Notes: generated by a model from the sequence alone, not told the origin. A DNA stretch of 64,000 nt from Candidatus Eiseniibacteriota bacterium (GCA_041946735.1 JBHGAY010000002.1:201623-265622); one strand, 5' to 3'. Shown: positions 1-64,000, numbered from the stretch's first letter. Translations and numbers: made by a program.

Positions 1-774
1 CGTCGCGACCGCCAGCGCGCGCGAGCGTCCCGACGGGAGGAATCGCAGCAGGATCTTCTCCGAGCGGGGCGTCCGATCGAGCGGAGCGAAGGGGTGTCGC
101 TCCAGGAGCATCTGCTGTCCGGGCTCCCATTCCACGACGCGGAACGGTCCCGCCGCCCGCACGGGGTACCCAGGCTCGCCGAGTCGCGTCTTCCGCTTCT
201 GGCTGCGCGCCCAATCCTCCGCGGAGATCAGGGGAAGCGACGCCAGCTCGAGCGCGCGCGCCCGGGCGAGCGGACGCCGGAACCGGAACAGGACCTCTCC
301 GGTCGACTCGATCGTCTCAACCGACTCGATCTCGTTCAGCCGCGCCGGCCAGGATCCGGCGATCGACGGATCGCGGTAGAGCCGGTAGCTGAGCTGGACG
401 TCGGGCGCCCCGACGGCGGTCGTGTCCTCCCAGAACCGGTTGGGGTCGAGACGAAAGCGCATGCCTCGCCCTCCGTCCTCGAACTGCCAGGTCGTCGCCA
501 GATCGCCGACGTAGTGCGCGTTTTCGAGGCTGTCCCCGTCGATCCGCACGAGGGACGGAAGGATCCAGGGCCAGATCGCCGCGGACGCCGAGCTGCGCGC
601 GAGCGGCGGGACGAGATGGTCGGGCTCTTGAGGGACGACGACCACGAGCGCCGGGTACGTCTCGGCGAAGCGGTCCTCGGCGCTGCCCGCCGCATCTCGC
701 CCCCGCCTCCCACCGCAACCGCCCGCGCTCGCGAGCAGGGCGACCAGGGTGAGCAGGGTCAGCGATCGGGTCAA
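1..774 (-). CDS. ABC transporter substrate-binding lipoprotein, family 5 (oligopeptide-type); runs off the window start
   Basis: Not in the ORF track; translated by hand. TTG start overlaps the aroC stop (TTGA). [20 protein letters not shown] lipobox, then [34 protein letters not shown] and [18 protein letters not shown], typical of SBP_bac_5. Confidence 0.8.
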
Positions 775-1925
775 GAGGAGGCCTCGCCGGAGGACGCCTC
801 GCCGGGGCGGCGGGCGGCGGCATGCGCGTCGATACGCGCGGCCGCGCCTTCGAGCGCGAGCTGCCGCAGCGCATGGTCGGCCAGGACGATCGCCGCCATC
901 GCTTCGACGATCGGAACCGCTCGAGGGACGACGCAAGGATCGTGACGGCCGGTGGCCGCGAGAATCCGAGCGTTCCCCTCCACGTCGACCGTCTCCTGCT
1001 CCTTGCGGATCGTCGCCGTCGGCTTGAATGCGACGCGCAGCAGGATCGGCTCTCCGTTGGAGATCCCGCCCTGGATGCCGCCGCTTCGATTGGAGACGGC
1101 GCGCACCCGCTCGCCGTCCCTCCGGAAGGGATCGTTGTGCGCCGATCCGGTCATGCGCGCGCCGGAGAAGCCCGATCCGCTCTCGAATCCCTTCGCCGCC
1201 GGAATGGACAGCATCGCGCGGCCGAGATCCGCTTCGAGCTTGTCGAAGACGGGCTCTCCCCATCCCGGCGGAACGCCGCGCGCGGCGAGGGCGACGACGC
1301 CGCCGAGCGAGTCGCCTTCGCGACGCGCCTGCTCGATCCGGCCGGTGATCGTCGCGGCGGCCGCGGGATCCGGACAACGGGTCGGATCGGCGTCGACGTC
1401 CGCACGGCGCAGCGTCGCGGCGTCGACGCCGGCGGCTGCGATTCCCCCGATCTCGTCGACCCAGCCGACGAGATCGACTCCGAACGCCGCGGCGAGCAGC
1501 TTCTCTGCGATCGCGCCCGCCGCGACCCGTCCGACCGTCTCCCGGGCGCTCGCCCTTCCGCCGCCGGATGCGCTGGCGATCCCATACTTCGCGTGGTAGG
1601 TGAAGTCGGCATGCGAGGGGCGGAAGACGCCGGCGAGGGCGCGGTAGTCCGACGGCTTCGCATCCTCGTTCTCGACGAGCAGGAGGATCGGCGTGCCGAG
1701 CGTGAGGCCGTCCTGAACGCCGGAGAGGATGCGAATCCGGTCCGCCTCGCGCCGCGCGCTGGTCAGCCGGCTCTGTCCCGGCCGGCGCCGGTCGAGCTGC
1801 GCCTGCACGTCGTCCTCGGAGAGCGCGAGCCGCGGCGGGCATCCGTCCACGACCGCGCCGACCGCGGCCCCGTGGCTCTCTCCCCACGTCGTCACGCGGA
1901 ACAGCCTGCCGATCGTGCTCGCCAT
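771..1925 (-). CDS. aroC: chorismate synthase
   Basis: [50 protein letters not shown] motifs; GGGGAGG RBS upstream. Confidence 0.97.
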
Positions 1926-2209
1926 GAACCGACCTCCCCTCGAAAGGGCTGGACTTTCCATCGCCCGCTGCGGAAGGACCACCCTCGCCACACCACGCGG
2001 CCTGCGGAAGGATCTCCTTCGCCCGCGACCTCGGGCGAGGGTAGCGCGGCCGGCCGAGCCGGGCCAATCGAACGTTCCCCGCATGGCGCGCGGCCGCACG
2101 ACTTGGGTGCGGAGGACTGCGTCCGGTAGCCTGGAGGAAGGAGGGCGCGAGACGCGTTCCATGTATGCCGTCTCGCTCCCCACCGGCCGCGGAAAGGCTC
2201 GAAACGACC

Positions 2210-3319
2210 ATGAAAGCGATCGCGGTGAGGCCGGGAGTGAAGAGGTCGGCGAGGCTCGTCGACCGTCCGGTGCCTCGAATTCTTGCGGCGGACGAGGTCA
2301 AGGCGAAGGTTCTCCACGTGGGCGTGTGCGGAACCGATCGCGATGAGATCGAAGGCGGCCGCGCCAAGCCACCCGAAGGGTCGGAGGATCTCGTCATCGG
2401 TCACGAGATGCTCGGACAGGTCGTCGAGATCGGCGGAGCGGTGCAGGGCGTCCGTCCCGGAGATCGCGTCGTCTTCACGGTTCGTCGCGGTTGCGGCCGC
2501 TGCCGCCCTTGCCGCCTCGGCCGGTCGGATCTCTGCCGAACCGGGCTCTACCGCGAGCGGGGCATCTGGGGACTGGACGGCTATCAGACGGAGTTCGCGG
2601 TCGAGCGCGAGCAGAACGTGGTGCACGTTCCGGACGCCGCGGGCCGCGCCGCCGTTCTCACCGAGCCGCTCTCGATCGTCGAGAAGGTGATCGAGGAAAT
2701 GATCCGGGTGCAGGCGAACCGCCTGCCGGACTGGTCGAGGGGGGAAGCGCCGCTTCGGGGTCGCCACTGCCTGGTCGCCGGTCTCGGTCCGGTCGGCCTT
2801 CTCGCGGCGCTCGTGCTCCACCTTCGCGGCGCGGAGGTGTTCGGTCTCGACATCCTCGATGCGGACGCGGCGCGTCCCCGCTGGCTCGCTTCGATCGGCG
2901 GCACCTACATCGACGGCCGGGAAGTCCCGCCCGATCGCCTCGACGAGAAGATCGGAGCGATGAACATGATCGTCGAGGCGACCGGGGTCCCGGGGCTCGC
3001 GTTGAACCTCCTCGACGCGCTCGACCGTGACGGGATCTACGGGCTCACCGGAATCCCAGACGGCGCGGGCCTGATCCGCGTGCCCGGAGCCGAGCTGATG
3101 CGTCAGCTCGTCCTTCAGAACCAGGTGATGATGGGGAGCGTGAACGCCTCGAAGTCGCACTTCGCTGCGGCGGTCGCGGATCTCGCGCTCGCGGAGCGGG
3201 TCCTGCCGGGCAAGTGCGACGAGATGATCACCGGAAGCGTGCCGTTCGACCGCTTCGAGGACGCATTCGACAACCCGTCGGCCGATTCGATCAAGACCCT
3301 CATCGACTGGAATCCCTAG
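2210..3319 (+). CDS. Zn-dependent MDR-family glucose 1-dehydrogenase-like enzyme
   Basis: MKAIAV start, GVCGTD, IGHE, structural Zn CGRCRPC..C, GLGPVG, GSVNAS. Confidence 0.85.
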
Positions 3320-3337
3320 CCGGCGCCACCGGTGAGA

Positions 3338-3379
3338 GCGAAGAGGCGCGCCCGTCGCAGCGGATGCGCGCCTCTTCGC
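3338..3379. terminator. 14-bp inverted repeat between convergent genes
   Basis: GCGAAGAGGCGCGC...GCGCGCCTCTTCGC perfect stem; no U-tract. Confidence 0.5.
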
Positions 3380-3457
3380 GTGGTTCGGCTCGGCGGCGCC
3401 GCTTGCGCGTACGCCGGGGATCGACGAGCGGGGATCGACGAGCGGGCGCGCCCGGTC

Positions 3458-3949
3458 TCAGCCGAGCGGGGGCGCGGTCGCCGTCTGGGACGGCACCTCG
3501 AAGCGCGGCTCCGCCTTCTCCAGCTCCTGGTACTGCCGCTGCATCTCCGTTCCGAGCTGCTCGAGCTTCTTCTCGTCGACGATCTTCTCGACCTTCGGGA
3601 AGAGGGTCTTCTCCTCCTCCTTCACGTGATGGTCGACGAGGTCCTTCAGGACCTTCATCTTCGCGTCGTAGGTTTCGTCGGTCGGGTCGAGGTCGAGCAG
3701 GTCGGCGATCACTCGCTTGACGGCGAGGTGCTCCTCGAGCGATTCGAGCAGAATCTCCTGGGTATTCTCCGCCTTGATGCCCGGATAGAACGTGTTCTCC
3801 TCGATCGACGCGTGGCCCGCGAGCCGGTCGGCGATCTTCTCGAAGAGTTCCTGCTTGGTTTTGTGCGCCTTCTCCCCTGCCGCTTCGTACCTGGTGAAGA
3901 GCTCCTCGACTTCACGATGCTGCTTCTTCAGCAACTCGATCGCGTTCAC
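3458..3949 (-). CDS. hemerythrin (HHE) domain protein
   Basis: LLKKQHREVEELF, HASIEENTFYP, EEH, HHVKEEEKTLFP. Confidence 0.9.
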   Translation of the reverse strand: MNAIELLKKQHREVEELFTRYEAAGEKAHKTKQELFEKIADRLAGHASIEENTFYPGIKAENTQEILLESLEEHLAVKRVIADLLDLDPTDETYDAKMKVLKDLVDHHVKEEEKTLFPKVEKIVDEKKLEQLGTEMQRQYQELEKAEPRFEVPSQTATAPPLG

Positions 3950-4392
3950 GTCTCCTCCTTTCGCTCGTCTGCGCGAGCTCGCCCTCGTTCGCTCTCGCCG
4001 GCGCCTCCGCTTCGCGCGAAAGGCAGGCCGCTTCTCCGTCGCCTCCGTCCTCCGCCATCGCAGTCTTTCGCGATCCCAAACTCTCTATCTTTACCTCTAA
4101 CAGAGCCCCCCACGTCTCCCAACCCAAAGCGGATTCATGAGAGCGATGTAAGGCACTCGCCGCCCCGCGCGCGATCCGGAGACGGCCGGCCGCGAGGGTT
4201 GGGCTTTCGCCGCGAGCGACCTCCCTCGCGCAACCTCCCCCGTGCCCCGCGCGGCCTCCCGCCCGCGCCCTTGAGGGCCGGCCGTCGGGGTGGTAGCGTC
4301 CTCAACGGTTTGGCGACATCGGTTCCCGGGAACGCGTTTCGGCGGTTCTCGCTTCGTTTGGCGCCCGCCTTCCGGCATCCCGACGCGGCCCG

Positions 4393-6171
4393 ATGCGATC
4401 CCGAACCTGGGTTCGATCGATCTCGAGGCCGGCATTCCAGGAGAAGAAGAAGCTGCCCACTCTGACCCATCGCGCGAAGGCCGATCGCCTCGCCTATCTG
4501 CTCCAGGTCGCTCGCGATCTGGAGCGTTTCGCGCCCGACGAGGACGCCGACCGCATGCTCCGTCACGTCCACCGCGGACTGGGCAAGCAGCTCGGCGCGG
4601 ACCTGGGCTTCGCCTGGCGGCTCGATCGCGGCGTCACGATCCAGGCCACCTACCACCTCTGCTGGACGGCGAAGGGGGAGAAGCGGCTCGCTTCCGCGCC
4701 GCGGGAATCGCTGAGCGAGGAGGCGCTTCGCTTCGCGCGCGACCGGAAGTCGCCGCCCGATCCTGCTCTCCTTCTCACCGTCGTGGAGTCTGCCGGGCGG
4801 CCGATCGGAGTGCTCGCGTTCCTCCGTCCTGGAAAGGCGTTCGGCCGCTCCGACGCGCTCTTCGCCGCTGACGCGGCCGAAATCCTGGGGCGCTCGCTCA
4901 CGCATCGCGAGCAGGAGAGGCTCTTCGAGGTCCGCGAGCGGATTCTGCGCAAGGTCCTGCTGCAGCTGCGCCCGGCCGACGTCCTCTATCAGGTGCTGCA
5001 CGGACTGAAGCGCCTCCTGCGCTTCGACCATTCCGCGAGCGTGCAGACCTTCGATCCGGTCGAGTCGACGCTGACCGTCCGGGCGGAGACGATCGCGTGG
5101 ACGAAGGCGAAGAGCCGGCGGATCGGCGAGATGGTCGAGATCGATGCCGCCAGCCGGGCGTTCCTCGGGAGGATCGAGCGCTCGCTTCTTCTCGATCCGT
5201 CGAAGCCGCCCGGCGATCTCCCTGCTCCGCTGCTCGAATCGTTTTGCGGCTCCGGTCCCGGCGTGCCCCCCGCGAGGTCGATCATCCTGGCGACGCTGGG
5301 CGGCCCCGACGGGCTCGTCGGAGTCCTCGTGATCCGGGATCTCGCCTCCGGCGCCTTCGTGCCGGCCGATCAGGCGACGATCGATTCGTTCCTCCACATC
5401 CTGTCGGCGACGGCGCGCCACTACGAGTTCTTCCGGCAGCAGCAGACGCGACTGCTCGAAGCGGAGCGGCGCACCGCGCTCGGCGATCTGGCTCGCGCGA
5501 TTTCGCACGACCTCAACAACGCCTTCGGGGTGATCCAGCCTCTGCTCGAGACGCTGCGGCGTGAGGCGGAGGCAGGGACGATCGATCCCGCAAGGCTGCA
5601 GATGGATCTCGAGGTGCTCGAGCAGTACGTCGCCACCTCGCTGCGGATCTTCCAGGGACTGCTCTCGTTCTCGCGCGGCTCCATCGAGCCGGCGCGCGAG
5701 CTGCAGTTGCAGGACTGTCTGGAGTCGGTGCTCGCCCTGCTCGCGCGTAGCTTCGAGGCGCAGGGGATCTCTACGGTCCGGCGGATCGACGGCGATTTCC
5801 CGCGATTCCATGCCCGGCGCCAGGACATGGAGCAGCTCTTCCTGAACCTCCTCACGAACGCGCGCGAAAGCATGCCGGACGGCGGGACGCTGACGATCGA
5901 GGCGGCCGTGGAGCCGGGCCCCGATGGCGAATCGTTGCACATTCAGATCCACGACACCGGGGTCGGGATCCCCGAGGATCTGCTGCCGCGCATCTTCGAG
6001 CCGTTCTTCACGACGAAGCGCGGCGGGACCGGCCTCGGCCTCGACGTCTGCCGGTCGATCGTGTGGGAATACGATGGCCAGCTCTGGCTCCAGTCGAAGC
6101 TCGGGCGCGGAACGACCGCGCACGTGCGCCTGCCGCGCCAGCCGCGCCGCCGCGAGGAGCCCGAAACGTGA
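4393..6171 (+). CDS. cytoplasmic GAF-domain sensor histidine kinase
   Basis: Two GAF-like regions; H-box ISHDLNN, N-box NLLTNARE, DTGVGI, FEPFFTTK, GTGLGL. Start codon uncertain. Confidence 0.88.
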   Translation: MRSRTWVRSISRPAFQEKKKLPTLTHRAKADRLAYLLQVARDLERFAPDEDADRMLRHVHRGLGKQLGADLGFAWRLDRGVTIQATYHLCWTAKGEKRLASAPRESLSEEALRFARDRKSPPDPALLLTVVESAGRPIGVLAFLRPGKAFGRSDALFAADAAEILGRSLTHREQERLFEVRERILRKVLLQLRPADVLYQVLHGLKRLLRFDHSASVQTFDPVESTLTVRAETIAWTKAKSRRIGEMVEIDAASRAFLGRIERSLLLDPSKPPGDLPAPLLESFCGSGPGVPPARSIILATLGGPDGLVGVLVIRDLASGAFVPADQATIDSFLHILSATARHYEFFRQQQTRLLEAERRTALGDLARAISHDLNNAFGVIQPLLETLRREAEAGTIDPARLQMDLEVLEQYVATSLRIFQGLLSFSRGSIEPARELQLQDCLESVLALLARSFEAQGISTVRRIDGDFPRFHARRQDMEQLFLNLLTNARESMPDGGTLTIEAAVEPGPDGESLHIQIHDTGVGIPEDLLPRIFEPFFTTKRGGTGLGLDVCRSIVWEYDGQLWLQSKLGRGTTAHVRLPRQPRRREEPET

Positions 6172-6199
6172 GGCCGCGGAAAGCGGAGGAGGCAAGCTC

Positions 6200-7453
6200 G
6201 TGAGCGTCCCCCCCGATTCCCAGGCGAGCGAGGGGCGGGAGAACGACGCGCCCGACGCCGCGCCCGACAGCACGCCCGACGCCGCGCGCGACCTCACGCC
6301 CGACGCCGCGCCTCCGTTCCGCCGGTCGGTCCTGGTCGTGGACGACGAGCCCGGCCTCCGGTACACCGCCCGGAGAATTCTCGAGCCCGGCTACGAAGTG
6401 ATCGACGCGAAGAGCGGGGAGGAGGCGCTCGACCGGCTCGGCGAGCGGAGCTTCCATATCGCGCTCGTCGACGTTCGCCTGCCCGGGCTGAGCGGCCTCG
6501 AGTTGCTGGCGGCGATCAAGGTCCTCTCCCCTTCGACCGACGTCGTCATCATGACCGGATCGGCGAAGGATCCGGACGAGGCGCTCCTCGGATCGATCCG
6601 CCGCAAGGCGTTCTTCTTCCTGCAGAAGCCGTTCAGCGCCGCCGTGCTTCGCACGCTCGTCGACCGGATCGCCGAGACGCAGGTTCTCGAGGAGCGCGTG
6701 AAGCAGCACGCGGCCCGGCTCGAGGAGGATCTCGAAAGCGCGAGGATCTTTCAGCGCGCGCTCATCCCGTCGCTCCCCTGGAAGGGGGATCGCATCGTCA
6801 TCGATGGCATCTACGTCGGATGCGAGCAGCTCAGCGGCGATCTCATCGATTGCTTCAGCCTTCCCTCGGGCGGAGGCTCGCTTCTGCTCGCCGCCGACAT
6901 CATGGGGCACGGAGCGTCGGCAGCGATGATGACCGGGATGGTGAAAGGCCAGTTCCGCGCCGCGGCCGCGCAGCATGCCGACCCCGAGGCGCTGCTCCGC
7001 GCCGCCGACGAGGTCCTGCACGGATTCCAGCTCCAGCGATTCCTGACGGCGCTCGTCGTCCTCGACGATCCGGAGGGCGGCACCGTTCGCTACGCGGGCG
7101 CCGGACATCCTCCAGGCTTCCTCCGTCTTCCCGGCGGGAAGGTGGAACGTCTCGAGAGCGACGGCCCGCCACTGAACCTCCACCTGCCCGATCCGATCGA
7201 ACGCTGCGGCCGGATCCTCCCCCGCGAACCGGGCAGCCGGCTGCTGCTGTGGACCGATGGTCTGGGCGATGCGCTTTCACCGTCCGGAGAGCGGTTCCAG
7301 GAGACGCCGGAGTTCGCGAGCGCGATCGAGGCGGCGCTCGCGTGCGACAATCCCTCGGCCGCGCGGGCGGAGATCGAGGCGGCGCTCTTCGCGCACACCG
7401 CCCATCGGGCACAAGAGGACGATTGGGCGTTCCTCATTGCGGCGCTCGAGTAG
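6200..7453 (+). CDS. response regulator receiver fused to PP2C/SpoIIE phosphatase
   Basis: GTG start after GGAGGAGG; VVDDE, DVRLPG, QKPF receiver motifs; SGDLID, ADIMGHG, WTDGL, EDD phosphatase motifs. Confidence 0.9.
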   Translation: MSVPPDSQASEGRENDAPDAAPDSTPDAARDLTPDAAPPFRRSVLVVDDEPGLRYTARRILEPGYEVIDAKSGEEALDRLGERSFHIALVDVRLPGLSGLELLAAIKVLSPSTDVVIMTGSAKDPDEALLGSIRRKAFFFLQKPFSAAVLRTLVDRIAETQVLEERVKQHAARLEEDLESARIFQRALIPSLPWKGDRIVIDGIYVGCEQLSGDLIDCFSLPSGGGSLLLAADIMGHGASAAMMTGMVKGQFRAAAAQHADPEALLRAADEVLHGFQLQRFLTALVVLDDPEGGTVRYAGAGHPPGFLRLPGGKVERLESDGPPLNLHLPDPIERCGRILPREPGSRLLLWTDGLGDALSPSGERFQETPEFASAIEAALACDNPSAARAEIEAALFAHTAHRAQEDDWAFLIAALE

Positions 7454-7651
7454 GGGACGCACCAGTTGGCGTGCCGCACCCATGGCTTCACAGCAGGTCG
7501 GAATAATCGCGAATGACGAGTCGGCAAGGTGCAAAACGACCGACTTGATCCCGGCGGTGCCGTGCGGAACCACGAAGCGTTGTGGAACAGCAGCGCTTCC
7601 CGGTCCCGCAGGAAGTCGCGGTGATCGCGCAAAAGGCCAGGATCCCCGGCG

Positions 7652-9013
7652 CTACTGGCGCCGCAGTCCGTCCAGGAATCCCGCGTCCACCCAGTACATG
7701 TCGCCGGCCAGACAGAAGAAGAGGTATCGACCGTCGGGAGAGAGTGCCGCCTGCCCGACGGGCGGAATGCCGAGCTTGTCGTCGAGCCGGACGATCGAGC
7801 CCCAGGATCCATCCGGCTTGCGGAAGCAGACATAGAGCCCCGCGCCCGGATTCCGGTAGGTGTCGAAGAGCAGGAGGCTCTCGTCCGGCGTGATGAAGGG
7901 GTGCGCGTCCGGAGCCTCCGAGTTCACGTCGCCGGGAATCACTTCGGGCTCGCCATAGGACGCCTCGGAGATCGTTGTGTCCCTCCCTTCGGAGCCCGGC
8001 GCTCCCTGCCCGGCCGGAGTCCTGCGGACGATGACGCCGTAGTCAGGACGGCCCGTGATCTCGGTGTAGTAGAGAACTCCGTCCCGCGTCGCCGTCGCAT
8101 ACATTCCGGTGAACAGCCTCTCCGCGGCTCCCCATCGGTCGCCGGCGCGCGGCGCGGCATAGATCGTGCGCTCTTCCCGCATTCCCTTCCGCCCGCAGAA
8201 GAAGATCGTCCGCCCGTTCGGGGCGACGCTGGCTTCCTCTGTCAGATAGGGATCCTCGAGCAGACGCACCGGCTCGGGAGCAGTCCACCCATCCTCGTTC
8301 CACCGGCACACCAGCGTTCCGACCAGCGACCGCGAGAAGTAGATCTCGCGGCCGTCCGGCGCGAAGGTGATCGAGTACTCGTGGTCGGTGGTCGAGACGA
8401 TCCCGGGCGCGAACACCTCCGGTCGCGTGGCTGGAGGCCTCTGGCCCAGATACGGCCCTTGGAGGCCGGTGCTCGCGCCCGGGGAGTGTTTCCCCTCCAT
8501 CGCGAGCTGGATGCGCACGGTTGCGAGGAGCGCATCGAGATGATCTCGCATCCACGCGAGATCGCTGCGCTCCGGGTTCATCTGCGCGGCTCGCGCAAAC
8601 GCAGCCCTAGCCTGCTCCTCTCTTGCGACCGCCAGATAGGCGGTCGCCAGCTCTGCGGCGAGCGGAGGCGAGTCGGCGTAGACGTTCGCGAGCAGCTCGA
8701 TCAGAGCGAGCGAATCCCCCTTCCGGCCCTGCTGCTTCAGGCGCGCCGGAATCTCGCGCGCGAGCTGGTACATGTCGATCTCGTAGGCGCCGGTCGTGTC
8801 CGCGAGGATTCCACGCAATCGCTCGATCGCCGCATCGATGCCTTCGTCGAGGAGAGCCTTCTCGAAGATCATCGCCGCCGAGGCGGGCGGCGTGCCGGCG
8901 GGTGCCGGATCGGTTCGCTCCGGCTGGGCGATGCCCGTGCTGCTGAAGATCGCGCAGGCCGCTCCCATCAGGAAGACTGCGGGGAGCCTGGAGAACACGG
9001 TTCCCGTTCTCAT
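7652..9013 (-). CDS. secreted protein with helical/TPR-like N-domain and PD40 (TolB-like) beta-propeller
   Basis: Signal peptide; GPYLGQRPP..PEVFAPGIVST, FAPDGREIYFSR, PFITPDESLLLF, LSPDGRYLFF. Confidence 0.82.
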   Translation of the reverse strand: MRTGTVFSRLPAVFLMGAACAIFSSTGIAQPERTDPAPAGTPPASAAMIFEKALLDEGIDAAIERLRGILADTTGAYEIDMYQLAREIPARLKQQGRKGDSLALIELLANVYADSPPLAAELATAYLAVAREEQARAAFARAAQMNPERSDLAWMRDHLDALLATVRIQLAMEGKHSPGASTGLQGPYLGQRPPATRPEVFAPGIVSTTDHEYSITFAPDGREIYFSRSLVGTLVCRWNEDGWTAPEPVRLLEDPYLTEEASVAPNGRTIFFCGRKGMREERTIYAAPRAGDRWGAAERLFTGMYATATRDGVLYYTEITGRPDYGVIVRRTPAGQGAPGSEGRDTTISEASYGEPEVIPGDVNSEAPDAHPFITPDESLLLFDTYRNPGAGLYVCFRKPDGSWGSIVRLDDKLGIPPVGQAALSPDGRYLFFCLAGDMYWVDAGFLDGLRRQ

Positions 9014-9063
9014 CGTTTCCCCCTTCCCCGGCCGTCCGGAGCCGGCCGGCGGTGGCGATCGAG

Positions 9064-10599
9064 CTACTCGAAGTGCTTCGCAGCGCCCCAGGCCTCCCGC
9101 AGCGGAAGGAGCGGCGCGCGCGCGATCCAGATCGGCGCCCCGTCCTCCACGCAGAGTCCGCATTCGAAGGAGCCGGCGGGCTGGACCTCCGCGAAGAACA
9201 CCTGCAGGTCCTCCCGTGAGTCTCCGATCGCGACCCACGTGGAGACGCTGTCGTCCCGACCCGGTCCCCAGAGCCAGTAGCTGTTGTGCCCGCTGATCGC
9301 CGGCGGCATGCCGCGCCTGGCCCCCAGAATGTTCACCGCGCTCGCCTCCCCGTAGTTGGAGGCCGCGATGGCCGCGTGCCCGCGTTGCGAGGCCGGTAGC
9401 GCCGCGACGACGCGGTCGAGATCCTCGACCAACTTCTGCCATCCGAGCCGGTCGGCGAGGAGCTGCGGAAGCTCGAGCACCTTGCCTCGCTCCATCTCCA
9501 TCTGCAGGTGCAGGGTTTTCGTCCAGGCGGCCGTCGTCATGGGCGGCAGGACCGGCAGGCAGATCGGCAGCAGGGCCAGGGCCGAGGCGGCAAGGATCGC
9601 GCCGTAACCCCAGCCGGCCGCGCGGCGAGCGACGCGCCCGAGGCGGACGCCGCTCAGCGCGGCCGCCCCGGCGGCGAACATCATCGGATACGCGCCCGCG
9701 ATCCGGTCGGGGCGGCTGGAGCCGCTCGCGACCAGCAGGACGAGGAGCAGCAAGAATGTCCATCCGAGGGACCGGAAGCGTCGCGCCGCGGGCGCGAAGA
9801 GGCACCAGGCGAGTCCCGCCGCCCAGAGCGGAAAAGTCAGTGGATGGAGCGTGACGATCTGCTCGATGACGACGGCGTGGGGCGGAGTCGGAACGTTCTT
9901 GTACAGGTCGGCGTTGCGGTAGAACTCGAGCGACGGGAAGCCGTGGGCCGCCTGCCACGCGAGATTCGGGATCGTCAGCGCCGCGGCGAGAGCGGCGCCG
10001 AGCCACACGCCCGGGCTGCGCAACACGTTTCGGGAGGGGGAGAGGAACAGCCCGATGACGAGCACGACGCCGAACATGCCCGTCGTGTGCTTGTTCAGGA
10101 TCCCGAGCCCCAGCGTCGCGCCGATCAGGATCCACCGCCTCGGCGAAGGATCGCGCAGATTCCGCACGAGCAGGAACGCCAGCAGCGTCCAGGTCAGGAC
10201 CTCGAGGGCGTTCATCGAATAGAACCCGCAGATCGCGCGCAGAATCGGCGCGCAGGCGGCGGCGAGAGCGGCAAGCGTCGTCGCGCCTCGTCGAGCCCCA
10301 AGGTCCGACGCCATTCGCCCGGTGAGCCACACGGTCGCGCCCGCCGCCAGAGCCGGCACCAGGCGTATCGCGAAGATCCCGTGGTCGAAGAGCGCCACGA
10401 CCGACAGAATCCAGATGGACAAGGGGGGATGGTCCACGTACCCGAGAGCCGGATGCCGCGCGCAGACGAGGTAGTACAGCTCGTCGCGAAAGTACTCCCA
10501 ACCGAAGAGACCGAGGTTGCTGGCGAGGTGGAGGACCACCGTCGCCGCGGCGAGGGTCAGAACGGAGCGAGGGGTTTCGGGCACTGCTTCCGCCGTCAT
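9064..10599 (-). CDS. GT39/ArnT-like (PMT_2) membrane glycosyltransferase
   Basis: YFRDELYY, GYVDHPPL, LNKHT, PNLAWQ, SGHNSYWLWG; many TM segments. Confidence 0.88.
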   Translation of the reverse strand: MTAEAVPETPRSVLTLAAATVVLHLASNLGLFGWEYFRDELYYLVCARHPALGYVDHPPLSIWILSVVALFDHGIFAIRLVPALAAGATVWLTGRMASDLGARRGATTLAALAAACAPILRAICGFYSMNALEVLTWTLLAFLLVRNLRDPSPRRWILIGATLGLGILNKHTTGMFGVVLVIGLFLSPSRNVLRSPGVWLGAALAAALTIPNLAWQAAHGFPSLEFYRNADLYKNVPTPPHAVVIEQIVTLHPLTFPLWAAGLAWCLFAPAARRFRSLGWTFLLLLVLLVASGSSRPDRIAGAYPMMFAAGAAALSGVRLGRVARRAAGWGYGAILAASALALLPICLPVLPPMTTAAWTKTLHLQMEMERGKVLELPQLLADRLGWQKLVEDLDRVVAALPASQRGHAAIAASNYGEASAVNILGARRGMPPAISGHNSYWLWGPGRDDSVSTWVAIGDSREDLQVFFAEVQPAGSFECGLCVEDGAPIWIARAPLLPLREAWGAAKHFE

Positions 10600-10671
10600 G
10601 TCCAAGTCCCGGTGGAGAGTAGCAGATGCGGGACGAGGGCGTAGGAGCGACGACTCGATCTCGTGACGACT

Positions 10672-10766
10672 CGAGCTGCGAGGATGGACTCGACACGCAA
10701 CGCGACCTGATGTCCGAGCCACACGGCGAGGAGGCCGGCTCCGTTGGTCAGGACGACGTACGCCGA
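10672..10766 (-). repeat. 95-bp duplicate of the crcB 3' end (other copy 11168-11262)
   Basis: Direct alignment gives 5 mismatches in 95 bp; the stop TAG is GAG in this copy. Confidence 0.92.
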
Positions 10767-10769
10767 GTC

Positions 10770-10979
10770 AGAAGGAGAACTTGCGCCGGGCGGACGCGGC
10801 ATCGACGTGTCGGAGCGGCGTTCGACGGCGGTCGGAGACGACATCGAAGCGTCCCGGAGGCTCACTGGGGAAACCGAGAGGAGACACGACGTGTCTCCGG
10901 CGACACCGGCGGCGGGCGGGGCGAGCATCGACGGGCCGAAGCGACGGCCAGCGCCGGGCGGGGCGAGCATCGAAGCATC
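10770..10979. repeat. five degenerate 42-bp tandem units
   Basis: Minus-frame translation shows an exact 14-aa period: DASMLAPPGAGRRF / GPSMLAPPAAGVAG / DTSCLLSVSPVSLR / DASMSSPTAVERRS / DTSMPRPPGASSPS. Confidence 0.7.
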
Positions 10980-11184
10980 GATTCCCGATCCGACGGAGTC
11001 CGAATCGCAAGTCAACGCGTCCCTGCTGCTTTCGCCCGGTTTCCTGCGTCCTGGTGAACGGACCTGCCGAGCCACGGCGACCGTCCTGTCGACAGCGTAA
11101 GCGCCGCATGGCGCTATCGACCCTTGCGGATCGGCCGCGGTCGTGACAAGCCGCCCCGCAGCGCGGACGAGCTGTGAGGATGGA

Positions 11185-11571
11185 CTAGACGCGCAACGCG
11201 ACCTGATGGCCGAGCCACACGGCGAGGAGGCCGGCTCCGTTGGTCAGGACCACGTACGCCGACGCGGCGATCCATTCCGCTCCGGACGCGAGTCGGAACG
11301 CCTCGAGCGCGAAGGTCGAGAAGGTCGTGAATCCACCGAGGAATCCGACCATGAGCGCCATGCGCAAGGCGGGAGAGAGCAGCGCTCCTCTGTCGAGCAT
11401 CCCGGCCACGATTCCGATGGCGAGACAACCGAGCGCATTGATGAGGAAGGTCTCCCAGGGAAAGGTCCCGCTGGTCGACCTCGCGAGCAGACCTCCGAGG
11501 ACCCAACGAAGGAGAGTCCCGGCGGCGCCAGCGACGGAAACGAGCAGCCACACCGGGAGAACGGAGCTCAT
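11185..11571 (-). CDS. crcB: fluoride channel Fluc/CrcB
   Basis: GAAGTLLRW, FPWETFLINALG, GFLGGFTTFSTF signature. Confidence 0.96.
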   Translation of the reverse strand: MSSVLPVWLLVSVAGAAGTLLRWVLGGLLARSTSGTFPWETFLINALGCLAIGIVAGMLDRGALLSPALRMALMVGFLGGFTTFSTFALEAFRLASGAEWIAASAYVVLTNGAGLLAVWLGHQVALRV

Positions 11572-11930
11572 CGGCTCGGCTCCCGGTCCTCCGGACCGAG
11601 GCCGGCATAACGAAGAACGCGCGCACGCTCGATGGTGATCAAACCGCCGGTCACCACCTGTTCGAGCCAAGGGAGCAGAGCCTGAATCCTCTCCTCGGTG
11701 TCTGCGATCTCGACAACGATCGGAAGGTCCTCGGAGAGACGAAGCACTTTGGCGGTGTGCAGGCGAGAGCTGCGACCGAACCCCATGAGTCCTCGGAGAA
11801 CGGTCGCGCCGGCGAGATGGAGTTCCCGTGCCTTGAGCACGATCGCTTCGTAGAGCGGCTTGCCTTCATGCCGGTCGCTCTCTCCGAGAAAGATCCGCAA
11901 CAATGTCGCGTCATCCGGAATCGTCATCAT
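11568..11930 (-). CDS. DUF190 (PII-like) protein
   Basis: LLRIFLGESD, GATVLRGLMGFG, LSEDLPIVVE; usual crcB neighbour; ATGA overlap with crcB. Confidence 0.93.
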   Translation of the reverse strand: MMTIPDDATLLRIFLGESDRHEGKPLYEAIVLKARELHLAGATVLRGLMGFGRSSRLHTAKVLRLSEDLPIVVEIADTEERIQALLPWLEQVVTGGLITIERARVLRYAGLGPEDREPSR

Positions 11931-11943
11931 GGCTCCCTCCCTC

Positions 11944-11979
11944 AAAAAGAACGACTCCCGCGCGGTGCGCAGGAGTCAT
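11944..11979 (-). terminator. intrinsic terminator forming the riboswitch expression platform
   Basis: Minus strand GACTCCTGCGCACCGCGCGGGAGTCGTTCTTTTT; the stem uses the aptamer 3' GACTCC. Confidence 0.8.
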
Positions 11980-12024
11980 CGGCCCTTGCAGTCGGGCGGT
12001 TACGGCGAACTCCATCGCCCTCTG
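11968..12024 (-). ncRNA. fluoride (crcB) riboswitch
   Basis: Minus strand GGCGATGGAGTTCGCC-GTAACCGCCC..GGGCCGATGACTCCTGC fits the fluoride aptamer consensus, directly upstream of DUF190-crcB. Confidence 0.93.
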
Positions 12025-12059
12025 TAGATTTCCGCTTCCGAGCGACGCGGTCGTCTAGA

Positions 12060-12422
12060 TCAGTCCCAGATCCCCAGGATCGCCTTCGCCTCCTCGCTGC
12101 AGTGCTTGCGCGGGTCCCAAGGCGGCGACCAGACGATCTCGATGTCGACGTCTTCCACTCCCGGCATCCGGCGGACCGCCATCTCCGCCGCCGCGAGGAT
12201 CTCCGGCCCGGCGGGGCACATCTGGCTCGTGAGGGTCATGCGGAGGTCGACCTTCCTCTTCTCGGGATCGAGCGAGACGCCATAGACTAAGCCGAGATCG
12301 ACGACCGACAGCGCGATCTCCGGATCGCAAACCGGGCGCAGCGCCTCGATCACACCTTCCTCGGTCACGGGCCAGTCGCCCGCGGCCCTCTCTTCGGCCT
12401 TCTTCCCGTCGCTCTCGCTCAT
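12060..12422 (-). CDS. DUF59 / SufT-like Fe-S assembly factor
   Basis: DPEIALSVVDLGLVY, MTLTSQMCP, VWSPPWDP. Confidence 0.9.
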   Translation of the reverse strand: MSESDGKKAEERAAGDWPVTEEGVIEALRPVCDPEIALSVVDLGLVYGVSLDPEKRKVDLRMTLTSQMCPAGPEILAAAEMAVRRMPGVEDVDIEIVWSPPWDPRKHCSEEAKAILGIWD

Positions 12423-13015
12423 GGCGTGCCTCCCGTCTCGGCCTTCCTCCCGGACTCTGAATCGGACTCTGCGCCTTCCCCCTCCGTCGTCGTCGTCGCC
12501 TTCGTCGCTCCCGCCGCCTTCGCCGCTCCCGCGGCCTTCGCACCGGGTCGCGCCTTTCCCTCCTGCGCCCTTGCCTCCGCCCAGGTCGCGATCGCTTCCT
12601 TCACCGTCATCCAGGGCAGCAGCGCGCACTTCACGCGCACGGGGAACTTCGCCACCCCGCGCAGCGCCTCCAGATCTCCGAGGTCGAGATCGTCCGGCGG
12701 GGCCGCGCCATGGATCAGCTCGCGGAACACCTCGGTGAGCCGCTCGATCTCCTCCGGATCGCGGTCGCGCAGCAACTCGGAAAGCATCGATCCCGACGCG
12801 ACGCTGATCGCGCAGCCACGGCACCGGATCTGCGCTGCGTGCACCTTGCCGGCGTCGATCTCGAGCGCAACGTGCACCTCGTCGCCGCAGATCGGATTGA
12901 ACCCATCCTGCTCCACGTCGGCGCGCGCGACAGCCTCCCGCCCCCGCGGGCTGCGGTAGTGGTCGAGCACGACGTCGCGGTACAGATCGTCAAGCTCTGC
13001 GAATGGTTTGTCCAA
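12419..13015 (-). CDS. sufU: SUF system Fe-S assembly protein SufU
   Basis: LYRDVVLDHY, NPICGDE, GCAISVAS, FPVRVKCALLPW; low-complexity C-tail. Confidence 0.93.
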   Translation of the reverse strand: MDKPFAELDDLYRDVVLDHYRSPRGREAVARADVEQDGFNPICGDEVHVALEIDAGKVHAAQIRCRGCAISVASGSMLSELLRDRDPEEIERLTEVFRELIHGAAPPDDLDLGDLEALRGVAKFPVRVKCALLPWMTVKEAIATWAEARAQEGKARPGAKAAGAAKAAGATKATTTTEGEGAESDSESGRKAETGGTP

Positions 13016-14372
13016 AGTAGGACTGCGCCTCCTTCAGCGCCTCGAACAGCTCGTCGACGTCGGAACGATCGTTGTAAATGTAGAAGCTCGCGCGCGCGGT
13101 CGCCGGGACGCCGAGCCGCCGCATCAGCGGCTGCGCGCAATGGTGCCCGGCGCGCACCGCGATCCCCCGCAGATCGAGCATGGTGGCGAGATCGTGCGGG
13201 TGCACCGTTTCGTCCCAGAATGAGACGACCCCGGTGCGCTCCTCCGGATTCGGCGGCCCGAAGATGCGGACCCCGGGGAGCGATCCGACCCGCTCCATCG
13301 CATAGCCGAGCAGATCGATCTCGTGCTGCCGCACGCGCTCCATGCCGATCGCGCCGAGGTAGTCGATCGCCCCGCCGAACGCGACGACCCCCTCGATGTT
13401 CGGCGTGCCGGCCTCGTGCTTCCACGGCACCTCGTTCCAGGTCGCCCGGTCGAGACGCACCTCGCGGATCATTTCCCCGCCGCCGAGCATCGGCTCCGCT
13501 TCCTCGAGCAGCTCAGGCCTTCCCCAGAGGATCCCGACGCCGGTCGGTCCCAGCATCTTGTGCGCGGAGAACGCGAGGAAGTCCGCTCCGAGAGCGGGCC
13601 CGTCGACCGGCAGGTGCGGCACGCTCTGCGCCCCGTCCACGAGCACCTTGACGCCGCGGTCGTGCGCGAGGCGCGCGATGTCGGCGATCGGGTTGATCGT
13701 CCCCAGGACGTTGGAAGCGTGCGTCAGCGAGAGAATGCGCGTCCGCGGCGTCAGCATCTCGTCGAGGCTTTCGAGACGGAGCCGGCCTTCGTCGTCGATC
13801 GGCAGATGACGGAGGACCGCTCCGGTACGGCCCGCGAGCTGGATCCACGGGACGAGATTGGCGTGGTGCTCCATTTCGGTCAGAAGCACTTCGTCCCCGG
13901 GCCGGATCCTCGGCTCCACCCACGAGCGGACAACCATGTTGATCGCCTCGGTCGCGTTGCGCGTGAAGACGACACCGTAGGGATCGAGGCCGCCGAGGAA
14001 GGCGCCGACCTTTCCGCGCACCGCCTCGTACGCTTCGGTCGCCTCGTTCGCGAGCGTGTGGATTCCGCGGTGGACGTTCGCGTTCTTCCTCTCGTAATAC
14101 TCCTGGATCGCGCGGAGGACGAAGTTCGGCTTCTGCGTCGTCGCCGCATTGTCCAGGTAGACGAGGCGGCGATCGTTCACCTCGCGCGCAAGGATCGGGA
14201 ACTCCTTGCGGATCTTCGCGACGTCGAGCCCGCCTCCCGGCCTGCTCCCATGCGCCTCGCCGAGGCCGGGCGCGGGCGTCTTCGACTGCGCCTCCGCCGG
14301 CGTCTTCACCGATCCCCTTCCCGCCGGCTTCGCCGCCGCATCTCTGCTCTCACGATTCGCGCGCAGCGCCAT
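12990..14372 (-). CDS. sufS: cysteine desulfurase
   Basis: YLDNAATTQKP, DGAQ, SAHKMLGPTG, RAGHHCAQPL. Confidence 0.96.
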   Translation of the reverse strand: MALRANRESRDAAAKPAGRGSVKTPAEAQSKTPAPGLGEAHGSRPGGGLDVAKIRKEFPILAREVNDRRLVYLDNAATTQKPNFVLRAIQEYYERKNANVHRGIHTLANEATEAYEAVRGKVGAFLGGLDPYGVVFTRNATEAINMVVRSWVEPRIRPGDEVLLTEMEHHANLVPWIQLAGRTGAVLRHLPIDDEGRLRLESLDEMLTPRTRILSLTHASNVLGTINPIADIARLAHDRGVKVLVDGAQSVPHLPVDGPALGADFLAFSAHKMLGPTGVGILWGRPELLEEAEPMLGGGEMIREVRLDRATWNEVPWKHEAGTPNIEGVVAFGGAIDYLGAIGMERVRQHEIDLLGYAMERVGSLPGVRIFGPPNPEERTGVVSFWDETVHPHDLATMLDLRGIAVRAGHHCAQPLMRRLGVPATARASFYIYNDRSDVDELFEALKEAQSYFGQTIRRA

Positions 14373-14374
14373 GC

Positions 14375-14722
14375 TCAGTCCTCCTCGTCCTCGTCGTCGT
14401 CGTCCTCGATCCCGACCAGGATCGATCCCTCCTCGTCGACCTTCACCGGGAAGGTCCGCACCGGGACGACGGCGGGCAGACGCACGACCGCCCCGCTGCG
14501 CACGTCGAACTGCGCGCCGTGCCGGGGGCACTCGATGACCGGACCGTCGAGGATCTCGATCCCGAACGGGCTTCCATCGTGCGTGCAAACGTCCTCGATC
14601 GCGTAGATCGAGCCTTCCACGTTGCAGAGGACGATCCGCTCTCCGCCCGCGCGGACGACGCGCGTCTCGCCGACCGGGATCTCGGAGACGCGGGCGACCG
14701 GAACGAACGTTTCCGCCGTCAT
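14375..14722 (-). CDS. Rieske [2Fe-2S] ferredoxin
   Basis: CTH...CPRHGAQFD. Confidence 0.93.
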   Translation of the reverse strand: MTAETFVPVARVSEIPVGETRVVRAGGERIVLCNVEGSIYAIEDVCTHDGSPFGIEILDGPVIECPRHGAQFDVRSGAVVRLPAVVPVRTFPVKVDEEGSILVGIEDDDDEDEED

Positions 14723-15939
14723 CGGGAAAGCCCTCCGAGCCGGCGCGACGTCTCCTCGCGCAGCGAATCGGCGACGGTCCCGGGGATCTGCGAAAGCGTC
14801 TGCTCGAGGAAGCCGCCGACCACGATCCGCATCGCGTCGGCGTGGGCGAGCCCGCGCGAGTTCAGGTAGAAGAGCTGGTCGGGGTCCACCGGTCCGACCG
14901 CCGCGCCGTGCTTGCACCGCACCTCGTCGGTCAGGATCTCCAGCTCGGGGATCGACTCGGCCCTGCTCTCTTCGGACAGCAGAAGGTTCTTGTTTTCCTG
15001 ATACGCCTCGCAATGCGGCGCGTTCTTGGCGATCCGGATCAAGCCGGTGTAGGCGGAGCGGGCGCGATCGGCGAGGGCGACGCGGAAGTCGATGTCGCTG
15101 AACGTCCGCGGAGCCACGTGATCGTGGACCGTGTGATGGTCGGCGCGCTGCCGCCCGTCCCCGTACACGACCCCGGTCATCCGGCTCTCCGCCCCTTCGC
15201 CCGCCAGATCGACACGGAGATCGGCCTTGTACAATCCGGCGCCGAACGACGCGATCGCCATCTGCAGGCGCGCCTCGCGATCGAGCCGGGCGCGTACCGT
15301 CCGGTGCGAGACCACCTTCTTCCCGACATGCTGGATCGGCGCGTAGCGGACCTGCCCGCCGGGCGCGACGAACAGCTCCGTGACCTCGTTCACGATCGCG
15401 CCGGCGCCGCTGCCGTCCGGGCCCCGGGACTCCTCGACGATCGTGACGCTCGCGTCCTCTTCGACCACGATCAGGTTGCGAACGGCGCGGAACCCCTTGG
15501 CGCCCGCCAGCGTCGTCAGGATCCGGATCGGCACCTCGACCTGCGCGCCCCGCGGGATCTTCACGAAATGTCCCGCCGACCAGAGCGAGGCGTTGAGCGA
15601 CTCGGGCCGCCCGAAGGCGGCCGGCACGAGCCGGCCGAAGATCGAGGCGACCTGCTCGGGAAGAGCCTCCGCCGCCTGCCACAGCGGCAGGACGAGGACG
15701 CCGACGGCACGAGCCGCCTCGTCCGCCTCGACGACCGTTTCGAGGTCGAGCCGCGGAGGGCCGCCGTCCGACGCCGAGACGATCTCGGGAGGTACGACCT
15801 CGGTCGGATCCGTGTAGCGCCACAGGTGCTGCGCCCGGTCGGGCAGCGGGACGTGCGCGAGCGCCTCCCGTCCCTCCAGGCGGATCGTTTCGATCAGCGC
15901 CGCTCCGCGCGGCGTGGCCTTCTCGTTCGTCGCCGGCAT
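14719..15939 (-). CDS. sufD: Fe-S assembly protein SufD
   Basis: WRYTD, AYQENKNLLLS, PELEILTDEVRCKHGAAVG, FYLNSRG. Confidence 0.93.
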   Translation of the reverse strand: MPATNEKATPRGAALIETIRLEGREALAHVPLPDRAQHLWRYTDPTEVVPPEIVSASDGGPPRLDLETVVEADEAARAVGVLVLPLWQAAEALPEQVASIFGRLVPAAFGRPESLNASLWSAGHFVKIPRGAQVEVPIRILTTLAGAKGFRAVRNLIVVEEDASVTIVEESRGPDGSGAGAIVNEVTELFVAPGGQVRYAPIQHVGKKVVSHRTVRARLDREARLQMAIASFGAGLYKADLRVDLAGEGAESRMTGVVYGDGRQRADHHTVHDHVAPRTFSDIDFRVALADRARSAYTGLIRIAKNAPHCEAYQENKNLLLSEESRAESIPELEILTDEVRCKHGAAVGPVDPDQLFYLNSRGLAHADAMRIVVGGFLEQTLSQIPGTVADSLREETSRRLGGLSR

Positions 15940-17381
15940 CAACCCACCGATCCTTCCATCTCCATCTCGATGAGACGGTTCAGCTCGACCGCGTACTCCA
16001 TCGGAAGCTCCTTCGTGAACGCCTCGATGAAGCCGTTGACGATCAGCGTCCGCGACATCTGCTCGGAGAGGCCGCGGCTCATGAGGTAGAAGATCTGCTC
16101 GTCGCCGATCTTCGAGATCCTCGCCTCGTGCTCGATCCGCACGCGATCCTCGTCGATCTCCATCGTCGGATAGGTGTCGGAGCGCGACTCCGGATCGAGC
16201 AGGAGCGCGTCGCACTGCACGCTCACCTTGCAGCCGACCGCCCCCTTGTGGACCTTGGCCAGTCCGCGGTAGGAGGCGCGCCCGCCGTCCTTCGAGATCG
16301 ACTTCGACGTGACGGTGCTGCTCGTGCGCGGCGCGACGTGGACCACCTTCGCGCCGGCGTCCTGGTGCTGCCCCTTGCCGGCGAACGCGACGGAGAGGAT
16401 CTCGCCACGCGCCCCTTCTCCGAGCAGGTAGACCGCCGGGTACTTCATCGTCAGGCGCGAGCCGATGTTGCCGTCGACCCACTCGACCACCGCGTTCTTG
16501 TGCGCGACCGCCCGCTTCGTCACGAGATTGAAGATGTTGTTCGCCCAGTTCTGGATCGTCGTATAGCGGATGTAGGCGTCGTCGAGGGCGATCAGCTCCA
16601 CGACCGCCGAGTGCAGCGAGTTCGTCGAGTAGATCGGCGCCGTGCATCCCTCGATGTAGTGCACGCGCGAACCGCGATCGGCGATGATCAGCGTTCTCTC
16701 GAACTGGCCCATGTTCTCCGCGTTGATGCGGAAGTACGCCTGGAGCGGGATCTCCACCTTCGTGTCGGGCGGGACGTAGATGAACGATCCGCCCGACCAG
16801 ACGGCGCTGTTCAAGGCGGCGAACTTGTTGTCGTTCGGCGGGATCACCGTGGCGAAGTACTTCTGGACGATTTCCGGGTGCTCGCGCAGTCCGGAATCCA
16901 TGTCCATGAAGATCACGCCTTGCTTCGTCAAGCTCTCTTGAACCGAGTGATAGACGACCTCCGACTCGTACTGAGCGGAGACGCCGGCCAGGAACTTGCG
17001 CTCCGCCTCCGGAATGCCGAGACGATCGAACGTCTTCTTGATGTTCTCCGGGACCTCGTCCCAGCTCCGTCCCTGCTCGGCAATCGGCTTGATGTAGTAA
17101 TAGATGTTGTCGAAGTCGATCGACTGGAGAAGCTCCGTGTTGCCCCAGGTCGGCATCGGCTTTGCCAGGAAGATGTCCAGCGCGTCGTGGCGGAACCGGC
17201 GCATCCATTCCGGCTCCTTCTTCATGCGCGAGATCATCTCGACCACTTCGTGATCGATCCCCTTCTTCCCCTTGTGGAAGTACTCTTCGGGATCGTGAAA
17301 GCCCCACTTCTCGGCGTAGTCGCCGCGAATGTCCAGCTTCTCGCGCGGCCCCTTGCCCGCTTCGGTCGCCCGGTCCGCCAT
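15939..17381 (-). CDS. sufB: Fe-S assembly protein SufB
   Basis: [45 protein letters not shown]. Confidence 0.97.
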
Positions 17382-17386
17382 TGGCT

Positions 17387-18205
17387 CTATGCCTCCTTGC
17401 CCTGCGCGCGCGTCTCCGATGGCGCGGGCGCCTGGCTCTTCTCGATCCAGTCGTAGCCGAGCTCCTCCAGCTTGCCGACCAGCTCGGGGCCGCCCGATTC
17501 GACGATCCTTCCCTCCATCAGCACGTGAACCGTGTGAGGCTGGACGTAGTTGAGGAGCCTCTGGTAGTGCGTGACGAGGAAGAGGCCGGTGTCGCTGCCG
17601 CAAACGGCGTTGATTCCGTTCGCGACGGTGCGCAGCGCGTCGATGTCCAGGCCCGAGTCGGTCTCGTCGAGCAGCGCGACGCGCGGCTTCAGCAGCGCCA
17701 TCTGGAGGATCTCCACCCGCTTCTTCTCCCCGCCCGAGAAGCCGTCGTTCAGCGACCGCGCCGCGAATGACGGCTCGACGTCGAGCAGCTCGAAGGCGGC
17801 GTTCATCTCCTTGCGAAACTCCCGGATCGGCACCTCGACGCCCCGTCGAGCGTTGACCGCGGCGCGAAGGACGTTCGCGACGCTGACCCCCGGGATCGCG
17901 ACCGGATACTGGAATCCGAGGAAGAGGCCACGGCGCGCTCGCTCGTCAGCCGGCATCGCGGTGATGTCCGCGCCGTCCATGAGGACCCGGCCGCCCGTGA
18001 TCGGATAGCTGGGATGCCCCATCAGGGCGGAGACGAGCGTGCTCTTCCCCGATCCGTTCGGACCCATCAGCGCGATCTTCTCCCCCGCGCGGATCTCGAA
18101 CGACACGCCCCGAACGACCTCCCTGCCCGCGACGGCGACGCGGAGGTCCTCGCACACGAAGATCGGGCCCTGCTTCGCCTGATCCTGATCCATCGCTTCG
18201 GTCAT
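17387..18205 (-). CDS. sufC: Fe-S assembly ATPase SufC
   Basis: [37 protein letters not shown]. Confidence 0.97.
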
Positions 18206-18909
18206 CCTCTCCCCGGCCCGCGGCCGGCTTGCGCCTTCTGTTTCCGTTCGGCCGTCTTCCGCACCGTCCTCTTCGTCCCCTTGGTCCCCTTCGCCCTCTC
18301 GGTCCCTTTCGCCCTCTCGGTCCCCTTCGCCCTCTCGGTCCCTTTCGCCCTCTCGGTCCCCTTCCGTCCCTCTCCCGGCGCCGGGGCCGGCGTCAGCGTC
18401 GCCGCGGCGGCAGCCGGCCGCTGTGGCAACAGTCGCGTCTGCATCTCCCCCTCGGCGTCCCAGGTCATCTCGAGGCGGGTGCGCGCGATCCCTTCGTTCG
18501 CGAGAAGGTCGGCGAGCGTGACCCGGGCCAGGGCGTTGCGCATGAGATCCTCGAGCGCGACCCAGAGCGACCGGACCGAGCAATCCTGGGTTCGAACGCA
18601 GACCGTCCCCAGGCCCGAGAAGCTCGTGCAATCGCCATGGTCGAACATCGGACCGTCGAGCGCGGCGAGCGCCTGGAAGAGAGTGATGTCCTGTGCGGGA
18701 CGAGCCAGGGTATAGCCACCCGAGCGCCCGCGCTCGCTCGTCACCATCCCCGCGAGGCGGAGCCTGCGCAGGAGCTTCGCGGTATTCGGCAAGGGCATCC
18801 CCTCCGCAGCCGCGATTTCGGCAAGGGTCAGCCCCTTGTCGCCGTTTGCGACGCGCGCGAGCTGCAGAAGGCAGCGCAGTCCGTACTCCTCGCTGTGGGT
18901 GACCCTCAT
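18202..18909 (-). CDS. Rrf2-family (IscR-like) transcriptional regulator
   Basis: EYGLRCLLQLA, SERGRSGGYTLA, three Cys (C-x9-C-x5-C); basic repetitive C-tail. Confidence 0.92.
   Translation of the reverse strand: MRVTHSEEYGLRCLLQLARVANGDKGLTLAEIAAAEGMPLPNTAKLLRRLRLAGMVTSERGRSGGYTLARPAQDITLFQALAALDGPMFDHGDCTSFSGLGTVCVRTQDCSVRSLWVALEDLMRNALARVTLADLLANEGIARTRLEMTWDAEGEMQTRLLPQRPAAAAATLTPAPAPGEGRKGTERAKGTERAKGTERAKGTERAKGTKGTKRTVRKTAERKQKAQAGRGPGRG
18283..18363. repeat. 18-bp tandem repeat x4.5 encoding (KGTERA)n
   Basis: GGTCCCYTTCGCCCTCTC units. Confidence 0.9.
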
Positions 18910-19043
18910 GGCTCCCCTGGCCCTGGTTCCAAGCCTTTTGCGAATCGGATGGTCGGCGTCTCGGCCGTTGGGCCGTCCCCGTTCGCCGGCCCCCGAGTTC
19001 GTTCCCGAGCGCCCTGGCGTCGGGGCGAAGCGCCCCTCGAGCA

Positions 19044-19077
19044 ACATGGCAAATGTGGACTCAGAAGTCAAGTATTT
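19044..19077 (-). promoter_or_regulatory. suf promoter with overlapping IscR/Rrf2-like palindrome
   Basis: Minus strand AAATACTTGACT-TCTG-AGTCCACATTT; TTGACT-17bp-CATGTT; AT-rich patch in GC-rich DNA. Confidence 0.6.
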
Positions 19078-19255
19078 GAGGGAGGACGAAAGTCGGGCAG
19101 GAAGCGGAGTGGACGCGGGGCGGGGGTGGAGACGTGGGTGCAGACGGGGCGGAGACGGGGGAGCGGGGCGGAACCGATCCCGGGTCTTGCCCCGCTCCCC
19201 CGCTACTGCCGCTGTTTCCTCGGTGAGCGCTTCTGGTGAGAGCTTCCCCCTTCCG

Positions 19256-20023
19256 CTACCGCCCGCGCATCTGGATGACGGCCAGGACGGCGCCGGCGGG
19301 ATCGGCGAAAACGCAGAAGCGCCCCACATCGGGAATGTCGGTCGGCTCGACGTACACCTTGCCGCCCAGTTCCCGGACCTTCCGCGCGATCGAGTCGGCA
19401 TCGCCCACCATGACGTAGGGCAGCCAGTGGGGTGGCACGTCCGCCTGCTGCGGCGACATCGCCATCATCCCGCCCACCGATCGTCCGCTCACCTGGAACT
19501 CCGTGTACCGGTGCTCCGGATCCTCCTTCAACCCCCAGCCGAGGAGCTTCGTGTAGAACTGTCCCGCCTGCGCCGTGTCCCGTGTGGCCAGCTCGCTCCA
19601 GCCGAACGGCCCGTTCTTCGACGTGCCGGGATGCTTGTCGAAGTGCGCGAGCGAGATCACGGCGCCGGTCGGATCGCGCAGGACGGAGATACGCCCGACC
19701 TCGGGAACTTCCATCGGCTCGGCGAGGATCTTCGCTCCCAACTCCGCCGCCCGCCGCGTCGTCTCGTCGATGTTCTCGACGGAGACATAGGTCATCCAGT
19801 GCGAAGGGACCCCTTCGTACTGCGGGCCGGAGAGCTGATAGAGCCCCGCGACGCTCTCGCCGGCCGATTTCAGGATGGTGTAGCTTCCGCCTCCCTCGGG
19901 CATCGGCATGTCGTCCGCCTGCCAGCCGAAGAGGTGCTCGTAGAACGGCTTTGACTTCGAGGCATCGGTCGATCCGCACTCGAACCAGCAGAACGTTCCG
20001 GGGGGATGATTGAGAGCCGCCAT
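19256..20023 (-). CDS. two-domain VOC/glyoxalase family protein
   Basis: GTFCWFEC..FYEHLFGW..HWMTYVSV..DPTGA, repeated as FGWSEL..FYTKLLGW..HWLPYV..DPAGA. Confidence 0.92.
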   Translation of the reverse strand: MAALNHPPGTFCWFECGSTDASKSKPFYEHLFGWQADDMPMPEGGGSYTILKSAGESVAGLYQLSGPQYEGVPSHWMTYVSVENIDETTRRAAELGAKILAEPMEVPEVGRISVLRDPTGAVISLAHFDKHPGTSKNGPFGWSELATRDTAQAGQFYTKLLGWGLKEDPEHRYTEFQVSGRSVGGMMAMSPQQADVPPHWLPYVMVGDADSIARKVRELGGKVYVEPTDIPDVGRFCVFADPAGAVLAVIQMRGR

Positions 20024-20175
20024 GGCAACCTCCGATCGAACTACGCATCGATCTTTCCTGAATTCATCTTTCCGGCCGCGCCAGTCAATCGAGGCGCCGG
20101 CGTTGCCGGGCAAACGGGGGAGTGTACTGCCGGGGCGGGGATTGTCTACAGGAGGAGTTGCGGGCGAGGAGGTGC

Positions 20176-21195
20176 TCAGCGCCCTTCCGCGCGCTGGGCG
20201 AGTGCCGTCCGGAGGAACGGGAGCCCCAAGATCCCGGGAAGCCAGTAGCCGCCGAGGGAATAGAGGATGCCGACGCCGAGCGAGACGGCGGAGGCGGAAA
20301 CGGGGGCCATGAGGCGGATGAGCGCCGCATCCCGCGTCCCCATTCCCGCGAGCGTCACGGGAAGCAGGCCGACGAAGATGGCGGCGGGCAGGGCGGCCAG
20401 CACCGGACCGAACGGCGTGGGGCCGCGGAGGCTCACGTAGAAGAGCCAGGTCTGCACGACGCTCGCGAGCCAGTTCGCGAGCGTCAACAGCAGCACCGGC
20501 GCGAGCAGGGCGGGCCGCCCGAGCAGGAGGCGGAGCGCTTGCAGGAGCCGGTCCACCTTCGGCCGCAGCTTGCGTGGGACCGGCAGGCGGATCGTCAGAA
20601 GCGCGACGGTCCCGGCCAGACCGAGGACGAAGAGGCCCCCGGAGGCGAGCGCCAGCGTGTTCCATCCGCGCATCCAGGAGCCCGCGAGGCAGAAGGCGAG
20701 GAGAGTCAGGACGTCGAGGAGCCTCTCGGCCAGCACCGAACCGAGAACCGTGCTGACCGGCGCGCGGCCTCGCAGGAAGTACGCCTTCGCGAGATCGCTC
20801 CCTTTGGAGGGAGTGAAGACGGCGAGCGTGTTGCAGGCCATGATCAGCGAGAACGCCTGGCGGCCGGGGATCGGATGGCCGAGGGCGTCCATCATCCTCT
20901 GCCAGCGCCAGGCGGAGAAGACGGGGAAGGTGGCGGTCAGCAGCAGTCCGGCGATCAACGGAGCGAGGCGCGCCGAGCCGAGCAGCTCGAAGACGCGCGA
21001 GAACGAGACGTTGCGGAAGAGCAGGTAGAAGACGAGCAGAGTGACCAGGACGAGGACGGCCATCCGCACGACGTCGCGAAGGCTCGAGCGAATTCCGGGC
21101 GGCGGCGGAGTCTCGGGGACGCTGGATGGCGCGGCCGCCGGCGGCCGCGTCGCAGGCGCCGCACCGTCTCGCGTCGCGCCCGGCGATCCGCTCAC
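20176..21195 (-). CDS. lysylphosphatidylglycerol-synthase TM / UPF0104 flippase-like membrane protein
   Basis: GTG overlapping the upstream TGA; AWRWQ, TPSKGSDLAK, AERLLD, LPVTLAGMGTRD. Confidence 0.85.
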   Translation of the reverse strand: MSGSPGATRDGAAPATRPPAAAPSSVPETPPPPGIRSSLRDVVRMAVLVLVTLLVFYLLFRNVSFSRVFELLGSARLAPLIAGLLLTATFPVFSAWRWQRMMDALGHPIPGRQAFSLIMACNTLAVFTPSKGSDLAKAYFLRGRAPVSTVLGSVLAERLLDVLTLLAFCLAGSWMRGWNTLALASGGLFVLGLAGTVALLTIRLPVPRKLRPKVDRLLQALRLLLGRPALLAPVLLLTLANWLASVVQTWLFYVSLRGPTPFGPVLAALPAAIFVGLLPVTLAGMGTRDAALIRLMAPVSASAVSLGVGILYSLGGYWLPGILGLPFLRTALAQRAEGR

Positions 21196-22967
21196 GCGTC
21201 TCCCCCGCTCTCGAGCGATTGCCGTCCCGTCGTCAGATCGAACGTCCTGCGGACCTCGATCGATCCCGTCCGATTCAGGCGCTCGACGTCGCTCGCCGCG
21301 AGGTAGCTGCCCCGGGCGCGCAGCTCGTAGCGCTGGAAATAGCGGGACTGCGGCACGTAGCGAACCGACCAGTCGTCTCCGATCTTTACTTCGCGGAAGG
21401 CGGGCCCGCCGCGGCGCTCGATCCGGTCGGTCACGGTCATCCGCTCCCCCTCGAAGCGGATCGTCCGCCGGAAATGGACCGGAGCGCTCCCGCTCTTCGT
21501 CATCAGGAGCTTTCGGATCCATCCCTTGATCCGGTAGGCGGTCCCGGTGTGGGCGCCGGCGACGAGCATGAACATGCGGAAGCCGATCATCGTGAGCGGC
21601 GTGAACAGCTTCGAGACGACGTAGTGCATCTCCCCTTCGACTTCGAGCTGGTCGCTCTCCGCGATGGCCTGATGCTTCGGATCGATCCACTGCGAGGTGA
21701 GGACCTTCCCGTTCGCCATTCGCGCGAGGATGCCGCAATCGCTCAGGATCGACGTCTCGGTCGCGGGCTGATAGACGCGGATCGTCCCGCCCTTCGCGAG
21801 GTTCGTGGTGACGTAGGCGCTCGCCGTGCGTCGCGCCTCCATGCGGGAACCGGGCCAGTACTTCCGGAACGGCGCACCGCGCGCCGGGAGAACCGGCAAG
21901 CTGCCTGCTCGCGGCTTCCAGTCGATCCACGACAGAAGCAGCTCCGGAATCCTGTAGAGGAAGTAGCGATCCTCCTGGATTTCGGGAGGAACGAGCCGCG
22001 CCGACCACAGCGCCTCGAGCATCGTCTCGGCCACAGCCGCGGCAACCGGATTCTCCGGCGCGAACAGCTCGAATCCGTGGGGATAGAAGTGGAGGGTCTG
22101 GCGGCTCCCCATCGATCCGCCGAGGCTCTCCCCCGGATAGACGAAGTAGGAGAGGTACTCGATCGCCTTGGCGCAGACCTCTTCGATCCGCTCATCGGTG
22201 TAGCGCTTGCGCAGCTTTCCGAGGAACGACACGGTCGCCGAGAGATAGCCGAGATCGGCGCCGTCGTACTCCAGGCACCAGCCTTCGGGATTGCAGTAGC
22301 GCAGGAAGTCGTCGAGCCGGACGTGGAAGCCTTCGAGCAGCTTCGGGTCGCGAAGCAGATCGTAGGCTTCGTAGATCGGCAGGACGGCCATCGCATGGTG
22401 ATTGGCGAGAACTCCGGGCTCGTCGTACTTCGCGAGGAATCGCGCGGCGCGCGCGACGCAGGAGAGGAACCGTTCCCGCAGCTCCTTCGGGACGTTGGGC
22501 TCGATGCGACGATACGAATCGGCCATCGCATAGACGAGGAATCCGGTCGGGCCCGCCCACCCGCGCTCGTTGGGATAGAACTCGTCGAACGATCCATCCG
22601 GCCTCTGGATCTTCGTCCAGTACTCCATGGCTGCGAGGGTCCACAGCAGGATCTTGGGATTGCCGAGATACGGATTGTCCGGGAACGGCGTGGCGTAGGC
22701 GAGCGCGAGGGAATGGACGCCGAACTGCGCGATCGAGGAGGGGAAGTCGACGGTCCGGCAAAGCCAGTATTCCCGATGGAAGCAGCCGTAAGTGCGGGAG
22801 AACTCGTTTCGATCCTGCAGGGAGAGCAGCCGCGGAATCTGCGCGAGCGCGCGGTCGGAATAGGCGCGGCGCAGCTCTTCCCCGCGAGGCCGGCTCGCCG
22901 TCCTCTCGGGCGGGAGCGCCCCCTGCTGCGCGTCTTCGTCGACGCGTCGATCGGGCGGCACGATCAC
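21192..22967 (-). CDS. hypothetical protein, possible alpha/alpha-toroid glycan-active enzyme (heparinase II/III-like)
   Basis: Strong RBS AGAGGAGG; 591 aa; ANHHAMA, GWCLEYDGADLGY, beta-rich C-terminus. Fold assignment is inference. Confidence 0.6.
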   Translation of the reverse strand: MIVPPDRRVDEDAQQGALPPERTASRPRGEELRRAYSDRALAQIPRLLSLQDRNEFSRTYGCFHREYWLCRTVDFPSSIAQFGVHSLALAYATPFPDNPYLGNPKILLWTLAAMEYWTKIQRPDGSFDEFYPNERGWAGPTGFLVYAMADSYRRIEPNVPKELRERFLSCVARAARFLAKYDEPGVLANHHAMAVLPIYEAYDLLRDPKLLEGFHVRLDDFLRYCNPEGWCLEYDGADLGYLSATVSFLGKLRKRYTDERIEEVCAKAIEYLSYFVYPGESLGGSMGSRQTLHFYPHGFELFAPENPVAAAVAETMLEALWSARLVPPEIQEDRYFLYRIPELLLSWIDWKPRAGSLPVLPARGAPFRKYWPGSRMEARRTASAYVTTNLAKGGTIRVYQPATETSILSDCGILARMANGKVLTSQWIDPKHQAIAESDQLEVEGEMHYVVSKLFTPLTMIGFRMFMLVAGAHTGTAYRIKGWIRKLLMTKSGSAPVHFRRTIRFEGERMTVTDRIERRGGPAFREVKIGDDWSVRYVPQSRYFQRYELRARGSYLAASDVERLNRTGSIEVRRTFDLTTGRQSLESGGDA

Positions 22968-23203
22968 GATCTCGACCTCCTCTACGACTTCGGTTCTCGG
23001 GTTCGCTCGACGGGGCTGCTACGGCCCCGGCAGCCGCGCCGTTTCAACGCCGGAGACCGGCGGGCGGCCTCGATCGCAGCGACCCGACCGATCGTAGCAG
23101 CACCGGAGCTTGTTGTCGTCTCGCCGCTTGCGCGCCCTTCACTCCGCGCCAACTCCGGTCCTTCTCGTCCAAATCCGCCGAGCGTTCGTCCGGCTATCAT
23201 GAA

Positions 23204-23260
23204 GTAATCAAGATTACGAAATAAAAACTTCTTGACCCTTCCCGCACCCTGTCGCATAGT
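23204..23260 (+). promoter_or_regulatory. sigma70-type promoter with AT-rich UP element and upstream palindrome
   Basis: GTAATC-AA-GATTAC (23204-23217), AAATAAAAACTT, TTGACC (23232)-17bp-CATAGT (23255). Confidence 0.6.
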
Positions 23261-23266
23261 GACATT

Positions 23267-23435
23267 GAGGGTCGTGATCGGCCCAACGGTTTCGGGACCC
23301 GGCAAGCCGGAACAACCCGGAGACGAGAAGGTGGGGCAAGTCCCCACCCTTGCCCGTGTCACCTTTTGCGGCCAAAGGTGGTGCGGGCATCTCTTTGGCG
23401 CCCCGAATGGTTCGGCCATTCGGGGCGCGATCTTT
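23267..23435 (+). ncRNA. candidate structured small RNA, family unknown
   Basis: Five consecutive hairpins downstream of the promoter; G-U pairs valid only on the + strand; no credible + strand gene; flanking genes are on the minus strand. Confidence 0.55.
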
Positions 23436-23498
23436 CGGGGCGCCTGCCTGGGCGGCCGCCTCCAGTTCGTGGCGGCCTTGCCCGGCACGCGAGCGCCC

Positions 23499-24593
23499 CT
23501 ATTCGCGGGGATCCGGAGCCAGGGTTTCCTCGCCCGTCCACGTTCCGTCCGCCGCTCGAGGCGTCGCACCGGCGGCCGGTCCAGGCATCGTACCGGCCGG
23601 GTCTGAGCGCATCCCGTCGATCCGCTTCTCGATCCCCCCGCTCTCGATGACGAATCCTGCAGGCGGGGCCGCATCCTGCCAGGCCTGGCGCTCTTCCTCG
23701 GCGAGGCCCCAGCCATCCGGATGGAGCCGATAGCGAGCCAGGCGGCGGGAAAGATCCGCCTTCCGCTCCGCGACCGAAGCGGCGCGCCAGCGCGTCGCGA
23801 GAGCGGGCGACAGGATGCGGACGAGCCGCCCCGCCGTACAGACGACCGCGCGAGGATCGAGATCGGCGACCGTCCAGGCGCGCCGACTCCTGTGCGCGGC
23901 GGCGGCCAGCGTCCCGCTCCCGCAGGTCCAATCCGCGACTCGGTCCCCCTCGTCCGTGAACGCTTCGATCAAACGGACGGCCAGGGCTTCCGGCTTCTGC
24001 ATGGGATAGCCGAGCCGCTCGCTCGAGTCGGCGGGAAGGAACGGGATCTCCCACACGTCGTCGGCCCACGCGTAGCGGTACCAGCCCCGACGATCGCGAT
24101 GCTCCTCGACCCCTCGACGGTTCGCGCGGTGCGCCAGGTAGCGCTTCTCCCGGAAGGCGTGGAAGGTGTGCGCTGGGCCGTTGCGCCAGACCAGGAGCGT
24201 GTCGTGCTTCCAGGCGAAGCGGTCCCGCGCCACGCCGCCGCTCCGGTAATGCCACACGATCTCGTTGAGGAATGCGGCCGGGCCGAGGCGTTCCTCGAGT
24301 GACACCCGCACGAACGGCGCGAGGCGAGGATCGAGATGGACCACCAGGATCCCGCCGGGACGAAGCGCCTCGATCCCACGCTCGAGCCTCGGGATCCAGC
24401 ACTCCAACCACTTGCCGCGATTCGAGCCGTCCTGCAGCGGGCTCTCCACGCGACCGAGACCGAATCGAAAGCGCTGGGCGCGTCCCGTCCCGAAAGGAGG
24501 ATCGACGTAGAGCAGCGCCAGGCTTCCCCGCTCGACCGACTCGCAGGCTTGCAGGAACTCGGCATGGAGCAGGACGTTGGGGGCGGTGTCCAT
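23499..24593 (-). CDS. orphan beta-class N6A/N4C DNA methyltransferase
   Basis: YVDPPF (motif IV), NEIVWHY, DDVWEIP, YPMQKPEAL, DWTCGSGT (motif I variant). Confidence 0.88.
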   Translation of the reverse strand: MDTAPNVLLHAEFLQACESVERGSLALLYVDPPFGTGRAQRFRFGLGRVESPLQDGSNRGKWLECWIPRLERGIEALRPGGILVVHLDPRLAPFVRVSLEERLGPAAFLNEIVWHYRSGGVARDRFAWKHDTLLVWRNGPAHTFHAFREKRYLAHRANRRGVEEHRDRRGWYRYAWADDVWEIPFLPADSSERLGYPMQKPEALAVRLIEAFTDEGDRVADWTCGSGTLAAAAHRSRRAWTVADLDPRAVVCTAGRLVRILSPALATRWRAASVAERKADLSRRLARYRLHPDGWGLAEEERQAWQDAAPPAGFVIESGGIEKRIDGMRSDPAGTMPGPAAGATPRAADGTWTGEETLAPDPRE

Positions 24594-24790
24594 GGCGTCG
24601 TTCTTACGCCGCTCCCGGCCGCCTGTCCATCGCCGCTCTCCGCGAGACCGCCGGCCTTGTGTCACACGCCGGTCCGTCACGGTTCGTTGACGATCCGGCG
24701 CTCCACCCGATACGATCCGCGCGATTCGCGGCGTTACCGGATCGCTTGGGGTGGGGGCGAACGGGGCCGAGTCGCGGTGGGGGGAGGCGC

Positions 24791-26080
24791 ATGGGACAGG
24801 ACCGGCTCTGGGCAGACCCGCATCCTCGCGGAGCGCGGCTCGGTCGCGATTGCATCCTTCTCCCCGGGATTCTCCTCTCGATCGTCCTTCTTTTCGCCGC
24901 CCCCGCGGCTCGCCCCGCCGTCGCGCAAACGGTCTCCGGGACGAGCGGCGAGCCGGCGCCCGCCATGCCCCCGGCCTCCTCCACCCCCACGGCTCCCGCC
25001 GCGACGCCGCGCGCTCCCGCGGACCTGCGCGCGATCGACACGCCCAACGACCGAGGCGAGAGCATCGACCTCACCTGGCAGGCAAGCCCCGACGAGGCGA
25101 GCGCGGTCACGCTGTACGAGATCCAGAGGTCGACCTCTCCCGAGGGACCGTTCGAGACGGTGGGGCAGATTCCGGCGGGGACGACCAGCTACACCGACAA
25201 CTCCGTGAAGGACGAGACGGGCTACTACTACCGGATCGTGTCGGTCGGCAGTGGCTCCGGCCCTTGGGAGACCACGCCGGCCGTGGGGCCGGCGACGTCC
25301 CATGGGCAGTGGTTCGACGCCCGCAAGCTCCCCACGCTGCTTCTCACCTTCGCCTTCTGCGTGGCGGTCGTGTTCCTGATCGGGCAAGCGCGCCGCGGGC
25401 GGCCGTTCTACATTCGGCCCATCCCCGGCCTGGCCGCGGTGGACGAGGCGATCGGGCGCGCAACGGAGATGGGCAAGCCGATCCTCTTCGTCTCGGGCCT
25501 CGGGACGGCAGGCGACGTCGCCACCCTTGCCGCCTTCACGCTGCTCGGGCGCGTCGCCCGGCGCACGGCCGAGTACCAGACCCAGGTGATCGTCCCCTGC
25601 TACGACCCGATCGTGATGACGATCTCGCAGGAGATCGTGAAGTCGTCGTACCTCGACGCCGGCCGGCCGGAGCTCTACCGCCAGGACGACATCTTCTTCG
25701 TGACGCAGGACCAGTTCCCCTTCACGGCCGCCGTCAACGGCATCATGCTCCGCGACCGGCCCGCCACGAACTTCTACATCGGCAAGTTCTACGCGGAGAG
25801 CCTGGTTCTCGCAGAGACCGGGAACATTGCCGGCTCCATCCAGATCGCGGGAACCGACGAGATGACCCAGATCCCGTTCTTCGTCGCGGCGTGCGACTAC
25901 ACCCTGATCGGAGAGGAGCTCTACGCCTCCAGCGCCTACCTCTCTCAGGAGCCGCCGCTGCTCGGAACCTTGAAAGCGCAGGACTGGGGAAAGGCCCTGG
26001 CCGCGTTTCTGATCGTGGCCGGAGCGATTCTCGCCGCCTTCGGGCAGAGCTGGTTCGTCCGGTTCTTCCAGGTTCAGTAG
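24791..26080 (+). CDS. membrane protein with fibronectin-III-like domain and a conserved alpha/beta domain (DUF6754-like, from recall)
   Basis: Signal/TM, Pro-Ala linker, DTPNDRG..IDLTW..YEIQRS..SYTD..YYYRI (Fn3), TM, IRPIPGLAAVDEAIGRATEMGKP..CDYTLIGEELY, C-terminal TM. Confidence 0.8.
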   Translation: MGQDRLWADPHPRGARLGRDCILLPGILLSIVLLFAAPAARPAVAQTVSGTSGEPAPAMPPASSTPTAPAATPRAPADLRAIDTPNDRGESIDLTWQASPDEASAVTLYEIQRSTSPEGPFETVGQIPAGTTSYTDNSVKDETGYYYRIVSVGSGSGPWETTPAVGPATSHGQWFDARKLPTLLLTFAFCVAVVFLIGQARRGRPFYIRPIPGLAAVDEAIGRATEMGKPILFVSGLGTAGDVATLAAFTLLGRVARRTAEYQTQVIVPCYDPIVMTISQEIVKSSYLDAGRPELYRQDDIFFVTQDQFPFTAAVNGIMLRDRPATNFYIGKFYAESLVLAETGNIAGSIQIAGTDEMTQIPFFVAACDYTLIGEELYASSAYLSQEPPLLGTLKAQDWGKALAAFLIVAGAILAAFGQSWFVRFFQVQ

Positions 26081-26129
26081 TTCGAGGCGCGCGCAAGGAA
26101 CACGAGAGGGAAGGAAGGGCTCACCGACG

Positions 26130-26744
26130 ATGCGACGCGGGCTGCCGAAGCTGATCACCGCAATCACCGGGCTGTTCCTGGCGATCCAGTACTTCAGCCC
26201 CCACAAGTTCTCGGAGAAGTTCTTCGAAACGGCGCTCGACTGGCTGATCATCATCGGCATCTTCTCGATCATTCTCGGAATCGCGAGCTTGTCGAAGCAG
26301 CACCTGTCGAAGATCCAGCGCAAGGAGGGGGGATCGTTCAACAGCAGCGTGCTCCTGGCCGGCCTCGTGTTCATGATCCTCGCCGGCTTTCTCGGAGGAA
26401 CGGGGGAAGGCTCGCTGTTCCTGCAGGGATACAACGGCATTCTCAATCCCGTCACGTCGACGATGTTCGCGCTGCTCGCCTTCTACATCGCCTCGGCCGC
26501 CTACCGGGCGTTTCGGGCGCGCACTGTCATCGCGACGATCCTGCTCGTGAGCGCCGTCATCGTGATGATCGGCCGTGTCCCGGCCGGGGAGGCGATGATC
26601 CCGGGGATCGCGAAGGCTTCCGACTGGCTGCTCAACGTCCCGAACATGGCCGCGAAACGGGCGATCGCGATCGGCCTCGGGCTCGGCGGCAGCGCGACGG
26701 CGCTGAAGGTCGTGCTCGGCATCGAAGCGCCGCATCTTCGTTAG
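26130..26744 (+). CDS. conserved hypothetical integral membrane protein (about 6 TM)
   Basis: Hydrophobic; FALLAFYIASAAYRAFRAR, DWLLNVPNMAAKRAI. Confidence 0.8.
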   Translation: MRRGLPKLITAITGLFLAIQYFSPHKFSEKFFETALDWLIIIGIFSIILGIASLSKQHLSKIQRKEGGSFNSSVLLAGLVFMILAGFLGGTGEGSLFLQGYNGILNPVTSTMFALLAFYIASAAYRAFRARTVIATILLVSAVIVMIGRVPAGEAMIPGIAKASDWLLNVPNMAAKRAIAIGLGLGGSATALKVVLGIEAPHLR

Positions 26745-26756
26745 GGAGGGGAGCCG

Positions 26757-27578
26757 ATGGCGAAGTTCGACATCACGCACGTCGACCGGCGGCTTATCTA
26801 CGGCATCATCTTCCTCGCCGTCCTCGTGCCGCTCTTCATTCCGGCGCCGAAGTCGATTCGCATCACTCCCGAGGTTCGGGTGGTGTACGACCGGATCGAG
26901 GCGCTCCCTCGCGGCTCGATCGTCATGATCCCGGCGGAATACGATCCGTCGATGAGCGCCGAGCTCTCTCCCTTGACGATCGCGGTGCTGCGGCAATGTT
27001 TCTCCCGTGACCTTCGCGTTCTGATGACGTGCCTGATGTCGAACGGGGTCTCCCTCGTCGAGAGCGAGCTGACGCGGGTGGCACGGGAGTACGGAAAGAC
27101 CTACGGGGTCGACTACGTCTACCTCGGCTACAAGCCCTACCCCGGGGTCGTGATCATGGCGATGGGAGAGGACTTCCGGAATCCGTTCCCCACCGACTAC
27201 TACGATCACCCGCTCGACACCCTTCCGATGATGAAGGGGGTCAAGAACTACCAGAACGTCGCGCTCGTGCTGACGATCAATGCCACGAGCGGAATCGACT
27301 ACTGGATCACCTACGGGCAGGGACGGTACAAGTTCCCGCTCGCCGTCGGCTCCTCCGCGGTCATGGCCCCGAACTACTACAACTACCTGCAGTCCGGCCA
27401 GCTCTTCGGCCTGATCGGCGGGCTTCGCGGAGCGGCCGAGTACGAAGAGCTGATCGACAAGCCGGGAACGGCCGTCCGGGGAATGTTCGTGCAATCGGTC
27501 GCGCACCTCGTGATCGTCGGCCTGATCGTGGTCGGCAACGTGAGCTTCATCATCGAGCGCCGGCGGAGGAGAGGATAG
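26757..27578 (+). CDS. conserved hypothetical protein, TM-soluble domain-TM
   Basis: GGAGG RBS; DRRLIY, YGVDYVYLGY, SGQLFGLIGGLRGAAEYE, SVAHLVIV, basic C-tail. Confidence 0.82.
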   Translation: MAKFDITHVDRRLIYGIIFLAVLVPLFIPAPKSIRITPEVRVVYDRIEALPRGSIVMIPAEYDPSMSAELSPLTIAVLRQCFSRDLRVLMTCLMSNGVSLVESELTRVAREYGKTYGVDYVYLGYKPYPGVVIMAMGEDFRNPFPTDYYDHPLDTLPMMKGVKNYQNVALVLTINATSGIDYWITYGQGRYKFPLAVGSSAVMAPNYYNYLQSGQLFGLIGGLRGAAEYEELIDKPGTAVRGMFVQSVAHLVIVGLIVVGNVSFIIERRRRRG

Positions 27579-27583
27579 ACGCG

Positions 27584-28246
27584 ATGGAGACGATGATCGT
27601 CCAGACGGTAGCGGTGATCCTGACGCTCGCGATCTTCTCCTTCCTCTGGAGGGACAATCCGTTCTACAAGTTCGCCGAGCATCTCGTCGTCGGCGTCTCG
27701 GCCGGCTACTGGGTCGTGATCCTCTACCGCACCTCGCTCGTCCCGAAGCTGATCGAGCCGGTCGGGCGCGTCCTGAACGGCACGTCGACGACGCTTCTCG
27801 ATCCGCTGGTCATCGTGCCGTCGTTCCTCGGGATCCTGCTCTTCACCCGCTTCGTCCCGAAGTACGCATGGATCTCGCGGATTCCGATGGCGTACATCCT
27901 CGGCGTCGGCTCCGGCGCGGCGATCCCGCTCGTCCTGCAGACCTCGGTGATCCAGCAGATCTATCCGACGATGGCGATGTTCCTCCCGGGACAGTCGCTG
28001 TCCGCGTCGCAGGTGGCGTTCCAGCTGATCATCCTGCTCGGCGTCGTTTGCGGGCTCGCCTACTTCTTCTTCTCGGCGCGTCACGAAGGGGTGCTCGGAG
28101 GAATGTCGAAGGCCGGAATCTGGATCCTCATGGTCGGCTTCGGCGCGAGCTTCGGCTACACGGTGATGAGCCGCATCAGCCTTCTCTACGGGCGGGTGAA
28201 CTTCCTGTTCTTCGAATGGCCGGCGACGATTCGCGCGCTCTTCTAA
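27584..28246 (+). CDS. conserved hypothetical integral membrane protein (about 6 TM)
   Basis: TLAIFSFLWRDNPFYKFAEHLVVGVSAG, MVGFGASFGYTVMSRISLL. Confidence 0.82.
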   Translation: METMIVQTVAVILTLAIFSFLWRDNPFYKFAEHLVVGVSAGYWVVILYRTSLVPKLIEPVGRVLNGTSTTLLDPLVIVPSFLGILLFTRFVPKYAWISRIPMAYILGVGSGAAIPLVLQTSVIQQIYPTMAMFLPGQSLSASQVAFQLIILLGVVCGLAYFFFSARHEGVLGGMSKAGIWILMVGFGASFGYTVMSRISLLYGRVNFLFFEWPATIRALF

Positions 28247-28298
28247 CGAGCAAGGACGAACGAAGGCGCAAGGACGAACGCAAGGTCGGGCAGGAAGG

Positions 28299-28883
28299 TC
28301 AGATCTCGAGCAGGAGCATCGGCTCGGGGATGAACGGATCCCACGCAGGTCTTCGCTGACCGTTGGGGACGGTGAGGCACGGGGACCAGGCGGGCTCTCG
28401 AGGCTCGCGGATCAGCCGGACGCCCGCTTCGGCGAGCGTCCGGTTGGATTTTCGCCTGTTGCACTTCACGCACGACAGGGCGCAGTTCGTCCAGGTCGTG
28501 CGTCCCCCTTTCGAGCGCGGGACGATGTGGTCGACCGTCAGCTCTTCGATCCCCGGCTTCGATCCGCAGTACTGGCACGTGTAGCGGTCGCGCCGGTAGA
28601 TGTTCTTGCGCGAGAAGGTCACCCGGCGGCGCGGGATCGCGTCGTAGTGGCTCAGCAGGAGCACTTCGGGGACCCGCAGCCGGTACTGGACCGTCGTGAT
28701 GAACGGTTCGCCATCGGCCGGCCCGAGCGCGGCCCACGACTCGAAATCGTGAACGCTGCAATCGACGGGGAGCACGGCGCGCGCGGCTTCACGGTAGAGC
28801 AAGCAGAGGGCGGAGCGAACCGTTGTGGTTCCGATCGCGCTCCAATGTCGATTCAGGACGAGGGCCCGTTCCGATAACACCAT
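28299..28883 (-). CDS. HNH endonuclease (McrA-like)
   Basis: LVLNRHW, FSRKNIYRRDRYTCQYCG, TVDHIVPRSKGG, SCVKCNRRK. Confidence 0.92.
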   Translation of the reverse strand: MVLSERALVLNRHWSAIGTTTVRSALCLLYREAARAVLPVDCSVHDFESWAALGPADGEPFITTVQYRLRVPEVLLLSHYDAIPRRRVTFSRKNIYRRDRYTCQYCGSKPGIEELTVDHIVPRSKGGRTTWTNCALSCVKCNRRKSNRTLAEAGVRLIREPREPAWSPCLTVPNGQRRPAWDPFIPEPMLLLEI

Positions 28884-29152
28884 GCGTCGATGCCGCTCCC
28901 TGGCCGGTCCTGGAGGCCGCGCCTGTGGCAGAGGATAGCAGAGCCGCCCCGCCTCCCGGAAGCGGGCTGCTGCGTTGCGGCGAAGCGCGTCGCCGGCCGC
29001 CCGGGTGAGGTGAACGGCAGGGGGGCATCCTTGATCCACCCCGCCTCCCATGGCAGAATGCCCTGTTTCGTCCCGCCCATCGCCGCCACCCTCGGGACGA
29101 CCGGCGGCCGTCCGCCGTCCCGAGGCCCGAAGACCCAAAGGAGCCGTTCCCG

Positions 29153-31498
29153 ATGAGCCCGAGCGAACCGAAGTCCCAGGCCGCGCGGTACCCCTACGAC
29201 CGGTGGAACAAGGTCGCCGACCTGGTGGACGAGTGCATCGACATGATGCTGAACTTCCGCCAGAGCGGCCATCCAGGGGGATCGCGCTCGAAGGTGCATG
29301 CGCTTCTCGCCACGCTCCTCGGCGACGTGATGCGCTGGGACGCCCGCCGTCCGGAGAAGCGCTTCGCCGACCGGTTCGTTCTCGTCGCCGGCCACACCGC
29401 GCCGCTCGTCTACGCGACCCTGCCGGTTCTCAACGAGGCCCTGCGCGTGAAGCACCGCCAGACGGGTGACGACCGCTACGCGATCGCGGACGAGGAGCAC
29501 CGCGCCCTGTACTGGGAGGAGCTGCTCCGCTTCCGCCGCCGCGGCGGCCTGCCGGGACACGCCGAGATGGAAGGCAAGACGCTCTTCTTCAAGTTCAACA
29601 CCGGTCCGTCCGGGCACGGCAGTCCGGCGGCCGCAGGAGAAGCGACGGCGTTGAAGCTCGCCGGGGCCCCCGAAGTCCGCGTCTTCGCCTTCGAGGGAGA
29701 GGGAGGGCTGACCGCGGGCGCGTCTCACGAGACGAAGAACACCGCCTGGGGCCTCGGTCTTGGAAACCTGCTGTACGTGGTCGACTGGAACGACTTCGGA
29801 ATCGACGACCATCCGGTCTCGAGCGTGATCCACGGCGATCCGGAAGCCTGGTTCGCTCCCTACGGCTGGCGCGTCCTCGGGACGGATCACGGGAGCGACT
29901 TCGCTCACGTCCATCCGGTTCTGCGGGAAGCGGTGGGCGGAGGCGATCCGAACATCCCGACGATGGTGTGGGTGAAGACGAGGAAGGGACGCGGCTACCT
30001 CAAGTACGACTACAAGAGCCATGGGACTCCTCACCCGCCGAATCACGAGCTGTACTGGGAGATCCGCCGCGGGTTCGCCGAGAAGTACGGAGTCGACTTC
30101 GAGGGGTTCGGCCTGCCCGCGCCGAAGGACCCGGAGGAGTTTCGCCGCCAGGCGGAGGTCAACCTCCGCAAGGTGATCGAGGTCCTCCATCGCGACCAGG
30201 AGCTGGTCGACTACCTCGCCGACACCCTCGTCCGTATCGGGGACTCGGTCCCCCAACGGATCGAGGGCTTCCGGCTCGACGGCCGGCATTCGCCCGTCCG
30301 GGATCCGATCGTGACCGACTACCGCTCCTATCCGGCCTCGCTGTGGGCCACGCCCGGCGAGAAGCAACCGAACCGCGCAGCGCTCGGCAAGTGGGGGGCG
30401 TGGGTGAACTCCCATTCGCACCGCAAATACGGCCGGCCCCTGTTCCTGGCCATGTCGGCCGACCTCGCCGGCTCGACGAACGTCGCGGGCTTCGGCGAAG
30501 GGTGGGAGGGCGAGCCCGGCTTCGGCAAGTACGGGTGCCGCGACAATCCCGAAGGGTGCCTGCTCCCTCAGCAGATCACGGAGTTCACCAACGCAGGGAT
30601 GACGGTCGGCATCGCCTCGGTGAACATGAGCGAGAAGCCGTACGAGGAGTTCGAGGGATTCTACGCAGCCTGCTCGACCTACGGCAGCTTCTCGTACCTG
30701 AAGTACGGGCCGATGCGGCTCTTCAGCCAGCTCGCGCAGGACTGCCCGCTCCGCGTCGGGAAGGTCCTGTGGGTAGCCGGGCACTCCGGACCGGAGACGG
30801 CCGACGACAGCCGGACGCACTTCGGAATCTTCGCCCCCGGCGTGACGCAGCTCTTCCCCGACGGCCACGTCTGCGATCTGCATCCCTGGGAGCACAACGA
30901 GGTGCCGGTCGTGATCGCCGCCGGGCTCGCCTCGCGGGCGCCGATCCTCGCCCTGCACCTGACGCGCCCCGCCATCCCCATTCCGGACCGCCAGGCGCTC
31001 GGAATCGCCCACCACTTCGAAGCCGCTCGCGGGGCCTATCTCCTGCGGGACTATGCGCCGGGCAAGAAGCCGATGGGATGCATCCTCGTCCAGGGGACGA
31101 TGACCACGCACAACGTCCTGCAGATCCTGCCCCAGCTCGATCGCGAGGGATTGAACGTCAAGCTCGTCGCCGCGATCAGTCCCCAGCTCTTCGCCTGGCA
31201 GAGTCAGGAATACCGGGATCGCATCCTTCCCGAAGAGGACCTCTGGGACTGCACCTTCATCTCCAATCGAAGCCGGAGGCTGATGTACGACTGGATGCTC
31301 CACAAGGGGAGCGCGGAATACGCGATGACCTCCGACTTCGACGACCGGTGGCGCACGGGAGGGACGGTGGACGAGGTGCTGGAGGAGGCCCATCTCTCGC
31401 CGGAGTGGCTTCTTCGCGGGATCGAGCGATTCGTCCGAGACCGCGAGACCCGGCTGGCGAAGCTGCAGGCGGGGATCGAGAAAGCCCGAAGCCGCTGA
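29153..31498 (+). CDS. tkt: transketolase-like TPP enzyme (divergent, single chain)
   Basis: SGHPGGS, DRFVLVAGH, LPGHAE, NTGPSGHG, KTRKGRG, SADLAGS, DSRTH. Confidence 0.82.
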   Translation: MSPSEPKSQAARYPYDRWNKVADLVDECIDMMLNFRQSGHPGGSRSKVHALLATLLGDVMRWDARRPEKRFADRFVLVAGHTAPLVYATLPVLNEALRVKHRQTGDDRYAIADEEHRALYWEELLRFRRRGGLPGHAEMEGKTLFFKFNTGPSGHGSPAAAGEATALKLAGAPEVRVFAFEGEGGLTAGASHETKNTAWGLGLGNLLYVVDWNDFGIDDHPVSSVIHGDPEAWFAPYGWRVLGTDHGSDFAHVHPVLREAVGGGDPNIPTMVWVKTRKGRGYLKYDYKSHGTPHPPNHELYWEIRRGFAEKYGVDFEGFGLPAPKDPEEFRRQAEVNLRKVIEVLHRDQELVDYLADTLVRIGDSVPQRIEGFRLDGRHSPVRDPIVTDYRSYPASLWATPGEKQPNRAALGKWGAWVNSHSHRKYGRPLFLAMSADLAGSTNVAGFGEGWEGEPGFGKYGCRDNPEGCLLPQQITEFTNAGMTVGIASVNMSEKPYEEFEGFYAACSTYGSFSYLKYGPMRLFSQLAQDCPLRVGKVLWVAGHSGPETADDSRTHFGIFAPGVTQLFPDGHVCDLHPWEHNEVPVVIAAGLASRAPILALHLTRPAIPIPDRQALGIAHHFEAARGAYLLRDYAPGKKPMGCILVQGTMTTHNVLQILPQLDREGLNVKLVAAISPQLFAWQSQEYRDRILPEEDLWDCTFISNRSRRLMYDWMLHKGSAEYAMTSDFDDRWRTGGTVDEVLEEAHLSPEWLLRGIERFVRDRETRLAKLQAGIEKARSR

Positions 31499-31836
31499 CC
31501 TGACCGTCGCGCCGGCAGGATGGGGGTGAGGCCAAGGGGGCTCCCGCTCTCCCACCGCCCGTCGGCCCGGGGCCGCCAGCGAGGCGGCCCCGCCCCGCCG
31601 GCCGCTGTCTCCCCCTCGCTGGCCGCCAGGCCAGCCTCTCGTTCGTCCCTGTCTCTCCTGCGCGCCCCTGCTCGCGACCGTTCGCCCCGGTTCAGCCCGG
31701 TTCGCCGCCTCGCCTGCTCCACTCCCCCGCTTCCGAATCCCACGCGCGAGGAATATCATCGCGATGCTTCCAACACTCCCGCCCTAGGTCGCAGGTGCGG
31801 ACGACATCCATGCAGCCACTGACTGGGGGGGATTCC

Positions 31837-33867
31837 ATGAGATTCTTCTTCGGGCTGATCGTGTGCCTCACGCTCTTCTCCACCCTCGCTTCCGCGCAGG
31901 TTCCGAAGGCGGTCCTCGCCGAGGACGCGACGGCCACGTGGTGCCAGTACTGCCCGGCGGCGTATCAGGGACTCGAGATCATGAAGTCCCGGTACGACGC
32001 GAACGAATTCGCGGCGATCCGGTACTTCTCGACGTCCGGCTCGCTCGGCTCCTCGGAGACGGACGCTCGCATCAACTACTACCAGGTCACCGGATACCCG
32101 ACGGTCATGTTCGACGGCAGCCAGCGCGTCGTCGGCGGAGGCGCGGTGGTCGCCACCGGCTCCGCTTACGACCCGCTCGTCTCCGGAGAGCTCGGCGTTC
32201 CGTCGCCCTTGAAGATCACGATCGACAGCGCCGATCTCGTCGGTCCCGCCGGCTCCATCAGCTTCCACGTGGAAGTCGCCGACAACATCGCCGACATCTC
32301 CGGGATGAAGATCCGCGGCGCACTGCTCGAAAACGACGTCTACTGGTGCTGCGGGTACGGCGGCGAGGACACATGGGAAGACGTGACGCGGGACGTGATG
32401 CCCGACGTCGCCCTCAGCGTCTCGCAGACAGGCCAGGTCCAGCCCGTCACCCACAACTTCACGATCGATCCCACCTGGGAGACCCCGCAGCTCTGGATGG
32501 TCGTCTGGGTGCAGGACGACACGCACGCGAAGTACATCATCCAGTCGGAGTCCACGCGCCCGAAGCCGGCGTACTCGCTCCGGTACTGGGCGAAGGGAGA
32601 TCGTGCGACGATCGGGCCGTCCAACGGCACGTTCGAGTACCAGGACTTCGCCGTGTTCAACATGGGGACCTCCTCGGACGTCATCCGGGTCGCACTCGAT
32701 CCGGGCACGCTCCCGCAGGGCTGGAACGTCTCCTTCTCGGACGGCAACGTCGACTACACCGACTACGTGGATCTGAACCTCGCGTCGGGGGAAAGCCGTG
32801 TCTTCCATGTGAAGGTGCAGCCGACGAGGCCGGGATACGCTTCGCCGGCCATCGTCCTCACGTCGCCGAACCTTCCCGGAGTCGAGCGCCGGATCGGCTA
32901 CTCCTACGTGACCGATGACGTGCAGGTGCTCGTCGTCGACGACGACGGCGCCGAAAGCTACGAGGACTACTACGTGGACGCCCTGGCCAACTACGGGGCG
33001 ACGTTCGGGGTGTGGAACCGCAACTTCGCCGCGTTGAGCGGCGCGCAGCTGCAGAACTTCCCGGTCGTCTTCTGGGAGATCGGCCTGTCCTACCCGACCC
33101 TGACCGACACCGATCGCGCGGCGCTCTCGGCCTTCCTGGATGGCGGCGGCAAGCTCTTCATCAACGGGCAGGATCTCGGCTGGGAGATGAACGACAACGG
33201 CGGCCAGTCGCTGCTCTGGTACCACAATTACCTGCACGCCGGTTACTACGCGGACGACACGAATCGCTACAACCTGACCGGCGTCGCCGGCGATCCGATC
33301 TCCGACGGCATGACGCTGGTGATCCAGGGCGGCGATGGAGCGAACAACCAGGAGTATCCGGACGCGATCAACCCGTTCGACGCCTACGCGACGTCGATCT
33401 TCAGCTACGACGGCTATGCTCCGGCGAAGGCCGCTCTGAAGGTCGACACGGGTGTCTATCGCGTCGTCTATCTCGGCTTCGGCTACGAGGCGATCAGCAC
33501 CCAGGCGAATCGGCGGCTGCTCGTGGAGCGGATCCTCGGGTGGTTCGGCGTGACTCCGATGGATGTCGGCGATCCGATCGATGCGGCGCAGTCCTTTGGA
33601 GTCCAGGCCTTCCCGAACCCGGTCCACGCGGGGACGACCTTGAGCTACCAGCTCCCGTCCTCCGGACCGGTTCGGATCGGGATCTACGACCTCGACGGCT
33701 CGCTCGTCCGCGAGCTGGCCGCTCCGGCGCAGGACGCTGGAAAGCACACGCTCTACTGGGACGGCCGGAACAGCTCGGGGAACCCCGTCGCCTCCGGCGT
33801 CTACTTCTATCGCCTGCATGCGAATGGCATGGAGACGCCGGCAGGAAAGCTGATCCTGACCCGGTGA
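31837..33867 (+). CDS. secreted Omp28-like CxxC protein with Ig, GATase-like and C-terminal FlgD-Ig domains
   Basis: Signal peptide; EDATATWCQYCP, GYPTVMFDG; VLVVDDDG..FLDGGGKLFINGQD; FPNP..IYDLDGSLVR..WDGRNSSG..SGVYFYRL. Confidence 0.85.
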   Translation: MRFFFGLIVCLTLFSTLASAQVPKAVLAEDATATWCQYCPAAYQGLEIMKSRYDANEFAAIRYFSTSGSLGSSETDARINYYQVTGYPTVMFDGSQRVVGGGAVVATGSAYDPLVSGELGVPSPLKITIDSADLVGPAGSISFHVEVADNIADISGMKIRGALLENDVYWCCGYGGEDTWEDVTRDVMPDVALSVSQTGQVQPVTHNFTIDPTWETPQLWMVVWVQDDTHAKYIIQSESTRPKPAYSLRYWAKGDRATIGPSNGTFEYQDFAVFNMGTSSDVIRVALDPGTLPQGWNVSFSDGNVDYTDYVDLNLASGESRVFHVKVQPTRPGYASPAIVLTSPNLPGVERRIGYSYVTDDVQVLVVDDDGAESYEDYYVDALANYGATFGVWNRNFAALSGAQLQNFPVVFWEIGLSYPTLTDTDRAALSAFLDGGGKLFINGQDLGWEMNDNGGQSLLWYHNYLHAGYYADDTNRYNLTGVAGDPISDGMTLVIQGGDGANNQEYPDAINPFDAYATSIFSYDGYAPAKAALKVDTGVYRVVYLGFGYEAISTQANRRLLVERILGWFGVTPMDVGDPIDAAQSFGVQAFPNPVHAGTTLSYQLPSSGPVRIGIYDLDGSLVRELAAPAQDAGKHTLYWDGRNSSGNPVASGVYFYRLHANGMETPAGKLILTR

Positions 33868-34001
33868 CGATGCTCGGGAGAGCTTCGAGCTTCGAGCTTC
33901 GAGCGGTCGGCGTTCACGTGAACGCCTGATCCTCGGATCGCGTTCTCGGGCGAGTGGCGGGGGGAGCCGGCGGGCTCCTCCCGCCATTCAACTGTCTCCG
34001 C

Positions 34002-34775
34002 TCAGGAGGCGGACGGAAGGCTCTCGAGGACCTGGCGGGCGCGCTCGAGATGGCGTGGATCGAGGCCGGTCGGCGTTGCTCCGCCGTAGTCGCGAAGCAG
34101 GCGGTCGATCGTCTTCGGCGCTCGCCTCGCGAAGTGGATGAGCACGCGCCCGACTCCCTGTCGCACCCAGGGATGCGGCTCGGGATCCTGCAGGAGCAAG
34201 CGGAGGATCGGGAGGGCTCGCGAGGCGGTGACCCCGCGCGATCCACGGGCCCGCCGGGAAGGGAGCAGCGCGAGGGCCGCAGCCCGCCGCCGGAGCGGAT
34301 TCGGACTCACCGCCCACAGAGCGTGCTTGCCCATAAACGCCGGATTGCGCGAGATCAGGCGGCCCTGGATCTCGGCGAGGCGATCGGCCACCCAGGGATG
34401 GCGCAGCGACCGCGATTGCGCGGCGGTCGTCTCCAGCGCCCAGTCGGGCCAGAGGTCGGCGATCCTGTCGAGGATCTCCAGCGCAAGCACCTGCTCGTCG
34501 TGGTAGCGGCCCTGCGAAAGGCCGGCCATGACGCGGGCCGCCGTCGCCCGGTTGCCGTTTCGCAGTAGCGCGGCCGCCGCGCGCGCACCGATGCGGCGAA
34601 TCGTCCGGCGCGACACCCCGGCGTGCGCGAGTCCCCTGCCGGATCGACGGCTCCTTCCGCCCGCCCGCACGAAGTGCGCGCGGCGCAGGAGAGCATGCCG
34701 CAGGTCCTCGGCATTCCAAGGAAGGCCGGATCCGGAAGCGCGGCGATGGCCGTTCGTTTCTTCCATGGGGGTCAT
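34002..34775 (-). CDS. AlkD-like DNA alkylation repair HEAT-repeat protein
   Basis: PWVADRLA, WAVSPNPLRRRAA, DPEPHPWVRQGVGRVL. Confidence 0.6.
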   Translation of the reverse strand: MTPMEETNGHRRASGSGLPWNAEDLRHALLRRAHFVRAGGRSRRSGRGLAHAGVSRRTIRRIGARAAAALLRNGNRATAARVMAGLSQGRYHDEQVLALEILDRIADLWPDWALETTAAQSRSLRHPWVADRLAEIQGRLISRNPAFMGKHALWAVSPNPLRRRAAALALLPSRRARGSRGVTASRALPILRLLLQDPEPHPWVRQGVGRVLIHFARRAPKTIDRLLRDYGGATPTGLDPRHLERARQVLESLPSAS

Positions 34776-34834
34776 TGTCGCGGATCGAAGAGCGCGATTC
34801 CACAGCGGAGCGCGCGCGCGCTCGCCTGTTGCGC

Positions 34835-34878
34835 AAAAAAAGAAGCCGGCCTTCCATCGAGGAAGGCCGACCCCTTTT
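34835..34878 (-). terminator. intrinsic terminator, probably bidirectional
   Basis: CGGCCTTCC-ATCGA-GGAAGGCCG flanked by A7 on one side and TTTT on the other. Confidence 0.85.
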
Positions 34879-34894
34879 CGCTTCTACTACGCGA

Positions 34895-35701
34895 TTAGCG
34901 GTAGAGGCCCTTCAGGCTGCCCCAGCTCTTCTCCTGCGTGGCGACAGGGCCGCACAGGGCGAGCAGGTGCTGCATGACACCGGTCAGAGCAGCCGCGTCA
35001 TCGCAGCCGTACTCGACCGTCGAGAAGGCGGCAGCGTTGAGGACCGATCCGCCCTCGGCCGGACCGTACAGATCCGAGCTCCACGTCACGAGACCCTGAG
35101 ACAGCGGATAGATCTCATCCGTGAACCAGGGGTTCGAGGCCATGCACGGGAACATCGAACCGGAGACGCCCTCGAGAGGACCACCGGCCGTTCCGTCATA
35201 GGTCATCGAGCTCGCATCGTTGTAGTTGGCATCTTCGTAGGCGCCCGCGACACCGAGATAGGTCTGCGGGAAGCCCGTGTAGCTGCCGCGCTGATAGAGG
35301 TAGTCCTGGCCGATCACCCACGCGCACTTGCCGGCATCGAGGAACGCAGCGATCTGGTTCTCGTCGCCGGTGAGGAAGTAACCGCTCCACCACAGGTCGG
35401 AGCAGTCAACCGTGAGCGAGGTGTAGCCAGCCGTCGACGGCCAGTTGCCCATCGGGTCGTAGATGAGGTCCACAGGGGCCTCACCCGCAGCCGTGAGGGC
35501 GCTGACATAAGCCGGACCGAGATCGGTGAACGTGCCCGCGATGATCGAGACGACCAGTGCCGAACCCGGGTTCTCCGAGTCGATCTGGTTGCTGTGCGGC
35601 GTGTAGACGCCCTCGATCACCTGGTCGTTCTTCGCGACGTCGCGAGCGACCGCGGTGCCGGCGATCAGAAGAACAGCGAGAAGCACGAGAACAACGCGCA
35701 T
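34895..35701 (-). CDS. secreted protein with GATase-like domain and C-terminal SWGxxKxxYR tail
   Basis: Signal peptide MRVVLVLLAVLLIAGTAVA; AAFLDAGKCAWVIGQD; ends GPVATQEKSWGSLKGLYR. Confidence 0.85.
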   Translation of the reverse strand: MRVVLVLLAVLLIAGTAVARDVAKNDQVIEGVYTPHSNQIDSENPGSALVVSIIAGTFTDLGPAYVSALTAAGEAPVDLIYDPMGNWPSTAGYTSLTVDCSDLWWSGYFLTGDENQIAAFLDAGKCAWVIGQDYLYQRGSYTGFPQTYLGVAGAYEDANYNDASSMTYDGTAGGPLEGVSGSMFPCMASNPWFTDEIYPLSQGLVTWSSDLYGPAEGGSVLNAAAFSTVEYGCDDAAALTGVMQHLLALCGPVATQEKSWGSLKGLYR

Positions 35702-35837
35702 TTCAAGCCCCTTCCTGACTCGAGACAACCGGATCCTTCTCATGAGCAGGGGACCGGCTTCCCGAGATGATGTGTGAGTCGTGCGACAAGCACGCCGCTT
35801 GCGCGACGAGCCTGCCACCTAGTTCTAGGCGTAATCC

Positions 35838-35866
35838 ATTATAAGGACCCGCCTAGGAAGCGTCAA
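35838..35866 (-). promoter_or_regulatory. near-consensus sigma70 promoter
   Basis: Minus strand TTGACG-17bp-TATAAT, about 135 bp upstream of the 35701 start. Confidence 0.85.
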
Positions 35867-35898
35867 CACCGAATACCCGCGTGGTACAAGCTGACTTA

Positions 35899-37155
35899 TC
35901 AGCGACCTCGGCCTTTCTCAGCCTCCCAACGCTGGAATCGTCCGGCCGTTTCCACCGCCCTGCGGACGAGGGCGGTATCTTGATCGGCCTTCGCGGCGAA
36001 ATCCCTTAGCGCGGTGAGCATTCCTTCGTTGCCTGCAGCGAGGCCGAACCGGCTCTCGCGGTCGATCAGCTCGAGCGCCTGTAGGGACAACGACTTATCG
36101 CTACCCAGGAGAGCCGGGATCAGGGTCGGCTCGAGCAGCCGCGTGCAATACCAGAGATCCTGATACCTGCCCAGCTCGGCGCGATCCGGGATGCTGGACG
36201 TGGAGTCACGAATCCCCGTCTGGTCGTCCCCGTATTCCTCGAGCAGGAGGCCAATCGCTCGTGCGTCTCCGGAATACGCCAGGCCCTGCAGCGCGGCGCG
36301 GCGCAGCTCCGCGTCGGTCGTCTCGCGGAAGATGGCGAGGAGGGCGTCGTATGCGGACCCCTTCATCTTCATTCCCGCGGCGATCAGGAGCCGCCCTGGA
36401 GGGGGAACGTCTCCCTTGCGATATTTCGCGAGCTGATCGAGGAGCAACCGGTTCGCACGAGGATCGCGAGACTCCGCCATCATGTCGGTCGCGAGCGCCT
36501 GCAGCGCGGGACTCGAGCTGCCCGCGTAGGCGCGGATCCGGGTGAGGATCGAGTCCTCCGAAGAAAGGTAAGCGGCCGCCATCTCGATCTGCGACCGGAC
36601 GCCGGGCGGGTAGGACGAGTGGTCGGCGAGCGACAGCATCGCGTCGCCGAGGATCCGGCCGTCCTCCGGAGGGAAACTGTCGCGCTTGGAGGAGACGTAG
36701 GCGATCGCCTCCTTATGGCAACCCATCTGGAGGTTCGGGTTGCGGATCAGCGATGCCAGATCCGCAACCGGGAACGGGGCGAAGCGGAGCTTCGCGCGGA
36801 CGAGGCCCGAGACGGCGTTGCGCTCCGACTCCTGCTCCGCCGCGATGTCGCAGAATCGAATCAGGTCACTGACGGTGATGCCGGTGAGAAGCCGGCCCAT
36901 CCGGTCCGTGCGCTCTTCGCGCGTCAGGGTCGCCCAGGCTGCGGTCGAGTCCTTCCATGTGGCGAGCAACTCCATGATGCCGAGCTTCTGCTCCGTCCCT
37001 TGCCCGGCGGCTTGCTCGGGCGCCGCGCGAGACGCGCGACTCGGGAGGCACAGGCCGAGCAGTGCCAGCCCGACGGGAAAGAGGAACGAGGCGAGAACGG
37101 CCGCGGCGCCGAGCCGCGAGCGGGCGGAACCCGAATGCAGGCGGATCGTCTTCAG
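35899..37155 (-). CDS. exported HEAT-repeat-like helical hypothetical protein (possible CTG start)
   Basis: AAGGAGGAG then ACC CTG; signal-like N-terminus; LRRAALQGLAYSGDARAIGLLL. Confidence 0.6.
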   Translation of the reverse strand: MKTIRLHSGSARSRLGAAAVLASFLFPVGLALLGLCLPSRASRAAPEQAAGQGTEQKLGIMELLATWKDSTAAWATLTREERTDRMGRLLTGITVSDLIRFCDIAAEQESERNAVSGLVRAKLRFAPFPVADLASLIRNPNLQMGCHKEAIAYVSSKRDSFPPEDGRILGDAMLSLADHSSYPPGVRSQIEMAAAYLSSEDSILTRIRAYAGSSSPALQALATDMMAESRDPRANRLLLDQLAKYRKGDVPPPGRLLIAAGMKMKGSAYDALLAIFRETTDAELRRAALQGLAYSGDARAIGLLLEEYGDDQTGIRDSTSSIPDRAELGRYQDLWYCTRLLEPTLIPALLGSDKSLSLQALELIDRESRFGLAAGNEGMLTALRDFAAKADQDTALVRRAVETAGRFQRWEAEKGRGR

Positions 37156-37201
37156 GGTCTCCTCCTTGCGCCGCGCGCGGCGCCGTCCCACGATACCATC
37201 G

Positions 37202-39619
37202 ATGCCGCAGATCCGCGAACCGCTGCTGCCCGCGCCCGTACGGATGCCGGTGCGCGTTCCCCACGGCGCCGGCCGATTCGGCGCCTCCGCAGGCTCCGGC
37301 TCTCGCGGCGCCGGCTCCGCCTCCTGCGCCCGCACCGGCCGCAGGGCGTGGACGGCCGCCGGGACGGCGAAGACGATCGCGCTCCTCTTCTCGTCCTGTC
37401 TCCTCGCATTCGGATCGGCCAGCGGAGGTCCGAACGCCAGCCCCCGTTCTTCCGGCGGCCTTGCCGTCGCCCCCCTGGGCCAAGGCGCCTCGGCCGTTTC
37501 CCGAGCGACCGAGGCGGAGATCCTCCGCCTCGAGGACCGTCGGGAGTATGGGACTGCCCTCGTCCGACTGCTGATCTCGAGCGAGCCCGCCGTGCGCGAG
37601 CGCGCCGCGGTCGCCGCCGGACGGATCGGCGATCCTCGGGCGATCGCTCCGCTGGCTGCGCTCTTGCGGGACACCGAACCGCGCGTGAGGCGCGAGGCGG
37701 CCTTCGCGCTCGGCGAGATGGAAGACAGCGCGGCTGTGACGCCGCTGGCACTGCTTCTCTCTTCGCAGGCGGAGCGCGACGAGGAGGTGCGCGCACTCGC
37801 GATCGAGGCGCTCGGGAAGCTCCAAGCGATTGGAGAGGCTCCGTCCTGTGTCGCCGCGTTGCGCGACAGATCGCCAGCCGTGCGCGTGGCGGCCGCCTAC
37901 GCCGTTTGGAAGCTGCGGGCCGCGGACGCGGTTGCGCCACTGATCGAGAGCAGCCGCGCGGGAGATCCCGAGGAGCGCGCCGCCGCCTGCTACGCGCTCA
38001 TGCGGATGCTCGGCGCCCCGCCGTCCGGTCGTACGCCGGTGCCCGGGGCGGCAGCGCTGGACAGCACCGCGACGGCAGGCGCAATCGCCGCGCTTTGCGA
38101 CCGGATCTCCGATCCGGATCCTTTCATCCGTCTCTCGGCCGCGCGCGGGTTGTCGCGCGCGCCCGGGGCGGCGACGCTCGCGCTCGCCGCTCTCGGGGCG
38201 CTCGAAAAAGCGCGGGACGACCCGGACTGGCGGGTCCGCGTGGAAGCGTTGCGCTCGCTCGACGCGATGGCCTCGCCGCCGCCCTCTCCATCGCAGTCGC
38301 CCGCGCCATCGCCGGCGACTGCGCCATCGGCGTCGCCCGCGTCCCTCTTCGCCGCAGCGCTCGCCGCGCTCGAAGATCCCAACCCGAACGTGCGCATCAC
38401 GGCAATCGAAGCTCTCGAGAGGGCGGGAAGCGAGGACGAGGTGCTGTCTCGGCTCCGGCGCGTGCTCGAGGGCTCGCCGTCCGAACGGGAACGGGAGGTC
38501 GCCGCGCTGGCCATCGCGGGAAGGCTGGAGGAGGCCGGCGCTCCTCCGGCCTCCGTTGCGGCGCTGGCCCGGAAGCTGGCAGCGGACCGATCGTGGCGCC
38601 TGCGGGCCGCCGCCGCCGATCTGCTGGCGCGCCGGGATGCGGCAGCGGGACGAGCAGCTCCCGGCTTGGTCGATTCCCTCTGGAAGGACGATCCGCGCGT
38701 CGCGAAGAACGCGATCCCCGCGCTTCTCGCCCTCCGCATCCCGGCTGACGCTCCGCCTGCCGGGCGACTCGAGGCCATGCGCGTGACGCTCGATCGCGCG
38801 CTCGCCTCTCCCGATCCCGTAATCCCGGCCGTGGCGATCGAAGCGGCGCGCGCGGCCCTCGGCGACAGCCTCCCGCCCGACGCGCGGGACGCATGGATCG
38901 CGTTCCTCGCCGCCGCATGGGAAGGGACGCCGCCGGCCGGCGAGGATCGGGCCCTCGCGATCCTCTCGGCGCTCGAGCCCTACGCGAGCGCGTCGGCTCC
39001 TGCGCTCCGGATCGTGCGAGACGCGGCCGCGCCCGATGCCGCCCCCGCGTTTCAGGACGAGATCGTCCGCCGCGAGGCGCGCCGCATCCTCCGAGCGGCA
39101 GGAGAGGATGTCGGGCCGGAGCCTCCGATCGAGACGGGCCGATCGCCGGCCGAGTACGGGCGGATCGCAGCCTGGGCGGAGCAGGAGCATGCGATCGAGA
39201 TCCGGACGGGCGGCGGGACGATCGAGATCCGCCTCTTCCCGCACGAGGCGCCCCTCACCTGCTGGAACTTCGTCCGCCTCGCCGAGTCGGGGTACTTCGA
39301 CGGCAGCGCCTGGCACCGCGTGGTGCCCGATTTCGTCGTGCAGGACGGAGATCCGCGCGGCGACGGCTTCGGCGGCCCCGGGTATCGGATCCGATGCGAA
39401 ATCCACAAGGACCGCCGCTACGGCACGGGCAGTCTCGGAATGGCGCTGTCGGGCAAGGACACGGGCGGAAGCCAGTTCTTCCTCACTCATTCCCCCCAGC
39501 CGCATCTCGACGGCCGTTACACGGTCTTCGGCCAGGTCGTCTCCGGCCAGGAACTCGTCGACCGCGTGGCGCAAGGAGATCGCATCGACTCCATCCGGGC
39601 GGTGTCCGCCGTTCGATGA
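37202..39619 (+). CDS. HEAT-repeat protein with C-terminal cyclophilin-type PPIase
   Basis: VRERAAVAAGRIGD and VRREAAFALG repeats; HRVVPDFVVQDGDPRGDGFGGPG, GKDTGGSQFF, HLDGRYTVFG. Start uncertain. Confidence 0.88.
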   Translation: MPQIREPLLPAPVRMPVRVPHGAGRFGASAGSGSRGAGSASCARTGRRAWTAAGTAKTIALLFSSCLLAFGSASGGPNASPRSSGGLAVAPLGQGASAVSRATEAEILRLEDRREYGTALVRLLISSEPAVRERAAVAAGRIGDPRAIAPLAALLRDTEPRVRREAAFALGEMEDSAAVTPLALLLSSQAERDEEVRALAIEALGKLQAIGEAPSCVAALRDRSPAVRVAAAYAVWKLRAADAVAPLIESSRAGDPEERAAACYALMRMLGAPPSGRTPVPGAAALDSTATAGAIAALCDRISDPDPFIRLSAARGLSRAPGAATLALAALGALEKARDDPDWRVRVEALRSLDAMASPPPSPSQSPAPSPATAPSASPASLFAAALAALEDPNPNVRITAIEALERAGSEDEVLSRLRRVLEGSPSEREREVAALAIAGRLEEAGAPPASVAALARKLAADRSWRLRAAAADLLARRDAAAGRAAPGLVDSLWKDDPRVAKNAIPALLALRIPADAPPAGRLEAMRVTLDRALASPDPVIPAVAIEAARAALGDSLPPDARDAWIAFLAAAWEGTPPAGEDRALAILSALEPYASASAPALRIVRDAAAPDAAPAFQDEIVRREARRILRAAGEDVGPEPPIETGRSPAEYGRIAAWAEQEHAIEIRTGGGTIEIRLFPHEAPLTCWNFVRLAESGYFDGSAWHRVVPDFVVQDGDPRGDGFGGPGYRIRCEIHKDRRYGTGSLGMALSGKDTGGSQFFLTHSPQPHLDGRYTVFGQVVSGQELVDRVAQGDRIDSIRAVSAVR

Positions 39620-39665
39620 TTCGGTGCATGGAGACGCAGGCGGGCCGGGACTATGATCGCCGGAG

Positions 39666-41303
39666 ATGACCGTGAGTAGAGACCGCCACCCGAAGTCCGT
39701 CATGCCGCCGCTGCCCCCGTCCCGTCGCCGGCGGCGGCCGCGCCCTCGGTTCGCCCGTCTGGGCGCCCTTGGTATGGCCATGATCGTGGCCGCCTGCTCC
39801 CTCTTCTCCACCGACGTCGTTCCGGCCGCGCGAGCGCAGACCGAGTCGCGCACCGACCTCAACCAGCTCTTCCGCAGGCTGCTGCAGTCCGACACGATCC
39901 AGGATCGGCAGCAGATCTGCTCGGAGGTCGATCCGCGGACCGTCCCCCCGTACGTGGGCCTCTTCTGCCAGGGATACCAGGCGCTCGCGATCGGGAGCGA
40001 CAGCCTGGCGGTGCGCCTGCTGTCCGAAGCGCTCGATCTGCAGCCGAACTTCGCCGTCGCCTGCCTCGCCTACGCCGACGCCTTCGCCGAGCGCGAGCAG
40101 TGGGAACCGGCGGCGTTCTGGTACGAGACCGCCAGCAAGATCTCTCCGATGCGCCTCGACCCGTACTACGGCCTCGGCCGCGTGTGGCTCGCGCGAGCCC
40201 AGGCCGAGGGGACGCCCGCCTACGAGAAGGCGCTGGCGGCCTTCGAAGGGATGACGCACGCGTCGCCGTCCAACCCGGATGGCTGGAGCAATATGGGGAT
40301 GGTCCTCGCCCTGCTCGGCCGGTACGGCGAAGCCGAGACGCACTATCGGGAAGCGCTGCGGCTCACGCCGAAAGATCCGGAGATCCATTACAGCCTCGGT
40401 TCGCTCGCCTCGCGTCGCGGGGACGATGCGACGGCCGAGGCCGAATGGAAGAAGACGCTCGAGCTGGCCCCCGCCTACGGCGCGGCGGCGGTGGAGCTGG
40501 CCTCGCTCTATGGCCGGCAGGGACGGCTGCAGGAGGCGAGCAGCGTCCTCGAGAACGCGGTCGACGATACCGGCGGCGGGCCCGACGCGGCACGCCTTCG
40601 CCGCGACCTCGGTCTGCTGGTCCTGAGAAGCGGAAAGGCCGATCGTGCCGTGTCGCTCGTCGAGCAGGCGAAGATGATCCATGCCGATCCGCGAACGCTG
40701 GTGGTCTACGCGCACATGAAGCTGTTGCAGGGAAAGACCGAGGCGGCCCTTTCGGCGCTTGCCGAAGCGGCCCGCCAGGACACCGCGGCCGCCGGTCCGA
40801 TGATCCGCCAGTGGGCCCCCACGCTCCAGAAGGTGCTCCTGACTTTCGGCACGAGCGACCCCGTCGGAGCGACCGCCATCCGCTCGCTTTTCGGCCACGC
40901 GGATCTCCAGCGCGAGGTGGTCCCGGAGGAGGCGAGCCTGGCGCTGATCGATCAGATGCTCCCGGGATGGAGGATCCCGGCCGGCAAGCTCGAGGTGAAG
41001 CCGACGAAGCCCGAGCGGGAGTACGACACTCCGCCTTCCCCGGTCTATCGCCCGCCCGCCTTCTATCCGGAGACGGCCATGGGGATCGAGGGGACGGTCA
41101 TCGTGAAGCTGCGCGTCGATACGCGCGGCATCGTAAAGGACGCGAAGGTGCTCGAGGGCGGAAACCCCGCCCTCGAGTGGGCGGCCCTCGATGCGGCGAA
41201 GCGCTGGCGGTTCGACCCGGCGAAGCTCGACGGGAAGCCGGTCGAAGCGGACGTCACGATCCCCTTCAAGTTCACGAACTCGCCGACGCAGCCCCCCCAG
41301 TAG
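39666..41303 (+). CDS. TPR-repeat protein with C-terminal TonB domain
   Basis: Signal/TM; TPRs (GWSNMGMVL..YREALRLTP); YPETAMGIEGTVIVKLRVD..AAKRWRFDPAKLDGKPV. Confidence 0.85.
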   Translation: MTVSRDRHPKSVMPPLPPSRRRRRPRPRFARLGALGMAMIVAACSLFSTDVVPAARAQTESRTDLNQLFRRLLQSDTIQDRQQICSEVDPRTVPPYVGLFCQGYQALAIGSDSLAVRLLSEALDLQPNFAVACLAYADAFAEREQWEPAAFWYETASKISPMRLDPYYGLGRVWLARAQAEGTPAYEKALAAFEGMTHASPSNPDGWSNMGMVLALLGRYGEAETHYREALRLTPKDPEIHYSLGSLASRRGDDATAEAEWKKTLELAPAYGAAAVELASLYGRQGRLQEASSVLENAVDDTGGGPDAARLRRDLGLLVLRSGKADRAVSLVEQAKMIHADPRTLVVYAHMKLLQGKTEAALSALAEAARQDTAAAGPMIRQWAPTLQKVLLTFGTSDPVGATAIRSLFGHADLQREVVPEEASLALIDQMLPGWRIPAGKLEVKPTKPEREYDTPPSPVYRPPAFYPETAMGIEGTVIVKLRVDTRGIVKDAKVLEGGNPALEWAALDAAKRWRFDPAKLDGKPVEADVTIPFKFTNSPTQPPQ

Positions 41304-41418
41304 CGCCGGCCGCAGCGACGCGGCGGCAGCAAGGATCCGGTGGACGAGCAGCGGCCCCGGCCTCGCGCACGGGCGAGGCGGGGCCGCTTGCAGCGACGCT
41401 CTGTAGGAAGGGGGAAAG

Positions 41419-42192
41419 CTACTCGCCGCACGTCAGGTTATCGCAAGAGTCCTGTCCCATGGGCATCCCGTCCTGGTTCTCGCAATCCTCCAAGGTCGTC
41501 ACGATGCAGGATCCATCCTGGAGGCAACAGGCCATCGTCTCCGGAGGCTCCGGCGGCAAGGTCACCGTCACGTCGTGCGAGGGCGGGCTCCAGATGTCGT
41601 CCGAGCCGGCGTCGAAGTGCAGCCGGAAGCCCTCGAGGCCGCCGGCCGTGGCGTAGATCGGGATCCTCCACTGCTCGTGAGGCCCGAGCTCCGGCGAGCA
41701 GTCCTCGCCCGCGCACATGGGATGCGCGTAGTAGATGCCGGTCCCCGAGGGCGGGTAGACTCCGTGGCTGCCACCATCGAAGCCGAAGAGCCCTGTGTCC
41801 GTTTCGCTAAAGTCGTCGGGGACGGTCAGGTAGTCACCGACCTGGACGGACCAGCCGGGCTGCCAGACGTACTCTGCCGCCATCGTGACGAGGAGATTGA
41901 CTCCCGTGATCGGATAGTCGGTCGTGTTGGTGACGACGATGGTGAAGGAGTTCGCCTCCGCGATCCAGCTGTCTGTGATCCATGGATCGTCGGAGGAGCC
42001 GACGTACCAGTTCTCCGCGTCTTCCACCGTCACCCAGAGGCGGGCCGGGTTCCCCATCTGCGTCCCTTCGATTCCCTGGCTGGCGGTATCGACCGGCGCG
42101 GTGGACTCCTCGCTACAGCCTGCGAGGCTTGCACCGAGCCCGATCGAGAGAAGGACAAGGAAGCGAAAGGCGTTCTTGTTGAGCTTGATCAT
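41419..42192 (-). CDS. lipoprotein with choice-of-anchor-N-like domain and Cys-rich C-terminal module
   Basis: LAGC lipobox; SHGVYP..LHFD..PPSHDV; ACCLQDGSC..C..G..SCDNLTC. Domain name from recall. Confidence 0.65.
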   Translation of the reverse strand: MIKLNKNAFRFLVLLSIGLGASLAGCSEESTAPVDTASQGIEGTQMGNPARLWVTVEDAENWYVGSSDDPWITDSWIAEANSFTIVVTNTTDYPITGVNLLVTMAAEYVWQPGWSVQVGDYLTVPDDFSETDTGLFGFDGGSHGVYPPSGTGIYYAHPMCAGEDCSPELGPHEQWRIPIYATAGGLEGFRLHFDAGSDDIWSPPSHDVTVTLPPEPPETMACCLQDGSCIVTTLEDCENQDGMPMGQDSCDNLTCGE

Positions 42193-42365
42193 GGCCTCCA
42201 TCCTCTCTCCTGCCCTTCTGGGGCAGCGCTTCTTCGATGGATGCCAGTTCCGTTCCTGGTCGTTCGATGCGGCGGGGACCCGCCTTTCCAATCTGTTGCG
42301 GGCGGCCTGTCTTTCGGGGGCTACCAAGAGATTGCAGATCGCACGATGCAGAGTGCGCGACGGTG

Positions 42366-42402
42366 AAAGGGATCCCCGTGGGGCGAACCCCCCGGGGATC
42401 CC
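42366..42402 (-). terminator. probable terminator of the S8 peptidase gene
   Basis: GGGATCCCCG..CGGGGATCCC stem followed by TTTC on the minus strand. Confidence 0.65.
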
Positions 42403-42435
42403 ACTCGTTCCTTTCGGGATGGCGGACGCGATCGC

Positions 42436-44736
42436 CTACTTCAAGAGGAGCAGGCGCGTCTCGCCGGAGAGGCGGCCGTCGAGCATCAGCCGAGCGTAGT
42501 AGACCCCGCTCGGAACCGGGCGCCCAACGTCCTCCGAACCATTCCACACGAACTCGTGCGGGCCTGCGGGCAGGGCGCCGTCGTGGAGCACGGCGACACG
42601 GCGGCCATCGACCGCGTAGATCGCGAGTCGCGCTCCAGCCGCTTCCGGTAGCTGGAGACGGATCGTCGTCCTCGGACGGAACGGGTTCGGAGAAGCCGTC
42701 AGGAGGACCGAAGCATCCCCGGGGAACACCACGCGCCGCTCGCTGCTCATCGACTCACGCCCTCCCGCGGCCGCAATGACAACGGCGGGGCCCGGATCGG
42801 GAAGCAGGCCGCCCGAGGGAACTCCGGTCAGGAGGATGTCGTCGACGTACGCGCCCTCCCTTGTTTGGGAGGCGTTGCTCACGAAGACGAAGCGGAATCG
42901 CAGATTCGTGAAGCCGGTCAGCGTGTAGGCCGGATTCACCCAGCCCGAGTTGTTGTACCAGCGCTGCTGCTCCGTCCACCCTGTTCCGTTCCAGTATTGG
43001 AAGGACAGGTAATCGGAGCTGTTGCGCGTCGCGTACCAGATCCAGAAGGAGAGCCTGAGGTCCGTGTAGCCGCTCACGTCGATGCCGTTGATGAGGGTCA
43101 TGTGGGAGTTCATGTTGTTGTCGTACTTCTGCCCGGACACGTTCGAGTTGTCCGCGCAGTAGGCGCTCACGGTGCCCGAATGCACCCGCGCGCCCGAGCT
43201 CTTTGTCTGATCTCCCCAGTAATCGAGCCCGCTCGATCCGTTGCCGTCGCCCGCATCCCAGACGCCTCCGGGGACGGTGGTCGCTTCGAACCCCTCGGAG
43301 AAGATCGTCACCGGATCGCCGCCGCCGCCGCCTCCGCCCGCATTCCCCACGGCCTCGTAGGCGTTCAGCCGACCGTATCCGGTCTGCGTGTCGTAGCCGC
43401 CGGCTCCGATGTCATCGCAAGTGTTCCGCAGGACGGTCCGCAGACCGTCGTTGGTGAGCGCGGGATTCTGCGACCAGACGAGGGCGCCGATTCCGGCCGC
43501 ATGCGGCGTCGCGGAGGAGGTCCCGTTGAAGTCGGAGATGTAGTCTCCGGAGACGAATCCCCCGGAGCCGCGGACGTCGGAGGTGTGGATCCGCACGCCG
43601 GGGGCCATGAAGTCCAGGCCCGTGCCATAGTTCGATCCCCACCAGGTCTCCCCGTCGCAGCTCGAAGGGTTCTTCCTCTCGTTGCAGGGAGAAAGGGCGC
43701 CCACGGCGATCGTGTTGGAGTAGGCGGCCGGATAGTCGAGCGAGGACCGGTTCGAGTTGCCCGCCGCGGCGAAGATCGCGCATCCCTTTCCGTAGGCGTA
43801 GTTGACCGCCGTCTGCAGCGTCGCCGATGCGCCGCCTCCCAGGCTCATCGACAGAATCCTGGCCCCATGGTCCGCCGCCCAGTTGACGCCGTTGGCGACC
43901 GCCGTGTAGGAGCCGCTTCCGTTCGCGTCGAGCACCTTGACGGGCAGCAGCTTCACGCCCCAGGCGACGCCGGCAATCCCCTGCGCGTTGTTGCCGGCTC
44001 CCAGCGCGATGCCGGCGCAGCAGGTGCCGTGTCCGTTGTCGTCGTTGGGATTCGCGTCGTTGTTGATGAAGTCGTAGCCGTTGGCGAGCACCCGGCCGGC
44101 GAACTCCGGGTGTCCGGCGTCGACGCCCGTGTCGATGATCGCGAGGATGAACGAGCCGCTTCCCGTCTGCAGGTCCCAAGCCTGATCCGTGTCGGTGTCG
44201 CAGTCCGGAGTCCCGACCGTCCCACCCCCGTAACGGAGCGCCTGACCGGTATTGTCGTGCGCCCACTGCTGGGGATAGTAGGTGTCGTTGGGAACGAGCA
44301 TCGCATGCGCGACCCGGTTCGGCTCGGCGAAGACGATCTCGCCGAGAGCCGCGAGGAGCGCGGCCGCCGACTCGGGCGATCGGGCGTCCGCGTAGCGGGC
44401 GAGGAAGATGCGGTCCATCCCGGCGGCGCTCTTCGCGCTTGGATCGATCGAGAGATCGAACACCGGCTGGATCGCGCGGGCGGAGAGCAAGGCGAGGGCG
44501 CGATCCACCTCGACGAGTCCGGTGCGCCCGGTCGCGAGCCGCAGCGGATCGAACGAGGGGGACAGGAACGCGTCGTTCGCGAGCTGGAGGATCACTTCGC
44601 CGGGAACGGCCTCGGCGTCCGATGCCGGCACGAGGCCGGGGGCGGGCGCCGGAGCATTCGCCCAGGATGCCGCCGTGGAGATGAGGAGCGAGAGGGCAAC
44701 GGCCGCGAGCGTCTCGACCTTCGGTACGAGCTTCAT
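42436..44736 (-). CDS. secreted S8 (subtilisin-like) serine peptidase with C-terminal FlgD-Ig domain
   Basis: Triad IIDTGVD / HGTCCAG / GTSSATP; SPNPFRP..WNGSEDVG..SGVYYARL. Confidence 0.95.
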   Translation of the reverse strand: MKLVPKVETLAAVALSLLISTAASWANAPAPAPGLVPASDAEAVPGEVILQLANDAFLSPSFDPLRLATGRTGLVEVDRALALLSARAIQPVFDLSIDPSAKSAAGMDRIFLARYADARSPESAAALLAALGEIVFAEPNRVAHAMLVPNDTYYPQQWAHDNTGQALRYGGGTVGTPDCDTDTDQAWDLQTGSGSFILAIIDTGVDAGHPEFAGRVLANGYDFINNDANPNDDNGHGTCCAGIALGAGNNAQGIAGVAWGVKLLPVKVLDANGSGSYTAVANGVNWAADHGARILSMSLGGGASATLQTAVNYAYGKGCAIFAAAGNSNRSSLDYPAAYSNTIAVGALSPCNERKNPSSCDGETWWGSNYGTGLDFMAPGVRIHTSDVRGSGGFVSGDYISDFNGTSSATPHAAGIGALVWSQNPALTNDGLRTVLRNTCDDIGAGGYDTQTGYGRLNAYEAVGNAGGGGGGGDPVTIFSEGFEATTVPGGVWDAGDGNGSSGLDYWGDQTKSSGARVHSGTVSAYCADNSNVSGQKYDNNMNSHMTLINGIDVSGYTDLRLSFWIWYATRNSSDYLSFQYWNGTGWTEQQRWYNNSGWVNPAYTLTGFTNLRFRFVFVSNASQTREGAYVDDILLTGVPSGGLLPDPGPAVVIAAAGGRESMSSERRVVFPGDASVLLTASPNPFRPRTTIRLQLPEAAGARLAIYAVDGRRVAVLHDGALPAGPHEFVWNGSEDVGRPVPSGVYYARLMLDGRLSGETRLLLLK

Positions 44737-45066
44737 GACCTCGAACCTCCTGATTGACGAGGGCCTTCGAGCGCCGTGTCGATGGCGCCCACCTGCCGAT
44801 GAAGAGTGGCCGCGGCCGTGGCTACCCGCCTCTCTTTCGGGCGGTCGGATTCTAGGGGGCGGAGGGGGCGCGGTCAACCCGCGGGCGCGTGATCGGCCTG
44901 CTTGGGCGGTCTGCTCGCGCCGCCCATGCGGGCGTTCGTGCGGCAGCTCGATGGCGATTCCGTCTCGACTTTCCGCCCCGCGATCCGGCAGCCTTCTCTG
45001 TTTCATGCCTGCGGGGCGGGACCGACACGCCCACCAAGCGAGGGACCGAGAAAAAGGCGGGAAGCC

Positions 45067-45096
45067 TGTCGATTCCGGCCCCGCCCGCTCGTCGTC
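45067..45096 (+). promoter_or_regulatory. ECF42-like promoter upstream of the DGPF gene
   Basis: TGTCGA-17bp-CGTC. Confidence 0.45.
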
Positions 45097-45212
45097 GTTC
45101 ATAGAAGGGGCTGGGGAAGCGGCCGCAAGCCAGGCGGCGCCCGAAAGCGGCCGGCTCCCCAGCCCGAGCCGACCCAAAACGAGCCGAGACTTTGCGACAA
45201 GGAGAGAATCCA

Positions 45213-45632
45213 ATGCGAGTGATGGTCATGGTCCGAGCGAACAAGGACACGGAAGCGGGCGTGATGCCGAGCGAGAAGATGCTTGCCGACATGACGAAGT
45301 TCAACGAGGAGCTGGCCGAGGCCGGCGTGATGCTCGCGGGCGAAGGACTCAAGCCGAGTTCCAAGGGAGCCCGGATCCAGTTCACGGGAGGAAAGAGGAA
45401 CGTGATCGATGGCCCGTTCGCCGAGGCGAAGGAGCTGATCGCCGGCTACTGGCTCTGGGAGGTCAAGTCGCTCGACGAGGCGATCCAGTGGGCGAAGCGC
45501 GCTCCGATGGAGGAAGGCGCTACGCTCGAAATCCGCCCGTTCTTCGAGGCGGAGGACTTCGGGAAGGAGTTCACTCCGGAGCTTCGCGAGCGCGAGGAGA
45601 AGTTGCGCAAGCAGCTGGAGGCGAAGCAGTAG
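45213..45632 (+). CDS. YciI/DGPF-domain protein
   Basis: GEGLKPS, VIDGPFAEAKELIAGYW, LEIRP. Confidence 0.93.
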   Translation: MRVMVMVRANKDTEAGVMPSEKMLADMTKFNEELAEAGVMLAGEGLKPSSKGARIQFTGGKRNVIDGPFAEAKELIAGYWLWEVKSLDEAIQWAKRAPMEEGATLEIRPFFEAEDFGKEFTPELREREEKLRKQLEAKQ

Positions 45633-45703
45633 ATTCGCCCGGTTCCCTGGGCGGGTTCGCAGGACCGAGCGGAGCGGCGAGGAGGGCGAGCAAGCCCTTC
45701 CCG

Positions 45704-45785
45704 CCGCTTCGCGGCTTTGCTGCTCTCCCGCCTCGCTGCTTTGCTGCTCTCCCGCTTCGCCGCTTCGCCGCTTGGCCGCTTGGCG
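45704..45785. repeat. intergenic 24-bp and 8-bp tandem repeats
   Basis: GCTTTGCTGCTCTCCCGCYTCGC x2, then CGCTTSGC x4, between convergent genes. Confidence 0.75.
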
Positions 45786-45794
45786 CCGGGACGC

Positions 45795-47090
45795 TCACGC
45801 GACCGGCCGGTAGAAGCGGAACAGCTCGTTGCCGATCGGAAGCACCTCGAGGTCGCGGAAGCCGGCCTCCTGCGCGTACCGTCGCACCGTGTCGGTACGC
45901 ATCACGGTGCCGGTCGCCGCCGACGGCTGCTCCGCCATCACGGCCGGCAGGCAGTGGAATACGCTCGCTCCGTACATCAGCCACTCGAACCCGCCCGCAT
46001 GAGGATCGAATCGATCGGCAACGCGCTCGTCCATGATCAGGATCTCCCCTCCGTCCCGGAGGAGGCGCCTCAGGTTTCGTAGCGTCCCAGCGGGATCGGA
46101 CATGTCGTGGAGGCACTCGAACAGGGTCGCGAGATCGTACGTTCCGGCGAGGCTCGGATCGGCCGCGTCGCGAACGTGGAAGCGGACGCGTTCGAGCAGA
46201 TCGGGGCGCGACGCCGAGGCGGCGGTCTCGGCGAGATTCGCCCGGGCGAGTTCGATCGACGGCTCGTCGAGATCGAAGCCGTCGACGGTCACGTTCGGAT
46301 AGGCAAGCGCGATCCCGATGCAGGACCACCCGGCGCCGCAACCGACGTCGGCGACGGCGGCCGGCGCTTTCGAACGCAGTCGAGCGTCGATGCTCGCGAC
46401 GGCCGGGAGCCATTCCTTGCCCAGCTCGTTGAGGAAGATGCCGCGGTTCAGCCTCGCCTGCCCCAGGCGCATGTCCGATCCGTAGGCGGCGAACGGCACG
46501 CCGCCGCCCGTCCTGTAGGCCTGAACGATCTCGGGCAGCGGGCGGACGAGGCCCGCGGCCGCCTGCGCGATCGGCGCGAGGTACCCCGGAGAGTCCCGGC
46601 GCGCGAGCGCTTCCACGTGCGCCTCCGGCAGGAAGAACCGGCGGGACGTCGCATCGAGCCTCGCATCCTCGACTCCAAGCACGCCGCACACCGCCTGTTG
46701 CTCGAGCCACTCCCTCACGTACCTCTCGTGCGTCCCGGTGCGCCGCGCCAGCTCGATCGACGTGAGCGGACCGTCCTCGGCGAGAACCTGATAGAAACCG
46801 AGCTGGTCTCCGAGATGGATCGAGCAGATTGCGAACATTCCCTCGGCGGCATTGAGGACGCGCTGGGCGAATCGTTCCGCGTCCGCCGCGGCCATCTGCT
46901 CCGCCCCGGGCTCGTGCTGCGCCGCGGGCTTCTGCTGCGCTGCGGCGTCTTGCTGCGCCCCCGCGCCGCCGTTCCCGCTGCGCGCTCCATCCGCCGCTTC
47001 CCGCGCTTCGCCTTCCGCGACGAGGAACGTCGTTCCTGCCTGCTCCTCGTTCCGTTCGATTCTCCCCCTAGCCTCATCGTCCCGCTTCAT
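45795..47090 (-). CDS. class I SAM-dependent methyltransferase with N-terminal winged helix
   Basis: THERYVREWL, ADVGCGAGW, FECLHDMSDP, FHCLP; GGAGG RBS. Confidence 0.9.
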   Translation of the reverse strand: MKRDDEARGRIERNEEQAGTTFLVAEGEAREAADGARSGNGGAGAQQDAAAQQKPAAQHEPGAEQMAAADAERFAQRVLNAAEGMFAICSIHLGDQLGFYQVLAEDGPLTSIELARRTGTHERYVREWLEQQAVCGVLGVEDARLDATSRRFFLPEAHVEALARRDSPGYLAPIAQAAAGLVRPLPEIVQAYRTGGGVPFAAYGSDMRLGQARLNRGIFLNELGKEWLPAVASIDARLRSKAPAAVADVGCGAGWSCIGIALAYPNVTVDGFDLDEPSIELARANLAETAASASRPDLLERVRFHVRDAADPSLAGTYDLATLFECLHDMSDPAGTLRNLRRLLRDGGEILIMDERVADRFDPHAGGFEWLMYGASVFHCLPAVMAEQPSAATGTVMRTDTVRRYAQEAGFRDLEVLPIGNELFRFYRPVA

Positions 47091-47327
47091 GGCTGGCCTC
47101 CTCTCCGTTCGTTCCATTTCTTGGTTCTGCTACAGTCCCCGGTTCACTCGACCCGCCGGTCGGGTCGTCCCTTCACTCCCTCGATGCGCAGGCTCTCGCC
47201 ATCTCCCGACAGGAAAAGAGTGGGCTCGGCTCTCGGGCGAGGGAGGACCCGGCAGCGGACAAGGGGGGACTGCGGGAGGGGCCGAAAAGGGACGGAGGAG
47301 AGAGGGCGGACCCGGGAGCGGACGGAA

Positions 47328-47915
47328 ATGCTCGAGTCGCAGAAGCGCACCCACGAACTTACACGGCTGCTCCAGGACGCGGCGAGCGGCGACCGCGGAG
47401 CGTACGATCGGTTGCTCCCTCTGGTCTACGAGGAGCTGCGGCGCGCCGCCCGACGCCAGCTCGCGCGGGAGCGCGCCGGCCACACGCTGCAGACGACCGC
47501 GTTGGTGCACGAGGCGTATCTCCGGCTGGCCGCGGGCGCGCCCCCGGACTGGAAGGACCGTTCCCACTTCCTCGGTATCGCGGCGCGCGTCATGCGGCGA
47601 GTTCTCGTCGACCACGGCCGCCGGCGCGCCGCCGTCAAGCGGGGCGGCGATCCGATCCGCACCGAGTTGGGGGAAGTCGCCGAGGAAGGGCCTGCGATCC
47701 CGATCGAGGAGCTGCTGGCGCTGGAGGAGGCGATCGAGCAGCTGCGTGCGGTCGAGGAGCGGCTGGCTCGTGTCGTCGAGCTTCGCTTCTTCCTCGGCAT
47801 GAGCGAGGAGGAGATCGCCCACGTCCTCGGCGTCTCCGCGCGCACCGTCGAGCGGGACTGGAGCAAGGCCCGCGCGCTCCTGCACTCTCGGATCTACGGA
47901 GACGAGGACCCATGA
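47328..47915 (+). CDS. ECF sigma factor (kinase-associated, TIGR02999-like)
   Basis: LPLVYEELRR, HTLQTTALVHEAYLRL, VVELRFF, RTVERDW. Confidence 0.93.
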   Translation: MLESQKRTHELTRLLQDAASGDRGAYDRLLPLVYEELRRAARRQLARERAGHTLQTTALVHEAYLRLAAGAPPDWKDRSHFLGIAARVMRRVLVDHGRRRAAVKRGGDPIRTELGEVAEEGPAIPIEELLALEEAIEQLRAVEERLARVVELRFFLGMSEEEIAHVLGVSARTVERDWSKARALLHSRIYGDEDP

Positions 47916-50900
47916 GCGGCGACGGAGCAGGCGGCGGAGACGCAGGCGGCCCGGACCGCGCGGATCGCGCGGATCGCACGGCCCGAACGGCGCGCACAGC
48001 TCGCACGGCGCTGACGGCGCTGACGGCACGCGCCCTCGAGGTCTTCGACCAGGCGCGGGACGTCCCCGCGGAGCGCCGAGCCGCCTGGTTGTCCGCCGCA
48101 TGCGGGGACGATGCGACGCTGCGCCGCCAAGTCGAGCGTTTGCTGGACGCCAGCCGTCGAAGCGGCGGAATCCTCGACCGTCCCTTGCATGTGCAGGCGC
48201 TCCAGATCTTGTCCGGAGGCATCTACGGGGACATTCACGGAGACATTTTCGGAGGCACTCCGGGAGACGCTTCCAGAGACATTGCGGATGACACGGGATC
48301 GTCCGCCGGGCCAAGCGACGCCCCGTCCGTCCCGGCTCGCCCCCCGTCGCGCACCGATCCGATCCGTATCGATCGCTACCGCATTCTCGAGCGGCTCGGT
48401 GGCGGCGGAATGGGGACGGTCTACCGCGCGCTGGACGAGCGGCTCCAGCGCCTCGTCGCTCTGAAGGTCTTGAGCGGCTTCGAGTCGACGAGCCCCGGCT
48501 CGCGCGAGCGTTCGCTGTCGGAAGCGCGGGCGGCGGCCTCGCTCGATCACCCGAACCTCTGCCCCGTCTACGACGCGGGCGAAGCGGACGGCTACCTGTA
48601 CATCGCGATGGGGTACTGCGCGGGAGAGACGCTGGAGGCGCGCCTGGAGAACGGCCCGCTGCCGATCGCCGAAGCGCTCGCGGTCGCGACGGCGGTCGCG
48701 GACGGCCTGGCGAGCGCTCACGCGGCCGGCATCGTCCATCGGGACATCAAGTCTTCGAATGTGATGCTCGAGCCCTCGGGCGGCGTGAAGATCGTCGACT
48801 TCGGGATCGCGAAGCGGTCGAGCGTTCCCTCGAATCTGAGCCTCGCGGGAGCGCGCTTCGGAACACCGGCCTACATGTCTCCCGAGCAGGCGCGAGGCGA
48901 GGAGGTCGACGGTCGCACCGACCTCTGGTCCCTCGGGTGCATTCTCTATGAAATGTTAACGGGAAAGAGGGCGTTTCCCCAGAAAGGCGAGCTCGCGGTC
49001 CTGCGCGCGATCCTCGAGGACGATCCGCTCCCGGCCTCCACCCTCCGGCCCGGCGTCCCTTCCGCGGTCGACGCCATTCTGCGGCGCGCGCTCGCGAAGG
49101 ACCGAGACCGGCGCTGGGCGACCGCTGCAGAGATGCGGGACGCCCTCGAGCGAGCGGCTCCCGGCTGGCTGCGTTCGGGCGGGGAACCGGCCCCGCGCCC
49201 GACGATTCGCCCCGATCGGCTGCCCTTGCCGCCGACACGCCTGATCGGGCGCGACGATGACGTCGAGCAGGTCTTTGCGTTGCTTGCCTCCTCGCGGCTC
49301 GTGACCCTGACGGGGCCCGCGGGGACCGGCAAGACGAGACTCAGCCTCGAGGTCGCCCGCCGCGCGTCGGCTTCGTTCGAGGACGGGACTTGCTTCGTCC
49401 CGCTCGCAGGCGTCGAAGACCCCTCGCTCCTGCCGTCCATGATCGCCCGGAATCTCGGCCTGCTCGACGCTCCGGCGCACGAGACCGCCGAAGGCCTCGC
49501 CTCGGCGATCGAGGACCGAAGTCTGCTCCTCGTTCTCGACGACTTCGAGAGGATCGTGTCCGGAGCGGCTGCAGTCGTCTCGCTGCTCGAGCGATGCCCT
49601 GCGATCAAGATCCTCGTGACGAGCCGTGTGGTGCTGCGGGTGAGCGGAGAACAGGCGTTTCCGGTCCCGCCCCTCGCGCTTTCGGCGCAACCGGGCGACT
49701 CGCAGGCGGCGTTGCCCCGACCGGAGCGCGCCGCGTCGTCCCCCGCGGTCGAGCTGTTCCTCGAGCGAGCGCGCGCGGTCCGGCCTGGGCTCGCGCTCGA
49801 TGGCGAGGAGCTTGCCGCAGTCCTCGAGATCTGCGAGCGGCTGGAGGGAATGCCGCTCTCGATCGAGCTGGCGGCCGCTCGCGTGCGCGTCTTCTCGCCG
49901 CGCGCCCTGCTCGCCCGTCTCGGGAAGCGCCTCGATCTCCTGCGGGACGGCCCGCGCGACCGGCCCGCCCGTCACCAGACGCTTCGTTCGGCCATCGCGT
50001 GGAGCCACGATCTGCTCGAGCCGGGTCTGCGCACGTTCTTTCGCCGGCTCGCGGTCTTCGTCGAGGGGTTCACGATCGAGGCGGCCGCCGAGGTGACGGG
50101 GGCAGGAAGCGAGACCGACGCGATCGAGCGGATCGAGGCGCTCGTCGACCAGAGCTTGATCCGTCCCGAGGCGGGCGACGTCCCCCGTTTTCGGATGCTC
50201 GAAACGATCCGCGAGTACGCGATGGAGCGCCTGGAGGAAGCAGGCGAGGCGGAGATCGTACGGAAGGCGCATGCCCGCTTCTTCCTCGCGCTCGCCTTGC
50301 AGGCCGAGAGGGAGCTCGTGGGCGCCGAGCAGGGACTGTGGCTGCGCAGACTCGACGAAGAGAACGGGAACCTGCGCGCCGCGCTCGCCTGGGCGGAAAG
50401 CGCGCTGGATGCGCCAGAGGGCCACGCTGCCAAGACAGAGGGGCCGGCGGCCGCTGTGGAAGGCGCGGCGGCGGCCGCTGCGGAGGGCGCTGCGGCAGGC
50501 GCGACGGCAAACGCGGCGGCAGGCGCGGCGGCAGACGCCGGACCGAAGCCATCGGAGATCGGGATCGGGATCGCCACCGGCCTGTGGCGCTACTGGCTCG
50601 CCCGAGGCCAGCTCCGGCAGGGCCGGACGCATCTTCGCGTCGTGCTCGAGCGCGACCCTCTTCCTCCCTCCGCCGCCCGTGCCCGGGCGCTCCACGGGGC
50701 CGCCACGCTGGCGCACAACGAAGGGGACAACCACGAGGCGCACCGACTCCTGGTCGAGGCGCTCGAAATCCGGCGCGGACTCGAGGACGAGAGAGGCATC
50801 GCGGAGATCCTGAACAATCTCTCCTGGGTCGGCTGCGAGCTGACGAGGCTCGACGAGGCCGAATCGCTGGCGCGCGAGGCACTCGAGCGCAATCGCGCGC

Positions 50901-51841
50901 TGGGCGAGCAGCGGGGCGTCGCTCTCTCCTTGAACAATCTCGGATGGATCGCGATGTATCGGGGCCTGAGCGTCGAGGCGGGACGGTTCCTCGAGGAGTC
51001 CCTCGAGATCCGCCGGAAGCTCGATGACCGGAGGGGAATCGCGTTCGCCGCCGCGAACCTCGCGTGGCCGAGGATCCTCTGCGGCGATTTCGCCTCGGCG
51101 GAGAAGCTGCTCGACGAAGCCGAGCGTGCCCTCCATGGGCTTCAGGACCGGCTGCTGGCGGCGCTGGCCCGGCACCATCGCGGTGAGATCGCCTTCGAGC
51201 GAGGCGAAATGGACCGTGCGGAAGCGTTGCTGCTCGAGAGCGCCTGCGGGTGGCGCGACTCGGGAAACCGGTCCGGCATCGCCTGGTCGTCCATGCGCAT
51301 CGGGGAGCTGTACCGCGTCGGTGGAAAGATCGAGCGTGCCGCCATCCTTCTGGAGGAGAGCACCCGGACATGGAGGGAGGTCGGAGGCGCGTGGGGCCTC
51401 GCCTGCGCGCTCGCCATCCAGGCTCGGGTCTTTCACGATCGAGGCCGACGCAGCGAGGCGCTAGCTTGCATCAACGAGGCTCTCGGTCTCCAGCGCTCGA
51501 TCGGGGACCGGCGAGGCGAGGCGGAGTCCCTCCAGATCCTCGCGATCCTCGAGGCGAGCGCGAGCCCGGAGGCAGGCGAAGGCCCGGAGGAGAGCGCAGG
51601 TCCGGAGGCGAGCGCCGGCCCGGCCCCGGAGGCAGCCGGAGGCGAGCGGGAACGACTCGCGCGAATCGCCCGGCGGATCGGGGAGGCGCAGCGGCTGCGC
51701 GAGCAGATCGGAACTCCGACGCCTCCTCGCCTGGCCCGCGAGATCGCCTCTCTGCGTACCGCCCTCGAAGAGCGACTGGGCCGGGACGTCTGGATGCGAA
51801 TCGGCGAGGAAGAGGGCGGGGCAGCGCCGAGAAGCGCGTAA
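47912..51841 (+). CDS. Ser/Thr kinase fused to STAND/NB-ARC-like ATPase and TPR repeats
   Basis: GGGGMG, VALK, HRDIKSSN, DFG, GTPAYMSPEQ; Walker A GPAGTGKT, LVLDDFE, GMPLSIELAAAR; TPRs; ATGA overlap with the sigma gene. Confidence 0.93.
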   Translation: MSGDGAGGGDAGGPDRADRADRTARTARTARTALTALTARALEVFDQARDVPAERRAAWLSAACGDDATLRRQVERLLDASRRSGGILDRPLHVQALQILSGGIYGDIHGDIFGGTPGDASRDIADDTGSSAGPSDAPSVPARPPSRTDPIRIDRYRILERLGGGGMGTVYRALDERLQRLVALKVLSGFESTSPGSRERSLSEARAAASLDHPNLCPVYDAGEADGYLYIAMGYCAGETLEARLENGPLPIAEALAVATAVADGLASAHAAGIVHRDIKSSNVMLEPSGGVKIVDFGIAKRSSVPSNLSLAGARFGTPAYMSPEQARGEEVDGRTDLWSLGCILYEMLTGKRAFPQKGELAVLRAILEDDPLPASTLRPGVPSAVDAILRRALAKDRDRRWATAAEMRDALERAAPGWLRSGGEPAPRPTIRPDRLPLPPTRLIGRDDDVEQVFALLASSRLVTLTGPAGTGKTRLSLEVARRASASFEDGTCFVPLAGVEDPSLLPSMIARNLGLLDAPAHETAEGLASAIEDRSLLLVLDDFERIVSGAAAVVSLLERCPAIKILVTSRVVLRVSGEQAFPVPPLALSAQPGDSQAALPRPERAASSPAVELFLERARAVRPGLALDGEELAAVLEICERLEGMPLSIELAAARVRVFSPRALLARLGKRLDLLRDGPRDRPARHQTLRSAIAWSHDLLEPGLRTFFRRLAVFVEGFTIEAAAEVTGAGSETDAIERIEALVDQSLIRPEAGDVPRFRMLETIREYAMERLEEAGEAEIVRKAHARFFLALALQAERELVGAEQGLWLRRLDEENGNLRAALAWAESALDAPEGHAAKTEGPAAAVEGAAAAAAEGAAAGATANAAAGAAADAGPKPSEIGIGIATGLWRYWLARGQLRQGRTHLRVVLERDPLPPSAARARALHGAATLAHNEGDNHEAHRLLVEALEIRRGLEDERGIAEILNNLSWVGCELTRLDEAESLAREALERNRALGEQRGVALSLNNLGWIAMYRGLSVEAGRFLEESLEIRRKLDDRRGIAFAAANLAWPRILCGDFASAEKLLDEAERALHGLQDRLLAALARHHRGEIAFERGEMDRAEALLLESACGWRDSGNRSGIAWSSMRIGELYRVGGKIERAAILLEESTRTWREVGGAWGLACALAIQARVFHDRGRRSEALACINEALGLQRSIGDRRGEAESLQILAILEASASPEAGEGPEESAGPEASAGPAPEAAGGERERLARIARRIGEAQRLREQIGTPTPPRLAREIASLRTALEERLGRDVWMRIGEEEGGAAPRSA

Positions 51842-51881
51842 GCATCGCCGGCGCGCGATACGGCCCGCGACGCCGCGCTGC

Positions 51882-52592
51882 CTACTTCGGAATCCCGAAC
51901 ACTTCCAGCACCCAGTCCTCCACGAGGTCCTGCGCCTCGGTCGCGACCTCCCCGAGGGTGTGTCCCGCGCCGGGGAAGAGAACGATCCGCTTCGGATCCC
52001 GGGCCTTCTCGTAGAGATCGCGCGAGATCTGCGCGGGAAGGACAGGGTCATCCGTCCCATGGAGCAGGAACACCGAGCAGCGCGGTCCGAGGATCGAGAC
52101 TTGTTCCGCGCCGGATCCTTGGGTCGCGATCAGCGCCGAGCCGATCACCCAGGGGGACTTCGCCGCAGCTTGCACAATGACCGCCCCGCCGAAGGAATGG
52201 CCGACCAGGATCATCTGCGCGACTCCGTGATTGAGCAGATAGTCCTCGGCCGACCGGAGATCGTAGACCGCCTCCTCCAGGACCCCCGGCTGCCGGAAGC
52301 GCACGCGCAGTGAGTGAATCGAGCGCCCCCGGAGGCGGCGGCACAGGATCGGGTAGAGCCCGTGCGCAGGGGAATCCCAGCCACCTCCCGCGCCTCCCAC
52401 CCACGCGACCGCGCGCTCGGAGCCCGGCGACTCGTAATGGCGAAGCTCGATCTGCCCCCGTTGCGTCCTCATGCGCACAACGAAGAAGCCCTCCGCGACG
52501 ACAGGCCCGGTCTCGATCGCCGCCGTTTCGGCATCGAGCGGCATGGGGTCGAGCGGTCTGGGGTCGAGCTGCCCGTCTGGGTCGGCTGTCAT
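51882..52592 (-). CDS. alpha/beta hydrolase
   Basis: GHSFGG, LLHGTDD, GAGH. Confidence 0.88.
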   Translation of the reverse strand: MTADPDGQLDPRPLDPMPLDAETAAIETGPVVAEGFFVVRMRTQRGQIELRHYESPGSERAVAWVGGAGGGWDSPAHGLYPILCRRLRGRSIHSLRVRFRQPGVLEEAVYDLRSAEDYLLNHGVAQMILVGHSFGGAVIVQAAAKSPWVIGSALIATQGSGAEQVSILGPRCSVFLLHGTDDPVLPAQISRDLYEKARDPKRIVLFPGAGHTLGEVATEAQDLVEDWVLEVFGIPK

Positions 52593-52749
52593 GGGATCGC
52601 CTCCCGCCGGCGCGCGACATAGGCCCTCCGCCAGCTTCGTCCATTTGATGGGATCGCGACCGGCGGCTCAAGCGCAGGCCGCTCCGAACTCTCGTCGGGC
52701 GCACATCCATTGGGATGAAGGGCCGTGGGGCGGTCTCCGCCCGCGGACG

Positions 52750-55182
52750 CTAGTCGCCCGTCCGTCCGAGGAAGCCGTCCAGAAGCGCGTGATAGGCGGC
52801 CGCTTCCCCCGAGGCCGAACCGAGGCGTCGCGCCGCGGCGCTCAGTCCCTCGTGCGCCGCGCGAAAATCTCCTTCCACCCAGGAGCAGAGTGCGAGTCGC
52901 ACCTCCTCGCTCCCGGGATCCCGGGGCGGCTCGTTCGCGGCGCCCGGCTCGTTCGCCGCGCCCGGCTCGCGCGCGGCGCGGCGGTAGGCGTCGCGCGCTT
53001 CCTCCGTCCTGCCGAGACAGAGAAGCGCATCGCCGCGCGCGCGGAGATGCTCTCCGCCACGACCCGCCGGCGCCTCGCGCGCGAGAAGCGGCCCGAGGAG
53101 TCCGGCCCGCAGGAGCGACTCGCTGCTCCTTCCGGCGAGATCGATCGAGCGAAGCGCCTGTTCCGCGTTGCGCACGGCCTCCGCCTCCAACTCTCCCCGT
53201 CCCGTGCCGCCGAACGTCTCTTCCCACGCTCGCTCCGCCTCGGGAACGCAGCCCACCTCGAGCAAGGTTTCGATCCGAGCGAGAGCGAACGTCTCCCCGT
53301 CGTAATCGCCGCGGCGGCAGACACCGCGGCCGGCCAACAGCCGGAGCGCCCGCGCCCGCAACGGGTCGAGCGCCGGCGGCCTCACCCCCTCGCGCGTCTC
53401 GCCGCGCGCTTGCAGCAGCGCGATCGCGAGCATCCCGTCGCGGTCCCGCGCCTCGGCCGCGCGGCAGCGCTGTTCCGCTTCCAGGTAGCGAGCGCCGAGC
53501 GAGGCCCGGCCGAGGAGCGTGAGGACGACACCCAGCTTGTAGTGCGTCGCGAGCGGTTTCTGATTGAAGAAGCTCCGGAAGTAGCTCCGGCCAGGCTCGA
53601 GGATCGCACGCTCGGCGTCGAGAGGGAGAGGGCGTTCGAAGTCCCGCAGATCGAGCGGCTCGCTCTCGGAGGAACCGGCCGGCACGAAGCAGACCTGGTT
53701 GCGGTCGAGGCGCCATACGCGGTAGCGGCCGCAGGCGCTCAGGTTCGCGAGGATGTCGAGATCGTCGAAGTCCACGACGAGGAACTCGACCTGCGCCGGG
53801 ACGGCGCAGCGGGCCGCGGAAACGGGCGACTCGGCGAGCGCGGCCCGGATCCGGAATAGCTCCTCGTACTCCTCCAGGCGGTGGACATCGCTCCGTCCGT
53901 CGATCCAGACCGGGTGCGCATGGGAGACCGGATCGGCGTAGAAGAGGAACGGTCCCGCCGAGCCGAAGTTGAGGGGAAGCACCGCCCCGCCGCCTTTCGT
54001 CCTGGCGACCGCGCGGGCGGAATCGATCGGGAAGAAGTCCTCCTGGAGGCCGAGCCCGGGCCTGGGAATGCGATCGGTCCAGCGCGAGATGGCCCCGATC
54101 GGGTAGAGGAACGCGAGCGCGGCCGTGATGGCGCAGACGGCCAGCCATGGCGCGCGGCCTCGGTCCCACCTCGCGTGCGGAAGGCTCGTCGCCGTCAGAT
54201 AGCCGGCGACGACGGCCGCGAGCGCGACGTTGCGGACGGCGGAGAGACCGAAGGGAATGAAGAGCGCCAACCAGAGAACGTGCGCGAGCGAAGCGGAGCG
54301 GGCGCGCCGCGCCAGGAGCACGGCCGCGATCAGCAGCAGCGCCAAGGCGACGGCGACGTCGGCGGAGAGAGCCAGGAGAGTCGGCGTCAGCTCGGCGAAT
54401 CCCTGCGCAAACTCACGCGTCTGACCGCCGATCAGAGGGGCGTAGAGAAGCGGATGCCGCAGGATGCCGGCCGGATCCGGATTGAGCAGAAGCGCCGCGA
54501 GCGGAAGGAGCATCCACCCGGCGATCGGCCGCGGCCGCCCGGCAGGGCGGCGCACAGCCGGCCCACCACCCGCCACACTCCCCGCTCGCCGTGCATCGAC
54601 GGAGATACCGATCCACGCAGCAAGCAAGACCGCCACCCCCGCGACGAACAGGCTGTGCATGTTCACCCACACGGCGAAGAGGAGAGCGAGAATCGCGAGC
54701 AGGATCGGCCGCGGCTTTCCTCCGGCCCTCCGGATCGCTTCGCAGACGACGAGCGTCACCGCCAGATAGAGCAGGGTGAAGCTCTCGGGCCGAGCGCGCA
54801 TCCGGCGCTGGGCCACGGCGAGCACGAGGATCAGCACGAGGATCGCAAGCGCGGTCCGCCGCGATCGAGGAATTCCGGCGAGCAGGACGGCGCCCGTCGA
54901 CGCGAGCAAGACTCCGTTCAAGACCGAGAGGACGGCGAATCCTCCGGCGCGATGTAGCGACGCTAGGAGGATCTGAAACAGCCAGTAGGGATTGGTGATC
55001 GGCATCGGTGCGAGCACCGACCAGAAGTCGCTTCTCAGAATCGCGTGATGGTCGAGGATCCAACGTCCTGCCGTCAGATGCCAGTAGACGTCGGCGCTCC
55101 AGATCCGCTCGCATCCGGCCGCGAAGCCGAACCCAACCAGCAGGAGAATCCGTGGATCGAATCGATTGCGGCCGGCCGGCAA
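52750..55182 (-). CDS. GT-C-like polytopic membrane protein with C-terminal TPR-like region
   Basis: DVYWHLTAGRWI, RPESFT, WVNMHS, LNP, WIDGRSD; about 10 TM segments. Confidence 0.72.
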   Translation of the reverse strand: MPAGRNRFDPRILLLVGFGFAAGCERIWSADVYWHLTAGRWILDHHAILRSDFWSVLAPMPITNPYWLFQILLASLHRAGGFAVLSVLNGVLLASTGAVLLAGIPRSRRTALAILVLILVLAVAQRRMRARPESFTLLYLAVTLVVCEAIRRAGGKPRPILLAILALLFAVWVNMHSLFVAGVAVLLAAWIGISVDARRAGSVAGGGPAVRRPAGRPRPIAGWMLLPLAALLLNPDPAGILRHPLLYAPLIGGQTREFAQGFAELTPTLLALSADVAVALALLLIAAVLLARRARSASLAHVLWLALFIPFGLSAVRNVALAAVVAGYLTATSLPHARWDRGRAPWLAVCAITAALAFLYPIGAISRWTDRIPRPGLGLQEDFFPIDSARAVARTKGGGAVLPLNFGSAGPFLFYADPVSHAHPVWIDGRSDVHRLEEYEELFRIRAALAESPVSAARCAVPAQVEFLVVDFDDLDILANLSACGRYRVWRLDRNQVCFVPAGSSESEPLDLRDFERPLPLDAERAILEPGRSYFRSFFNQKPLATHYKLGVVLTLLGRASLGARYLEAEQRCRAAEARDRDGMLAIALLQARGETREGVRPPALDPLRARALRLLAGRGVCRRGDYDGETFALARIETLLEVGCVPEAERAWEETFGGTGRGELEAEAVRNAEQALRSIDLAGRSSESLLRAGLLGPLLAREAPAGRGGEHLRARGDALLCLGRTEEARDAYRRAAREPGAANEPGAANEPPRDPGSEEVRLALCSWVEGDFRAAHEGLSAAARRLGSASGEAAAYHALLDGFLGRTGD

Positions 55183-55389
55183 GGGCGAAGCGACCTCCTT
55201 CCCATTTCGATCGCCGCCGCGGAATCTAGCACGGACCGATCCGCCGCGCTCGATCGAAGGATCGGCGGCGCCCGAAGCGGACTGCTACGATGGTGACAAG
55301 ACAAGCACCGGCCGCCCCTGAGAGGCGCGAGCATGAGCGAGAAGACGCGCCCCGCGGACGGCGCGCCGACAGAGGAGAAGGAGGTGCAC

Positions 55390-55980
55390 ATGGCAATCCA
55401 GTGGAGACACGACTTCGACAACGTCTTCCAGGAGGCGAAGGAGCGCAACCGCCCCATTCTCCTCGACTTCAACGCCGCTCCGATGTGATCGGGATGCGCT
55501 CGGCTGGATGCCGAGGTGTGGCCCGACGAGCAGGTGAGCCGCATCGTCACCGAGAACTTCATCCCGGCGCGCGTGCATCCCCGACAGGACGGGGAAAAGT
55601 TCCAGCAGCTCGGCGAGAGGTTCGGAGCGCTCTGGACGCCGACGATCCTGTTCCTCGACTCCGAAGGGACGGAGAGGCATCGAATCGAAGGCTTCCTGCC
55701 GGTACCCGACTTCCTGCCCCGCCTGTATCTCGGTCTCGGGCATCTGGCGTTCCGTGCAGAGAACTGGGACGAGGCGCAGAAGCGTTTCCAGACGGTCCTC
55801 GATCAGTTCCCGCAGAACGCCGCCGCGCCCGAGGCGCAATACTGGGAGGGCGTCTCGCGCTACAAGAAGACCGGCAGCGCCGAAGTGCTCGAGCAGATCG
55901 CAGCGGCCTTCGAGAAGCGCTATCAGGACTCCGAATGGGCGAAGCGGGCTTCCGTCTGGGAGCCGTCGCGCCGCCGCTAG
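55390..55980 (+). CDS. thioredoxin-fold/TPR selenoprotein with UxxC motif
   Basis: AAGGAGGT RBS; MAIQWRHDFD..PILLDFNAAPM-U(TGA 55486-55488)-SGC..WTPTILFLD..RIEGFLP, then TPR-like helices. Confidence 0.88.
55489..55519 (+). promoter_or_regulatory. bacterial SECIS-like hairpin
   Basis: CTCGGC-TGGAT-GCCGAG stem-loop starting 11 nt after the TGA, with G in the loop. Confidence 0.7.
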
Positions 55981-56095
55981 CCCGGCGGGCCGCCAAACCG
56001 TGAAACGAGGAGCCGCAGGCGGGCGACCGCTTGCGGCTCTCTGCTCGTCAGGGCCCTGTTCCGCCAGGTTTTCTGCGCGCCAGGCTCCCGGCGCG

Positions 56096-56359
56096 TCAGG
56101 CCCTCTTCCGTCTTCCAGCGGGCGATACGTCGATCAGGAGCGCGATCACGATCCCGACGACCGGCCAGAGAGTCCACTGGCCGCCGAACCAATGCTGCAC
56201 CGCCGTATACCAGAGCAGCGTCGTCGGCAGGAACAGGAGCCCGAGGATCGGCCAGAGGAGGCTCGAGAAGACGCCGTCGAACCATCGCGTGAACAGCCAG
56301 AGCAGGACGATCACCAGCCGAGGCATGATCAGCGCGAGGAGCGTCAGCAAGCACGGCAT
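56096..56359 (-). CDS. small integral membrane protein
   Basis: MPCLLTLLALIMPRL..WPILGLLFLPTTLLWY; GGAGG RBS. Confidence 0.8.
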   Translation of the reverse strand: MPCLLTLLALIMPRLVIVLLWLFTRWFDGVFSSLLWPILGLLFLPTTLLWYTAVQHWFGGQWTLWPVVGIVIALLIDVSPAGRRKRA

Positions 56360-56416
56360 GAGACCTCCCGTCCGCCGGCGCGGCGGCGTGTTTCGACGGC
56401 CCCGGCCCGGACGCGC

Positions 56417-57013
56417 TCAACGAGCGCGCGCGTACCGGCCGAGCAGCTCCCCCTTGGCAAGCACGTGCGTGTCGATCGCCTTCAGCACGTCCGTCCGCTT
56501 CGGGTCGCTCCCCGGACTGAGCACGGTGTCGATCGCGTAGATCCGGAAGTAGTAGCGGTGGGCCGGGCCGCGGGGCGGACACGGCCCTCCGTATCCGATC
56601 CGCCCGAAGTCGTTCTTCCCCTGCCTCGCGTCGGTCGAGAGGATCCGGTCGTTCGTGACGCCCTCCGGCAGCGAGGTCGTATCGGGGCGCAATCCCCAGA
56701 CGAGCCAGTGCGTCCACGTGCCGGCCGGAGCGTCCGGGTCGTCCACGATCAGCACGACGCTCTTCGCGCCGCTCGGCGGCTTCTTCCACTCGAGCGGGGG
56801 CGACAGATCGGCTCCGTCGCAGGTGTACTTCCGCGGGATCTCCTCACCGGAACGAAATGCAGTCGAGCGAAGATCGAGGTCCTCCATCGGGTGCACCTCC
56901 TCGCTCGTCCGCCGCCCCTCGTTCGCTTGCTCCTCTCCGGCCCGGCTCCCACAGGAAAGCGCGAGCGCCCACACGCACAGGACGATCCACGGGGCAGCGA
57001 TCACCGAGCGCAT
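56417..57013 (-). CDS. YbhB/YbcL (PEBP/RKIP-like) protein
   Basis: YTCDGADLSPPL, DDPDAP..WTHW, GYGGPCPP..HRYYF. Confidence 0.93.
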   Translation of the reverse strand: MRSVIAAPWIVLCVWALALSCGSRAGEEQANEGRRTSEEVHPMEDLDLRSTAFRSGEEIPRKYTCDGADLSPPLEWKKPPSGAKSVVLIVDDPDAPAGTWTHWLVWGLRPDTTSLPEGVTNDRILSTDARQGKNDFGRIGYGGPCPPRGPAHRYYFRIYAIDTVLSPGSDPKRTDVLKAIDTHVLAKGELLGRYARAR

Positions 57014-57083
57014 CGTTTGATCCTACCTTTCGTGCGACCGGCGGGTCAGCCGTGCGTGCCCTCGGCCCGCGCGTCGCCCTGGC

Positions 57084-58742
57084 TCAGGCGAGACCCGCGA
57101 GCCGGTCGAGACGTTCGCCCCAGACGATCCTCTGGCGAAGCGGCCAGGACTCGGGCACGCCGTACGCGATCCCTTCGAGCGCGACGGAGATCTGATGATC
57201 GGTCCCCTCCCACCACACGGACAGGAAGAGCATCTCCGGCTCCTCCAGCTCGAGGGAGAGCCCGATCTCGGGAGACAGCATCGCGAAACGTCCGCCGAGA
57301 ACCGTGCCGTCGGGCAGCTTGACACGGATGGCGCCGTCGTCACGCGCGTCGAGGGCGACGACCGCGCCGAGCCAGGAGGCGAGCCCCTCCGAGGTGGTCA
57401 GGCGCGCGACCGCGTCGGAGGCGGACAGCTGCAGACGCCGCCGGAGCAGGAAGCTGCGGCGCGGTCCCCGTCCGTACTCGCGGAGGTAGACGTCCAGCAG
57501 GCTGAGGAAGGAGCGCCATCCCGCCTCGTGGGCCGCGCGCTCCCCCTCGCCGACGTCGTCGCCCGGGAATCCCGTGTGGCGCAGCGACACCTGCGTCGAG
57601 GAGCCGTCGACCCCCGCCGGAGCGAGCTGGATCGAGAGCGTGGTCGTGGCATGCAACGCCGCGACTTCCCAGCGCAGCCGCAGCCGCTCCCCCGGAGCCA
57701 GGTCCTCCACGACCCCGCGGTTCTCGCCGTATCCGGTCCAGAGAAACGCGAAGGGATGGTCGACACTCGCGGTGAACTCCGCGCGATCGCAGAACCAGCC
57801 GATCAGCCGGCCCGGATCGGTGAAGCAGCGATACGTTTCGGCCGGATCGGCCAGGACGATCTGCGTGAGCGCGATCGACCCGCTCCCTTGCGCTTCCTTC
57901 GCCGCGACCGGCCGCTCGATCGCCTCCCGCAGGCGCGCGAACCGCGCCTCCCATGTGGCGAGCACGCGCGCGCGATCCCCTTCGTCGATGCCGTAGGAGC
58001 GTTGCGTGAGCGTCATCATGCATCCGGCCGCCGTCGGCCAGAAGGAGAGGCCGAGGAGGCTGCGCACCCCATTCTCCTCCCAGACGAGGCGCAGGTGACG
58101 GCCGGGGAGGAAGGTGCGGATCGTCCCGCGCGCCTCGCCCCCCTCGCGCAGCCGGAACTCGAAGTCGCTCCCGGCGGCGGGATCGAGAAACGCCTCGCGC
58201 GCAAGCCAGGTCACGAGGCACGAAGGAGCGACCCAGTAGAGGTTCGCCCGCTCCCGGCTCGCGAGCAGCGGCTGCTCGATGCGCGCGTAGAACGGCTTGC
58301 CGCCGGTTCCCTCCTCCACCTCGAAGCGGAGGTTCTCGAGCACCTTGTCCCATTCGAGCGCGATCATGTCGATCCGCGAGGCCGGCCAGTCCTCCCGCTC
58401 CGGGAAGCCGGAATGGCGGAAGCGCACCGCGGTGCGCTCGTCCTCCTCGTCCTCCAGATCGAAGGAGGCGGTCGTCTCGATGCCATCCCGCTCCATGAAC
58501 CAGGAGAGGACGAGGCGGCGGTCCTGCTCGATCTCGAGGATCTCTCCCTGCGCGACGGCCGGAACCGCCGTGTCCTTCCACTCGATCCGATAGGAGGATC
58601 CGCGCGTCGGCGTCCAGCGCACGTTCGCGTACATCCAGCGGGACAAACCCGCGGGATCGAGCAGCGAGCGGAAGACCGTGGCGCGGCTTGCGTGGATCAG
58701 GACGCAGCGCTCGACGGAGCGGGTCAGCGGCTCGGTGGTCAT
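57084..58742 (-). CDS. protein with about four tandem SRPBCC/AHSA1 domains
   Basis: Repeated units: LDPAGLSRWM, APSCLVTWLA, TDPGRLIGWF, TTSEGLASWL, each with a closing W-containing helix. Confidence 0.8.
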   Translation of the reverse strand: MTTEPLTRSVERCVLIHASRATVFRSLLDPAGLSRWMYANVRWTPTRGSSYRIEWKDTAVPAVAQGEILEIEQDRRLVLSWFMERDGIETTASFDLEDEEDERTAVRFRHSGFPEREDWPASRIDMIALEWDKVLENLRFEVEEGTGGKPFYARIEQPLLASRERANLYWVAPSCLVTWLAREAFLDPAAGSDFEFRLREGGEARGTIRTFLPGRHLRLVWEENGVRSLLGLSFWPTAAGCMMTLTQRSYGIDEGDRARVLATWEARFARLREAIERPVAAKEAQGSGSIALTQIVLADPAETYRCFTDPGRLIGWFCDRAEFTASVDHPFAFLWTGYGENRGVVEDLAPGERLRLRWEVAALHATTTLSIQLAPAGVDGSSTQVSLRHTGFPGDDVGEGERAAHEAGWRSFLSLLDVYLREYGRGPRRSFLLRRRLQLSASDAVARLTTSEGLASWLGAVVALDARDDGAIRVKLPDGTVLGGRFAMLSPEIGLSLELEEPEMLFLSVWWEGTDHQISVALEGIAYGVPESWPLRQRIVWGERLDRLAGLA

Positions 58743-58752
58743 TCGACCTCCC

Positions 58753-59160
58753 TCAGGGGACGTCCGCGCTGTAGTTGAAGGAGCGGACGGTGTCCCCTTC
58801 GAAACGGATGTACAGATCCCGCGTGCGGCTCTGTCCTCCGAAGAGGCTGATCTTCGCGGCCAGATAGGTCCAGGTCGAATCGCCGTCCTCGATGCCGCGC
58901 CGGTAGGGCCGTCCGAATCGCGACAGCAGCTCCCCCTTCGTCGTCTTCCCGATCTGGATCTCGTGGACGCGCTCCGACGGGAAGTCGCGCCCGATCGTCG
59001 CGCACCCGGCGGCGGCGATCGTGAGGAGCGTGGCAGCGAGGGCGCCGACGCGCCGGGGCGAATGCAGGCTCAGCCTCAGGTTCAGCCTCAGGCTCGGGCT
59101 CGGGCTCAGGCGCTGGCGAACGAGGCGCGCCGGATGGCAGGCGGGCCCGTATCGGAGCAT
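58753..59160 (-). CDS. SmpA/OmlA (BamE-like) lipoprotein
   Basis: AAGC lipobox; IQIGKTTKGELLSRFGRP..TWTY..LYIRF. Start uncertain. Confidence 0.75.
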   Translation of the reverse strand: MLRYGPACHPARLVRQRLSPSPSLRLNLRLSLHSPRRVGALAATLLTIAAAGCATIGRDFPSERVHEIQIGKTTKGELLSRFGRPYRRGIEDGDSTWTYLAAKISLFGGQSRTRDLYIRFEGDTVRSFNYSADVP

Positions 59161-59322
59161 CGGCATCCTCCTCTGGCTCTGCGTCTGCAACATCTTTTGT
59201 CCGGAAGGCTTAGCGCGTATGTCGGCGAGTTCGCAGCCTACCAGACCGCTTTCACGGCGGTCAAGCGAGCCGGCACGAACGCTTTCTTTGGATAGTCGAA
59301 GCCTCTGCCGATAACGAGAGCG

Positions 59323-60351
59323 ATGGATCGCAAGAGCTGCCCGCCCGCGAGCGGGATGGTCGAAGCCTTCGCCACTCCCACGCCGCCCGGGCGGTCGGAG
59401 CCGCGGCTTCTCTGCGGCGCCGCCGCGCCCGTGCGCCGCATCGCGATCTCGCCTTGTGGCCGGTACGTCGCTGCGGGCCTCGAGACCGGCTCGTTGCGCC
59501 TGTTCGACCTGCGCGTCGAATCGTCCCGCATGGTTCTCGAGGGGCACGTGCAGAGGATCGAGGCGCTCGCGTTCGAGGACCAGGGAGTCCTCCTCGCCTC
59601 GGCGTCGGCCGACGGGACGGTCCGCTTCTGGGACCATCGAAGCGGCCGCTGCTGCAGGATCCTCCAAGCCCACCCCTTCCCCGTGACCGCGATGGCGCTC
59701 ACCGCGTCCGCCGACCGGCTCGCGACAGGCGACGGCGACGGGACGATCAAGGTGTGGGACACGCAGCCGTCGAAGGTGCGTCTCGTCCTGAAAGGTTGTG
59801 AGGACGGCGTCGCGGGGCTCGCCTTCGATCCCGGCGGCAAGCTCCTCTATGCGGGCGACGGCAAGGGGACGGTCCGCTCCTTCGCCCTTCCCGGCGGGCG
59901 CCTTCTCGCGGAGTACGCCGCGATGCATCGCGGTCCGATCCTCGCGTGGGCAGTCGCCTCCGATCGGGAGCGATTCGCGACGGCAGGACGCGACGGCCGC
60001 ATCCGGCTCTGGACGACGCGTGACGGCCGCTGCGCCCAGACGCTCTCGATCGGCAGCCGGCCGGTCCTCGCGCTCGCCCTCTCGGCTCGCCCGGCTCGCG
60101 TCGCCGTCGTCGACTCCGCCGGCCGCCTCGCCTGCCTCGACGCCACCGCTTCGCCGCCCGCGCGCCTGTTCAGCGGCCAGCTTCCGCCGCCGCGCGACGC
60201 CTCGGCGATCGGCCTCGTCTTCGATCACGCGAGCGGCCGCATCGGCTCGGGCGGCCCGGACCGCGGCGTCCGCCTCTGGGATCCGCGGGCGGCATCCGGA
60301 ACCGCCAGGGCGACCGCTTCCGCCAACGCCGGCGCCACCGTCGGCGACTGA
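59323..60351 (+). CDS. WD40-repeat protein
   Basis: GH..ASASADGTVRFWD, GDGDGTIKVWD, AGRDGRIRLW, DRGVRLWD. Confidence 0.9.
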   Translation: MDRKSCPPASGMVEAFATPTPPGRSEPRLLCGAAAPVRRIAISPCGRYVAAGLETGSLRLFDLRVESSRMVLEGHVQRIEALAFEDQGVLLASASADGTVRFWDHRSGRCCRILQAHPFPVTAMALTASADRLATGDGDGTIKVWDTQPSKVRLVLKGCEDGVAGLAFDPGGKLLYAGDGKGTVRSFALPGGRLLAEYAAMHRGPILAWAVASDRERFATAGRDGRIRLWTTRDGRCAQTLSIGSRPVLALALSARPARVAVVDSAGRLACLDATASPPARLFSGQLPPPRDASAIGLVFDHASGRIGSGGPDRGVRLWDPRAASGTARATASANAGATVGD

Positions 60352-60497
60352 GCTGCGTCGCCCCGCCGGCGTCCTCCCCGATCGAGCCTCCGACTGAACC
60401 TTCCGATTGAGCCCCCACGCGCCGCGCCGATCTGTGGCATCCTTGCGTCTCCCCATCCTCGAGGAGGAACGAGGAAGGGCAGGAGGAGGGAGAAGCG

Positions 60498-61766
60498 TTG
60501 AAGCGCAGTCCGATCCAGGCGGTCAAGGGAACGCGGGACTTCTACCCCGAGCTGATGGCCCAGCGGTCCTGGCTCTACGAAAAGATCCGCGCGGTCTCGC
60601 GCCGCTTCGGATACCAGGAGTACGAGGGGCCGATCCTCGAGGCGATCGCGCTCTACGCGGCGAAGAGCGGCGACGAGCTGGTGAAGGAGCAGGCGTTCGT
60701 GCTGAAGGACCGAGGGGGCGACGAGCTCGCGATGCGCCCCGAGCTGACCCCCACTCTCGCCCGCATGGTCGCCGCGCGCCAGGCGCAGCTCCCGCGCCCG
60801 ATCCGCTGGTGGTCGTACGGCCCGTTCTGGCGCTACGAGCGCCCGCAGAAAGGGCGGACGCGCGAGTTCTTCCAGTGGAACATCGATCTCCTCGGGACCG
60901 AGGATCCGCGAAGCGATGCGGAGCTCCTCGCCGTCGCCGCCTCCTTCTTCCTCGAAACGGGACTGACGAAGGACGAGATCGTCCTGCAGGTGAACAATCG
61001 CCGGCTGATGGACGGCGCCCTCGCCCGAATCGGCATCGCGACCGGCGGGGAAGCGAAGAAGAGCGTCTTCCGGCTGATCGACAAGCGCGACAAGCTGCCG
61101 CCGGACGCCTGGCGCGAGTACGGCCTGAGCCTCGGGCTCTCCGAGGCGCAGATGGACGCGCTCGGCCGCCTGCTCACCGACGGCGATCTGTGGCGCGCGT
61201 CGGAGGAGCTGACCGTCCTCTTCGAGATGCTCGAGGGATACGGGGTGCGCGAGATGGTCGCCTACGAGCCGTCGGTGATCCGCGGGCTCGACTACTACAC
61301 CGGGACGGTCTTCGAGGCGCGCGACCGCGCGGGTAGCCATCGCGCGATCCTCGGCGGCGGCCGCTACGACAACCTCGTGGCGGACGTCGGGGGCGACCCG
61401 ATTCCCGGGGTCGGCTTCGCGATGGGCGACGTCGTGGTCTCGCTGCTCCTCGCGGAGCGGGGCAAGCTCCCGTCGTTCGCCCCCGCGCCCGCCCGCGTGC
61501 TCGTCACCGTCTTCTCGCCGGAGATGATGCTCGCCTCGATCCGCGCGGCGAGCGCGCTGCGCAACGCCGGCATCGACGTCGAGCTCTATCCGGAGCCCGC
61601 GAAGATGGCGAAGCAGATCCGCTATGCGGACCAGCAGTCGATCCCCTTCGCCATCGTGATTGGCCCGGACGAGGCGGCCGGCGGAACCGTCGCTCTCAAG
61701 CGGCTCGCGACGGGCGCGCAGGAGCGCCTGACCCTCGAGGAGGCGGCGGCGCAACTCCGCCTTTAG
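60498..61766 (+). CDS. hisS: histidine--tRNA ligase
   Basis: KGTRDF, RPELTP, RYERPQKGRTREFFQ, RGLDYYTG, GGGRYD. Confidence 0.97.
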   Translation: MKRSPIQAVKGTRDFYPELMAQRSWLYEKIRAVSRRFGYQEYEGPILEAIALYAAKSGDELVKEQAFVLKDRGGDELAMRPELTPTLARMVAARQAQLPRPIRWWSYGPFWRYERPQKGRTREFFQWNIDLLGTEDPRSDAELLAVAASFFLETGLTKDEIVLQVNNRRLMDGALARIGIATGGEAKKSVFRLIDKRDKLPPDAWREYGLSLGLSEAQMDALGRLLTDGDLWRASEELTVLFEMLEGYGVREMVAYEPSVIRGLDYYTGTVFEARDRAGSHRAILGGGRYDNLVADVGGDPIPGVGFAMGDVVVSLLLAERGKLPSFAPAPARVLVTVFSPEMMLASIRAASALRNAGIDVELYPEPAKMAKQIRYADQQSIPFAIVIGPDEAAGGTVALKRLATGAQERLTLEEAAAQLRL

Positions 61767-61998
61767 CGGCGCAGCTCGGCGCATGTAGCACTGCAGCACC
61801 TCCTCTGGCGGCGCACGGCCTCTCAGTGCGGGCAGGCGCGCGCCCGTTCGCCCGTACGCCGCCCTGCCGGCCGGCTGCTCCCCGCGGCCCCGCCGTTTCG
61901 CGCTTGCCCCCATTCTCCCCGCGTGCGCTTTTCGTCCTTCCCATCGTTTCCCGTGTGAGACCGCCGCAGATGGCCGTCCGCACCCAGGGAGGGACAAC

Positions 61999-62622
61999 GT
62001 GAAACTCGACTCGACCACGCCCGCGAATCGGATCGTCGGCCGCCGCGCGCGCTTGGGCGTCCGCGCCGCGCTCGCGCTTCTCGCCGCAGCTTCGCTCTCG
62101 TCGCCATCGCACGCCTACGAGATCGTCTGGTGGACGATCGACGGCGGCGGCGGCACGAGCGCCGCGCCCGGCTCCTACTCCATCTCGGGCACCATCGGTC
62201 AGTTCGACGCCGGCCCGCCAGCGCCGATGGCCGGCGGCGTGTGGGGACTCGCCGGCGGATTCTGGTGCGGAGGGATGACGGTGACGACCGACGTCGGCGA
62301 CGACGCGGAAGGGTCGGATCCCGGCACGGGCGCGCCGCCCAGCGCCGTCTTTCGCGCCTATCCGGGTTCGCCGAATCCCTTCCGGGCCACGGCGACCCTC
62401 TCCTTCGACCTGCCGAGCCCGCAACCGGTCCGGCTCGCGATCTACGACGTGTCGGGGCGGCTCTGCCGCACCCTCAACGACGGCGCGCTCCCGGCCGGGC
62501 ATCACGATCTCGCGTGGGACGGGCGCGACGCGGCCGGCCAGACGGTCGCGACCGGCATCTACTTCGTGACGCTCGAGACTCCGGCCGGCTCGCACCGCGA
62601 GAAGCTCGTCAAGGTCCGGTGA
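61999..62622 (+). CDS. secreted protein with TIDGGG/SGTIGQ motif and C-terminal FlgD-Ig domain
   Basis: Signal peptide; WWTIDGGGG..YSISGTIGQFDAG..GGFW; PNPF..IYDVSGR..WDGRD..GIYF. Confidence 0.85.
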   Translation: MKLDSTTPANRIVGRRARLGVRAALALLAAASLSSPSHAYEIVWWTIDGGGGTSAAPGSYSISGTIGQFDAGPPAPMAGGVWGLAGGFWCGGMTVTTDVGDDAEGSDPGTGAPPSAVFRAYPGSPNPFRATATLSFDLPSPQPVRLAIYDVSGRLCRTLNDGALPAGHHDLAWDGRDAAGQTVATGIYFVTLETPAGSHREKLVKVR

Positions 62623-62700
62623 GGCCGCTCCCGATGATTCCCATCGCACGAGTCAAAAACCAGCACGCGGGCAGTCCGTCCCGCGAGGAAGGAAAGCACC

Positions 62701-63816
62701 ATGCAGCGCAAATCGGATCTCCTCCGGTGGACGACGAGGACCGCGACCCTCTTCGGCATGCTGACCGCGTGCCTTCTCGCGGGCGCGGCTGCGCCCACGC
62801 CCGCGCAGGCCGCGCCGTTCACCTACCAGGGACAGATCACGGAGAACGGGCTCCCTTCGGCCGGCCCGGTCGATCTCCGCTTCCGGATCTACACGAGCCA
62901 GAACGGCGACATCGTCCTGGACACGGTGTACGTCGACGACGTGGCCTTGGACGAAGGCCGCTTCACCGCGCAGCTCACCTATGGCCAGATCTTCTTGGTC
63001 CCCGACCGCTGGATCGCGATCGGCGTCCGGCCCGGCGATGTGTCCAACGGTGATCGCAGCGAGGCGAGCTACACGGAACTCTCCCCACGCCAGCAGATCA
63101 CCCCAACCCCGTACTCGTTCCTGGCGGACAGGGCGAGGGAGCTGAAGCTTCCCGTCGACCAGTCGGAGAACATCGCCGGCGCCGCGGTGCGGATCCGCAA
63201 CGACGTGGGCGTCGCGATCTCGGCCAATTCGAGCGAGTACGTCGGGCTCTCCGCGTCCACCGAGAGCGGAACGGCGATCGTCGCGCAGTCGACCACCGGC
63301 TGGGCGGGAAACTTCATCGGCCCGCTCCACACGAGCGCCCGCCTCGCCATCAACTACGCATCGCCGACGACCTTCAAGATCGCGTGCAACGGTGATGCCG
63401 CCAAGCCGGGTGGAGGATCGTGGTCGGTCCTGAGCGACGCTCGGCTCAAGCGGAACATCCAGCCGCTGCACGGCGCGCTCGATCGCGTTCTTGGGCTGCG
63501 CGGCGTCACGTTCGAGTACACCGACGAGGCGGCCGAGCGAGGCCTCGCCCTCCCCGGCGAGCAGATCGGCTTGATCGCCCAGGAGGTCGAGAAGGTGTTC
63601 CCCGACTGGGTCGGCCAGGACGAGGACGGGACGAAGTACGTGACGGAGCACGGCACCACCGCGCTGTTCGTGGAGGCGCTGCGCGAGCTGCGCAACGAGA
63701 AGGGGCTGGGCGGCGCGGAGGCGCTCGAGCAGCTCGGCCGCCAGGCGGCAGAGATCGAGGAGCTGAAACGGCAGGTCGCGGAGCTGAAGCAGATGCTCGG
63801 ACAGGCGGCGCGCTGA
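62701..63816 (+). CDS. secreted fibre-like protein with C-terminal peptidase S74 (intramolecular chaperone) domain
   Basis: Signal peptide; FTYQGQI..DLRFRIY..LSPRQ..PY; SDARLKRNI, GLIAQEVEKVFP, coiled-coil end. Confidence 0.87.
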   Translation: MQRKSDLLRWTTRTATLFGMLTACLLAGAAAPTPAQAAPFTYQGQITENGLPSAGPVDLRFRIYTSQNGDIVLDTVYVDDVALDEGRFTAQLTYGQIFLVPDRWIAIGVRPGDVSNGDRSEASYTELSPRQQITPTPYSFLADRARELKLPVDQSENIAGAAVRIRNDVGVAISANSSEYVGLSASTESGTAIVAQSTTGWAGNFIGPLHTSARLAINYASPTTFKIACNGDAAKPGGGSWSVLSDARLKRNIQPLHGALDRVLGLRGVTFEYTDEAAERGLALPGEQIGLIAQEVEKVFPDWVGQDEDGTKYVTEHGTTALFVEALRELRNEKGLGGAEALEQLGRQAAEIEELKRQVAELKQMLGQAAR

Positions 63817-64000
63817 CGAGCGACGGCCATCCGCACGCAGGACAGCGCGGCGGGGCGCTCGCGTCGCCGCGCCTCCTTCTCTCCTCGCCGCGCCTCCATC
63901 CCTCGTCGCGTCGCCCCTCCTTCCGTCCTCGCTGCGCCTCCCTCCCGCCGCGCCGCCTTCCCGTCTCGCCCCTCGCCCTCGCCCTCCCCCTCCCCCGCGC

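Follow-up and report, generated by a model that had tools for sequence, protein, structure and literature searches.

Trans-acting small RNAs that are independent of Hfq and ProQ are known, for example the sRNAs of Bacteroides that are served by RRM-type proteins. Other regulators pair through loops, as exemplified by the C-rich loops of RsaE/RoxS and RNAIII and by the kissing-loop antisense RNAs. We know of no cultured member of Candidatus Eisenbacteria, a name filed by NCBI under the candidate phylum Eiseniibacteriota, and a full-text literature search returned no published description of an Eisenbacteria small RNA in the passages retrieved; those on the phylum, from one paper, dealt with CsrA predictions. 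Here we analyzed a locus in a 64,000-nt stretch of DNA (hereafter the window), which is part of contig C12 of an Eisenbacteria assembly (G000) of 4.9 Mb and 94.8% completeness. An initial annotation, made from the sequence of the window, had proposed that positions 23204-23444 hold a free-standing structured RNA with its own promoter and terminator. Our results point, with a probability of roughly 0.6, to an independent + strand gene for a non-coding sRNA of about 131 nt, running from about 23267 to about 23396, which would most likely be a trans-acting regulator. The features of the locus (H1 to H5 are hairpins) and the basis on which each was assigned are as follows.

21192..22967, - strand: divergent neighboring gene for a 591-aa protein without a Pfam family (GC3 frame, orthologues)
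23204..23231, + strand: AT-rich, UP-like tract (A+T content ahead of the -35 box)
23232..23260, + strand: predicted sigma-70-type promoter, TTGACC-17-CATAGT (promoter scan and conservation)
23269..23284, + strand: H1, a 6-bp hairpin found in family f1 only (minimum free energy [MFE] fold; RNAalifold on seven f1 sequences)
about 23287..23325, + strand: H2, f1 only, with a conserved base (UUCGGG/CCCGRA) and a variable apex (MFE fold, RNAalifold)
23330..23348, + strand: H3, a 7-bp hairpin ahead of the terminator (MFE fold; structure-aware alignment of 15 sequences)
23349..23350, + strand: short pyrimidine linker (no pairing in any sequence's ensemble)
23351..23389, + strand: H4, a 16-bp hairpin and predicted intrinsic terminator, with outer stem GCCCG/CGGGC (terminator scan, covariation)
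23367..23373, + strand: apical loop of H4, UGCGGCC (invariant and unpaired in every ensemble)
23390..23396, + strand: U-rich tail UCUCUUU after H4, the probable main 3' end (T count)
23398..23444, + strand: H5 (13 bp, 23398-23428) and the repeated UUCGGGGCGCC at 23434-23444 (direct reading of the sequence)
23499..24680, - strand: convergent gene for an N6_N4 DNA methylase, between the RNA and the DUF6754 operon (Pfam PF01555, E 3e-25)

The locus shares with the Bacteroides-type sRNAs a sigma-70-type promoter, a length of 75-135 nt, a small number of hairpins ending in a Rho-independent terminator and confinement to a narrow lineage. The likeness extends to the host genome, which encodes five RRM_1 proteins, none of them on the contig of the RNA, and one CsrA; Hfq (PF17209) and ProQ were not found in the G000 assembly, whose 94.8% completeness means that such an absence is not proof. 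The two differ in that the most conserved exposed element is here the loop of the terminator hairpin and not a 5' single-stranded seed, and in that the Eisenbacteria RNA has no Rfam similarity. With RsaE/RoxS, RNAIII and the kissing-loop RNAs it has in common a short G+C-rich loop that does not vary, carried on a stem that is stable and covaries. However, the loop is UGCGGCC and not an anti-Shine-Dalgarno sequence of the UCCC type, there is one such loop per RNA, and neither a partner loop nor an mRNA site complementary to it was conspicuous in the genome. Pxr of Myxococcus, about 110 nt long, likewise has several hairpins and a terminator, and gave the best Rfam alignment below threshold; it belongs to another phylum, its alignment leans on H5, its score is 21.7 bits as compared with a gathering score of 80, and the relatives of our RNA remain unmatched. 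Most likely, judged from sequence, this is a new RNA family of one order of Eisenbacteria only, and one of a familiar kind.

The promoter and the AT-rich tract that had been read in the window both withstood scrutiny. In the interval 22800-23900 a single sigma-70-like site was detected (0.1 in shuffled sequences), and it was TTGACC-17-CATAGT at 23232-23260. A (T/G)TGAC -35 box, followed 17-18 nt downstream by a -10-like hexamer (these hexamers were chosen by eye), was present in all 15 family sequences of the comparative set, which comprised 10 sequences from genomes and 5 from metagenomes. Eight of them, the window included, belong to family f1 and seven to family f2, the two RNA-bearing families of the same order of Candidatus Eisenbacteria. 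The 40 nt ahead of the -35 box were 70% A+T in the window, 62-78% in the seven other f1 sequences and 40-70% in the seven f2 sequences. Locally, the GC content dipped to about 0.53 at the RNA locus, as compared with 0.63-0.78 in the flanking 150-nt segments (21800-23990). The transcription start is predicted to lie near 23266-23268.

The MFE structure of 23262-23444 had a z-score of -4.1, and none of 200 shuffles gave an equally good fold. The minus strand folded equally well (z = -5.2), so the strand is not given by folding energy alone. RNAfold returned each of the hairpins H1 to H4 where the initial annotation had placed it, and all four were recovered by RNAalifold from seven f1 sequences (G002, the longer 5' part of which was unalignable, was omitted), with two-sided changes at 6 of 36 pairs. 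Three of the six pairs of H1 had such two-sided changes; H1 is absent from the f2 RNAs, which are about 77 nt long. In H2 the pairs at the base are kept in f1, one of them being changed on both sides. Its apex, CCGG-CAAG-CCGG at 23299-23310 in the window, is different in each relative and variable in length, yet it always forms a hairpin. In the loop of H3 only the central AG is kept within f1, and nothing is kept in f2. Since the CAAG loops of H2 and H3 are thus not conserved, the proposal that they are repeated protein-binding sites is unsupported. The linker together with the H3 3' arm reads CCCUU in the window and CCCUC, CCUUC, UCCUC or CCUAC in f2.

Relatives of the RNA were found by several routes. 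In a BLAST search with the 241-nt stretch, a segment beginning at 23284 or 23317 and ending at 23397 was matched in four of the five other f1 genomes with 84-91% identity. A covariance model, R1, built on H3 and H4 from five f1 sequences (G000 and G002-G005), was searched against 35 genomes of the order and gave strong matches (36-108 bits) in 10 of them: the five source genomes scored 99-108 bits, and five f2 genomes (G013, G015, G021, G025 and G029) scored 36-50 bits, an occupancy of 5 in 13 for f2. True matches to R1 were absent from the 15 genomes of f3 and from the one of f4. The fifth other f1 genome (G001, 75% complete) was also without a true match, its lone hit being a segment of RNase P RNA. 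When the rebuilt model, R2, was run over 151 genomes sampled across the phylum, strong matches were confined to f1 (four of four, plus the genome of the window) and f2 (4 of 10). A pattern in IUPAC code for those bases of H4 that do not vary occurred at 8 places among 185,579 species, each represented by one genome, and all of these were loci already found; in metagenomes it matched 9 contigs, 8 of which were accepted. The ninth, L059, has neither a promoter nor a U tail and gave no R2 match at E <= 1e-6, and was set aside as a chance match to the pattern.

Weaker hits did not enlarge the family. Four of the eight hits of about 20 bits, which lay in G001, G010 and G032 and at second places in five genomes, could be read as a segment of RNase P RNA, and the remaining four, which had neither the loop nor the promoter, were generic hairpins or resembled coding sequence. 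The RNase P segment (GGUGAGG-loop-CUCACC followed by a G+C-rich hairpin; 19-22 bits; L027, L031, L020 and L021, at about 1501-1567 in each) resembles the RNA in shape only. Hits of 28 bits to R2 outside the order (G091 and G112) also lacked the loop and the promoter, and BLAST fragments of 23-30 nt in G035, in G053 and at a second place in G004 (E 2e-4 to 7e-3) were taken as chance. Within f2, four of five genomes without a hit keep the ubiE-like gene that neighbors the RNA elsewhere in this family, and RNA-like sequence beside the gene was absent from them (best score 8.8 bits, in ±1.5-kb loci searched with filters off). The RNA is thus patchy and dispensable. Where it does occur, in members of f1 and f2, the RNA, its promoter and its terminator are kept together, in agreement with the conservation expected of the proposed RNA gene.

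Comparative evidence for the structure was obtained from the variable stems. In the 10 genome sequences 95.1% of the cells were paired and 10 of 23 pairs were changed on both sides, and in the set of 15 the corresponding values were 95.6% and 11 pairs; these pairing figures are generous, the alignments (A4 and A6) having been fitted to the structure of the model. None of 500 column shuffles reached either result, a statistic that overstates the independence of the 15 sequences, which are close kin from two families. When the partner columns were slid along the 10-sequence alignment, pairing fell to 35-54%. The compensatory changes are located in H3, where 5 of 6 pairs of the variable helix were changed on both sides and 97.6% of the cells were paired, and in H4, for which the values were 6 of 16 pairs and 94.6% (15 sequences in both cases). 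Most of H3 and the middle and top of H4 covary; the five outer pairs of H4, GCCCG/CGGGC, were unchanged throughout. All 10 genome sequences, which had been retrieved with BLAST or with the covariance model, had the same loop, UGCGGCC, a count that leaves aside the five metagenome sequences, which were picked with a pattern requiring this loop and hence cannot test its invariance.

The same comparison fixes the strand. At four pairs of H4, G-U alternated with G-C or A-U among the 15 sequences, and the opposite strand would present A-C mismatches at these positions; thus, the RNA lies on the + strand, as had been argued from the three G-U pairs that can be read directly in the window. Consistent with this, the model matches scored 99-108 bits on the forward strand versus 23-29 bits on the reverse strand.

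On sequence grounds, H4 and the U tail after it form the conserved terminator, and H5 would fall outside the conserved RNA. The terminator scan gave H4 a stem of 16 pairs, 8 of them G-C, and within the 9 nt that follow H4 there are 5-6 T in all 15 sequences. On the minus strand H4 is followed by AAGGG or GAGGG and not by a U tail, so that it should be unable to terminate the convergent genes. Downstream of the tail the sequences of relatives are unalignable, and none of the 14 other family sequences has a counterpart of H5 after H4. The claim that the RNA has a terminator of its own therefore stood in so far as it concerns H4 with the U tail, and did not hold for H5 as the conserved terminator. 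The second copy of UUCGGGGCGCC at 23434-23444 had been noted as offering an alternative pairing for H5, and such a pairing, of 23397-23407 with 23434-23444, is indeed used in the MFE structure. A dispersed repeat was considered and discarded, as H5 has no second copy in the 4.9-Mb genome. H5 is specific to this genome; it is possibly a remnant brought in with the methylase insertion, or else a back-up terminator, the latter being suggested by the H4 tail of the window, UCUCUUU, which is among the weaker ones.

The neighborhood of the RNA bears on a reading in which it is not independent but the cis-acting 5' leader, of attenuator or riboswitch type, of the DUF6754 operon; H4 would then be a regulated terminator, and the methylase insertion would make the RNA look free-standing. 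In f1 the left-hand neighbor is stable: orthologues of the 591-aa gene, 63-72% identical, lie next to the RNA in G002-G005, so that this synteny holds in all five RNA-bearing f1 genomes. A + strand open reading frame at 21126-23207 was dismissed as a shadow of this minus-strand gene (21192-22967) on account of its GC by codon position. On the right, DUF6754 genes lie downstream in four of the five f1 genomes, and in G005 about 130 nt separate the H4 tail from a DUF6754 gene of the same orientation, into which read-through is possible. The ancestral f1 order seems to be that of G005, namely the ~590-aa gene (leftward), the RNA (rightward) and the DUF6754 operon (rightward). In the f1 RNAs, moreover, a reading of the sequence indicates that pairing between the 5' arms of H3 (AGAAGGUG) and H4 (CACCUUUU) could replace the terminator. 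Against this reading, the RNA is intact and unchanged when the gene downstream is a convergent methylase (G000 and G004; the latter has, at the same place, a methylase gene with 59% identity, L041:6954-7982 on the - strand, which is absent in G005), when another open reading frame intervenes (G002) and when unrelated genes, with no DUF6754 gene, follow (G003). The f2 neighbors are different, comprising genes for a ubiE-like methyltransferase, PEP-CTERM and peptidase proteins, and the next gene is convergent in four of five f2 genomes. Since 6 of the 10 genomes overall have a convergent gene next downstream (G000 and G004 in f1; G013, G021, G025 and G029 in f2) and the neighbors differ between f1 and f2, the RNA is not an obligate leader, and the observation that it runs opposite to both flanking genes of the window, divergent on the left and convergent on the right, is borne out. 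What would be expected of a riboswitch or attenuator, a regulated gene of the same strand directly downstream across members, was not found, nor was there an Rfam riboswitch match. A terminator/antiterminator switch was discarded because the alternative pairing is just 8 bp, as compared with 7 + 16 bp for H3 plus H4, and is missing in f2. We consider the leader reading very improbable. Also very improbable, in our judgment, is that there is no functional RNA at all and that the locus is a conserved intergenic stretch, in which a promoter-like box and hairpins serve the neighbors as terminators or as sites at the DNA level. The equally good folding of the minus strand and the narrow, patchy distribution of the family (5 of 13 in f2, 0 of 15 in f3) would fit this, but the minus strand has no U tail after H4, the G-U pattern is strand-specific, the stems undergo compensatory changes while the flanking DNA cannot be aligned, and the distance from promoter to hairpin is fixed in 15 of 15 sequences though the neighbors differ between the families.

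Transcription was addressed with contigs from RNA libraries. Three of them, of 200, 159 and 151 nt, from three libraries of three studies, matched the core with 95-99% identity and cover only 23279-23397; one spans 23279-23396 with 3 differences. They are assembled at a depth of 2-3.7 and carry neither strand nor end information, and DNA origin is possible; they give a weak hint that the RNA of relatives is present in RNA preparations. All three continue 22-75 nt beyond the H4 tail, a point against the independent sRNA and in favor of the leader. Returning to the independent sRNA, we compared it with known families and with coding sequences. The initial annotation had matched it to no known family, and the same was found with Rfam 15: at the gathering score no family lay on the RNA and nothing in 23100-23600 came near a cut-off, and at E <= 0.1 no family lay on the RNA in the loci of 12 relatives, the single hit there being a tRNA elsewhere in L014. 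The best sub-threshold match was to Pxr (RF01812), the sRNA of myxobacteria (21.7 bits, E 0.13, at 23323-23436 in a search of 501 nt), which would make the RNA a distant member of that family; this is extremely unlikely, given a score so far below 80, a third stem-loop mapped to the non-conserved H5, and the failure of every relative's locus to match at E <= 0.1. Equally unlikely is an mRNA for a small protein. The f1 RNAs do have a frame of 23 codons or more that starts from a GTG within the H3 5' arm, but one extra nucleotide in the H3 loop disrupts it in G003, and f2 lacks an equivalent; one f2 sequence (mg055) is without any open reading frame of 10 codons or more. ATG is absent from 7 of the 15 RNAs, no open reading frame is common to f1 and f2, and the open reading frames overlapping the RNA had no Pfam match. 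6S RNA was also discarded: the genome has its own 6S gene elsewhere (G000:C25:40516-40694, - strand; 70.9 bits to RF00013), and four separate hairpins are present here versus a long rod with a central bubble. A more serious alternative, although still an unlikely one, accepts an independent sRNA and has it act by binding protein, with RRM-type proteins, for example, docking on or being titrated by the H4 stem-loop and U tail. Hfq and ProQ went undetected where RRM_1 proteins and a CsrA are encoded, genome searches produced no base-pairing target, and an invariant loop and outer stem beside a covarying middle stem are the pattern expected of a protein recognition hairpin. In G015 an RRM_1 gene of the same orientation follows the RNA at a distance of about 300 nt, which would fit as well; such adjacency is, however, limited to this one of 10 genomes. 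A single hairpin site stands in contrast to the repeated sites typical of titrating RNAs, and CsrA binding is disfavored, and an sRNA of the CsrB/RsmZ type discarded, on account of the low number of GGA motifs, 0-3 per RNA, which are absent from 3 of the 15 RNAs and lie outside the conserved loops.

The trans-acting sRNA that we prefer has, in silico, three of the attributes by which sRNA genes are recognized: a promoter of its own at a conserved distance, an intrinsic terminator of its own, and compensatory structure without a conserved reading frame. It would be transcribed from the sigma-70-type promoter, with the AT-rich tract boosting transcription, and the transcript would end at H4 with its U tail. 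The predicted RNA measures about 131 nt in the window and 134-186 nt in the rest of f1, as compared with only about 77 nt in members of f2. The functional core common to the two families may be the ~77-nt 3' module made up of one hairpin, the pyrimidine linker and H4, to which H1 and H2 would be f1-specific additions. The only conserved parts that are always exposed are the 7-nt loop of H4 and the linker of 2-5 nt, a small surface that weighs against our reading; the recognition surface would be the H4 loop, perhaps together with the CCCUY linker. The RNA is, we believe, probably a trans-acting regulator that works through this 3' module. Sequence analysis shows the gene, with its strand, structure, conservation and independence of the neighbors, whereas its transcription, its ends, its action in trans and the part played by the loop are inferences. 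Loop-mediated pairing with RNAs that bear GGCCGCA is slightly favored over the docking of an RNA-binding protein. We searched the genome for partners. The longest perfect antisense match of the RNA in its own genome was 15 nt (blastn-short), and those in the same sense equalled the antisense ones in length and frequency, which places it at the level of chance; the matches by complementarity gathered at a codon-like segment, GACGAGAAGGUG. The genome has 1613 occurrences of the loop heptamer and 1613 of its complement; about 50 of either lie in a hairpin-loop context, and no candidate was conspicuous among them. A bolder proposal, for which the odds are rather against, is that the UGCGGCC heptaloop is a dedicated recognition element, either the seed of a kissing loop or the dock of an RRM-type chaperone, and that it defines a new, Hfq-independent class of riboregulators specific to Eisenbacteria, whose minimal unit would be the two-hairpin RNA of 77 nt in f2, extended by two hairpins in f1.

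As an sRNA family, the locus annotates a recurrent 'empty' gap in these genomes and can serve as a marker of a single order in the phylum. Its compactness, with about 77 nt in the smallest members, also makes it amenable to tests in vitro or in a heterologous host. No long-standing question is opened by it; further lineage-specific sRNAs are to be expected wherever they are sought.

Several further observations were made around the locus and its relatives. In a protein-atlas feature search the 591-aa protein fell near clusters in which 32-47% of the members carry Ulvan_lyase_N (score 0.98-0.99), which we regard as a lead only. A + strand open reading frame at 24272-26080 encodes 602 aa, of which only residues 344-598 correspond to DUF6754, and its orthologues have 403-409 aa; for these two reasons the DUF6754 gene probably starts near 24870, clear of the methylase gene. 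In the f2 family, the RRM_1 gene of G015 is at L048:6513-6911 (- strand), and in G021 a tRNA gene (L014:2679-2762, - strand) is located about 1.1 kb from the RNA. The lone Rfam hit of the window at gathering level is a fluoride riboswitch (crcB motif, RF01734) at 11963-12028 on the - strand, with 54.2 bits versus a gathering score of 34.
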